From Macrostomum lignano (Eukaryota), in the NCBI GenBank assembly GCA_002269645.1, contig NIVC01000095.1, forward strand, positions 62,001-126,000: a stretch of DNA of 64,000 nucleotides, given 5' to 3'. The first letter of the stretch is position 1. Every line of letters starts with the position of its first letter. Under the pieces are notes generated by a model. The model saw nothing but the letters and a program-made list of their open reading frames with translations. It did not search any database and was not told where the DNA came from. Position numbers and translations under genes: made by a program. Shown here one piece after another: positions 1 to 64,000 of this stretch.

Positions 1-190
1 CACCGCTCTTCTTATCTCTCCTGTCTTCGTCTCCTCTCCTCTCATCTCCTCTCCTCTCTCCTCTCATATCTTTTCCTCTCCCTTCTCTTCTCCTATCCCC
101 CCTCTCTCCTTTCCTTTCCTCTCCCTTCTCCCTCCCTTCCCTCCTCTCTTCTCTCCTCTCTACTCCTTCATTCATTAGCCTCTCCTTTCT
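1..190. repeat. CT-rich low-complexity tract
   Basis: Almost purely C/T degenerate (CT/CCT)n sequence. Confidence 0.8.
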
Positions 191-1066
191 CATATTCGCC
201 CCATGGTCTACCCTTGCCTGACGGGCACCGGTAGTTTTGCGCCTGCGATCGCTGAGATCACAGGTCCACTGAGCTGGATTGACGCTAATATTGAAGAGCT
301 TAGCAGTCGGAACACCTATGAAATAAAGGGATTTTCCAACCCATTCTGATAGCCTAAGCTTGTCTCCTGGTGGACCCAACTCAAGGGCCGCTGTTGTATA
401 ACAGGGTCAATAGCAATCTTCACTGCCCTAGGCCTTATATCAAATGCAATCATTGATTCTGTGATGAAAAAAATGTCTTTTTCCTATCTCCGCAGTGCAT
501 TTTTACAGGAAACTGCATGGCCTCTTAAAAATGAAACGATTTATCCAAAAATCATATATACACAAGATGAGCCACTCATTAACCACTTATGTGGCCATAG
601 AAGCTAATGTGAATAATTTTGCAACTCACGACAGCGCGAAAATCAACTACTGAACTCAATTTCGTCAGTAGTCTCTGCAATGCATGCATCGTTTTTAATT
701 TGATTGAGTAGCTTTTTATATAATTCACGAGAAATTCTATCAAATTCTTTAAAAATAGCGTCTATGTCCCTAAGCTACTGAACTCAAATTTATAAGCAAC
801 CGTGTCGGCTTTCTTCGCACAAGTGACGAAAAACAGCGGTCGCACTTTCCCTATTTCCGCAATACAAAGTGGCCTATCTATAGGGAATATAAGATCTATG
901 GATTTATCTAACGTAGCTGTTATATTACCGGTGGTCCTTGGCCCAACCAACACTTTGCGGTAGATTCACGCTAGCATCTTGACTTCTTTTCGAAGTGACT
1001 GACTGAATATTATAGTACTCATAGAATCTCATAAGAAATTTTGCTGTGTTAAAATTTACTCTGTCC

Positions 1067-1717
1067 TTATCTATCTAATAGCCATACCTGTGCGGTCAGT
1101 GTCCTCTGGTTCGGGTCCAGCAGCTCCTTGATGGTGGTGTCCACCTTGCACGCAGCAGCGACGCGGATGTTGGCCAGTTGCGGGCACAAGATGCCAATCT
1201 CTACTAGCAAACCGTCAAAATTATAATTTTTGTCGCACTCCAAATTGAGCAGTTCGACAGCCATCCGCTTGTTCATGGATCTCAGGCAGTCGAATCGGTA
1301 TTCGCTGTGCAGAGTCAGTACGCCTTTGCCGTAGATGAGCACCCGAACTGCGACGTCATTATCCCTTTGCCCGGTCACGGTGAACAGAGTCTTGCTTCGA
1401 AAGAAAAGCTCGTCTTCTAGGAGCGTCTGGCCGAAGATAAAACTGTTCAAGGCTAGCAGAGCACGTCTACCTGTCACGGCAATCACCTTGAGCTCTTCGC
1501 TAATCTTCTTGTCTAAGCTCGGCAGAGTTGCCAGAAAGTTGTGCACCTGACTCTGCTGACACGGAAAAATGCCTTCTGCATTGCCAGCCTCCAGTTTCTC
1601 CTGCATCCTTCGACAGAATCCGCTCAGCTGATCGTCCAGCGCGGCATATTTGGCAATGATTTTGGCCAAGTTCGGGTTTACCTGCACCAGCCCACTAGAG
1701 CTTCTTGCATCCTGCAT
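1067..1717 (-). CDS. Uncharacterised protein (216 aa ORF, frame open to ~1768); possible coiled-coil plus MATH/TRAF-like C-terminus; may have an upstream exon near 1960-2059
   Basis: Non-repetitive, GC-richer ORF with globular-protein composition; the tail TTIKELLDPNQRTLTAQVWLL loosely resembles the end of MATH domains. No firm family call. Confidence 0.5.
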   Translation of the reverse strand: MQDARSSSGLVQVNPNLAKIIAKYAALDDQLSGFCRRMQEKLEAGNAEGIFPCQQSQVHNFLATLPSLDKKISEELKVIAVTGRRALLALNSFIFGQTLLEDELFFRSKTLFTVTGQRDNDVAVRVLIYGKGVLTLHSEYRFDCLRSMNKRMAVELLNLECDKNYNFDGLLVEIGILCPQLANIRVAAACKVDTTIKELLDPNQRTLTAQVWLLDR

Positions 1718-2281
1718 TTCCTTCAGAGTTTGAGAAGAAGCTTGCGATGGCGGTTGAATTCAGAGAGAGAAATATAGGGCATGGCCGTGTTTGCTTCTGC
1801 CTCTTCTTCTGTCCCTTGTTACTATCAATATATGTATGGCAGTCTTGCTACCCCAGGCTATGGTCATGGAGACGAGTTTTATTGCTTTGCATCGCGTACA
1901 TTGTGCGTTGTGTGCACAGTTTAAGATGGATGAAAACAAGTAACTAACTATAAATATACACTGAACCATGCAGCCACCTTGTAGATAGCTTTGTGCAAAG
2001 GCTTCCACATCTGGAATGTTAAACTTCGCCTCCATTACTTCTGTTTTCATTAAGTCCAAGCGGCTGACTGACTGCTTAAAACAAGATAAGAATTGAAACC
2101 TCCGTGTTTTAAAATATATCTAGCATAGGCTCCATTTCTGAATACAGATTACAGGCAACCATGGCTCGATTTTAGGCATGCACAAGGCAGTGGCGCACAC
2201 AAAATTTTAATTGGAGTCAGCCGCATCGCTAAGGGGTGCCAATATTTGGGGCTTTGGTGAGTGCCCCTGTCTCTTTTTGGC

Positions 2282-3215
2282 GGGCGCGCCCCTGTCTCTT
2301 GGTGGGTCCCCCTGTCTCTTGGTAGGCGCCCCTGTCTCTTGGTGGGCGCCCCCTGTCTCTTGGTGGGCGCCCCTGTCTCTTGGTAGGCGCCCCTGTCTCT
2401 TGGTAGGCGCCCCTGTCTCTTGGTGGGCGCCCCCTGTCTCTTGGTGGGCGCCCCCTGTCTCTTGGTGGGCGCCCCTGTCTCTTGGTAGGCGCCCCTGTCT
2501 CTTGGTAGGCGCCCCTGTCTCTTGGTAGGCGCCCCTGTCTCTTGGTGGGCGCCCCCTGTCTCTTGGTGGGCGCCCCTGTCTCTTGGTAGGCGCCCCTGTC
2601 TCTTGGTAGGCGCCCCTGTCTCTTGGTGGGCGCCCCTGTCTCTTGGTAGGCGCCCCTGTCTCTTGGTAGGCGCCCCTGTCTCTTGGTAGGCGCCCCTGTC
2701 TCTTGGTGGGCGCCCCTGTCTCTTGGTGGGCGCCCCTGTCTCTTGGTAGGCGCCCCTGTCTCTTGGTAGGCGCCCCTGTCTCTTGGTAGGCGCCCCTGTC
2801 TCTTGGTAGGCGCCCCTGTCTCTTGGTGGGCGCCCCTGTCTCTTGGTAGGCGCCCCTGTCTCTTGGTAGGCGCCCCTGTCTCTTGGTAGGCGCCCCTGTC
2901 TCTTGGTAGGCGCCCCTGTCTCTTGGTGGGCGCTCCTGTCTCTTGGTAGGCGCCCCTGTCTCTTGGTGGGCGCCCCTGTCTCTTGGTAGGCGCCCCTGTC
3001 TCTTGGTAGGCGCCCCTGTCTCTTGGTAGGCGCCCCTGTCTCTTGGTGGGCGCCCCTGTCTCTTGGTAGGCGCCCCTGTCTCTTGGTAGGCGCCCCTGTC
3101 TCTTGGTAGGCGCCCCTGTCTCTTGGTAGGCGCCCCTGTCTCTTTGGTGGGCGCCCCCTGTCTCTTGGTGGGGGCTCCTGTCTCTTGGTGGGCGTCCCTG
3201 TCTCTTTGGTGGGCA
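2282..3215. repeat. 20-bp minisatellite GGCGCCCCTGTCTCTTGGT(A/G)
   Basis: Tandem 20/21-bp units seen directly; explains spurious ORFs 2149-3273, 2229-3248, 2211-2528. Confidence 0.97.
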
Positions 3216-3664
3216 CCCCCTGTCGTCTCTTAGTTTTGTGGACTGCAATTTTTATGGTGGGCGATGCATTCAAGGTTTTCTGCCTTGTTTAGCTCAGCGC
3301 TCGTTTCACAGGATCAAGCTCTTGTTTATATTTTCGCGTCTAAGAACGAAACGAATTTGATCTTTTGTATATGCATGACTTGCTCTCCTGCATTTCATTA
3401 TCTGTTGTATCAATTGGCTGACAAACTTTATTTACATATTTGGGGTTTCAGTTGCATGGACAGGGTTTAAATTCTATCAACAGTTTATGTATATTGACAC
3501 TCCAAAAAGAGTTAGGTCTAAGTGAAATGTAGAAAAAATATGATTAAAAAGTGCAATAATTGACAGTGTCAAGGCTTACACAAAGGATTTTGGTAAGTGC
3601 TGTGTTAAAGTTCGAATATTTGACCTCTGTAAGCAGCTTTATAATCCTGTCATAGACATTACAT

Positions 3665-4775
3665 TGATTCTAAGAATCCTAATCTCTATATGACCAACTG
3701 TTTCTAAGAATCCCAACCTCTATGACCAACTGTTTCTAAGAATCCCAATCTCTATATGACCAACTGATTCTAAGAATCCCAACCTCTATGAGCAACTGTT
3801 TCTAAGAATCCCAATCTCTATATGACCAACTGATTCTAAGAATACCAACCTCTATATGACCAACTGATTCTAAGAATCACAGCCTCTATATGAGCAACTG
3901 ATTCTAAGAATCCCAGCCTCTATATGACCAACTGTTCTTAAGAATCCCAACATCTATATGACTAACTGTTTCTAAGAATCCCAATCTCTATATGACCAAC
4001 TGTTTCTAAGAATCCCAATCTCTATATGACCAACTGATTCTAAGAATACCAACCTCTATATGACCAACTGATTCTAAGATTAACAGCCTCTATATGAGCA
4101 ACTGATTCTAAGAATCCCAGCCTCTATATGACCAACTGATTCTAAGAATCCCAACCTCTATATGACCAACTGATTCTAAGAATTCCAACCTCTATGAGCA
4201 ACTGTTTCTAAGAATCCCAATCTCTATATGACCAACTGATTCTAAGAATTCCAACCTCTATGAGCAACTGTTTCTAAGAATACCAACCTCTATATGACCA
4301 ACTGATTCTAAGAATCACAGCCTCTATATGAGCAACTGATTCTAAGAATCCCAGCCTCTATATGACCAACTGTTCTTAAGAATCCCAACATCTATATGAC
4401 TAACTGTTTCTAAGAATCCCAATCTCTATATGACCAACTGATTCTAAGAATTCCAACCTCTATGAGCAACTGTTTCTAAGAATCCCAATCTCTATATGAC
4501 CAACTGATTCTAAGAATACCAACCTCTATATGACCAACTGTTTCTAAGAATCCCAATCTCTATATGACCAACTGATTCTAAGAATACCAACCTCTATATG
4601 ACCAACTGTTTCTAAGAATCCCAATCTCTATATGACCAACTGATTCTAAGAATACCAACCTCTATATGACCAACTGATTCTAAGAATCCCAGCCTCTATA
4701 TGACCAACTGATTCTAAGAATCCCAACCTCTATGACCAACTGATTCTAAGAATCCCAACATCTATGACCAACTGG
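3665..4775. repeat. 34-bp (32-bp variant) minisatellite AACCTCTATATGACCAACTGATTCTAAGAATCCC
   Basis: Period 34 (caactg at 4501 and 4535); ends ~100 bp upstream of the dehydratase ATG. Confidence 0.95.
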
Positions 4776-4878
4776 TTGTAGCAATTCAACGTCTATGAAC
4801 AACTTCCCTATATAATTTTAACTTTTATATAGGATCAACGGATCGCTTTAAAGAGGCGTTTACATCTCCAGAGTCGCA

Positions 4879-6329
<1,451 letters not shown>

Positions 6330-6399
6330 GCCGGTAACAACACCAATGAAAAACACCTTAGCGTCCTTTTTGGATCGAATATTGTTTCCGTTATTACAG

Positions 6400-6675
6400 A
6401 AGACATGTTTTCACCTGTTAAACTTAACGTTTTCCCTGTGAGAGACATGTTTTCACCTGTTAGACTCGCTGTTTCCCCTATGAGAGACTCACCTGTTAGA
6501 CTTGCTGCTGTTTCCCCTGTGAGAGACACGTTTTCACCTGTTAGACTTGCTGCTGTTTCCCCTGTGAGAGACACGTTTTCACCTGTTAGACTTGCTGCTG
6601 TTTCCTGTGTGAGAGACTCACCTGTTAGACTTGCTGTTTCCCCTGTGAGAGACACGTTTTCACCTGTTAGACTCG
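6400..6675. repeat. ~45-bp minisatellite TTTTCACCTGTTAGACTTGCTGCTGTTTCCCCTGTGAGAGACACG
   Basis: Period 45 (6531 and 6576) with shorter variants; just downstream of the L3HYPDH stop. Confidence 0.9.
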
Positions 6676-7253
6676 AGCCTACAGCAAGATACTTTTTTTA
6701 ACCTGTAACACCTGCAATACTTACCTTAGTCACACTGTATCGATGCCCCAGAGCAAAGTCACTCACAGAATTGGACGCTCAGTGCCGCGCATATTTTTGA
6801 CTGCCGCTCTGACTGGCACCCCTCTGACTGCACTGGAGTTGATCGGTTTTATGGCGTGCCAATTAGAGCAACAATCAAAAAGGTGCGATATTGGCAGGGA
6901 TACCTGGCTGATGATTTTCTATCCTGACTGTGAATTCGTTTGTTTAGTTGTTTAGTTTAAATCCACTCGCGTCAGAGCCCGATCAGTCAGGAAATGAAAC
7001 AGACTGTGGTTTTATAGCTGAGGCAGAAAATTTCTATAATTCACTGCAAAATGTGCCACGTCAGCAGTGATTTCGAATCGTTCTGAGCTGAGATTCTCAG
7101 TTCCGGTTTCGTCTTTTGAAACAATCGGTAAGAATTGCCCTGTCGGCTTTCTGGTTTTAGTGCCGGATTTGAGTAAGCGAGTCGGGTTTAGTTGTGTTGA
7201 GTCAGGACAGCCGCGACAGAGGGCAGTTAATCGATGAATTATAGATCGACAGG

Positions 7254-8151
<898 letters not shown>

Positions 8152-8865
8152 GTTGTTTGATGGTTGTTGGTTGCATGATCGTTAAAAGAGAATCGTCAAC
8201 AATGTGAAAAGTTGTTTACATTTGCTTAAATCGATGAATAAATAGTAATCAAGGGCCGTGCAGTTTGCATCCTGACTCACGGATGCTCGTAAGGCACTCT
8301 TTATTCTTGTTTATTTTTTGACAATGCAGTCCGTCAACAAGTTCAACAGGTGTTGTTACATTTTTTGAAAGGCCTAATTTTTACAATAGAATAAACCACT
8401 TTAGTCCCTAGTCACCACCTTTAAAATAATCATGAAGATTTAACGATGAGAATTAAAAATTTGCTAGTCTTATTTGTTTTAATAAACAAGCTTTCCTATA
8501 GCATAAAAGTACATAGGAAGGAGAGAAATAGGGGGGAAGATTGTAAGACTATATTGAAAGCAAAGAAAAGACATCGACAGTATTAAAACACAGTAAGTAG
8601 CTTTTGTTATAAAGAGGTTTCGAGAGTCACTTTAGGGCCGCGCCTCAGACAAAGGTAAATTGCCACAGAAACAAGAACGTCTTTCAGTGTTTTAAGATTT
8701 GCGAATAGCAACTGCGGTGCCGGATAAATTCGGGTGCAACAAAATGTATTGAGGCGGCATTGTTTGAGTAGCTAAAAAATGACCGACTACGAATATTAAT
8801 GTATAACTAATTAGGCATTTTGCATGTCGGACCCGTTTGTTGGGGCGGCACTTGGATGCTGGAGT

Positions 8866-9758
8866 TCACTCCGAGTTCATCAGTTTGTAAAACTCTGAAA
8901 TGTTTTGCATGTATGTTATGGAATTTCACAATCTATTATTTTAGTATAGTGGACTAGCAGTTCGCCCCCCTTTTGGGGTCAGGCCCGCTTACCGTCGAAA
9001 TCAACAAACCCGGAGCCGTCAGTGTCGGTCTCGCGGATCATGTCGTCAATATCCTCCTCGGTCAAGTCGTCGCCAAGGCTTTTTAGCAGCCACCTGTTTC
9101 AAATGAAAAAACGAATTTTTTATGATGCTTTAGGCAAGCTACTATTAGTAGGCAAGTAGCGAATCTGAATATAATTTATAATTGTATTTCTCACCGCAGA
9201 TCCTCGACGTCAATTTCGCCGGTCTTTTTCTTATCGAGGATGCGAAAAGCGTCGCGAAGGTCACGCTCGTCCTGGTCGTACTTCAGCTTCTTGCCGAAAA
9301 GAGTCAGGAAGCCATCCTGGTTGATGAAGCCGGTGGCTGCAAAGGAAATATGTTAGCTGTGTGATTAATTACGTCTCTTAGTGGTGCTCAACAAATCAGA
9401 GGTCTCAGCCTGCTCACCTTCCTCATCGACAAGATCGGCCCATTCCTTCAGTTGGTCGGCCTTGGCGTTGAGGTTCAACGCCTTGAAAGCTGGCCCGAGG
9501 TCCATCGTGCTGATGCGACCCTGGCCTTTTTTGTCGAACTTCTTGAACACATCCTTGGCGGCTGGGAGGTTCAAATAAAAGACGTTGAGTTGATATTTGA
9601 ATTCAACAAGAAAATTCACTCGCTTTAGTCACTCACAGTTGACCTTGTCCTCCGGGACAGTGAACTCGTCTACTACTAGTGCCTGGAAACATAAACAGAC
9701 GGTGATTAGGTTCTTGAACGTGCATAAATTTACAATAGAAATAAACTGAACTCACCAT
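8866..9758 (-). CDS. TnC: Troponin C, lophotrochozoan type (154 aa); coding exons 9758-9756, 9682-9637, 9561-9418, 9336-9195, 9093-8993, 8894-8866
   Basis: All five introns are GT-AG and phase-consistent; ATG-only first coding exon; four EF-hands; C-lobe DERDLRDAFRILDKKKTGEIDVEDLRWLLKSLGDDLTEEDIDDMIRETDTDGSGFVDFDEFYKLM follows the molluscan TnC pattern (LRWILKSLGDELT..DTDGSG). Confidence 0.88.
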
Positions 9759-10663
9759 TTTGCAATGAATGTATTCTACTTGCTTGAATGTATGGAACTC
9801 TAATATCTGTCCTGTCGAAAGAATCTCCCACTTGCTTCTACCTGGTGCCGAAGAGGGTTCTGGTATAAGCCAAGAAAATGTGGGAGGCTTGAAGGTTGTG
9901 GATTGGGGACTGGGGGCCGGGGGAGAGAGAGATGGGAGATGCACATACCGAATCCTGTGCATCTCTTGAAAGCGAGGGACGACCAACTTCGACCAAAGCC
10001 TCGCAGTTCAGGTCAAATGGATGGCCTTCCCCTCCATATCTTTCGACTTTCCTTTCCTCCTCTCTCAGTTGCAAAGACCATGCCAAAAATGGTAAAGCTA
10101 CAACAACGCTAGGACAGGAACAGAGGCATTTTCTAGCCACCGTTTAACCTTTTCAGTTGTTCTAACTTGCGTTCACCGCGTGCAGGATCCTACGGAACTG
10201 CGGCGTACTTACCAAGCTATGGATTTTTCCCCATAACCTTCTCCCTCCCCCAGCCGCCCGTCGCACCAACCCTGTCCCACTTCGAATGCTTGCCGTGCCG
10301 TTTGCCATTTGCGGGGCTGGCTTATCGAACGAACTTGCCACCGAAAGCAGAAGATGGGGCAGTGTGTGGGTTCATTCCATTATAAGCTTCTATACCTAAT
10401 GCATTCTTACAAGCGTAGATAATTATAACTTTTTTGCTTCAACTTGAATTTTTGAGAGCATCTAGATGAGGTTAAATGGCTCGTGTGACACTTTCTGCTG
10501 CTATGGTTATATCGTGAATCTGTTCAATCGCTATACCTTGAATTTTTGCTAGCATATGTGGATCCATCAGGGTCAGGATACATGATTTTTTAAACCTCTT
10601 TTCACCTTGAGAAGATTCCTCTAACTAGAAGGGCAGGAGCAGCTCTCGCGCCTCGACTCCTAG

Positions 10664-10702
10664 CCACAGATACTAGAGTAACTGTTATTCTAGTATCTGT
10701 GG
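10664..10702. repeat. 39-bp near-perfect palindrome CCACAGATACTAGA-GTAACTGTTAT-TCTAGTATCTGTGG
   Basis: 14-bp perfect arms, further TAAC/GTTA pairing in the loop. Confidence 0.85.
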
Positions 10703-11029
10703 AGCCAACCAAATAAGGCACAGAGTGTGTACATCCTGACGATTAGAAAATCAGAATCGCCTCAAACGCTGGTTGCGGGACGATGTAGTCGAAGGCGTTG
10801 CGCCAGAGTGCCCGCATCCCTTCCGCAATTTTACTGTCACACTACAAACATTTGTGATCATAGCCAAGTTCTATTTAGTAAAAGTAATAAGAACCGTATT
10901 AATTCTCTTGAGTCACTTACTTTACATACTACTTATTTGCTTGTTGATTAGTAAGTAGTATATCGAATTTGATTAGCTATCGCACTGCTTTATGTCTGTC
11001 TATGAACTGATAGAAAGTCACATATTGAG

Positions 11030-11635
11030 GTCAGTCTCTATGACCGAACTGAGACAATCAGTCAGTCTCTATGACAGAATTAACTCAAGCAATCAGTCTC
11101 TATGACTGAATTGAGACAATCAGTCAGTCTCTATGACTGAATTGAGACAATCAGTCAGTCTCTATGACCGAACTGAGACAATCAGTCAGTCTCTATGACC
11201 GAATTGAGACAATCAGTCAGTCTCTATGACCGAACTGAGACAATCAGTCAGTCTCTATGACCGAATTGAGACAATCAGTCAGTCTCTGTGACCGAATTGA
11301 GACAATCAGTCAGTCTCTATGACCGAATTGAGACAATCAGTCAGTCTCTATGATCGAGTTAACTCAAGCAATCAGTCTCTATGACCGAATTGAGACAATC
11401 AGTCAGTCTCTATGACCGAATTGAGACAATCAGTCAGTCTCTATGATCGAATTAACTCAAGCAATCAGTCTCTATGACTGAATTGAGATAATCAGTCAGT
11501 CTCTATGACCGAATTGAGACAATCAGTCAGTCTCTATGACCAAATTAAGATAAGCAATCAGTCTCTATGACCGAATTGAGACAATCAGTCAGTCTTTATG
11601 ATCGAATGGAGACAAGCGATCAGTCCCTATGAAGA
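11030..11635. repeat. 31-bp minisatellite CTCTATGACCGAATTGAGACAATCAGTCAGT
   Basis: Period 31 (11101 and 11132). Confidence 0.95.
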
Positions 11636-11729
11636 GAAAATAAGACTAAAAACTAGAGAATATTTAATTGGAGTTAAATTGAATACTAAGAGGAGCAGTA
11701 AGTGGGCGCAGGGCCCAAACCAGTATATT

Positions 11730-11802
11730 TATATCTTCCGCAGCTTCTTGATGACCAGCGGCTTCACATGGATCAGTACCTGACGGGCCTCGAAATAGCT
11801 TC
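11730..11802 (-). mobile_element. Distal fragment of the Gypsy pol interrupted by the SINE and Ngaro insertions
   Basis: Minus strand reads SYFEARQVLIHVKPLVIKKLRKI*, like the segment that follows the protease and precedes RT in Ty3/Gypsy pol; it continues ...FRARIVLK at 16460. Confidence 0.55.
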
Positions 11803-12015
11803 TTTTTTTTATTAGAGGCACCCTGGCGCACTTTAAGCGACATAGGCACACAACCGGCGAGAGGCATTACTGCCCATTCCGCCGACTCCCCTGAGCAGGC
11901 ACACAAGCGCGCGGATACGTACACAAGCACACACTCACACAGGAGTGTACAGCGGCCTAACTTTATTTTATCGTTAGGCATGTACACTTCTCTGCGCCTT
12001 GGGGGGTTGGCTCTC
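11803..12015 (-). mobile_element. 3' half of a tRNA-derived SINE (body plus AATAAAAAAAA tail), split by the Ngaro element
   Basis: Ends in a poly(A) tail on the minus strand; joins the SINE head at 16335-16459 when the Ngaro element is removed (GGCCTT/GAGAGCC). Confidence 0.6.
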
Positions 12016-12174
12016 ATGGACTGGGTGTGCGGCGAAAGTGCACAAACCGGCTTTAGTGCCCAGCGCGTTGATTGTACATCGCCGCCTGCCCCCCCCCTTG
12101 GGTGGCAGGGGTGTTTTTAAACCCCCGTCGTGCTCTACTGGCGGCTCACTTTGCCTTCTCGCAGTGAATTTTTT
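12016..12174 (+). repeat. Ngaro repeat A1
   Basis: Differs from A2 by one CpG transition, C-run length and a 7-bp TCGCAGT duplication. Confidence 0.95.
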
Positions 12175-12203
12175 GACTTAGAAATAGAAACTTTTGCTGA
12201 GTC

Positions 12204-13265
12204 ATGAACCGCACCCGTAGCCAGTCAGCCGATTCCGTCCCCACAACTGTGCCAGCACTGCGAGGGAAACTAAATGAGCTTGGTTTGCCAACCTCTGGCA
12301 ACAAAGCAAAACTAGTCCAAAGGCTTCGCGCCCATATTCAAGACGTGGAGACCTCTGTCGAGAGTGACGAGCTGACGAACGTTCAGGCCATTCTGCGAGC
12401 TACAGGGCAGAACTCGGCGGTAGCGAGCAGCGGGGGCAGCCCCCCAAATCGGCGACAGGTCGAGAACGGTGGGTCTGGCGCGGCTGGCGGCCTGGACGAA
12501 CAGCTGCTGGAGGCGGAGAAGCGAATCCGTCTGCTGAAGCTGTGCAAAGAAGAAGCGCAGCTGGAATCCGAGTTCGCGCAGCTACGGGTCGGCCGTTCTG
12601 AGGCACGTGATGTACCGGGTGAGTTGCTAAATTGCCTAACTGGATGTGTGCAGCATGAAGTTGGGCAGCAGCATGAGAACATGGGAGCCTCAGGGAGAAG
12701 TACCAGTAGCGTCTACCGAATCGTTGACTTCGTCAGCAAGCGCAAGCAGTGTCTTCTAGGCCAGAGTAAGTCTAAAGAAGTGGCGGTCGAGGCGCTGTCG
12801 TTAGGCGATTGGGTGACGGGCAATGCGCAGGCGATGCTTCAGATGCTGACTGACGGGCGTCTAGTCAGACTGGATCAGCATAGTCGATTGGATGTGGCAG
12901 AGCTCAGAGACTATCTCAGGTACACCGCACGCATTGGCGAGTTGTTGGACCTGGGCTTCGACAAGAGCCATGTAATGAGATTTGATGACGAGTGCCGGCT
13001 CAGCCAAGCGACTGATGGCAAGTGGGAGTCGCACAGCTCGGACCTGAGTCTGGTTGCGGCGTACCTCATGGCTCCCCAGAAGCAGCAATCGGGGGGTGGT
13101 GCCCAGAAGCGCAATCAACTGGTTTGCTTCGACTACAACAGGATAAGCGGGTGCGAACGCAAGAGCTGTCGGTTCCTGCATCGCTGCCGAAGATGCGGCC
13201 TGGCGCACTCTGAGGCAGCCTTCCACCGCGACGAATCGAGCGGTGAGGAGAAACCGCAACACTGA
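12204..13265 (+). CDS. Ngaro Gag-like ORF1 (353 aa): N-terminal SAP-like domain, C-terminal Cys/His zinc finger
   Basis: TVPALRGKLNELGLPTSGNKAKLVQRL is SAP-like; CFDYNRISGCERKSCRFLHRCRRCGLAH is a CCCH-type finger. Confidence 0.85.
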   Translation: MNRTRSQSADSVPTTVPALRGKLNELGLPTSGNKAKLVQRLRAHIQDVETSVESDELTNVQAILRATGQNSAVASSGGSPPNRRQVENGGSGAAGGLDEQLLEAEKRIRLLKLCKEEAQLESEFAQLRVGRSEARDVPGELLNCLTGCVQHEVGQQHENMGASGRSTSSVYRIVDFVSKRKQCLLGQSKSKEVAVEALSLGDWVTGNAQAMLQMLTDGRLVRLDQHSRLDVAELRDYLRYTARIGELLDLGFDKSHVMRFDDECRLSQATDGKWESHSSDLSLVAAYLMAPQKQQSGGGAQKRNQLVCFDYNRISGCERKSCRFLHRCRRCGLAHSEAAFHRDESSGEEKPQH

Positions 13266-15905
13266 CTCGATCATAGCGCGAATTTTATTCCTCCTGTTTT
13301 ATCCTCTGATCTCAATCTGGCCCAGTGGCAGGCGGAGTTGTCCAAGCTGGATCTCCCGCCCGGTCGGATGGCTTTTATCCTTGATGGCGTTGCTAGTGGC
13401 TTTCGCATCACCAATCGTCAGATGCATGGCAACGAGCTGGTTGAAGTGGCAAACTACTCATCGGTTTTTAAGCACCATGACAGAGTTGCGCGTCAGATTG
13501 CTAATGAGCTTCGTCTCGGTCGTTATCGTCTCTGTGCTGCTGGTGACAAACCTCGCATAGTCAGCGCCCTTGGTGCGCTGCCGAAGTCCAACGGTGGCGT
13601 TCGCTTAATCCATGACTGCAGCCGGCCGCAAGGGAAGTCTGTCAACTCCGCTTACGAGAGCGAGCAGAGACTGCGTTTCACCTGTGTCCAGAACTTTGCT
13701 AAGAGGCTTAAGAAGAATTACTTTATGTGCAAGGTCGATCTAAGCGAAGCCTATCGTTCATGTGGGATCCATCCTGACGACCAAAAGTTTACCGGTTTGA
13801 AGTTTCGGCTAGGTAGCGATGCTTGCGACACCTACATGGTGGACACGCGCCTGCCATTTGGTGCTGCTGCTTCCGTCACGGCTTTCTATCATCTCAGCGA
13901 GGCGGTCAAGTTGATGATGGTGCACCGCGGCTTCGTCAATACTGAGGCCTATCTGGACGATTTTGCCTTTTGCGGTTTGCAAAACGAGTGCGAGGCCTTC
14001 TTTAATGTGTTGACGTCACTGATGACCAGACTGGGCTTCACCGTGAATTGGACGAAGTGTCAGCGGCCTTCGCAAAGGATGACGTTTCTAGGTGTGGAGC
14101 TCGACACCGTCAAGGGCCTGAAGCGGCTTTCAGACGAGAAAGTGGAGAAACTTTTAGAGCAACTGGACGATGCTGCTGCCAAGGATCGCATCAGCAAGCA
14201 AAGTTTACAGCAGATCATCGGCAGGCTGGTGTGGGCTTCGCAGGTGATCGAATGCGGTCGCCCCTTTCTTCAGGACCTGATTTCGCGCTCTAACAATTTG
14301 GCCGTCGGTCAGCAAGATGAGGTGGATGCGGCCCTGCGTAGTCAGCTGCGCTGGTGGAAGTGTGCTCTGCTAGCTCAAAGGTGGAAGACTCTCTGGTTCA
14401 ATGGCGACTTCGATGCCGCGATCGAGTCGGACGCCTGCCTGGTGGGCGGCGCTGCCGTGCTGCGGTTGCCGGGGGGCGTGAGTGACTGGCGCTACGTTAA
14501 TTGGGATCTCGACGCGGATGCTGTTTTTCGGGATCTGCCTATCAATTACAAGGAGGCTGCGATACCTCTGATGGCGTTGCTGTCGTGGCGGGACCGCCTG
14601 CACAACTGTCGGCTGTGCATCTACTGCGATAATATGGCAGCGTGCTGTATTATCAACAATGGGGTCTCCAAGTGCCCTCTGGTGTTGAGGCTGTTGCAGA
14701 CGGTGGCGCTGCTTTGTATTCGTCAGAACATTCAGCTGCGTGCTTACCATGTGCCAGGGCCGTTTCAAATTTTTGCTGACGCCGCGTCTCGGCTGCACGA
14801 GGGCAGTCAGTTGTTGAATTTTTTGCTGCGCTTTTATGGCTCATTGATGCGTCTCACCAATTGCTCGCTTTCCCGGCACACGCTTTTCTGCTGCCACATC
14901 CGCTTTTCTCCGTTTTCAGGTCGCCAGACTGAGCCAGACCACCTCAGCCATCGAGCCCGTGAACTACTCGGTTCCTCCTACGCGGCCCGCTCGAAAAGTG
15001 CCATCAGCTCACACGTGCGGTCCTGGCGCGCGTACTGCTCAGCCAAGGGACTCGACCCCGCCGGGTGTACTGTGTCCACGCTGCTAAACTACCTGGCTGG
15101 CCTCACGGGCACGCGCCTGCGAGCCTACAGTAGCGTTCGCGGTCACGTCAGCTCGCTTTCACTGTGGTTTCGGCTGAACGGCGCTCAGGACCTGACGAAG
15201 CACACCCTCACCCAGCATCTGCTGCGGGGCTGCAAGCGAGCGCTGGGGCTTCAGGTCAACCAGAAGCTACCAATGTCTCCGTCGGTGCTGCAAAAGCTTT
15301 GGTCTCTGGTTGACAAGGGCGACAATCGGCAACTGGCCTGCTGGGCGGTCACCATCACTGCCTGGTGGGGGATGCTGCGAAAATCATCACTCCTATCGTC
15401 GCCTCAGTTGGGTAGTGGGATGAAGGTGCAGAATCTGACACCTCACCGTTGCGGCCTCCTCTTAAGCGTGGACTTTGGCAAGACTATTCAGTTCCGAGAT
15501 CGAGTCCATCACGTCCTGCTTCCGAAGTTCCCCGCCTGCCCCGCGCTCTGCCCGGTAGTGGCGATTCACCGACATCTGTGTGTCAACAAGCTGGCGATGG
15601 CCGAGGCGCCACTCTGGTCCTTCATCGATCGCAATGGACAGCGGCGCCATCTAGCTGCTCGGGACTTGGACCGGTTTCTTGACTCTAAGCTGCAGAGGGC
15701 TGCGTGTGGCGGCAAGCTCTACTCGGCTCACAGCCTGCGTCGAGGTGGAGCCACCTGGGCAGCTCGCATGGGCCTGCCGGTGGCGGAGATCCAGCGGATC
15801 GGCGACTGGAAGAGTTCGGCGGTGGAGCGCTACTTGCCCCGCTCGGGTGTTGCCACTGCTGCGGCCTCTCTGCATTTTTCTTCCGCCCTTAGTGCTCTTT
15901 TTTGA
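13266..15905 (+). CDS. Ngaro RT-RNase H-tyrosine recombinase fused ORF, in frame with gag directly after its TGA
   Basis: RT: LIHDCS, KVDLSEAY, LPFG, YLDDF. RNase H: ESDA, INYKEA, YCDN, FADAASR. YR: GMLRKS, GKTIQF, HSLRRGGAT, GDWKSSAVERY. No stop between 13266 and 15902; first ATG at 13368. Confidence 0.9.
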   Translation, partial: LDHSANFIPPVLSSDLNLAQWQAELSKLDLPPGRMAFILDGVASGFRITNRQMHGNELVEVANYSSVFKHHDRVARQIANELRLGRYRLCAAGDKPRIVSALGALPKSNGGVRLIHDCSRPQGKSVNSAYESEQRLRFTCVQNFAKRLKKNYFMCKVDLSEAYRSCGIHPDDQKFTGLKFRLGSDACDTYMVDTRLPFGAAASVTAFYHLSEAVKLMMVHRGFVNTEAYLDDFAFCGLQNECEAFFNVLTSLMTRLGFTVNWTKCQRPSQRMTFLGVELDTVKGLKRLSDEKVEKLLEQLDDAAAKDRISKQSLQQIIGRLVWASQVIECGRPFLQDLISRSNNLAVGQQDEVDAALRSQLRWWKCALLAQRWKTLWFNGDFDAAIESDACLVGGAAVLRLPGGVSDWRYVNWDLDADAVFRDLPINYKEAAIPLMALLSWRDRLHNCRLCIYCDNMAACCIINNGVSKCPLVLRLLQTVALLCIRQNIQLRAYHVPGPFQIFADAASRLHEGSQLLNFLLRFYGSLMRLTNCSLSRHTLFCCHIRFSPFSGRQTEPDHLSHRARELLGSSYAARSKSAISSHVRSWRAYCSAKGLDPAGCTVSTLLNYLAGLTGTRLRAYSSVRGHVSSLSLWFRLNGAQDLTKHTLTQHLLRGCKRALGLQVNQKLPMSPSVLQKLWSLVDKGDNRQLACWAVTITAWWGMLRKSSLLSSPQLGSGMKVQNLTPHRCGLLLSVDFGKTIQFRDRVHHVLLPKFPACPALCPVVAIHRHLCVNKLAMAEAPLWSFIDRNGQRRHLAARDLDRFLDSKLQRAACGGKLYSAHSLRRGGATWAARMGLPVAEIQRIGDWKSSAVERYLPRSGVATAAASLHFSSALSALF

Positions 15906-15967
15906 CGGTGCTCTTCCCGCTGATTTGTTTTTAGCTGCTGCTCTTATCCCCCGTTGTGTTTGGCTTT

Positions 15968-16030
15968 GGAGGCCTGCTTCGTTTCTGTGCCAAGTTCGTG
16001 TTTTTGTTGCCTTTGTTGCTGGAAGCACTA
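15968..16030 (+). repeat. Ngaro repeat B1 (63 bp)
   Basis: Identical to 16272-16334. Confidence 0.95.
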
Positions 16031-16200
16031 ATGGACTGGGTGTGCGGCGAAAGTGCACAAACCGGCTTTAGTGCCCAGCGCGTTGATTGTACATCGCCGC
16101 CTGCCCCCCCCCCCTTGGGTGGCAGGGGTGTTTTTAAACCCCCGTCGCGCTCTACTGGCGGCTCACTTTGCCTTCTCGCAGTTCGCAGTGAATTTTTTTT
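16031..16200 (+). repeat. Ngaro repeat A2
   Basis: Near-identical to A1. Confidence 0.95.
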
Positions 16201-16271
16201 CTTTTTCGTGTTAAGTTTGCTTTAAGCCAAATATACTCGTAGATTGAAGTTCGAAACACTTTTTTATTGAC

Positions 16272-16334
16272 GGAGGCCTGCTTCGTTTCTGTGCCAAGTT
16301 CGTGTTTTTGTTGCCTTTGTTGCTGGAAGCACTA
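16272..16334 (+). repeat. Ngaro repeat B2 (63 bp)
   Basis: Identical to B1; marks the right end. Confidence 0.95.
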
Positions 16335-16459
16335 AAGGCCGTTAATTGCACGAGCAGAGCCAAGCCAATTCAGCCCCAAATTAATGTGACTGCACTTGGA
16401 ATCGAGCCTGGGTCGCTGGCACACCAGAGCAGCTGCGCTACCGCTGGGCTACGGCCCCC
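16335..16459 (-). mobile_element. 5' half (tRNA-like head) of the split SINE
   Basis: GGCCGTAGCCCAGCGGTAGCG (A-box-like)...GGCTCGATTCC (B-box-like); no complete cloverleaf. Confidence 0.6.
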
Positions 16460-17316
16460 TTTCAAGACAATCCGAGCCCTGAAGTCCCGCAGCTTGCCTA
16501 GCGGGGGTGTCACCTCAGCGTGGTTGATGGCAACTCCGTCGAGCTTTAAGTCCAAAGCATCGGTGCCCAGCAGTCCATGGTTCTTCTCGCACGCGGCCAC
16601 AGTAACCTCGATGCAGGCAACTCTGTCGCTGAGCTCTACTACAGCCAAGAAGCAACCGAGGGTCTTGATGACAGACCCATCGAACTGGCGAAGCTGCCTG
16701 GGACACCGCTTGAGCCGAGGTTCAGCCAAGGCTTTCCAAAAGTTCTTGGGGATGATGCTGGCGTCCGATCCAGAATCGAGCTGCATCGCTAGGAGCTTAC
16801 CGTCCAGCTTCACATTCTTGATGCTGCTCGTCTTGCTCTTATTCGTGCTGCTGACGGTGAAGACTGGGTTGCGAGCTAGGTTGCCTTCCGGTTCCTCAGT
16901 CTCGAGCTCGTGTGCCGACTTGTTCTGGGCGCTGCTTTTGCACACGGCTGCGAAGTGGTTGCGGCGTCCGCACTTCGCGCACGTCTTGCCGCAGGCTGGA
17001 CATCAGCCGCTTGGGTGCTTTTGGCCACAGAACTTGCACTGCTTTTTGGCACTTTGGTTCTTGTCTACGCTGGCGATGGCTGCTGGGGCTGGCTGCTCAG
17101 CTGGGGTGCTGGAGCTGGTCGACGACTGCTTGACCTGATCGGAGCTGCTGTACTGCTGGATGAGCTCCAGCTGTTGAACGTATTCGACGCAGGTATCCGG
17201 CGATCTTCATTGGAGTCCGTCAGCTTCTTGCTTCGACTGAGTGCGGCGAAACTCCTGAGCCATGCCTCAGTCATGGCTGGATCGTTTAGTGGCAGGTCAC
17301 TTGCTTGCGACGCCAT
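16460..17316 (-). pseudogene. Decayed Ty3/Gypsy gag-protease
   Basis: Zinc knuckles CKFCGQKH..*CPA and CAKCGRRNHFAAVC; aspartic protease LDSGSDASII; in-frame TGA, frameshift and apparent internal gag deletion. Confidence 0.85.
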
Positions 17317-17356
17317 TGTCGTGCCGTGCAGTTGGCACAAAGAAACTCAAGGTTTA

Positions 17357-17574
17357 TGTTAACTAGCAAGTAGCCTATTTAATAATGACACGAGCAGGGG
17401 CTGAGAGAACACCAAAATAGAGTCACGTGATGACAATAAACTACGCACAAGTGCATGGAAGCTTAGGGATATGGCCAGTCAGAGCGAAGGGAGAGGAAAG
17501 AATGGTGTGCTCGTACATAACTTAAGTTAGTTAGTCAGTGCCTAGAGCACAGCGCTACGGCACCACGGAATACA
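17357..17574 (-). repeat. Possible 5' LTR of the Gypsy remnant
   Basis: TG...CA-bounded segment just upstream of gag with ATTAAA near its 3' end; no second copy or clear PBS. Confidence 0.3.
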
Positions 17575-18219
17575 AAAGAGTAGAGTGAATGCAAAATATT
17601 AAGACAATTTTAAACTTTTGATTTTTAATGAGTAGTTTTTTGAACCGATAACAAGACTGAAATGACTGAATAGAGATGAGACTGGATTAGACCAGCCCCC
17701 CCCCCTTAAAATTAGCAATTTTTAACTGATGACAACTGGTACAGACCATACGAGCGTACAGTATAGAAAAAGTGTTGAAAAATAACGTCAGTTGAATATG
17801 AGAGATTGACTGCCGACACCGACTCCGAAGACGTGACGACGGTCCGAGTTGAATTGTGAATATGCCGAATTGATATTGTTTGAATTGGATGCAACAAACC
17901 AGCTCATTGAGTAAAAGCTTGGTATCGAAATGAAAGAAACTAAAATTGACATTTGACCCCTGCCTTGCCTGAATAAAATTGAACTCAAACAATTTCTCGA
18001 AATACCTGTGTTTGCTAAGCACAAAAATTTAATCTAAATAGGAGCGTACATGTATACGAGCGTAAATATATACATATGCAGCTTAACCAAATTCGATTAG
18101 CAAACTCGTTTTTCTATCTGAAACGCATTTGCTGACATTGCTTTTTTAAGATTTCCTGTCAGTGAGTTAATAGTGAAACTCGCTTTAACCTGGGGAAAAT
18201 CAATCCAGAGTTTTCGCCC

Positions 18220-18448
18220 TCTCCCTGCATCTCCCTCCCTGCATCTCCCTCCCTGCATCTCCCTTCCTGCATCTCCCTCCCTGCATCTCCCTCCCTGCAT
18301 CTCCCTCCCTGCATCTCCCTCCCTGCATCTCCCTTCCTGCATCTCCCTTCCTGCATCTCCCTCCCTGCATCTCCCTCCCTACATTTCACTCCCTGCATCT
18401 CTCTCCCTCCCTCCACATCCCTCCCTCCCTGCATCTCTCTCACTCTGC
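18220..18448. repeat. 14-bp minisatellite (CTCCCTCCCTGCAT)n
   Basis: Seen directly. Confidence 0.93.
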
Positions 18449-19290
18449 AACTCCTTCTTGTTACTTTTGCGATAACTAACAAATCATTTTAGTTAAATAT
18501 ATATAAACATTGACGAATTAAATGTTCGAACAGCTTATTTCAACTAAAAATTACTAGCACGAGCTAATTAATAATTGATTGTGTATTGCAAGCTAGAATT
18601 CCAAAAAATAATTGGTAGCTAAATAAACATGCTGAGTCACCCTGACCTAGACTGAGGTCTATACCTAGACTTCATTCAAATTGAAGTCACGTTCTTGACC
18701 TTGCGGAATTAGCTTGGGCTTGCTTAGCCTCAACTTTCCCAAATTCACAAGCAGCCGCAAGAAGGTTTCAATCAATTTTTTGAAGCTGAAAAATTGTCAA
18801 AACATTGTTTTTTTCCTTTCGGTGCAAACCCGTCATGTTTGACCCTGGGGTGCCAGATCGCGGTCCTGAAAGTGAATGTCGAGTTAATTAAAAACTATGT
18901 GTTCTGCAGAAAGACTATAGACCAGCTAGTGGTGGCATGAACCACTGTAAAAGCATCGTGGAATGGAAACCAGAAAAAGAAACCAGTCAATCATTATCAG
19001 ACATGAAAAATTATAAAAACTTTTTTTCAGAAATAAACCTTTGTTTTCGATTCTAAAAAAGCGTAGCATCAAAGCTTAGGGCTTCAAGTCCAAGTGTGTG
19101 TTTTGATAGTGGTCCATGCTTTTAGTGGTCCATGATTTATTGGACGAAATCGGCATAGCCAATAGGGTGAACTCAGTTTCCTGTCAATTCCTTGGCGTAC
19201 CTGGAACCTATATGGCGATAATTATTCTAGCTGGTAGAAGTGAATACTCAGTGCTCGAAATTTCGTAAAAAATCAAGACACAAAGCAGAG

Positions 19291-20718
19291 ATGCCGATCG
19301 TCATTAGAAAAAATACTAAATGGCTCATCCTGCTTATAACAGTTCAGCTGTACTCACAGGTAAACGGCAGTATCCCAGACTGTCCGGATAATTCAGTACG
19401 TCTGCTCACAGAAACAGTTGGAGGTCGACAAATTAGTCAGCTAATTGCTTTAATGCAACTGCCGATGGCTACGGAGTGCGAGTGGGTCTTGTTGGTTGAT
19501 GGTAAAAGCGTGGTTAGCGCCGGTGGCGGCAACATCAAAGGAAGCAAAATTTATAATCAGTTGTGCGGAGAGGCTGATAAAGCCGACGTTAGTGGCGGCA
19601 AGAACAAAGGTAGCGGAGAAAGCGTTGAAGGTGGAGACGTTAAAAGAGATGGTGGCGATATCAAAATAAATGACGGCAAGATTAAAAGAGATGGCGGCAA
19701 GTTCAAAAGAGACGGCGGCAAGTTCAAAACAGACGGCGGCGAAATCAAAGGAGACGACAGCGACATCAAAGGAGATGGCGGCCACATCAAAAGAGACGAC
19801 GGCAAAATCAAAATAAAGGGCGGCAAGATCAAAAGAGACGGCGGCAAGTTCAAAACAGACAACGGCGAAATCAAAGGAGACGGCGGCGACATCAAAGGAG
19901 ATGGCGGCCACATCAAAAGAAACGATGGCGACATCAAAATAAACGGTGGCAAGATCAAAAGAGATGGCGGCAAGTTCAAAAGAGACGGCGGCGACATCAA
20001 AGGAGACGGCGGTGACATCAAAAGAGACGGCGACGATATCAAAAGAAACGACAGTGACATCGAGAGAGACGGCAGCGACACTTCTAACAACGAGCTTTGT
20101 GGCAGTCGCGGCATTATCAAAGGTAGAAGAAGGTCAATCAATGCTGACACGTTCGATAGCAGCAGTTCAGGTAAGCTGACCTACGTAACCCGGCGCGACC
20201 AGGAAGGCAGGTGCCACGAGGTCAGCATCGAGCTGACCCAATCAGATAGCGGCCGCGACGGTGGCGGTAGATGGACTCGCCGTCAGCTGAAGTTCCCGGC
20301 CTTGTCAGATCTGATGCCTCGCCTAGTTGGAATTTGTCGCTACCATCTGGGCATTGATTGTCGGCAGCACCTGGTTTCTAAGTGGGATTCCCGACTGGCT
20401 TGTCCCTACACAGGCAGATCCCCTGTCAATAATAATTGTCGGCGACATCAAAGACAATTATCTGCTTTGCATCCAGCTGGAAGGTTTGGTTGTCGACAAG
20501 TTGTAGGACCAGATTGTCGAGTCTACCTGGCTGATCGGCGAGACTCTGGACTGCCTTGTCAAGATGCCGTGCTGCAAACCCAGCAACGCGAATTAAACAA
20601 AAATAATGCATCAGAAAGTTTGTCCTCATCTTCTGATGCTACTGTTAGTAGCACAGTGGGTGCATTAGTTGCTTGTAGTGTTTTGTACAAATCATTCATA
20701 TTGTTGGATTTGATGTGA
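19291..20718 (+). CDS. Uncharacterised secreted, probably GPI-anchored Cys-rich protein with 21 xIKxDGG heptad repeats (475 aa from ATG 19291)
   Basis: Signal-peptide-like WLILLITVQLYSQVNG; 21-bp coding repeat 19636-20076 varying codon-wise without breaking frame; 12 Cys in the flanking domains; Ser-rich then hydrophobic C-terminus. Confidence 0.75.
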   Translation: MPIVIRKNTKWLILLITVQLYSQVNGSIPDCPDNSVRLLTETVGGRQISQLIALMQLPMATECEWVLLVDGKSVVSAGGGNIKGSKIYNQLCGEADKADVSGGKNKGSGESVEGGDVKRDGGDIKINDGKIKRDGGKFKRDGGKFKTDGGEIKGDDSDIKGDGGHIKRDDGKIKIKGGKIKRDGGKFKTDNGEIKGDGGDIKGDGGHIKRNDGDIKINGGKIKRDGGKFKRDGGDIKGDGGDIKRDGDDIKRNDSDIERDGSDTSNNELCGSRGIIKGRRRSINADTFDSSSSGKLTYVTRRDQEGRCHEVSIELTQSDSGRDGGGRWTRRQLKFPALSDLMPRLVGICRYHLGIDCRQHLVSKWDSRLACPYTGRSPVNNNCRRHQRQLSALHPAGRFGCRQVVGPDCRVYLADRRDSGLPCQDAVLQTQQRELNKNNASESLSSSSDATVSSTVGALVACSVLYKSFILLDLM

Positions 20719-21255
20719 GCTTGTGAAGGTTGCTGCTGTTTTACGATTATATCGCTTACACTTTTTGAATGAAGTTTTAATTAAAAGTTCATTTTAATAA
20801 CAATTTTCATAATATTCTTCGAATCACTGATGGTCAAATTTACTTGTAAGTGAATTATAATAATCACTACATGATCAATAATTTAAACTGACCAAGTTCT
20901 AGTTTTTTATCTCGATTATTCGAATTTCTATTTAACTGCACTCGGATTATTCCAGCAAAATGTATTGTAATTAATATACATTCAAATATAGCTAACTTAG
21001 CGTAATCTAATTCTATTAAATTACATTTAATAAATAATGTAAATATCTAATTTAATATGTAATCTTTAAATAATCTAATATGTTATAAAGCAGCTTAATC
21101 TAATGAGATTTAATATAATATCTAACGAATCTAAACTATAAGCATATAGCTGCTCTAGCTATTTAGCTCAATCTTTGGATCTGATCCTACTTATCAAGTC
21201 CAACAAGCATATAACCTCGCATCTTCTTTTAATATAATTTTCAATATGTAATACT

Positions 21256-21430
21256 TTACTCCTGGCGTCGCCGGCGCAGGGTAACGCTCAGATGTGGAAT
21301 GCCGGTGCGGACCATCAGATCTCTCTGGTCGGCAACTTCTCGGGGTAGTGCACGCTCTTGGCGTAGCGCAGCAGCAGGGACCTGTGGAGCGCGTCCAGGG
21401 CTCTCTCGTGCGTCGGTCATCGGCACACGG
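21256..21430 (-). pseudogene. Degenerate non-LTR retrotransposon (LINE) fragment, post-RT region
   Basis: Across frameshifts reads ..ERALDALHRSLLLRYAKSVHYPEKLPTREI..RTGIPHLSVTLRRRR, like the region after RT in RTE/L2-type ORF2. Confidence 0.45.
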
Positions 21431-22562
21431 CGCGATGGCTCCTCCATTGGGCAGCGCAAGTGCCGGGGCGGTGTCAGTGCCTACGTGCATCTCCCACTGT
21501 CTTGCGCGCGCTTGACCACTAGTTCATCAGTTCATCTGCACTCGTCTCTGTTTTCTCTGTTTTCTCTCCCTCTCCTTGTTTAATCTTGTTCTTCTTATCT
21601 CTCTCCCTCCCTGACTTTTGATTGGCTCGTAAATTTCACCTCTTTTCTTAGTCGCGTATTCACCCCTCTTGCGCACAACCCCCCCTCCCCCCTTTACCAT
21701 CAGGGTCCTGCGCCCCACTTAACTGTTCAATGTAAGTCTAAATTTAAATAGTTTGCTTATTTTCTTTAATTGCTATTTAGCTAGCAAATTAAAGTAACTC
21801 CCTAACTATAGCTACCAAAAATATTAATCTTTTGAGTTGAAGGCTTTTAAAACCGGTATTAGCCACTTGTATGTATTCAATTAAGCAGCAACCTGAATTC
21901 ATAGCTACTACTTGTAGCTGCTAACAAAAAGTAGGCAAATGCGCAAAAGTAATTATAAAAATATCAACAGTAACCAATGATAGTTTTGACAGCAGTATCT
22001 GCAAAAACCAATGGCAAAATTTAATGTATATATTTCTTATTGAAATTGAGTCTTATTATAAAATATATCAATATATAATATATAAAAATGTACTTCTTTA
22101 GAGCTAAACATCGATTCATATACAAAAAGGCGGCTAAGGATTTTTATGGATGATAAAACTTTTTCGGAAGAATTTTTGTTGTAATTCTACTATAATTTAG
22201 GCGTAAATATGAGTACTTCCAATAATACGAGTAAACTAATTAACAGGAGAATATATAGTCATTTCTAAAACAGAGTTTATCCATTAAATTAAATATTAAT
22301 ACACGTTATGTTAAGTGAGCAGGCAGCAAAAATGTTAAAGTAGGAACATGCATGTATTTATGTGGCTATATGCAAGTTGCCTTGGGGTATGAAAGAGTAA
22401 GGGCTTCGGGAATGTGCTGCGTTGCTGCGAATACATTGTTTAAAATACGCGCTTGATTATAGGGCAAAATAAACTTACAGTGAAAAGTTTTAGAAGCTAC
22501 ACGCGTTTCAGAAACTGGATTTTTGGTCAAATAATTCGACTGTAATTTATGTCAGTTGACCA

Positions 22563-22569
22563 GTCAGTG

Positions 22570-22603
<34 letters not shown>

Positions 22604-22662
22604 CCAATCAATCAACCAATCAATCAATCAATAAATCAACCAATCAATCAATCAATCAATCA
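22563..22662. repeat. (CAAT)n microsatellite
   Basis: Seen directly. Confidence 0.95.
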
Positions 22663-22725
22663 AAACGCCTCGATAAGCGACGATAATACTAAAAAATTAA
22701 ATCTGCCAGCTGCCACCGAGACCCC

Positions 22726-27858
<5,133 letters not shown>

Positions 27859-28769
27859 GCTGTGGTTGTTTTGAAATTATATTATAACAAAAACTAATAA
27901 ACTATAGATTTGCTATTAGAATTAACGTCTGAACTCTCTCGCGGTTTCGGCTCTCTGTCACCCATTATATAGTATAGTTTATAGTCTACTAGGGGCAGAG
28001 AGCAGGAGCAGACTGAGCTTCGTGTGGGAAGGGCGGAGGAGAGGGGGGAGGGCGCAGAGAAGGCAGCGGAGAGGGAGCTGCAGGAGCAGTACCTCAGAGC
28101 TTACCTAGCCTCCTTCCCAAGCAAGAACCCCCACACCCGGCCGCCCCAGTGCGTGGCCACTAGCCAAAAAAGCAATCCCTTAGTCTGAGCATAGGACCAG
28201 TGTACATTAAGAGAGAAACTATAAATGCATGAAGTTGTGCCAAAATTGCCAGCAACATCCTGAGCAGACTTTGTACGTACACATAGCGCATTGGCTGGCT
28301 AACTGATTATACTGAACTTGATCAATCATTTTTCGGTTTATTTCTGGCTTCGCTTCAATATTTGCTTGCAGTGCTTGCGTAGAATAGGAAGAATACCAGT
28401 ATAATATGCAGACACTGGTGGTGCATAGCTATACTACACCAAATCAATAGACTCAGGCTAATTAAGAGACTTGCATAGGATTAAATTTGCTAACGTTAAC
28501 AACAATCCACGGTCGCTTCCTGAAAGCTACGCAGTTGTCAGATAAGAAAAACCTTGCTTTTTTTTCAAATTGCGTGGGCGAGAGGTATCCTGAGGCCTGG
28601 TTGGTGAAAAAGATGAATACCTACAATTAATTTAATTAACAAGCAGATCTGACATGCAGATGAAGTTTTCGGTGGTTGGCAGAGAGCATAGAAGTGGGAT
28701 GAGATGTAGGGATTAAGGGTGGGAAAATGGAAGAGACAGAAAAAAAGACAGGGAGAAATGGATGTGAAG

Positions 28770-29005
28770 GGAGATGAAGGGAGAGGAAGGGAGAGGAAGG
28801 GAGAGGAAGCGAGAGGAAGGGAGAGGAAGGGAGAGGAAGGGAAACGAAGGGAGAGGAAGGGAGAGGAATGAAGAGGAAGGGAGAGGAATGAAGAGGAAGG
28901 GAGAGGAAGGGAGAGGAAGGGAGAGGAAGGGAGAGGAAGGGAGAGGAAGGGAGAGGAAGGGAGAGGAAGGGAAAGGAATGGAGAGGAAGGGAGAGGAAGG
29001 GAGAG
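28770..29005. repeat. Purine-rich (GAGAGGAAGG)n repeat
   Basis: Seen directly. Confidence 0.93.
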
Positions 29006-29721
29006 CTTACAAAATCCTCGCTCTAACATTGGTTCGTGTGTAAACGATCGCAGCTCCCAAGTCAATAACTATTGCTATTTGTTACTAAATTTAGCAACTG
29101 TCAAAACGCGCCAAAGCATGCGGGGAGAAGTTGAACTGGAAACACAGTATTAGTACAGTGTGTAGTACGAGCCGGTGTGCTCTGCTTATTGGAAAAGAAA
29201 ATCTTCAAAGCGTTTTAGGAAATCTAACATCAGGATTAGAAGTCCATGCTTTAGATGCGCTTGAAATCCAAAATTTGGATTAGAAATTGATGTCATGGAC
29301 TTTTAAATTGTAGCATCTGGATTTTTAATTTGAAAATGAAAATAAAAGTTAAACGGTCCGTTTTCTTTCCAGATGTCTATAATTATATCAGTTACGAACT
29401 CCATGAATGTTTTCTGAAGCTGTCGCAAACTTTGAAGCTCCACAACTTACATATTCCTTCTCGTTATTTAACTAATGACTACTGTTTAATGTACTAATAA
29501 GTTATAGTTTCAATAAATATATGCCTGCACATGAACATATTTACTAATTTACGTGGGACTTACTGTTTCTCAGTTTCTGTTGAAGCACAGGCCGAGGCAG
29601 TTCTCACGTCTCTCGGTAAACATTTTGTGACATTCTGTATATTGCAAGTCATGCGCGTTGTAAGACCTAAGTTACAATTTCACGAACAAGATTCTGAGGT
29701 CCGACTACAGATTTTAGATTC

Positions 29722-31553
29722 TCTATGGTGAGATTCCTGTAGATTTCAGACTGTCTATGGTGAGATTCCTGTAGATTTCAGACTGTCTATGGTGAGATTC
29801 CTGTAGATTTTAGACTGTCTATGGTGAGATTCCTGTAGATTTTAGACCGTCTATGGTGAGATTCCTGTAGATTTTAGATTCTCCATTGTGAGATTCCTGT
29901 AGATTTTAGATTCTCCATTGTGAGATTCCTGTAGATTTTAGATTCTCCATTGTGAGATTCCTGTAGATTTTAGATTCTCAATTGTGAGATTCCTGTAGAT
30001 TTTAGATTCTCCATTGTGAGATTCCCTGTAGATTTTAGATTCTTCATGGTGAGATTCCCTGTAGATTTTAGATTCTCCATTGTGAGATTCCTGTAGATTT
30101 TAGATTCTTCATGGTGAGATTCCTGTAGATTTTAGACCGTCTACGGTGAGATTCCTGTAGATTTTAGATTGTCCATGGTGAGATTCCTGTAGATTTCAGA
30201 GTGTCTATGGTGAGATTCTTGTAGATTTTAGATTCTCCATGGTGAGATTCCTGTAGATTTCAGACTGTCTATGGTGAGATTCCTGTAGATTTTAGATTCT
30301 CCATGGTGAGATTCCTGTAGATTTTAGACTGTCTATGGTGAGATTCCTGTAGATTTTAGATTCTCCATGGTGAGATTCCTGTAGATTTCAGACTGTCTAT
30401 GGTGAGATTCCTGTAGATTTCAGACTGTCTATGGTGAGATTCCTGTAGATTTCAGACTGTCTATTGTGAGATTCCTGTAGAATTTAGATTCTCCATTGTG
30501 AGATTCCCTGTAGATTTTAGATTGTCTATGGTGAGATTCCTGTAGATTTTAGATTGTCTATGGTGAGATTCCTGTAGATTTCAGACTGTCTATGGTGAGA
30601 TTCCTGTAGATTTTAGATTCTCCATTGTGAGATTCCCTGTAGATTTTAGATTGTCTATGGTGAGATTCCTGTAGATTTTAGATTGTCTATGGTGAGATTC
30701 CTGTAGATTTCAGACTGTCTATGGTGAGATTCCTGTAGATTTTAGATTCTCCATTGTGAGATTTCCTGTAGATTTTAGATTCTCCATTGTGAGATTCCTG
30801 TAGATTTTAGATTCTCCATTGTGAGATTCCTGTAGATTTTAGAGTCTCCATTGTGAGATTCCTGTAGATTTTAGATTCTCAATTGTGAGATTCCTGTAGA
30901 TTTTAGATTCTCCATTGTGAGATTCCCTGTAGATTTTAGATTCTTCATGGTGAGATTCCCTGTAGATTTTAGATTCTCCATTGTGAGATTCCTGTAGATT
31001 TTAGATTCTTCATGGTGAGATTCCTGTAGATTTTAGACCGTCTACGGTGAGATTCCTGTAGATTTTAGATTGTCCATGGTGAGATTCCTGTAGATTTCAG
31101 AGTGTCTATGGTGAGATTCTTGTAGATTTTAGATTCTCCATGGTGAGATTCCTGTAGATTTCAGACTGTCTATGGTGAGATTCCTGTAGATTTTAGATTC
31201 TCCATGGTGAGATTCCTGTAGATTTTAGACTGTCTATGGTGAGATTCCTGTAGATTTTAGATTCTCCATGGTGAGATTCCTGTAGATTTCAGACTGTCTA
31301 TGGTGAGATTCCTGTAGATTTCAGACTGTCTATGGTGAGATTCCTGTAGATTTCAGACTATCTATTGTGAGATTCCTGTAGAATTTAGATTCTCCATTGT
31401 GAGATTCCCTGTAGATTTTAGATTGTCTATGGTGAGATTCCTGTAGATTTTAGATTGTCTATGGTGAGATTCCTGTAGATTTCAGACTGTCTATGGTGAG
31501 ATTCCTGTAGATTTTAGATTCTCCATTGTGAGATTCCTGTAGATTTTAGATTC
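29722..31553. repeat. 32-bp satellite GTGAGATTCCTGTAGATTTTAGATTCTCCATG with a 901-bp higher-order duplication
   Basis: Diagnostic variants recur 901 bp apart (30137/31038, 30201/31102, 30480/31381). Confidence 0.96.
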
Positions 31554-32814
31554 CTGGGGTCAGGATCATCTCACGCATTTCGAAGGAATGATCCTGAGCA
31601 GTTCTCATAATTAAGACTCTCAAAATAGTATATATACAAGCTGAACTTACTAGTATTTAACGGGAGCTTATGGATTTTATAAATGCATGCTTTGGGATTA
31701 AACATACAAGTTGGCTTAATCCCCACTTTCTTAACGATCCACAGATTAATAGCTATACAGAATTCTTACACATGGTCGAAAGTTCAACTTGGAAAGTTAT
31801 AAAAATATTATAAGCAACAAGGAAACGGGAAGTATGCTTCGTAGTCATAAACCGATTTTAAAGAAGAGCTCTGCGCCCAGTGCAACAAATTTTAACTGTT
31901 GACTCCAAAAAGTAGGAGAGGTTTGAGGGAGAAGAAGCAGTGGAAATGGCTAAGGATTTCTGCAACCACACGGGAAAAAAAGAAGAACGGAGTTCAAGGT
32001 TGCAAGTCAAAGGAACGCCCATTTTACGAATAAAAAATACCACTAATATTGATTAATGCGTACATTCTAGTTTGAAGTTGGCGCTGATTCACAATCGCAT
32101 GCCAAACATGCTACTTAATAGATAGAATAAGTAGTGAAAAAAGATTCTTACGAATGTTCTAAATTATCCAAGATTTTAGCCACAATGAAGAAAATATAGC
32201 ATTCTTAAATGGGAGACGAGGGAGAGGAGAGTGAGGGAGGGTGAGAGAAGAGTAAGAAAAAGTGAGAGACGATTGAGAAAAGAGTGTGAAAAGATTGAGA
32301 AAAGAATGAGAAATCTGTGCTCATATGGGTTTAACAGCGATATGTATCGATAGTATATAAAATTCAGAATCAAATTTTCAAAGTTAACTTCACATTTTCA
32401 AAAAAAAATCTGTCAGGACGGCAGAGGGACGGACGGAAAAGTTTGAAATTGCGTCTTCACCCTCTGCCGCCCGCGTGAGAGAGAGAGAGGGGGAGATTTT
32501 CCAGACCCAAGGTCCTGCAGCAGTAATTGACTGATTCCTTGTCTGCCTCTGTTCGTCCTTGTGAATTTTTTGGATAATTTCTTGGCGACCCCTTCTAGCA
32601 GCTGCTGCTGCTGGCGCCGAAAATTGGGGCTTCGTTCAGGTTCAGGCGCCCTTAATATTCGATTTTCTCTTTAACGTTATAGCGATGAAGATTGCCAAGC
32701 AGCTTCTTTCATCATCACCATCATTAACTGCGTAGTTCCGTAGTCTAAAAAAAAACAACTAAATTTAAAAAACTTGAAAATGTTCTTCAAGATGCTCAAG
32801 TATGCAAATTTCTA

Positions 32815-34078
32815 TGCGGCGCCAAAATTGAGTAGTGTGGCGCCAAAATTGATCGTAGTGTGGCGCCAAAATTTAGTAGTGTGGCGCCAAAATTGATCGT
32901 AGTGTGGCTCTAAAATTGAGTAGTGTGGCGCTAAAATCGATGGTATTGTGCCGTCAAAAATTAAATAGTGGGGCGCCAACATTGAATAGTGGGGCGCCAA
33001 GATTGATTAGTGTGGCGCCAAGATTGAGTAGTGTAGCGCCAAAATTGAGTAGTGTGGCGCCAAAGTTGAGTAGTGTGTCGTCAAAAATTGATCGTAGTGT
33101 GGCGCCAAAACTGAATAGTGGGGCGCCAAGATTGATTAGTGTGGCGCCAAGATTGAGTAGTGTGGCGCCAAAATTGAGTAGTGTTGCGCCAAAATTGATT
33201 GTAGTTTGGTGCCAAAATAAAGTAGTGTGGCGCCAAAGTTGAATAGTGTGGCGACAAAATATATCGTAGTGTGGTGCCAAAATTGAGTAGTGTGGCGCCA
33301 AGATTGAGTAGTGTGGCGCCAAGATTGAGTAGTGTGGCGCCAAGATTGAGTAGTGTGGTGCCAAAATTGAGTAGTGTGGCGCCAAAATTGAGTAGTGTGG
33401 CGCCAAAATTGAGTAGTGTGGCGCTAAAATCGATGGTATTGTGCCGTCAAAAATTAAATATTGGGGCGCCAAGATTGATTAGTGTGGTGCCAAGATCGAG
33501 TAGTGTGGCGCCAAATTGAGTAGTGTGGCGCCAAGATTGAATAGTGTGGCGCCAAGATTGAGTAGTGTGGCGCCAAAATTGAGTACTCGTAGTGTGGCGC
33601 CAAAATTGAGTAGTGTGGCGCCAAAATTGAGTACTCGTAGTGTGGCGCCAAAATTGAGTAGTGTGGCGCCAAAATTGAGTAGTGTGGTGCCAAAATTAAG
33701 TAGTGTGGCGCCAAAGTTGAATAGTTTGGCGACAAAATATATCGTAGTGTGGCGCCAAAATTGATCGTAGTGTGGCGCCAAGATTGAGTAGTGTGGCGCC
33801 AAGATTGAGTAGTGTGGCGCCAAGATTGAATAGTGTGGCGCCAAGATTGAGTAGTGTGGCGCCAAGATTGAGTAGTGTTGCGCCAAAACTGATTGTAGTG
33901 TGGTGCCAAAATTAAGTAGTGTGGCGCCAAAGTTGAATAGTTTGGCGACAAAATATATCGTAGTGTGGTGCCAAAATTGAGTAGTGTGGCGCCAAGATTG
34001 AGTAGTGTGGCGCCAAGATTGAGTAGTGTGGCGCCAAAATTGAGTAATGTGGCGCCAAAATTGAGTAGTGTGGCGTCA
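32815..34078. repeat. 21-bp minisatellite GTGTGGCGCCAAAATTGAGTA
   Basis: Period 21 (33301 and 33322); explains the APHYSIL-type ORFs. Confidence 0.96.
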
Positions 34079-34725
34079 AGATATAAACCAATTTAGAAGT
34101 TCGTGAAGTGTCGAGCTCGCGAAGTCGATGCAATCCATCACGACGTATGTTTGACACATTTCCAGGAACTAATTATAGTTTCAAGCATTCCATGGCCTTG
34201 CGATAGAGCGTTAGAAATGGGCAGAAATCGGGTCGTTGTGTCTCCCCTCAGGGCCCACATGGTTGCCTGGCACAGAGTCTGTCGAGTCCGGTTATTGATC
34301 CGAAATGGTGCGGAGGGAGGGAGGGAGGCACGCGTCTCTGTGGTTCAAGACCCGCAGTCCACTTGTGGGATTTCCATCCCACAATTGGGTGCGCCAGCCG
34401 AGAGGCGTCCAGCTGTTGCTGCTGACTTACCTAATCCTTCCCAGGTTAGCAGAAGAATGCGACTTGGGGTTTTTCTCCTCCAGAGGGGGGTTGAGGGTGG
34501 CCGGGGCTTGGGTCAGAATTGCGATGGTTCGAAGCGAGAGTGACATGTCCAAGCCTGCAAATCTGCAGAATCTTTTTTCTATTCCGTACTGTTTTGTCCG
34601 GGGTATAGGGCCTTAAAAAGCTGACTGCATAGGCTGTGTGTTAGACTAAAACTATCTTTATATCTCTGTCTCCTTCGGTTTCTCCAAGTTAGTAAGTAAG
34701 TGAAACTTTCTCATTTAGTAGCGGC

Positions 34726-37700
34726 ATGTCGGACGAGGAAAACCAGTAAGTATTGAATAATCTGTCATTTTGATTGTGTTAGATATGGTATTTAGGGGTT
34801 AAAACGGGTATTTAGGGTGCTTAAGCTGGGGTATTCAGGGTGCTTAAGCTGGGGTATTTAGGGTGCTTAAGCTGGGGTATTCAGGGTGCTTAAGCTGGGG
34901 TATTTAGGGTGCTTAAGCTGGGGTATTTAGGGTGCTTAAGCTGGGGTATTTAGGGCGGTGAAACTGGGGTATTTAGGGCGGTGAAATCGGGGTATTTAGT
35001 GCGGTGAAACTGGGGTATTTAGGGCGGTAAAACTGGGGCATTTAGTGCGGTGAAACTGGGGTATTTAGGGCGGTAAAACTGGGGCATTTAGTGCGGTGAA
35101 ACTGGGGTATTTAGTACGGTGAAATCGGGGTATTTGGGGCGGTGAAACTGGGGTATTTAGAGCGGTAAAACTGGGGTACTTAGTGCGGTGAAATCGGGGT
35201 ATTTAGGGCGTTGAAATTGGGGTATTTAGGGCGGTGAAACTGGGTGTATTTAGGGCGGTGAAACTGGGGTATTTAGTGCGGTGAAACTGGGGTATTTAGG
35301 GCGGTGAAACTGGGGTATTTAGGGCGGTGAAACTGGGGTATTTAGGGCGGTGAAACTGGGGTATTTAGGGCGGTGAAATCGGGTATTTAGTGCGGTGAAA
35401 CTGGGGTATTTAGGGCAGTAAAATTGGAGTATTTAGGGCGATGAAATCGGGGTATTTAGGGTGCTTAAATTGGGGTATTTAGGGGGATAGAACAATGCGA
35501 TTAATGGCATCGCACATTTCATTATCATTTTAAATTTAATCAAAATGTAAATGTGATCTAGTTTGCTTTAGACCTGTTTTCAGAGACGGCGCCCCAGAAG
35601 CCGCCCAGGAGGAGCCGGCAGAGCAGGAGCAGCAAAACGAGCCGGTGGCCGACAAGCCCAAGCACCAGCCAGCCTTTTCTTCTGAGTAAGGAGTTCGATT
35701 AGAAAATTGGTAGATTAAAATCATTAAAATTCATACACTCGGTAAATAGTTTTCCATTGCCAATAATTTTTCAGAGATGAAAGTGGTCGGAATGAAGCGC
35801 AAATTCGAATGGAGGTGAGAGTTGATATGATTTGCTGTTAAACTAATTATCAATTTATAAACAAACACTCAATAGAGATCACTGCAGAAATATTAGCAAA
35901 ATATGAACTATTTGACTAGACAGGCCTAAAAATTAAATAAGTTACGAATCAGAAACTCAAAAACTTGCTAAACTCCGAGCTAACAAGAGCCTAATAAACT
36001 CAATAGAACTAAATAAACTCAAAATGAACTAACTAAATAAACTCAAAATGAACTCAGTAAACTCAAAATGATCTCAATAAACTCAAAATTAACTCAATAA
36101 ACTCAATAGAACACAATAAACCCAAATGAACTAAATAAACTCAAAATAAACTCAAAATGAACCAAATGAACTCAATAAACTCAAAATGAACTCAATAAAC
36201 TCAAAATGAACTCAATAAACTCAAAATGAACTCAATAAACTCAAAATGAACTCAATAAACTCAAAATGAACTCAATAAACTCAATAAAATCAAAATGAAC
36301 TGAATAAACTCAAAAGAACTCGACAAATTGAATATAGAAGTCAACAACTGTCAAAGAGACGAACAATGAACTCAACAATGAAACTCACCGCAGGAGGAGA
36401 AGAAGAAGCGCATGGCCAAGATGCAGGAGGAGATGAAGGAATACGAGGAGATGCGAAAAGAGGAACGAGAGAAGCTGGAAGCTGAGATCTCGGATCTCAG
36501 AGCAAAGCGGGTGAGTACAATCTGAGTCCGTGGACAGATGGAAACAATTTCGAGTTAAAAAGAATCTATGAATTTATTGATTTGCTGTTGCCTGAAACAA
36601 CAGGAGCAAAGGAAACAGGAACGAGCCGAGGAGGAGAAGAGACTCGCCGAGCTGCGAGCGATCGAGGAGCAGAAAAGGCGCGCAGAGGAGGTGAGTTTGA
36701 ATTCGTGTCTCTCAAGGACAACTTCCGTGTTACGAGCTTCTGTGCTACCTGTTGGATACAATATTTACCTGTTAGATACGATACGTACGTGTTACTCGTA
36801 GATACGACAGGTACCTGTTAGATACGATTGGTACAATACCTGTCGTAAAAACTTGTTGAACTCAGTAATTACGTGTTAGAGATAAATGCTTTCTCTTGCA
36901 TTTATTTAAAATCATCGCATAATAAATATTGACCATCTTTGCTACTTCAAGTCGGCATACTTGGTTTCAAAGTTCTAAATTTTATGCAACAGGAGGAGCG
37001 CCAGCGCCGAAAACGGGAGGAGGAGGCGCGCCGACAGGAGGAACGGGAGAAGAAGAAGCGCGAAGCTGAGGAGCGCAGCAAGAGCCAGAGCCAGCGCAAC
37101 TTCACCATCAGCAAGAAGTCTGGCAGTGAAGTAAGTCATCTTTAAATACATGTATGGTATTTACTGTTTGTTCATGTATTGTTGATAATGACTAACCAAA
37201 ACCGATGTTGCTTAACTCCGCGGCAGTGAATCCGACAGCGGGCACTTTAACACCGCCTCCTTCCCATTTCCAGCCAATGTACACAGGGTGGGGAGCAGTT
37301 TAATCTATGTACATTTAGTTGGCTGATGAATGTACGTTTGCCTTACCCCCATATCTCAGCCCTGATTGGCTGGGAACTAAAATCGATTTTATCAGCGACT
37401 TGCAGGCGCAAAAACGACAATGTCAATAGAAGATTTGCAGTGATTTCTCTTTTCACACTGTACTTTTGCTGTCTCGTTACTTTTGATTTTTTTAACAATT
37501 ATAAATGGCGTCGCTTTTTCTCCTCATCTCTTCTTTCCAACATTTTTAGGCGGATCAAGGAAAAAATGTGAGTAGAACCATGCTATGATATCATGGATTA
37601 AAACTTCATAGTTTTATAATTGCTCGCGTAATATTTTTAAATTGAAGAATACATGTGAAATTTTCCTGGATAAAATTGGCTTTAAACCGAATTGATGGTT

Positions 37701-39956
37701 TTTGTTTTGCTCAAACAATGCGTTTTAACCCATGAATGCAAATATTGATATTAACTCGGTGACCACAAATTATTAATTAAAACTATTGGATTGATACAAA
37801 GCCCCGAAACACAAAAATTTATTTGTCTAATTATCATATGAAAATTACGAGTATTTAAACAGTGCTTTGGTTACAGTAAATCCTCTTAAATGCACCTATG
37901 CTTATGGACAGCTAAAATCCCTGCTTAAGACTAGACTTGAGCACCTAAATTCCCTGCAGAATGTCTCGCCTTCTGGACACGGCCTCCAGCAAAATTTGCA
38001 TGATTTGCAAGCGAGTTTTGCGTCCTTGCACTTTAGCTGTCCATGGCACTGCTAGATGGTTTCTGCCTTAGAAAATCCTCCTGTACAGTACATACTGCAG
38101 TATGAATACAGACTAGAGATAATGTCTAGAAGGCCAAACACAAATATCCGAAAACATTGCGTTGTCCAGACCGGTCCAACTGACCAAGACGAGGCCAAAC
38201 AGGGCAAATCCAAGGAGCAGCTGGAGGCGGAGAAAAAGGCCGCCTTGGAGCAGCGCGTTCAGCCGTTAAATATCGACGGATTTGGGGAGTCGCAACTGCA
38301 AGAGAAGGCCAAAGAGCTGTTCAACAAGATCTACTCGCTTGAGGGCGACAAATACGACCTTGAGCAGCGGTTCAAAGCTCTGAATATGGAGGTAACTTTT
38401 TTATTTTGATATTATTCTGACAAAATAGGCTGATTTTTCTACTGAACAGTAGTAGACGGTAGAAAATATTTCACGAAAATTTTGCACGGCGGGTAGAAAA
38501 ATGACGTCACATAGAAACTGAAAAGTTTTATTTTTTTATTTCGGTTTCAATTATCGTAACTAAATTTAGGTTCACTAGTGATTCAATCTACTGCTAGTAG
38601 AGTAGAGAGAATTAAGCACGAAAAGTTTGCATAATAAGTTTAATAATGACGTCATAGTCGTGAAAACGATCGAATTAAAAGGTTTAAAAGCTTAAATTCC
38701 TTTGCAGATGGTGGAACTCTCTGAACGGGCCAGACAAAACCAGAAGGGGTGAGCAACCATTGCTAATTTGTATATTTTAGCCTGCTGAAAATCCAAGTAC
38801 ATTCAGTTTAACATTCCAATTTTGTTCCTCCACTTACAGTGGTCAGAAAGGCAGTACCAATAAAGTGCAAACAGCTCCGTGAGTGATAACTTTTACAGAT
38901 AATATTTTTGAAACTTCAGCTATCAATTCTTTGTGACCCTTTTTTAATTTCAGCGACCCATTGGCTGAAAAGCTTAGTGGTATACCGGTAAGTTTAATGC
39001 AGGTTATAACACAGATTATCAATAACTTTTGTGATACACACGATAACAATCTCGTTTTACCATCATATCTTTGACTCTTCAGAAGCATTCAGAAAGCTCG
39101 ATCCTTAATTCTTATTTCAAACATTAAAACAAACTTGAAAAAATTCAGTAGATTCATAAATACTTCAGTAAAATCTATAATACATTAGTAAAATCTCTAA
39201 AATCCTTCATTAGAATCTTTAATCCTTCATTAGAATATTTAATCCTTCAGTAGAATCTTTAATACTTCATTAGAATCTTTAATCCTTCAGTAGAACCTTT
39301 AATCCTTCAGTAGAATCTTTAATCCTTCGGTAGAATCTTTAATCCTTCATTAGAATCTTTAATCCTTCAGTAGAATCTTTAATCCTTCATTAGAATCTTT
39401 AATCCTTCATTAGAATCTTTATCTTTCATTAGAATCTTTAATCCCTCATTAGAATCTTTAATCCTTCATTAGAATCTTTAATCCCTCATTAGAATCTTTA
39501 ATCCTTCATTAGAATCTTTAATCCTTCATTAGAATCCCTAATCCTTCATAAAAAACCTCAATCCTTCATTAAAATTTTTAATCCTTATTTAGAATCTTTA
39601 ATCCTTATGTAGAATTATAAATCCTAAGAACCTTAAGAATCTTAAGGCCCAGGGCGTTGCTCAAGTTCTCCTGAAGCGTAATGAAGCAGCTCAAGCTCAA
39701 TCGCTCACCCCCTCATCAGCCGAAGATAATCATGTACAGCCAGTATGAGCGAGTGAAAGATCGCCGGGATTTCGGCGAACGTCAAGAATTGTTCAAAGGC
39801 CCGATCTATGGCGTCGAGTACGAACGAATCCCGCCCTCGAGCAAAGTGATCATCACCGAGCAGGGACCGAGGGTTGTCGGCGAAATCGGCGAGAATGACA
39901 ATGATCAAGGACACAATCAGCAGGAGGGAGACGAGCCAGTTGCCACGGAGGAGTGA
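34726..39956 (+). CDS. TnT: Troponin T (358 aa); exons 34726-34745, 35584-35685, 35775-35814, 36394-36510, 36604-36690, 36993-37130, 38170-38391, 38708-38748, 38840-38878, 38954-38987, 39720-39956
   Basis: Ten phase-consistent GT-AG introns; MSDEE start; E/K/R coiled coil; KSKEQLEAEKKAALEQRVQPLNIDG, LEGDKYDLEQRF, LSERARQ and PKIIMYSQYERVKDRR are invertebrate TnT motifs. Confidence 0.92.
34795..35485. repeat. 23-bp G-rich minisatellite GGGGTATTTAGGGCGGTGAAACT (5' variant ...GGGTGCTTAAGCT), TnT intron 1
   Basis: Period 23. Confidence 0.95.
35990..36320. repeat. 20-bp repeat TCAAAATGAACTCAATAAAC, TnT intron 3
   Basis: Period 20. Confidence 0.9.
39190..39625. repeat. 20-bp repeat AATCCTTCATTAGAATCTTT, TnT last intron
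   Basis: Period 20. Confidence 0.93.
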
Positions 39957-40991
39957 CAGCTCGGCTCTGCGCATGAATTATCATACTAAACAGCAGGCAC
40001 TTCTCTATCTAATTAGTTTAGCTATAACTACAAATTATTACATAGACATTAGTAATTATACTTACTGACTTTGAACATACCCGACCTAGAACTGAATCAC
40101 ATAATTAATACATGCATATTGTCTGTTTGATTTCATAATGCTGGTGGAGGACATAAGGAATTTCAGTTTCTCGGAAGTTCAAGCCTTCCAAATTCCAAAT
40201 GAAACAAGCAAGACGTCTTGCCCCCTAGGCTCTAGTAACTGAAGGAAGAGACTGAATTGTCTATGGCCAGACATCCCATAAGTTCCGATTTCTATGGTCA
40301 TTTCCTTTGAAGCAAGCAATTATGAAATCAAATACGAATAGAAAATGTAGCTTTTAGTCATTTAGACTTTACACGATACAATATCATCATTGAAGTTTGG
40401 CTCACCTAATAAGACAAACTAATATCTAATTAATCGAGCTTATCAAATGTTGAACCATTTTTTTGTAGCTCAACCATAGGCCGTGTCAGTGTGTGTTCCC
40501 TTTTTATTTCAACTGATGTTTATTAATTAATTGTAATAAATAAATTTTAACCCTCAGTTTTATTAATTATTAAATATATTCCCGACACTTAAGCAGACTT
40601 TTCGATTTTGAAACACAGCTCGTAGTTAAGCCTGGTTTAAAACATTGTAAGAAATTAAAGACTTAAGAGTCGAATCATAATCACTATTTGAAGTTGATGT
40701 CATGAAAATATTACGGACAATTGGCTACAATCAGTCAGTACGGTCGGCTCTTTCTTTGTTGAGTTGCTCTTCGCTTTTCACTTCTCCTCTCCTCTCATCT
40801 TCTCTCCTTTCCTTTTCCTTCTCTCCTCTCCTCCCCCAGTCTTCTCTAATCTTAGCTCCCTCTCTCTCCTTTTATCTCACCTCACCTCTCCTGCATAATC
40901 TATTCATCTTATCTCCCCTTTATTCTTTCTCTCTCTCCTTTGCGAGTCTTCAAGTTCACCGCTCTCCTCTCCTCCCCTTCTCTTCGGGTCG

Positions 40992-41151
40992 CCATCACAA
41001 GCTCGAAAAGTCACATCGTCGAAAACTGATTTAGCAACCATCATCTGTAGCTCTAACCCTAAAAGACACCAACCCTAACCTAACCCTACTTTTCGAGATT
41101 GGAGGATGCTAAATCAGTTCTCGACGATGTGACTTTTCGAGCTTATGATGG
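40992..41151. mobile_element. Fold-back/MITE-like element: 45-bp inverted repeats around a CCCTAA-containing loop
   Basis: 40992-41036 vs 41107-41151, 2 mismatches. Confidence 0.65.
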
Positions 41152-41789
41152 TGGTTGCTAAACTTTTCGACGATTTGATGTGATGGTCCCATCTCAGCTG
41201 AGTAAAATGAGCAATTGATTCATAGCTATCAAGACCCATCAAATTAAATGTGCATCGAGTGTAATTAAGGTAATTAATAAAATAAAACTAACAATCTTAT
41301 TAAAGCGAAATTGTAAACAAGACAAAATGACTAAAGTTAGGTTAATTAGCAATGCTTGGAAACTGGATTGGGCTACCTTCAACCGACAGTTAAGAAAATA
41401 GAATTATAATAAATCTAGAGAATATTTATTTTTCTAAAAAGTGACGCATTATGTAAGTTAATTAATTGGGAGAAATCATGTTTAAATTTAAAATATAACA
41501 CATCAATCTGTAAACAAGTATAACTTTACGATAGCAAAGAATAAAATATGTCTGCTTTATTGCTATATTTTTTGTATGAAGCTTTCTAATAGATCTAATA
41601 AAGCTATTAAAAAAGGCAAGTCATATCAAAAGATAAACATTCAGCCTGCCTCATATCGAAACCAATTACGAATTTTGTGCTGAAAAAATGAAATACCGTT
41701 TTTTAGTAATTTAAATTTTTAAGAAACGTAGTTTCCTGCCCTTCTACTTGAGTAGTCCTTGCAGTCCATGAGACGATGACGCTAAAAGT

Positions 41790-42455
41790 ACTTTTAGGCA
41801 TAGAGTCGGCCTTCAAATATTGTTTTCTAAGAAAAAAGTCACCCTTCGCTAAATGTTCTTTTAGGAATAGAGTCGGCCCTTAAATATTGTTTTCTAAGAA
41901 ACAAAAGTCACCCGTCGCTAAATGTACTCTTAGGTATAGAGTCGGCCTTCAAATATTGCTTTCTAAGAAACAAAAGTCAGCCGTCGCTAAATGTACTCTT
42001 AGGTATAGAGTCAGCCTTCAAATATTGCTTTCTAAGAAACAAAAGTCACCCGTCGCTAAATGTACTCTTAGGTATAGAGTCAGCCTTCAAATATTGCTTT
42101 CTAAGAAACAAAAGTCACCCGTCGCTAAATGTACTCTTAGGTATAGAGTCAGCCTTCAAATATTGCTTTCTAAGAAACAAAAGTCACCCGTCGCTAAATG
42201 TACTCTTAGGTATAGAGTCAGCCTTCAAATATTGCTTTCTAAGAAACAAAAGTCACCCGTCGCTAAATGTACTCTTAGGTATAGAGTCGGCCTTCAAATA
42301 TTGCTTTCTAAGAAACAAAAGTCAGCCGTCGCTAAATGTACTCTTAGGTATAGAGTCGGCCTTCAAATATTGCTTTCTAAGAAACAAAAGTCAGCCGTCG
42401 CTAAATGTACTCTTAGGTATAGAGTCAGCCTTCAAATATTGCTTTCTAAGAAACT
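41790..42455. repeat. 69-bp minisatellite starting ~20 bp past the serine dehydratase stop
   Basis: The 23-aa period in ORF 41887-42513 reflects a 69-bp DNA unit. Confidence 0.95.
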
Positions 42456-42475
42456 AAATTCGAGCCAAAAACTAG

Positions 42476-44747
42476 TCAAGAATCGAGTCCAGCCAGTTCG
42501 GACAACTGACTAACTGTCACATTTCGGCCACCGCAAACTACCACAACAATATCGCCGCCATTGGATAGCGCAGTCTCCGGCACCCGACTGTTGTACACTA
42601 CGGACAGAGCGGCGCCGCAGGCCGTCTCCGTCAGCATGTGATGATCTTCTAGAAACCGCCAGGAAGCCACAGCCGCCTCAGCATCTGTGCAAACAACACA
42701 GGAGGCCTTATCGCCGAATTCTTGCACAGTAGTCCAAGTCGAAGAGCAGATCTGCGATGCGCCTAAACTCGTAGCTTTTGACGTAATACCCGGAAGCGTA
42801 ACCGGGTGCCCAGTTGCCATAGCAACCGACAAACAATTGGCTCCGACTGTTTCGGCGGCAATTAAATTCGGATAGAGGCCGCGACGTTGGAAAGCGCGAG
42901 CAATGCCGCACAGAAGGCCACCGCCGCCCACAGCCACTACGATGGCCGATGGAGGGGAGCTGAGGCCGCTGCCGGGCTGCGTTGCAATGGGGGAAGGGGG
43001 ATAGAAGAGAGCTGCAGACGTGTTGAAAGGGCTGGGAAAGTGAGGATCTGGTAGGTTGGCTGGTGGCTTAACCCAAGGATCTGGTAGGTTGGCTGGTAGC
43101 TTAACTCAAAGATCTGGTAGGTTGGCTGGTAGCTTAACCCAAGGATCTGGTAGGTCGGCTGGTAGCTTAACCTAAGGATCTGGTAGGTTGGCTGGTAGCT
43201 TAATCTAAGGATCTGGTAGGTCGGCTGATAGCTTAACCCGAGGATCTGGTAGGTTGGCTGGTAGCTTAACTCGAGGATCTGGTAGGTTGGCTGGTGGCTT
43301 AACCCGAGGATCTGGTAGGTCGGCTGGTAGCTTAACCCGAGGATCTGGTAGGTTGGCTGGTAGCTTAATCTAAGGATCTGGTAGGTTGGCTGATAGCTTA
43401 ACCCGAGGATCTGGTAGGTCGGCTGGTAGCTTAACCTAAGGATCTGGTAGGTTGGCTGGTAGCTTAATCTAAGGATCTGGTAGGTCGGCTGATAGCTTAA
43501 CCCGAGGATCTGGTAGGTTGGCTGGTAGCTTAACTCGAGGATCTGGTAGGTTGGCTGGTAGCTTAACTCGAGGATCTGGTAGGTTGGCTGGTAGCTTAAC
43601 CCAAGGATCTGGTAGGTTGGTAAACCCACCAGAAAAACTGGTAGGGTGACTGGTAGCTTAGACCATTGCAATACCCTTAACAAAGATGAAAAACAAACAA
43701 GATACCTCCAGAATCTCGTCCACCAGAGTGCCATGCCCATCCCAAATGTCGGGATGGTCGTACGGGTGCACCAGCAGGCTGTTAGGCGTCGCACTGACCA
43801 ATTCTTCCGCTTTAGCGTGGGCGTCTCTCCAAACGGAGCCGTGCACCAGGACTTGCGCTCCTTCGGCTGAGACTCGCTTGCGCATGGACTCCGGGGTGCT
43901 TGATGGGACAACCACGGTGCAGGGCAGGCCGCTGTGCGCCGCTGCGTAGGCTGCGGCCAAGCCTGCGTTGCCGCCACTGCTGCTGACGACCTGACCGAAT
44001 TGAATAAATGGGAGTTATTAAGATCGAAATTAAGGAAGTTGCGTGGGATGAGCATTAGAGAAACTTAAGATAGGGATTAGGGGATTTAAAATGGGGATTA
44101 GGGGAATTGAGATGGGGATTGAGATTCGAGAAGTCGATTAGGGGATTTCAGATAGGGTTTAATTTAGGATATTTCAGATGGGGTTGAGGAGATTTGAGAC
44201 GTCGATTAGGGGATTTGAGCTGGGGATTAGGGGATTTGATATGGGGATTAGGGGATTTGAGCTGGGGATTAGGGGATTTGATATGGGGATTAGGGGATTT
44301 GAAAAGAGGATTAAGGGGATTTGATATGGGGATTAGTAGATTTGATATAAGGATTAGGGAATTGAGATGGGGATTGAGATTTGAGAAGTCGATTAGGGGA
44401 TTTGAGCTGGGGAATAGGGGGATTTGATATGGGGATTAGGGGATTTACGAAGAGCAGGAGGCCACGCAAGCAGACATTGGTATGCCAGCAAACTCGCTCA
44501 GGGCACACAACGACCAGTTTTTGTGCGTAAAGATTTCTCAAACACGGACGGCATCTACCTGGCTGCAGCCTTTATCCGCTAGGAGGGCCCTTTGCACCAT
44601 GCAGCCAATGCCGCGAATCTTGAACGACCCGGTAGGCTGGCAGTTCTCCAGTTTCAGCCAAACCCGACAGCCCGGCCGGCCGAGAGCCTCGGTCAGGGGG
44701 CGACTCTCAATTAGCGGAGTTCGGACGTGCAACGGCGGTAACGGCAT
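42476..44747 (-). CDS. SDS: L-serine/threonine dehydratase (SDS/SDSL family, PLP-dependent, ~324 aa); exons 44747-44559, 43990-43706, 42976-42476
   Basis: LHVRTPL, LKLENCQPTGSFKIRG (PLP lysine), SSGGNAGLAAAYAA, HPYDHPDIWDGH, AVGGGGLLCG, ETACGAALS, VVCGG; two phase-0 GT-AG introns. Confidence 0.93.
43045..43622. repeat. 33-bp minisatellite GATCTGGTAGGTTGGCTGGTAGCTTAACCCGAG, SDS intron 2
   Basis: 11-aa period in ORF 42937-44055. Confidence 0.95.
44070..44445. repeat. Degenerate 21-bp repeat GATTAGGGGATTTGAGCTGGG, SDS intron 1
   Basis: Period 21. Confidence 0.88.
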
Positions 44748-44917
44748 GGTCAGCTGGGTGGCTGAGATTAAATGCTCCGATAGTACAGCATGAAATATTC
44801 GTTATAATATGGAACCCGTTCAATTTTAACTGTGAGATTAGAAATGAACCTAGGAATTGTTTGTCGAATGTTCTGATTGATTGGGGCATTGATTGAGTGG
44901 ACTTTTGGTAGAATATT

Positions 44918-45335
44918 GGCCCAGCAACTCAGGATCTGGGAGGCTGGCCCAGCAACTGAGGATCTAGGAGGCTGGCCCAGCAACTGAGGATCTGGGAGGC
45001 TGGCCCAGCAACTGAGGATCTGGGAGGCTGGCCCAGCAACTGACACTCTGGGAGGCTGGCCCAGAAACTGGGGATCTGGGAGGCTGGCCCAGCAACTGAA
45101 GATCTGGGAGGCTGGCCCAGAAACTGAAGATCTGGGAGGCTGGCCCAGCAACTGACACTCTGGGAGGCTGGCCCAGAAACTGGGGATCTGGGAGGCTGGC
45201 TCAGCAACTGACACTCTGGGAGGCTGGCCCAGCAACTGACACTCTGGGAGGCTGGCCCCGCAACTGAGGATCTGGGAGGCTGGCCCATAAACTGACACTC
45301 TGGGAGGCTGTCCCAGCAACTAGGGATCTGAGAGG
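44918..45335. repeat. 28-bp minisatellite GGAGGCTGGCCCAGCAACTGAGGATCTG
   Basis: Period 28. Confidence 0.93.
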
Positions 45336-45654
45336 TTGGTCAAGCTACGGAAAATGGCGGTCTAACCTGAGGCAATGATGCAGATCGAGTTCTTAAACTG
45401 GGGATCTGGGATCAGCATTAAACCTGTCCGCCTCGTGACTAACGGGCCTGTCCATTGTTCCGGACTGCGGGCCCATGATAAGCGCAGAGGCGCCGGTGTC
45501 TCTCTTGCAACCCAAACTGCCAACTCCGATGCGACACTGTGAGAACTGCTGTCAATATCAGAGCTCAACTGGGTGCGAATTTGCCTCTGATGGCTGCATA
45601 TTGAGCAGCTGGAGGCGCAACTACTGATAATGTAAGCTGAGTGGCTGCTGCACC

Positions 45655-46312
45655 TGGGTCTGGGAGGGCGGTGGCTGAGCCTTGGGTCTGGGAGGGCGGC
45701 GGCTGAGCCTGGGGTCTGGGAGGGTGGCGGTGGCTGAGCCTGGGGTCTGGGAGGGCGGTGGCTGAGCCTGGGGTCTGGGAGGGCGGTGGCTGAGCCTGGG
45801 GTCTGGGAGGGCGGTGACTGAGCCTGGGGTCTGGGAGGGCGGTGGCTGAGCCTGGGGTCTGGGAGGGTGGCAGTGGCTGAGCCTGGGGTCTGGGAGGGCG
45901 GTGGCTGAGCCTGGGGTCTGGGAGGGCGGTGGCTGAGCCTGGGGTCTGGGAGGGCGGTGGCTGAGCCTGGGGTCTGGGAGGGCGGTGGCTGAGCCTGGGG
46001 TCTGGGAGGGCGGTGGCTGAGTCTGGGGTTTGGAAAGGTGGCGGTGGCTGAGTCTGGGGTCTGGGAGGGCGGTGGCTGAGCCTGGGGTCTGGGAGGGCGG
46101 TGGCTGAGCCTGGGGTCTGGGAGGGTGGCGGTGGCTGAGCCTGGGGTCTGGGAGGGTGGCAGTGGCTGAGCCTGGGGTTTGGGAGGGTGGCAGTGGCTGA
46201 GCCTGGGGTCTGGGAGGGCGGTGGGTGAGTCTGGGGTCTGGGAGGGCGGTGGCTGAGCCTGGGGTCTGGGAGGGCGGTGGCTGAGCCTGGGGTCTGGGAG
46301 GGTGGCGGTGGC
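45655..46312. repeat. 28/31-bp G-rich minisatellite GGCGGTGGCTGAGCCTGGGGTCTGGGAG
   Basis: Period 28 with +3 variants; three G3/G4 runs per unit. Confidence 0.95.
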
Positions 46313-47084
46313 AGCACAGTGAGTATACCTACTAAATTTCTCAAATTTGGAACGTTTTGAATTCAAGATTTTCAGGGGAGGGATTAGAGACAATTTTAAA
46401 ATAAATAAATAAATAATGAATAACCGACAATGCAAGGAGTTGCCGACAGTCGAAATATTAGAATAATAATAATTATTGTTACTGACAAGTTGAAAAGAAT
46501 TGCTGCATTATGGTTGCACTAATATTATTATTGGCATATTTTTACTTGTTTATTAATGCTTTTATTACCCTACTAAGCAGCAGTCGACATATTTGATGCA
46601 ATAATTATATTAGTAATAATATAATATACGAAAATTATGGATTTTTTAACGACATTGAAAATGCGTGCCAAGGGATGGTCGGTGCGTAAAGATGGATAAA
46701 ATAAAATTATAAAAAAATAGAATGATAATTTCAATTACAACACTGGGATTGAATTGTTGAGACATGGGACAAGCGACTTGGGCTGCGATAAAAGTCATAG
46801 CGATAAACCGGATACAAAAAATAGCAATTTTCAATAGTCAACTGCGAGCCAATTTTAACTGCTGCAGGGACGAAAGAAGTTTGTTGACAAAATTAGAAAC
46901 CTTTTGTAGCGAGCGCATTCAAATAAATTTCCGATAAATGGAAGGCAGTTTTGTCTTTGAAAAAGTGACAAAATGCTCACACAGGCATATCGCGGAATTT
47001 GCTGATGCTGCAGGCAGCTGACTCTTAGACCCACTTTCAACTGACTCTCCAAGGGAAATTGGAGAGCGATTCGATTTTCTAGGG

Positions 47085-48438
47085 GTTGATTGGAGACAAT
47101 TCTCAGTGTGATAGTGGATACAACTCTTAGAATGAAATTAGAGACAATTCTCGGGATGAGATTAGAGACAATTCTCAGGATGAGATTAGAGACAATTTTC
47201 AGTGTGATATTGGATACAATTCTTAGAATGAGATTAGAGACAATTCTCAGTACGAGATTAGAGATAATTCTCAGTATGAAATTAGAGACAATTCTCAGTA
47301 TGATATTAGAGACAATTCTCAGTATGAGATTAGAGACAATTCTCAGTATGATATTAGAGACAATTCTCAGTATGAGATTAGAGACAATTCTCAGGATGAG
47401 ATTAGAGACAATTCTCAGTGTGATATTGGATACAATTCTTAGAATGAGATTAGAGACAATTCTCAGTACGAGATTAGAGATAATTCTCAGTATGAAATTA
47501 GAGACAATTCTCAGTATGATATTAGAGACAATTCTCAGTATGAGATTAGAGACAATTCTCAGGATGAGATTAGAGACAATTCTCAGTGTGATATTGGATA
47601 CAATTCTTAGAATGAGATTAGAGACAATTCTCAGTACGAGATTAGAGATAATTCTCAGTATGAAATTAGAGACAATTCTCAGTATGAGATTAGAGACAAT
47701 TCTCAGTATGAGATTAGAGACAATTCTCAGGATGAGATTAAAGACAATTCTCAGGATGAGATTAGAGACAATTCTCAGGATGAGATTGAAGACAATTCTT
47801 AGAATGAGATAAGAGACAATTCTCAGGATGAGATAAGAGATAATTCTCAGGATGAGATAAGAGACAATTCTCAGGATGAGATTGGAGACAATTCTCAGGA
47901 TGAGATAAGAGACAATTCTCAGAATGAGATAAGAGACAATTCTCAGGATGAGATAAGAGATAATTCTCAGGATGAGATAAGAGACAATTCTCAGAATGAG
48001 ATAAGAGACAATTCTCAGGATGAGATAAGAGACAATTCTTAGAATGAGATAAGAGACAATTCTCAGGATGAGATTGGAGACAATTCTCAGGATGAGATAA
48101 GAGACAATTCTTAGAATGAGATAAGAGACAATTCTCAGGATGAGATAAGAGACAATTCTCAGGATGAGATTAGAGACAATTCTCAGGATGAGATTAGAGA
48201 CAATTCTCAGGATGAGATTAGAGACAATTCTCAGGATGAGATTAGAGACAATTCTCAGGATGAGATTGAAGACAATTCTTAGAATGAGATAAGAGACAAT
48301 TCTCAGGATGAGATTGAAGACAATTCTTAGAATGAGATAAGAGACAATTCTCAGGATGAAATTAGAGACAATTCTCAGGATGAGATTAGAGACAATTCTC
48401 AGGATGAGATAAGAGACAATTCTCAGGATGAGATTGGA
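47085..48438. repeat. 24-bp satellite GAGACAATTCTCAGGATGAGATTA
   Basis: Period 24; explains ORF 47090-47812. Confidence 0.96.
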
Positions 48439-48929
48439 GGAGCGAAGATTCCCACGATGAGAAGCGCTATCAAAAGCTAAAATGCGGGGTCTGGGCCATT
48501 CTCAGGGCAATGTATCAAGTAGATCAGTGCGGTTAAGCCACAGCTGCATCAGACAAAAAATGAAAGAAATAGCATGAAAGTAAGGATGGTTGGATATATC
48601 ACTGCCAGTAATATATAATGCGGGCAGGAGCGCACAACAATCAGCGATTATATAAATAGGCTGATTAACAGCCGCAATAGCATGGGTAGCAGCAGATGGA
48701 AAAGAAGTGTTAGACACCCAGTATTTCGGATTGACACAAAGCATTAACAATAATAATAAAAACCTATTAGCAGGTAAGTTGCAAAAAATGCTAAGACTTA
48801 TGTATAAATTGTTAATAATTCTAATTAAAATGGTCGCTGAGAAATTACAGGTGTGATACAATTAAAATGAAAATAATATTGCAGCTTAATAAAGTCCGGC
48901 CAGAGAGCAAATGAAGGTCAATTTGTTGT

Positions 48930-51900
48930 TTACTCGCTAGGCTGCCCATCCAATTTGAGCAGGTCGCTGTCGGCCGGCAAAGCGGGAGTCAGGGCCACCT
49001 TGCGGAATATGCTGAAATATTGTGTAATATCGTAATTTGTTTTTTATAAAGGAATTGAATTGGAATCAGGATTATGTCCATTTATACGGATAAAATGGTT
49101 GAAAGAACTGGGAAGAAAACATACAGAGAAAATGTATACGGGAGATGCAGGGTAGAGAAGGGAGATGCAGGGTAGAGACGGGAGATGCAGGGTAGAGAAG
49201 GGAGATGCAGGGTAGAGACGGGAGATGAAGGGTAGAGACGGGAGATAAGGTTAGAGACGGAGATGCAGGGTAGAAACGGGAGATGCAGGGTAGAGACGGC
49301 AGATGAAGGGTGGAGACGGGAGACGAAGGGTAGAAACGGGAGATGCAGGGTAGAGACGAGAAGATGCAGGGTAGAGACGGGAGATGAAGGGTGGAGACGG
49401 ACGGGAGATGCAGGGTAGAGACGGGAGATGCAGGGTAGAGACGGGAGATGCAGGGTAGAGACGGGAGATGCAGGGTAGAGACGGGAGATGCAGGGTAGAG
49501 ACGGGAGATGCAGGGTAGAAACGGGAGATAAAGGGTAGAGGCGGGAGATGCAGGGTAGAGACGGGAGATGAAGGGTGGAGACGGACGGGAGATAAAGGGT
49601 AGAGACGGGAAATGCAGGGCAGAGACGTGAGATGAAGGGTACAGACGGGAGATGCAGGGTAGAGACGGGAGATGCAGTTTGGGACCCGTTACGAAAGCCG
49701 AGGCAAAGAGGAGACTCACGCGTTGGAGTACTTGAGAAAGGTAGTACTCTGCGGTCGAGGTCCATCAGGCGCCAGCTGCTTAGCGGACAGAGCGTTGATT
49801 TGCCGGACAATGGGCATGAGCTCCAGCTCGGTCCAGGCGGTGCTATAGCTGAGGTGCTGCGGCCACACTGGCTGCATGCCCAGCTGGGCTCTGGCTAGCC
49901 ACAGGGCGGCGGCAGCTTTGGCGCTCTCCCGTTCCAGATTGAGCTGATGGTCTAGCAGGGTGAGCTCGAGCAAGTACCTGCGGACAGATGTTTTTCGTGT
50001 GCGTGCGCGGGTTGCTAATCTGTTCGAATGCTTTCTTAGATCAACAGAGATAATTATCGAATTAGCCAAATAATTGGCCATTCAGTCGATGAAGTCGATG
50101 GAGAAAATCGATGCCTAATTAGCATAATTAGCTTGGATATTTTCTGGAGAAAATCGATGTCTAATTAGCATAATGAGCTTGGATATTTCCTGGGAGGAAA
50201 AATTTGCCTAATTCTCATAATTAGCTTGAATATTTCCTGGGAAGAAAATTTGCCTAATTTTCATAATTAGCTTGAATATTTTCAGGGGAAAATGTATGCC
50301 TAATTAGCGTATGGTATATGGTGTATATCATTGCAACCATTTAGCAAATTAATCTACCTAGCCAGGTAAGCCATCGCCTGATTGTCGTGATCAATAACGC
50401 GCAAAAATCGACGCAAAAAATTGTAAGACAGCGGCCAGCTGATGCGAAATTCCACGGCGGCAAGAATCTGCTGCTCCATGGCCAGCACCTGGCGGTTGGA
50501 GTACGCGTCCAGGGTGAGGCACGTCTGTAAGCGGGAGAAACAGGGGGCGAGTGATATGTAAAATTCATAAGCCAGACACTGAAGACACGATCAAATCCTA
50601 CAGCATTGACATGTAAAATACAGCAATGACACAATCAAATACAGCATCGGCAAACTCAAGAACAGCATCGGCAAACTCAAGAACAGCATCGACACGATCA
50701 AATACAGACCCGATAAGATCAGACCCGATAAGATCAAATTGAGACCTGAAAGGACCAATACAGACCCAATAGGATCAAATACAGATTCGATAGGATAGAT
50801 ACAGATCCTATAGGATCAAATACAGACCCGATAGGATCAAATACAGACCCGATAGGATGAAATACAGACCCGATAGGATCAAATACAGACCCGATAGGAT
50901 CAAATACAGACCCGATAGGATCAAATACAGACCCGATAGGATCAAATACAGACCCGATAGGATCAAATACAGACCCGATAGGATCAAATACAGATCCGAT
51001 AGGATCAAATACAGACTCGATAGGATCAAATACAGACCCGATAGGATCAAATACAGACCCGATAGGATCAAATACAGACCCGATAGGATCAAATACAGAC
51101 TCGATAGGATAAAATACAGACCCAATAGGATGAAATACAACATCAACAAACTCTATACAGAACCAACACAAGCAACTACAGTACCAAAACTATCAAATAC
51201 AGCCCCGAGACGATCAAGTACAGCACGGATGCAGTCTTACCAGCTGCCTAAGCTGCACGGCAAACAGTTCCTCTTTCTTGCTGGCAATCCACAGAGCAGA
51301 GATGGCCAACAGCTGCAGGCTCTGCTTAGCCAAGCCCTTGTGCCGCCGGCTCAGGTACATATAGATCAGCTTCACAGTCAGGTAAAGGGTCTCGTAATTG
51401 AGCTCCAAGCTTTCGTGAGCGTTCACTAGCCAGTCTAGCAACACTCGGAGCATGTCCCAGCGCAGGCCACCGCTGGAAGACAAACTCTGCGAAGACTGCT
51501 GCTGCTGCTGCTGCAGAAAGTCCACTAGCGGCAGCTCGCGTCTGAAGCGAGAGGAAATAGTTGAAATAAAAATATTACAGGTTGCTGAGTGGCATATGGC
51601 ACCGGTTGCTATGACCAGACGAATGTGGCACTGGTTGCTAAGGGAAATTGCACAGGTTGCTATGGTAAATAGCACCAGTCGCAAAGGGAAATAGCACAGG
51701 TTGCTACGGTAAATAGCACCGGTCGCAAAGGGAAATAACAAGTTGCTATGGTAAATATTACAGGCCGCTACGATAAATAGCACACGTTGCTAAGGGAAAT
51801 AGCACAGGTTGCTAAGGGAAATAGCACACGTTGCTAAGGGAAATAGCACAGGTTGCTAAGGGAAATAGCACACGTTGCTAAGGGAAATAGCACAGGTTGC

Positions 51901-52667
51901 TTTGGTAAATAGCCCAGGTTGCTAAGGTAAATAGGTTGCTATGGTAAAAATCACATGCTGATAAGGTAAATAGATTGCTAATAAGGTAAATAGCAATGGT
52001 TGCTACGAAAACTACCGCAGGTTGCTAATGGATATAGCACAGGTTGATATAGGAGAGAATTAAATTAACAACAAACCTGTAATTCTCCTCTAGATCTTGA
52101 TCCATAAAGAAGGACTCCAGCACATACGGATAGTGATCGAGATACTGACCATTGCCAGGCAGCACAGACAGTATGCTATCCTTCTTAGCCAGTTCCTGAT
52201 ACAAAGCCAATGGAATTTCCGGCGCCGGAGCTGGCGCCACAATCGGCGCCGCCTCTTGCTGCTGCGGCTGGCTGCTGCTAAAGAGGCCGCCAATTCCCAG
52301 ATTGCTCTCCTGGCTCAGCTTGAACCCGTTCTCGGCGTCAATCGGGTTGCGCTGACGAGCGGCCGCACGACGCGACTTTTTATTTGGGCCAACAACTCGC
52401 TGGCTGGCGTTGCCTTCGCTAAAAGCAACAACAGACTTGCGCTTTGAAGCTCTGCGCTTTTGCTGCTGAGGCTGCTGCTGCTGGTGGTTGGTGACATTGC
52501 TCAAACTGTTGAGCGCTCGACGCCCTCCAGCTTCCGCTGCCACGTCATCAGCGGCGCCAGCAGACACAGCGGCAGTCGTAGCAGCCGTAATCTCAGAAGA
52601 TAATCGACGCTTCTGAGCTCGAGTGAGCACTGAGGCGTTCTCTAAATTGGCTTGATCAATGAGAGCC

Positions 52668-52699
<32 letters not shown>

Positions 52700-52780
52700 T
52701 TTCGAAGGCTTCACCCCGCGAATCAGGGCTTGAAGAAAGCCACCACGCTTAGGGTTATTATTAGCTGCAGTTGTAGTCAT
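48930..52780 (-). CDS. CCNB3: Cyclin B3-like mitotic cyclin (503 aa); exons 52780-52077, 51541-51241, 50524-50358, 49977-49720, 49011-48930
   Basis: D-box RRALNSLSN; cyclin box LLDWLVNAHESLELNYETLYLTVKL (B3-type ELNHETLYLAVKL); PLSYNFLRRF, RYLLELTL, KYSN..F.KVA; four phase-consistent GT-AG introns. Confidence 0.88.
49138..49676. repeat. 20-bp repeat GGGAGATGCAGGGTAGAGAC, cyclin intron 4
   Basis: Period 20. Confidence 0.95.
50690..51135. repeat. 21-bp repeat GATAGGATCAAATACAGACCC, cyclin intron 2
   Basis: Period 21. Confidence 0.95.
51585..52035. repeat. 22-bp repeat AGCACAGGTTGCTAAGGGAAAT, cyclin intron 1
   Basis: Period 22, degenerate at the edges. Confidence 0.9.
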
Positions 52781-55394
52781 GTTACTTGGATATTTTTAAT
52801 TAGTTGGAACTTTTATTTTATTGCCTTTTTAAAAATTTAGATCTTATCTGGAGTAGAATAGACACTGGAGAGGTGCGCAGCATAAAGCAGAAGTTTTAAT
52901 CATCTTTCATTAATTTAATCTAGCTTTTTCATCATGGTGTGTGTCAGCCATCAAGCTAAATGCATATTGTTGGGATTTTAATTAATACTTGATTCACTCT
53001 GATTAATCAAAATTATATAACTTGCATAGTATCAAAACTAAGACTATGGGCATGGTTATTAGACATCAAGGCAGCAAATACAGAAAAACAGTGGACCAGG
53101 GGTAAGTCACAAAAATACCCACCCAAAAGAATACACACGTAGTACTGATTAGATGACGAAGCATTTAGCCTTAATAGTACGGTCATAGTTACTCCTACCG
53201 TTTACCCAAAATTGCATTATTTTTGCTTTAGGCATGTATGAAGAGGGCACACTTTATGTTTAAACACTTAAACTGTGATGACATCTAATAATTTGGTATA
53301 TGAAAGATTTAATTTTGGTCAAATAAATAAAACTAGTGAATAGATTGCTAAGCAAGGGCCAAGAAGTAAACTATTGATTTTTGTAAGCCCATTACTCTAA
53401 CTTATCAACATTCTATAATTTTTATCAAAGAACTTTATATTCAAATTAAAAAAACAATAAAAAACATGCAACAAACAGATACATTACTTGAAAAACTATT
53501 ACATCTAAAATTAAAAATAGTATACTTGAAGCAAGATACTTAACATGTGAAAATTTATATGGCCTATAAAACAAGGGGCTAATGAAAATAATAATTTAGT
53601 ATCAATATATCATCTGCAAACAAACCTTTTAAAGAAACAAGACATACAATTTAATATTCAAGTCTAAATGACTATCAAGCAATCCACAATAGGCTGAGAT
53701 AGTTAGATATCAAGATGACTATAATGTCTTTTGTACTTGCTATTCTGGTAAAAATAAGTGTCTACTGCATAAGCATATATGCTATTGCTTAGCATTTGAA
53801 GCTAGAATGCCACATGAAAATATTGAAGCATATTAATTATTCAAAACTAGCAACAATGGTAGATACAAGGGGGCATGGGGCCATGCTTTTCTCAGCCATG
53901 GCCAAAAAAAATTAGGCCATATTTTTTGCCTATAATTATATAAGGTCTATTTTTTTCATTTTAGGTTGTACTGCTTAGTATAGTTTGCCCTAAAATTTTA
54001 TAGATCTATACTAGCTAGCCATATATATGTATAGCTCTAATTTGTTTTAAGCTACCAATAGCAATTACAAGTATTGCTATAGTTATAGCTATATTAGCTA
54101 TAGCCATTGATCTAATTACCATAGCTGCTAATCTATCTATTGCTAGTTTTGCTGCTATTGATATTTTTTCTATAAATATTGGCTTTGGCACTAGTAATAA
54201 AGGCTAGCTCTAAAACTCTTTTGTAATGAATATATATACAACTAAAGCTAAAATAAAAAATAGGCACTTTATCTTGTGTGGTCATATAGCTTTTCTTGCA
54301 ACAGTGATAGAATGGTTAATGTACTCTAGGATATAGATCCCAACAATGAGATGTTTTGCCAAATCTTGATTGGATAAGACAATGTACTATTTATATTTTT
54401 TCCTTTTGTTTTTTGGTATTTTTTTATTTCAAAGTAAAAAGGAAATCATAATTACCTAAAGGTGAAGACTTTCTTTAATAGTATTTGGCTTGTCGATAAA
54501 CTATATATAGTTGTCATTGGACTGACTTAATATGCTTTGCAATAGTTGACAGTCTTTGCTTGCCAATATATAGAGCATTGAGTTGCTGATATAGAAGATC
54601 ATATAGTTGAACTTGATCAGCAAGTATATACTTTATATACCAACTTAAAATACTTTGTGGCTGGCTAGGTAACATTAGTGGTAGAGGTCTATTGCTAATA
54701 ATTTGGGTCTACTACTTTTGAGCTTCTGTCATTGTTATTTGTTACCATTATTGCCTTCTTATCTACAAAGTAACTTTTTATAATTGCCTATACAATTTAT
54801 ACTCTAAACTATGCAATGCCAAATAGCAATTTAAAAATTCATGTCAATATGGCTAAAGTGTACTATGTCAAGTTTGACTTGTCTATCAAGGTTATCCCAT
54901 AGACTAACTAAAATATGACTATTGACTTTTATATTCATGAACTTTCTTCGACTTAGGGCCAATATAATTTTGTCCCATTTTAGTTGGATATATCTTTATT
55001 TTTATCTATAGAACTTATTGAAATAATTAAAAATGTTATTTTTAGAGCCTTCCATTTAGATACTAACATTAGATTTTTATGCATTTTAAATAATACTTAG
55101 ACATAATAATGTATATAATGTCACAATTCTGCATTATTATATCTAGGCCTATATCTATTTAGGAAATATCTTAAAACCAAGTTAGAAAAAGACAATATAT
55201 TTGTGTAGATATATATAATTGCAAAAATACCTATTTAAAAGAATATAAATGTAGTAGTACTAATTAGTTGATGAGGCATTTAGCCTTAATAAGACAATTA
55301 TAATTTTGTTTACTTGCAGATGAAATAACTTTTTGAAAAAAAATAAATTAAATTTAGTTGCATATATAGGCCTAATATGCTAAGCCTAATATTA

Positions 55395-57176
55395 CCTTAG
55401 TGCATTCAAAAAGTTCTTAGACACCCCTCATATCTCTGCATCTGTTTGACCGATTTTGAAAAGAATTTATACAAACATGGGTCTATATTTTGATGAATTC
55501 AGTGCTAGAGTTTCAGCTTGGTTGTATAGACAGAACGAAAGCAATCGATCATTTACTGACGAACCTACGAAATTAGCAATACAATTTTTAAACAGCATCG
55601 GATCTGGACCTCACTCTAAACTGGGGGGGGGGTTGTGAAATCGCATCTTGTTTTTAGAGGAATAAAATCTTTCGCTGAGTATTGATTAATCATTACTTTC
55701 AAGCTGCGAGGGTTTAGCCATAGACAAAAAAGATAGAACAAAGCAGTAGGCAGCATTAGACTGAGTGTGCAGAATGAACGTCAGATTGAAATGCTGAGAT
55801 GCAGAACCAACCTTGGACGGTTTAAGAATGGCTAGTGCATATGGCGATAAAGTTTCGCAGCGCCTGATCGTTTTTGCTTTTGCGGATGAAGGCATGTCCG
55901 TGAACACTATCCACCAGAGATTAGTCAGCCATTTTGGAGATGATGCCTGCTGTCGAGCAACCGTCGCGAACTGGGTCCAGAAGAGAAAGGACGGCGAAAC
56001 GAGCATGCAGGACAAGCCACGCTCAGGCTGACCAGCTACTGCAGTCAACGACAGCAGTGCCATCCTGATCGAAGAGCTGGTAAGTGAAAACGGCCACATC
56101 ACTATTGACGAGTTGGCCAATGCCGCCGAGATTTCGTGTGGCTTGGTCTTCCAAATTCTGCACAAGCATCTTGGTCTGTCAAAGCTGGTCTCTCGATGGG
56201 TGCCAAGACTGCTAACTGCCAAGCAGAAAAATCGCCGATACAAAGTCTGCTTGCAACAAAGGGCGGCAATTTCAGCTCTGGGAGACGAGTTCAAAAGCAG
56301 ATTTGTAACTCAAGATGAGTCCATGTTTGCCCTGTACAACCCACTCTCCCGGCGGGAGTCGAGGGCCTGGCTTCCAAGGGGCGGCGGCGGTGGTGACATC
56401 GAAAGCGCAGGCACCTATCCCAAGAAGATCATGTTAAGTGTTTTTTGGGATGCGAGCGGGCCCCTCATTTTCACGTGGTAGGCCCTACGGCCAAGGCCAG
56501 ACACAGAACAGCGAGCGGTTTTGTGACGAGCTCACGAGGCTAAGACAGGAGCTACTGCAACGGCGTCGGATTGTGCGCAAGGGCGTCTTGCTGCACTGCG
56601 ACAATGCCCGGCCGCACTCGGCAGCCCTCACTCACTCTCACATCGACAGCCTCAGATTCCAGCAGTGGCAGCATCCGCCCTACTCGCCTGATTTGGCACC
56701 GTCTGACTATGGCCTTTTTGGACACGTCAAGGCGCAGCTGAGAGGCAAGAGGTTCGCTAGCTTCCCCAAGCTGCAAACGGCTGTTGAGGGGCTCATCAGA
56801 GCGACTCCTAGAGACATGTGGTTAGGATGGATCGAAGAGCTGCCGATGCAGTATGACAAGTGCATTAAACGGAATGGTGATTACTTCGAAGATTTTCATG
56901 ATTGGTGATCTGATTTTTGAAGTTTAGGAACTTGCCAACTTGAACTGTTTGCCCTTTTGCTTGTACATTTTGTTATGTGCTTAAAATTGTATTGCTAATT
57001 TCATAGGTTCATCAGTAAATGATCGATTGCTTTCATTCTGTCTATACGACCAAGCTGAAACTCTAGCACTGAATTCATCAAAATATAGACCCATGTTTGT
57101 ATAAATTCTCATCAAAATCGGTTGAACAGATGCAGAGATATGAGGGGTGTCTAAGAACTTTTTGAATGCACTTAGG
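55395..57176 (+). mobile_element. Mariner (DD34D) DNA transposon with ~194-bp TIRs and TA TSD
   Basis: TIRs 55395-55588 and 56983-57176; TA at 55393-55394 and 57177-57178. Confidence 0.92.
55828..56908 (+). pseudogene. Mariner transposase, disrupted by a TGA (56029-56031) and a frameshift near 56480
   Basis: WVPRLL, TQDES, HCDNARPH, HPPYSPDLAPSDY; 34 residues between the 2nd and 3rd Asp; RSG*P where GRP is expected. Confidence 0.92.
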
Positions 57177-57473
57177 TATATTATAGAGTTTATATTTTAG
57201 AACAACAATTTAAGTCATATAAAAATTTATAATTAGATTTCTTATAATAATTTTTATAGTAGAATATAGGCCTACTCAAACAATTAATTTGTGCCAAAAA
57301 AACCAAAAAATCCAATATAAAATTTTGAATAAAATTTTACATGTATAATCTCTTTGCAATAACCTTAGCAATACAATAGCAATCTCATGTAAGCCTTGAC
57401 TTCTCAGCAATTTTCCCATAAGCCTTGGTTAGTGGCAATGTTGCAGTTTGTTTTGCGTAATTATTTTTACTTT

Positions 57474-58312
57474 GGCAGTTGTTATTTGTCTGGTGACCGG
57501 ATGAATAGCCTTTTTGCTATTAAAGTTTAAATAGGTTAAATTGCTAACACAAATATCTTATTTGTTTTGTGATGAATATTCTAGATTTTTAAGACCTTTT
57601 CTTGTATATTGATTAATATTTTCTTGTATACTAGAGTGTAAGCAAAGAATTCGGCATAATTTGGTGTATAAGAAACATACTAGTATAATAATATAGGGCC
57701 CTAATAATCAAGATACGAGTAAGAAGTCTTTGAAGTCTAGGAATATTTATCCTTATGGTTTTTATGAACTAGATATTTTAGCATTATCAATTTAACCGGA
57801 CAAATAACAAAATGTTTATTTGTCCGGTATTAACTGGATAAATAAGAAAGCATGGTCAGCATCCAGTAACCAGACAAATAACTAGAGGTTGGACGGGATC
57901 CCGATCCCAATATCTCGGGATCCCAAGGAAAATTGAATTCCCGTGGGACTAGAATCCCGACCCTAAAAAAGTCGAGATTCGGGAACAGGTCTTTTGATTA
58001 ATAATTTATAGAATTAGTGATTACTTAAAGGTATTTTGCTTCAACTTGTACTCGTTATATTATTTACTTTGTTGGTTACAAAACTTCATATCAATTTCGT
58101 TGTGTTTTACTTCTTGATCTTGACAATCTTTTCTCAATTTTGTTTAACTTTACATGGACAATACACTAAAAGACCTGATCCCAATTCCCGATCCCGATCC
58201 CGAGAAAAAAATTATTCCCAATCCCGATCCCGCCCGAAGATTTCAATCCCGTCCGACCTCTACAAATAACCATATCACTATTTGTCCAGTCACCAGACAA
58301 ATAACAACTGCC
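57474..58312. mobile_element. Mutator-like MITE, 35-bp TIR GGCAGTTGTTATTTGTCTGGTGAC..., 9-bp TSD TTTTACTTT
   Basis: TSD at 57465-57473 and 58313-58321; internal CCRGACAAATAAC subrepeats. Confidence 0.8.
57883..58262. mobile_element. hAT-like MITE, 17-bp TIR TAGAGGTYGGACGGGAT, 8-bp TSD CAAATAAC
   Basis: TSD at 57875-57882 and 58263-58270; internal ATCCCG subrepeats. Confidence 0.88.
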
Positions 58313-59272
58313 TTTTACTTTTGAATGCACCAATGTGTCATGGAGGGTTTAAATTTGTGCTGACTTGTCATGCCACATTATCCTAAAAGGCCATAGGGCC
58401 AGACACCTTTGGGCAAGTTTTAGTGAGAGGTGAAGGTAGCAATCTTTTACACTGCTCAAGATTTCCCAACCTAGAATTGCTTAAGATATACAATATTTTG
58501 CAAGTCATGGCAAGATGTCTAGCTGCACAATCATTTATAATCCCACCTGCTAGGGTTGTACCTGCTGCCGAGCTGCTGAATCTGATGGATGGCACATTCC
58601 CTTTGCGCTACATGTATGATTGTATGATATGACTTATCTTGAAGAGTTCCTCTGGCATTGCATATACCCTACTAACGTCTTTGGTGCAGTGCTGTATTGG
58701 ATTGCCCATTACTATCCCCTGTATTCAAAAGTAAAAATAATTATGCGAAACAAACTGCAACATTGCTGCCTTAGTATATCAATTCCACTTTGACATCTTA
58801 TCTTTAGCAATTCTTCCTATAATTCTTAACATATCAGGCTCCCCCTTGACATCTCAGCAGTTAGATAGGCCTAATACTATCATATTTAATACTTTTCATA
58901 GACAAATGACTAGGCCCTACTGCCCTAGGCCAATACTATATTAGGCCCTATATGATGATTTATATTATACTTTTGCAAATGAAAGTCAGAGTGATAAGCC
59001 TAGTCAAGTGATAACGATAAGCCTAGGCCCTCAACAAACTGATAGCAGACGAAATGGCCATCAACTGGACATAGCCTAGGAGGGAGTTGGGAGTAGGACT
59101 TTCTTACTTAGCCTAGGCCTCAATGAAGTTCCTATATTTAGATAGAGTCATAGAGACAGGCAAGGTGCGGCAGGTGCCAAGGTAGGTCTAGAAAAATAGA
59201 AATTTTTATTATTATCTGAGACTGAGACTAGGCCTAGCCATATGTCAAACACTAGGTCTACACTACACACAC

Positions 59273-60003
59273 GGGTAGCTGACTATTCGTCTCCCGACTA
59301 TTCGTCTGCCGGCTATTCCGCATAGAAAATGGAGGGTGATTTGGAAAGGGCCATACTTACTGCCGGCAGACGAACAGTATAAATTGAAAGTTTCAAAAAT
59401 TTTCAAGAAGTGCTACACTAATAAGCAAAAAGATTCTAAAATTTTTATCACCTATGTTCTACAAACAGTATTATTTTAGAATTTTTAGAAAACAAAGAAA
59501 GGTTGGCTTTGTTAAAAGTTCTAGTTTCTTAGAATTTTTTACGGTGGTGGCGCGCGCCACCAGCGTACCGTGATTCATTGCAACGTTGCATTGGCAAAGT
59601 GTATAAAAGTCATTTTCGATAGCAGGGTACTTTCATTTGTGTAGATTACAATACAATGGCTTTCATTTTTTACTGCGGCATGGTTTAGAAAAGTATAAGA
59701 CATGCAGCAACTACTGCCTTAGTCCGGATCGTATAGTGACGCATTAAAACGACTACATGTATAACAAAGTTAGGAACTTTACTATCCTATAAGTTACCGC
59801 AACGCCTGTTGCCGATACGAATTGTTGCTGAAACATCTGTCGCCGAAACGTCAATTGCCACCGAAGTGTCCAGAAACCTATGTCGGTACCGGAATTACCA
59901 CGCACATCCTCTATTTAGCACCGGCAGACGAATAGTCCACTGGCCATTTGCCCAGGGCAGACGAATAGTCCGGCAGACGAATAGTCCGGCAGACGAATAG
60001 TCC
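59273..60003. mobile_element. Non-autonomous DNA element remnant with inverted GACTATTCGTCTGCCGG subterminal repeats
   Basis: GACTATTCGTCT copies at 59281-59310, reverse-complement copies at 59920-60002; ends undefined. Confidence 0.45.
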
Positions 60004-61109
60004 TCCAACTGATTCACGTTGGGTTTCAACTGATTCACACTGGGTTTTAACTGATTCACACTGCAGGGTTTCAACTGCATGGATCCACACACACAAGCCA
60101 AAAGCGAAATGTTTCATTTTTTCATTGTACTAGGCCTAGGCCCTAATCTAATTCAAATCATCTATAGGTATTCTAGGCCTAATGTCCATGCCATAAACTG
60201 ATACGATACCACAAGTCCACAACCCTAGGCCCTAACCTAGTAACCTTGAACTTTTTAGGCTTACTAATAGTTAAAACAGGCCTAGCACAAGTTCCATCAC
60301 TGACCAGGGTCAGTCAAACAAAGACGGCGAAAGAGCGCAGCACATGGCCAAAGGGACACGTCACACACCATATGTCACGCTCACGCGCCATGACAGATGA
60401 CACGCAAAAGACGCAGACCAAGAAGAGTCTGCAGAGCAGCAGTAGTAGTAGTATAGTAAGTTTGGCTCAGGCAAAGAACCTGTTTTGCCAATATGATTCG
60501 ATGTATTTAATATTTATTCAAAAAGTTAATTATTTTTATATTATGATGAATACGAGTTACGATATATGTTAAACTTAAGTACAGTAAAGCCAATTAATAA
60601 TTGTAGTTAACTTTTAAGGCCTAAAAATCTTTAAAAAATTACAGAAGGAAGGCATAATTATATGGGAAGCACAAGAATTGCCTGCAGACTATAGGAGTAT
60701 ATTTGCCTGTCGAGATTTGCCCGCCGACCAATTTTTTGCCAAGATTTGCCTGCAGTGCATTTTGCCCGCGAGCTTTTCCTGCGCTGATCAACTTCGCCCG
60801 CAATGCTTTTTTACTCCAGTGCGTATTTTGCCACACGGCAGATGTTTTCTGCATTGCCCCCAAATGCTAGTAAGTCTTGATAAAGAGATTTAGGGGACAA
60901 AGCGACATGGTATGCATGAATTAATAGCTCACCGATATACCCATATCAGTGCATGTAAAGAGAAATGAAAACCCACAAGAAAAATATCAATAATGCATTT
61001 GAGATATATGTAGTTTACTCATGTATCGAAACTGTTTGATCAAGTAAATCTCTATTAGACTTACTTTATAAACATTGAGGGGGGGCAATACAGACAAAAT
61101 CTCTCACAG

Positions 61110-61410
61110 GAAATTCTCTCGCGGGCAATTATCTCGCGGTCAATTCGATCTCTCGCGAGCATGATTCTCTCGCGGGCAATTCTCTCGCGGGCAATTATCT
61201 CGCGGGAAATTCTCTCGCGAGCATGATTCTCTCGTCGGCAATTCTCTCGCGGGCAATAATCTCGCGGGCAATAATCTCGCGGGCAATTATCTCACGGGCA
61301 ATTCTCTCGCGGGCAATTCTCGGTGGGAAAAGCTTGGCGGGAAAAGCTTGGCGGGCAAACCTCGGCGGGCAAATATCCTGCGGGCAAAACTCGTCTGCGG
61401 GAAAATCTCA
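61110..61410. repeat. 15-bp repeat CTCGCGGGCAATTCT, with inverted TTTGCCCGC motifs at 60700-60800
   Basis: Period 15 (61261 and 61276); probably subterminal repeats of a DNA transposon. Confidence 0.7.
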
Positions 61411-61699
61411 TGGACCCAATTATATGGATATCGAAAAGGTAAATCTAACGACCGAGATCCTTAAAAATGACCTATACTGTACGTATAGTTGCTACAGTGT
61501 GCAGATGAGATCGCGTACGAAGGTTTCTCTAATTTCATATTTTGTAGCATAGGAAGCATGCACTTGAAGCCATGCACGCAGGAGTGTTAGACATTAAAAT
61601 GAGTTCAAGTGCTTGGAAGTTAAACAATGGGTTACATTTTGGGTGAAAATCTCTCATTTTTACTTCTACAAGTAGTTTTCTAGCGCATAAGCATGCAGT

Positions 61700-62584
61700 T
61701 CAGATCAGACGCAGCTCTCGCAGTCTCTCAGCCTCAACCAGGCGAGCTTCCCGTTCCAGCTGTTCAACTTCTGCTTGTTTATCCAGCGCATCGGCTAGTT
61801 TGCGCGAGTACTCTTTATCGCACAGCGACACAACCGGTCTACCGGCAATGCAGTAGATTCTATCGTTGCCTAACAACCGTTGTAGTCGACGCCGGGCAGT
61901 CAGGGGCGGATCAATCCTGATGCACAGGCCGGCGAAGTGGTCCCGACGGTTGGCCGCCAGATCGAAGTTGCGACGCACCGATTCGGCGATTGCTTCGCGC
62001 CAGCGCGGATCTCGCGAGCCGCGCCGACGATCGGGGCCGAGTTGCTTCCGCTGTCGGCCAGTCTGCTGCTGCTGCTGTTGCTGCAGGTCGAACACGTCGT
62101 CATCATTCTCGTCGTCTTCTTCGTTCAACTGCCGACAGTAATTCCGACCGACGAAGTTCCTGGCCGTGTCGCAGCCGCCGCCGCCGCCGCTACCGCCGCT
62201 GCTGCTGCACAGGTGCTTGTCAATAACGCTGTCCCAGCTAGAAGCAAGGAACACAGAGTCTTTGCGCTCTCGGCGTGGTCGTCGACTAGGTCTGTCGCCG
62301 CCTTCGGAGCTGTCCCGAGCGTCGCTAGCCAGCCAAGGAAACGGGTTGGAGTCGGACAGGGAGGGGAAATGAAAGTGCTCGATAGACAGGCTGGGGTGCC
62401 GGTGAAACATGCCGTGAGACAGGATGGTTGGATGGCAGTTGCGCTGCTGCTTGGACGAGCGCTTGCTTTTGGAACCGGCTTTTGAATTTGCAGAATCTGC
62501 AGTCGCCGCTGCTGCCGCCGCTTTGTTCCGCTTGGCAACGGACGAGAAACACGGATCTAATTGAGATCTCTGCTTGGATTGCAT
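61700..62584 (-). CDS. Uncharacterised protein (294 aa), low-complexity N-half, helical/coiled-coil C-terminus
   Basis: GC-rich ORF with the same polyQ/polyA coding style as the cyclin exons; AG acceptor 8 nt before the ATG; no family recognised. Confidence 0.7.
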   Translation of the reverse strand: MQSKQRSQLDPCFSSVAKRNKAAAAAATADSANSKAGSKSKRSSKQQRNCHPTILSHGMFHRHPSLSIEHFHFPSLSDSNPFPWLASDARDSSEGGDRPSRRPRRERKDSVFLASSWDSVIDKHLCSSSGGSGGGGGCDTARNFVGRNYCRQLNEEDDENDDDVFDLQQQQQQQTGRQRKQLGPDRRRGSRDPRWREAIAESVRRNFDLAANRRDHFAGLCIRIDPPLTARRRLQRLLGNDRIYCIAGRPVVSLCDKEYSRKLADALDKQAEVEQLEREARLVEAERLRELRLI

Positions 62585-63139
62585 ATTGCGACCTATTTTA
62601 TTTTCGCCTAAGACCTTTTAGCTTATTAGGGGAGCCGTTAGAATCGGTTCAATAAAAGCAGCAAAATCCACAGGAAGGCAAGAAGGCAGAGAAAAAATCA
62701 GGTCGCATCTAAATTCAAGTCTCGTGTCGCTCGGTCGTCAGAGGCTTTATTATAAAAAAGGAAATTAGCATGCAAATTAGAGAATTGGAACTGCTTGTAA
62801 AATTCTGCTATGGGTCTTCAGCTGTTGCTGGGGGTGTTGTTGACTTTCCTGTCACGACGCTGTAACTTTATATTGCCTATAGCTTTCGCCAGTTTAAGTT
62901 GTGACTTGAATTAATTACTTATTTGCCGTGTGCTAACAGCTGTTGTGACAGATGCGGTCCAGGCCTATCACGGTTGTATTTTGTTATTCACAGAACTGCC
63001 ACTTCACGTTTTCTATACTCTTAACTATAGAATAATAAAATAATAAATTGATTACACCTGCTCTCTAATAATGAGCAGATGTGCAACCGACAGCTCAGCC
63101 GCAGCTATTGCGCGGCGCATCTGAGAGCTGCGTACGGCT

Positions 63140-63305
63140 GTTCAGTCCAAGGACTGGGGGATCGCCACACACACCCTCAATTACCCCAGCATTACAGAGT
63201 TAAGTGTCTTGCTCAAGGACACAGCTAGATTGTTCCGGGTGAGTCGAGAATCGAACCCAGACCTTCCAGTCGTAAGTCCGACGCTCCAACCACTGACTAC
63301 AACCC
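63140..63305 (-). mobile_element. tRNA-derived SINE with a CORE-like central motif
   Basis: A-box TAGTCAGTGG, B-box GGTTCGATTC, then GCTGTGTCCTTGAGCAAGACACTTAACTC resembling the CORE-SINE core. Confidence 0.7.
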
Positions 63306-63444
63306 TAAATATAGAAAGAATGTTCATACATGTACGAGAGTAGTTCTAATCTTCGCTTTCTATTTATTGATTTTGTCAAGGCAAAGTAGGAAAGTGCAGT
63401 GGAAACTGGCAAGTGTTAACATCGTATACTGTATTTGTGCCATA

Positions 63445-64000
63445 GACACTATAGTGAATATCGTGCATTCGTGCCATAGACACTATAGTGAATATCGTGC
63501 ATTCGTGCCATAGACACTATAGTGAATATCCTGCATTTGTACCATAGACACTATAGTGAATATCCTGTATTTGTACCATAGACACTATAGTGAATATCCT
63601 GCATCTGTACCATAGACACTATAGTGAATATCGTGCATTTGTGCCATAGACACTATAGTGAATATCGTGCATTCGTGCCATAGACACTATAGTGAATATC
63701 CTGCATTCGTGCCATAGACACTATAGTGAATATCGTGCATTTGTGTCATAGACACTATAGTGAATATCGTGCATTCGTGCCATAGACACTATAGTGAATA
63801 TCGTGCATTTGTGTCATAGACACTATAGTGAATATCGTGCATTTGTGTCATAGACACTATAGTGAATATCGTGCATTTGTGTCATAGACACTATAGTGAA
63901 TATCGTGCATTCGTGCCATAGACACTATAGTGAATATCGTGCATTCGTGCCAAAGACACTATAGTGAATATCGTGCATTTGTGCCATAGACACTATAGTG
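63445..64000. repeat. 34-bp minisatellite CACTATAGTGAATATCGTGCATTCGTGCCATAGA (runs off the window)
   Basis: Period 34 (63481 and 63515); each unit holds the palindrome CACTATAGTG. Confidence 0.96.

What the first reader, a model, noticed from the sequence alone, without database searches (positions are those of the whole stretch)
12204..15905. Ngaro retrotransposon with gag, RT/RNase H and recombinase in one reading frame, broken by a single UGA-C
Seen: gag ends CAA CAC TGA (13263-13265) and the same frame continues CTC GAT CAT... with no stop to 15905, i.e. 1234 codons with one stop. RT-type sequence (DLNLAQWQAEL) lies upstream of the first pol ATG (13368), and RNase H runs directly into the YR domain. 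Known: described DIRS/Ngaro elements usually carry gag, RT/RH and YR as separate overlapping ORFs, and UGA followed by C is a leaky readthrough context in alphaviruses and some cellular genes. Inference: a Gag-RT-RH-YR polyprotein made by stop readthrough, an expression strategy I do not know from YR retrotransposons. Alternative: the TGA is a CGA>TGA CpG mutation in a natively single-ORF element, which would also be unusual.
Basis: partly seen in the sequence, partly recalled or inferred. Interest (0 to 1): 0.8.

Follow-up and report, generated by a model that had tools for sequence, protein, structure and literature searches.

The report
Ngaro retrotransposon with leaky gag stop
This is an intact Ngaro-type jumping gene whose single in-frame UGA between gag and pol is kept in distant relatives and so looks like a programmed leaky stop, as in some retroviruses, whereas the direct joining of RNase H to the recombinase comes from one extra base that its closest relatives lack.

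Summary
Window 12204-15905 reads as 1234 codons with one stop (TGA 13263-13265); the other two frames carry 48 and 51 stops. The element is a complete Ngaro with split direct repeats A1-B1-A2-B2.

The TGA is not a private CGA>TGA mutation. Three diverged relatives (pol 58-67% identical where known) have TGA-CTN-G at the same codon. Two others have A_AAA_AAC-TGA with pol in the -1 frame.

Among 48 Ngaro loci with a classifiable gag/pol junction:
- 18 have one in-frame stop (12 TGA, 6 TAG, 0 TAA), and RT homology starts 0-26 codons after it, often far upstream of any ATG.
- 19 have pol in the -1 frame, 14 of them with A_AAA_AAC in the correct phase.
- 10 have pol in the +1 frame.
- 1 (L026) has gag and RT in one frame with no stop between them.

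Gag-Pol by recoding therefore appears general in Ngaro. I found no description of it in the papers I could read.

The RH-YR fusion is derived. A net +1 nt at 14875-14891 puts YR in frame; 41 of 46 loci keep YR in another frame. Conserved, phase-matched splice signals suggest YR normally comes from a spliced gagN-YR mRNA.

The parts
12010..12174 (+). A1 split direct repeat (5' end of the element, about 12016)
   Evidence: Matches A2 at 16025-16198. The differences are 3 substitutions, a 2-nt C-run length difference and a 7-nt duplication.
12204..13265 (+). gag ORF (353 aa plus TGA). SAP domain at 12246-12338, coiled-coil-like stretch at 12492-12587, C-x8-C-x5-C-x3-H finger at 13125-13181.
   Evidence: Gag homologues are 43-58% identical in L001-L003, L084 and L085.
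13263..13271 (+). Putative leaky stop and its context: UGA CUC GAU
   Evidence: The same codon is TGA CTC GGT in L001, TGA CTA GGC in L002 and TGA CTA GGC in L085. Across the in-frame-stop class, TGA-C occurs in 10 of 12 TGA cases and TAA never occurs.
13266..14891 (+). pol (RT/RNase H region), open from the codon after the stop; YLDD at 13950-13961; first ATG at 13368
   Evidence: RVT_1 hit. RT homology starts at the first codon after the stop. Relatives carry PF17917 RT_RNaseH; no Pfam RNase H hit in the window copy itself.
12616..12624 (+). Putative 5' splice donor CGG|GTGAGT inside gag (GT at 12619-12620; phase 1, after gag aa 138)
   Evidence: 10.2 bits. A GTGAG(T/C) donor sits at the homologous gag site in all six clade members.
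14875..14891 (+). Site of the net +1 nt relative to L001 and L002 that brings YR into the pol frame
   Evidence: DNA alignment. The ancestral ORF2 tail is still readable in the alternative frame.
14903..14919 (+). Putative 3' splice acceptor CTTTTCTCCGTTTTCAG| (exon 2 starts at 14920, codon position 2 of the YR frame)
   Evidence: A pyrimidine tract plus YAG lies at the same place in most Ngaro loci: 73% score >=13 against 4.6% of control windows. Acceptor phase is 1 in 25 of 31 loci.
14920..15905 (+). Tyrosine recombinase coding region (LRKSS Arg at 15372-15389, HSLRRGG at 15729-15749, catalytic Tyr in AVERYL at 15819-15836; stop at 15903-15905)
15968..16034 (+). B1 repeat
   Evidence: 98.5% identical to B2.
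16025..16198 (+). A2 repeat
16272..16338 (+). B2 repeat (3' end of the element)

Best explanation
Window 12010-16338 is a young, coding-intact Ngaro (tyrosine-recombinase) retrotransposon, probably in a Macrostomum-like flatworm genome. Most ribosomes finish Gag at UGA 13263. A minority read through the UGA-CUC context and continue into RT/RNase H, giving a Gag-Pol fusion in the way gammaretroviruses and alphaviruses use leaky stops (inferred from comparative sequence, not shown experimentally). The in-frame continuation from RNase H into the recombinase is not part of the conserved design. It results from one extra nucleotide at 14875-14891 in the region where the pol tail and the YR head overlap in the closest relatives. 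In this lineage or copy, readthrough product would therefore also carry YR. The recombinase is probably normally made from a spliced mRNA that joins gag codons 1-138 (SAP plus coiled coil) at donor 12619 to acceptor 14919/14920. That gives a product of about 466 aa (inferred; weaker than the readthrough claim).
For: (1) The stop is conserved. TGA-CTN-G sits at the same codon in L001 (pol 67% identical), L002 (58%) and L085, with synonymous changes around it and no indel across the 188 aligned nt of WIN, L001 and L002.
(2) Two further clade members (L003, L084) end gag with A_AAA_AAC TGA and have pol in the -1 frame. That is a canonical frameshift site in the correct phase, so Gag-Pol fusion by recoding is the clade's rule.
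(3) Survey of 48 classifiable Ngaro junctions: 18 have a single in-frame stop (12 TGA, 6 TAG, 0 TAA; TGA-C 10 of 12, TAG-G 5 of 6). RT homology begins 0-26 codons after the stop while the first ATG is 2-201 codons away. In the -1 class, 14 of 19 have A_AAA_AAC in phase (heptamer phase counts 22:5:4).
(4) The junction type is shared within RT clades.
(5) YR frame: the +1 nt shows in the DNA alignment. YR is -1 in 23 loci, +1 in 18 and in-frame without a stop in only 3, counting the window.
(6) Splice signals: in 21 of 31 loci the best gag donor is in the phase compatible with the acceptor (p=9e-5 against 1/3; phase 1 wins in 37% of RT-region controls). Mean compatible-donor score is 8.6 bits against 5.8 bits in the control. 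GTGAG(T/C) is invariant at the homologous gag site in all six clade members.
Against: There is no experimental evidence. No stable or covarying RNA structure lies 3' of the UGA (z = 0.16, 0.97, 2.15). pN/pS in the 34 codons between the stop and the first ATG is only mildly below 1 (0.56-0.82, against 0.86-1.54 in control frames). No same-family copy (>80% identical) could be retrieved, so I cannot say whether the +1 nt is lineage-wide, private to this copy or an assembly error. The splice model rests on a hand-made position weight matrix and no spliced transcript was seen. The founding Ngaro papers were not readable here.
Confidence: 0.68

Rival explanations
1. The TGA is a private nonsense mutation (for example CGA>TGA at a CpG) in an element whose native state is one uninterrupted ORF.
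For: Uninterrupted gag-pol ORFs do occur elsewhere in Ngaro: L026 and P0048, a continuous 874-aa gag-RT ORF.
Against: TGA sits at the same codon in L001, L002 and L085. L003 and L084 also stop there, but with a frameshift site. CpG observed/expected in the element is 0.92, so there is no sign of heavy CpG decay.
Confidence: 0.03
2. Pol is translated independently of gag, by initiation at AUG 13368, at a non-AUG codon, or by reinitiation. The shared frame would then be irrelevant.
For: An ATG exists 34 codons after the stop. Selection on those 34 codons is weak.
Against: Conserved pol residues (W21, D29) precede that ATG. In L010, L017, L018, L024 and L075 the first ATG is 107-201 codons downstream, inside RT. 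Sister elements use a canonical -1 frameshift site, which only makes sense for a fusion protein.
Confidence: 0.1
3. The RH-YR in-frame join is a private post-insertion indel or an assembly error in this copy and has no biological meaning.
For: A net +1 nt relative to L001 and L002 lies inside an overlap of about 325 nt where any such indel would fuse the frames. YR is out of the pol frame in the three close relatives that include it and in 41 of 46 loci overall.
Against: It is the only frame-changing difference in 3.7 kb of otherwise intact coding sequence. A random single indel would land in that overlap only about 9% of the time (my estimate). RT-RH and YR in one frame is reported for some fungal Ngaros (PMC3783388) and seen in L037.
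Confidence: 0.3
4. In the relatives, YR is reached by ribosomal frameshifting from pol rather than by splicing.
For: The YR frame overlaps the pol tail by 229-301 nt, with no ATG before YR homology in L001-L003.
Against: No X_XXY_YYZ heptamer lies in the overlap of L001 or L003. YR is -1 in 23 loci and +1 in 18, which is awkward for a single frameshift mechanism. Splice-like signals are conserved and phase-matched.
Confidence: 0.15
5. UGA is decoded as selenocysteine, or the host uses a variant genetic code.
For: None beyond the codon being UGA.
Against: Six of the 18 in-frame-stop elements use TAG instead. The window's UGA sits exactly at the gag end, where relatives also terminate.
Confidence: 0.01

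Closest known systems
Ngaro retrotransposons (DIRS order; Goodwin & Poulter 2004; described in PMC3783388, PMC9210276, PMC8547959)
   Same: Gene order gag, RT/RH, YR. No methyltransferase, protease or DDE integrase domain was detected. Split direct repeats A1...B1-A2-B2. YR with R, HxxR and Y.
   Different: Gag carries a SAP domain and a CCCH-type finger. The papers I could read describe separate or overlapping ORFs and do not mention a leaky stop, a slippery heptamer or splicing. In this copy all three genes share one frame.
Gammaretrovirus (MLV) gag-UAG-pol readthrough
   Same: An in-frame stop separates gag from pol. Pol has no start codon of its own. A minority Gag-Pol fusion is expected (established knowledge of MLV).
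   Different: MLV uses UAG-G plus a downstream pseudoknot. Here the signal is UGA-CUC with no supported 3' structure. The TAG-G Ngaro clade (L012, L017, L070) resembles MLV more closely and has a conserved hairpin.
Alphavirus nsP3/nsP4 UGA-C, plant-virus type II UGA-CUA/CGG, and metazoan UGA-CUAG readthrough genes
   Same: UGA followed by C and a CUN codon. L002 and L085 have an exact UGA CUA G. That this context is leaky is from my own knowledge of the literature, not tested here.
   Different: The setting is different (a retrotransposon gag-pol junction). The window has CUC rather than CUA.
Retroviral -1 frameshifting at A_AAA_AAC (MMTV and HTLV type)
   Same: Sister elements L003 and L084, and 14 of 19 loci in the -1 class, carry this heptamer in the correct phase 7-43 nt before the gag stop.
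   Different: The window itself does not use it. The window has the in-frame-stop alternative.
Spliced subgenomic mRNAs of retroelements (retroviral env; copia gag mRNA)
   Same: A donor early in the element and an acceptor just before a 3' gene would let that gene be translated without recoding.
   Different: Here the predicted product is a fusion of the gag N-terminal DNA-binding and coiled-coil part with the recombinase. No transcript evidence exists.

Membership tests
Ngaro (YR retrotransposon, DIRS order) | RT/RNase H pol related to other Ngaro/DIRS pols | tested here: met
   RVT_1 E=2e-11. 96 homologues were found. The loci fetched with them show gag, RT/RH, YR order wherever the contig is long enough. 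No Pfam RNase H hit in the window copy itself; relatives carry PF17917.
Ngaro (YR retrotransposon, DIRS order) | Tyrosine recombinase with catalytic R, HxxR and Y instead of a DDE integrase | tested here: met
   R153, H270-x-x-R273 and Y304 are invariant in the alignment with 7 other YRs. The Phage_integrase hit (22.2 bits) is below Pfam's 27.1-bit cut-off.
Ngaro (YR retrotransposon, DIRS order) | Split direct repeats A1 - internal - B1 A2 B2 | tested here: met
   A: 12010-12174 and 16025-16198. B: 15968-16034 and 16272-16338. A 73-nt spacer separates A2 from B2.
Ngaro (YR retrotransposon, DIRS order) | No methyltransferase domain (this separates Ngaro from DIRS1 and PAT) | tested here: met
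   No Pfam hit other than RVT_1 and Phage_integrase. There is no room between RNase H and YR.
Ngaro (YR retrotransposon, DIRS order) | Phylogenetic placement with reference Ngaro elements (Repbase) | not testable with these tools
   No Repbase or Dfam library is available here. Classification rests on structure.
Programmed stop-codon readthrough | The in-frame stop is kept at the same codon in diverged relatives | tested here: met
   WIN, L001, L002 and L085; 18 of 48 loci in the survey.
Programmed stop-codon readthrough | The downstream ORF is conserved from the stop onward and lacks its own start codon | tested here: met
   RT homology starts 0-26 codons after the stop; the first ATG is up to 201 codons away. 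D29 is nearly invariant and lies upstream of the window's ATG.
Programmed stop-codon readthrough | Leaky stop identity and 3' context | tested here: met
   12 TGA, 6 TAG, 0 TAA; TGA-C in 10 of 12; CUN follows the stop in 8 of the 18. That these contexts are leaky is prior knowledge.
Programmed stop-codon readthrough | Stimulatory 3' RNA structure (needed for the MLV type only) | tested here: not met
   z-scores 0.16, 0.97 and 2.15; consensus -7 kcal/mol with positive covariation term.
Programmed stop-codon readthrough | Readthrough protein or ribosome footprints past the stop | not testable with these tools
   No expression data are available.
   YR is -1 in L001-L003. Across all loci: 23 are -1, 18 are +1, and 3 (including the window) are in the same frame with no stop.
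Spliced subgenomic mRNA for the 3' gene | Conserved, phase-compatible donor and acceptor | tested here: met
Spliced subgenomic mRNA for the 3' gene | Spliced transcript observed | not testable with these tools
   No RNA data are available. L086 is an unspliced, degenerate copy.

The most novel reading that the evidence does not exclude
Ngaro retrotransposons as a group may express their genes the way retroviruses do. Gag-Pol would be made by translational recoding, with lineages switching between a leaky UGA/UAG and an A_AAA_AAC -1 frameshift. The tyrosine recombinase would be made from a conserved spliced mRNA that fuses the gag N-terminal DNA-binding and coiled-coil module to YR. Neither feature appears in the literature I could read. 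The window element would be a variant in which one extra base additionally places YR on the readthrough product.
Probability: 0.4. Interest if true: 0.7.

Novelty: new variant of a known kind. Interest (0 to 1): 0.5.

Why it matters
How YR retrotransposons make and dose their proteins is barely studied. The reviews I could read simply list three separate or overlapping ORFs. Conserved recoding signals would show that the Gag:Pol ratio is controlled as in retroviruses, and that lineages have switched repeatedly between readthrough and frameshifting. A spliced gagN-YR product would link ORF1 physically to the integrase. That would give a concrete mechanism for the reported dependence of Ngaro integration-site choice on ORF1 (PMC8547959). 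Both ideas are directly testable with RNA-seq and reporter assays. For annotation, Ngaro gag and pol separated by one stop should not be scored as a broken element.

Tried and rejected
- Same-family copies: exact look-up of the window's gag and pol found nothing. Three homology searches found nothing above 67-71% identity apart from a fragmented Macrostomum lignano gene model. Whether the TGA and the +1 nt are fixed within the family therefore remains untested.
- RNA structure 3' of the UGA: no support.
- An intron that removes the stop: the GTGAGG at 13243 paired with the AG at 13276 would be 34 nt and out of frame, and it is not conserved in L001 or L002 (by eye). Rejected.
- Canonical -1 slippery heptamers in the pol/YR overlap: none in L001 or L003.
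- Longer proteins P0032 and P0048, taken at first for RT-YR fusions, are gag-RT fusions with no YR.
- L086 was checked as a possible spliced cDNA and is an unspliced, degenerate copy.
- Literature: 10 searches found no paper on readthrough, programmed frameshifting or native splicing in Ngaro or DIRS elements. Goodwin & Poulter 2004 was not held. Poulter & Goodwin 2005 and Poulter & Butler 2015 were not looked up by id; neither appeared among the search results.
- Pfam on ten other long ORFs of the window gave only a proline-racemase hit.
Full report
**Observation**

Window 12204-15905 (+) translates as 1234 codons with a single internal stop, TGA at 13263-13265, followed by CTC GAT. The two other frames of the same stretch contain 48 and 51 stops. 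The first 353 codons have a SAP domain (E=2.5e-10). The following 879 hit RVT_1 (E=2e-11) and, below Pfam's cut-off, Phage_integrase. An alignment with seven other recombinases shows the catalytic Arg, HxxR and Tyr intact.

The coding block is framed by Ngaro-type split direct repeats. A1 is 12010-12174 and A2 is 16025-16198. B1 is 15968-16034 and B2 is 16272-16338. The window holds only this one copy. The element has 56% GC against 44% for the window, and its CpG observed/expected ratio is 0.92. The closest named proteins are Macrostomum lignano gene models, so the host is probably a macrostomid flatworm.

**Is the TGA an accident?**

It is not. I retrieved five diverged members of the same SAP-gag clade from public assemblies.
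- L001 (pol 67% identical) reads ...SSSRQH TGA CTC GGT..., with gag and pol in one frame.
- L002 (58%) reads ...QQQQQH TGA CTA GGC....
- L085 reads ...GRPTQ TGA CTA GGC....

WIN, L001 and L002 align without a single gap across 188 nt around the stop, with synonymous changes on both sides.

The two remaining members, L003 and L084, terminate gag at the same place. They end in CCA AAA AAC TGA and GCA AAA AAC TGA, and their pol is in the -1 frame. A_AAA_AAC in that phase is the classical retroviral -1 frameshift heptamer. Every member of the clade therefore has a gag/pol junction that makes sense only if Gag-Pol is produced by recoding.

**Survey of Ngaro junctions**

A pattern scan of metagenome contigs gave 80 more Ngaro loci with RT about 35% identical. 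Of 48 junctions that could be classified:
- 18 have one in-frame stop between an upstream ORF of at least 300 aa and pol.
- 19 have pol in the -1 frame.
- 10 have pol in the +1 frame.
- 1 (L026) has gag and RT in one frame with no stop between them.

In the in-frame class the stops are 12 TGA, 6 TAG and no TAA. TGA is followed by C in 10 of 12 cases and TAG by G in 5 of 6. RT homology begins 0-26 codons after the stop, while the first in-frame ATG lies 2-201 codons downstream, inside RT in several elements.

In the -1 class, 14 of 19 carry A_AAA_AAC in the correct phase 7-43 nt before the gag stop. Two others carry G_GGA_AAC or U_UUA_AAC. Heptamer counts by phase are 22:5:4. On a neighbour-joining tree of RT, the junction type is shared within clades and has switched several times. 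The in-frame stop is thus a maintained, heritable feature of many Ngaro lineages.

**Mechanism at the window's stop**

UGA followed by C, and by a CUN codon, is a context known to be leaky in alphaviruses, in some plant viruses and in metazoan UGA-CUAG genes. This is my own knowledge and was not tested here. I found no conserved or unusually stable structure downstream. Purifying selection on the 34 codons between the stop and the first ATG is only modest: pN/pS is 0.56-0.82, against 0.86-1.54 in the other frames. However, that stretch contains residues conserved across Ngaro pols. I rejected three alternatives. Independent initiation fails because conserved coding precedes any ATG. An intron that removes the stop would be out of frame and is not conserved. 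Selenocysteine fails because sister clades use TAG.

**The RNase H to recombinase join**

In L001, L002 and L003 the YR is in the -1 frame relative to RT/RH, with an overlap of 229-301 nt. A DNA alignment shows that the window carries one net extra base at 14875-14891. Downstream of it, the ancestral ORF2 tail can still be read in the alternative frame.

Across 46 loci, YR is -1 in 23 and +1 in 18. It is in frame without a stop in only 3, including the window. A same-frame arrangement is reported for some fungal Ngaros (PMC3783388), so the state is neither new nor the norm. I could not find a same-family copy to decide whether the extra base is lineage-wide. It is the only frame-changing difference in 3.7 kb of intact coding sequence. 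That argues mildly for its presence in the active parent, but a private indel or an assembly error remains possible at about 0.3.

**How YR is probably expressed**

In 25 of the 46 loci there is no ATG in the YR frame before YR homology starts. There is also no slippery heptamer in the overlap of L001 or L003. Instead, almost every locus has a pyrimidine tract followed by YAG|G about 20-35 nt upstream of where YR homology starts. The acceptor-like score is at least 13 in 73% of loci, against 4.6% of control windows taken from RT. The first exon base is codon position 2 of the YR frame in 25 of 31 loci, whatever the frame relation to pol.

Within gag, the strongest 5' splice-site match lies in the phase compatible with that acceptor in 21 of 31 loci. 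That gives p=9e-5 against an expectation of 1/3; in RT-region controls, phase 1 wins 37% of the time. The mean compatible-donor score is 8.6 bits, against 5.8 bits in the control.

In the window's clade, all six members have GTGAG(T/C) at the homologous gag site although the surrounding amino acids differ: DVPG|ELL, PPG|ELL, NHG|ELY, PPC|EYP, DDG|ECR and RPG|ELF. In the window the donor GT is at 12619-12620 and exon 2 starts at 14920. Joining them gives an open 466-codon frame that encodes gag residues 1-138 (SAP and coiled coil) fused to the whole recombinase. The M. lignano gene model P0003 joins its YR at the position homologous to this acceptor (protein-level comparison by eye). This is a computational inference without transcript evidence. 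If it is right, the window's extra base lies inside the intron and does not affect that product.

**Literature**

The papers I could read describe Ngaro as having gag, RT/RH and YR ORFs that are separate or overlapping. They note that YR may or may not share the RT frame (PMC3783388, PMC3266345, PMC9210276, PMC8547959). Ten searches found no mention of readthrough, programmed frameshifting or native splicing in these elements. Goodwin & Poulter 2004 was not available, and I did not try to fetch the two Poulter reviews by id, so I cannot exclude prior description.

**Verdict**

The feature is a real, intact Ngaro element. The single UGA is best read as a programmed leaky stop giving Gag-Pol (confidence about 0.7). 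This is one of at least two recoding solutions used across Ngaro. The Gag-RT-RH-YR single-frame layout comes from one extra base in this copy or lineage and is not a conserved expression strategy. I rate it as a new variant of a known kind, of moderate interest. The broader pattern (recoding plus a conserved gag-to-YR intron) is the part worth following up.

Noticed in passing
window 12616-12624 and 14903-14919; also L001-L003, L084, L085 and most of L004-L083: Conserved, phase-matched splice donor (in gag) and acceptor (just before YR). They predict a spliced mRNA that encodes a fusion of the gag N-terminus with YR.
   Followed up: yes
L003 1046-1059; L084 about 856-868; 14 of 19 loci in the -1 class: Canonical A_AAA_AAC -1 frameshift heptamer in the correct phase just before the gag stop in many Ngaro elements.
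   Followed up: yes
L012 1254-1360, L017 1647-1753, L070 1722-1828: The TAG-GAT clade has a conserved hairpin (GCCAGGCC...GGCATGGC) starting about 24 nt after the stop. It could be a readthrough stimulator of the MLV or alphavirus kind.
   Followed up: partly
window 12246-12338 and 13125-13226: Gag carries an N-terminal SAP (DNA-binding) domain and a C-terminal C-x8-C-x5-C-x3-H finger followed by C-x2-C-x3-H-x5-H. The fingers are not significant in Pfam (zf-CCCH_10, E=1.9).
   Followed up: partly
L016, L019, L027, L033, L039, L045, L051, L069, L073, L077: Ten Ngaro loci have pol in the +1 frame relative to gag, with overlaps of 59-383 nt in the nine measured. I looked for no mechanism.
   Followed up: no
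L026; P0048: In L026 gag and RT are in one frame with no stop between them. P0048 is an 874-aa gag-RT ORF labelled as a Methylococcales MAG protein, so it is probably eukaryotic contamination in that bin.
   Followed up: partly
window 10906-11742, 18179-18458, 19570-20139: Tandem arrays flank the element, with periods of 31 nt (just upstream of A1), 14 nt (CTCCCTGCATCTCC) and 21 nt.
   Followed up: no
window 5274-6329 (+): An ORF with a strong proline-racemase family hit (PF05544, E=1.2e-32). It is probably an exon of a host gene.
   Followed up: no
window 12089-12099 vs 16104-16116, and 16176-16183: A1 and A2 differ by a C-run length (9 vs 11 C) and a 7-nt TCGCAGT duplication. A 73-nt unique spacer separates A2 from B2.
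   Followed up: no
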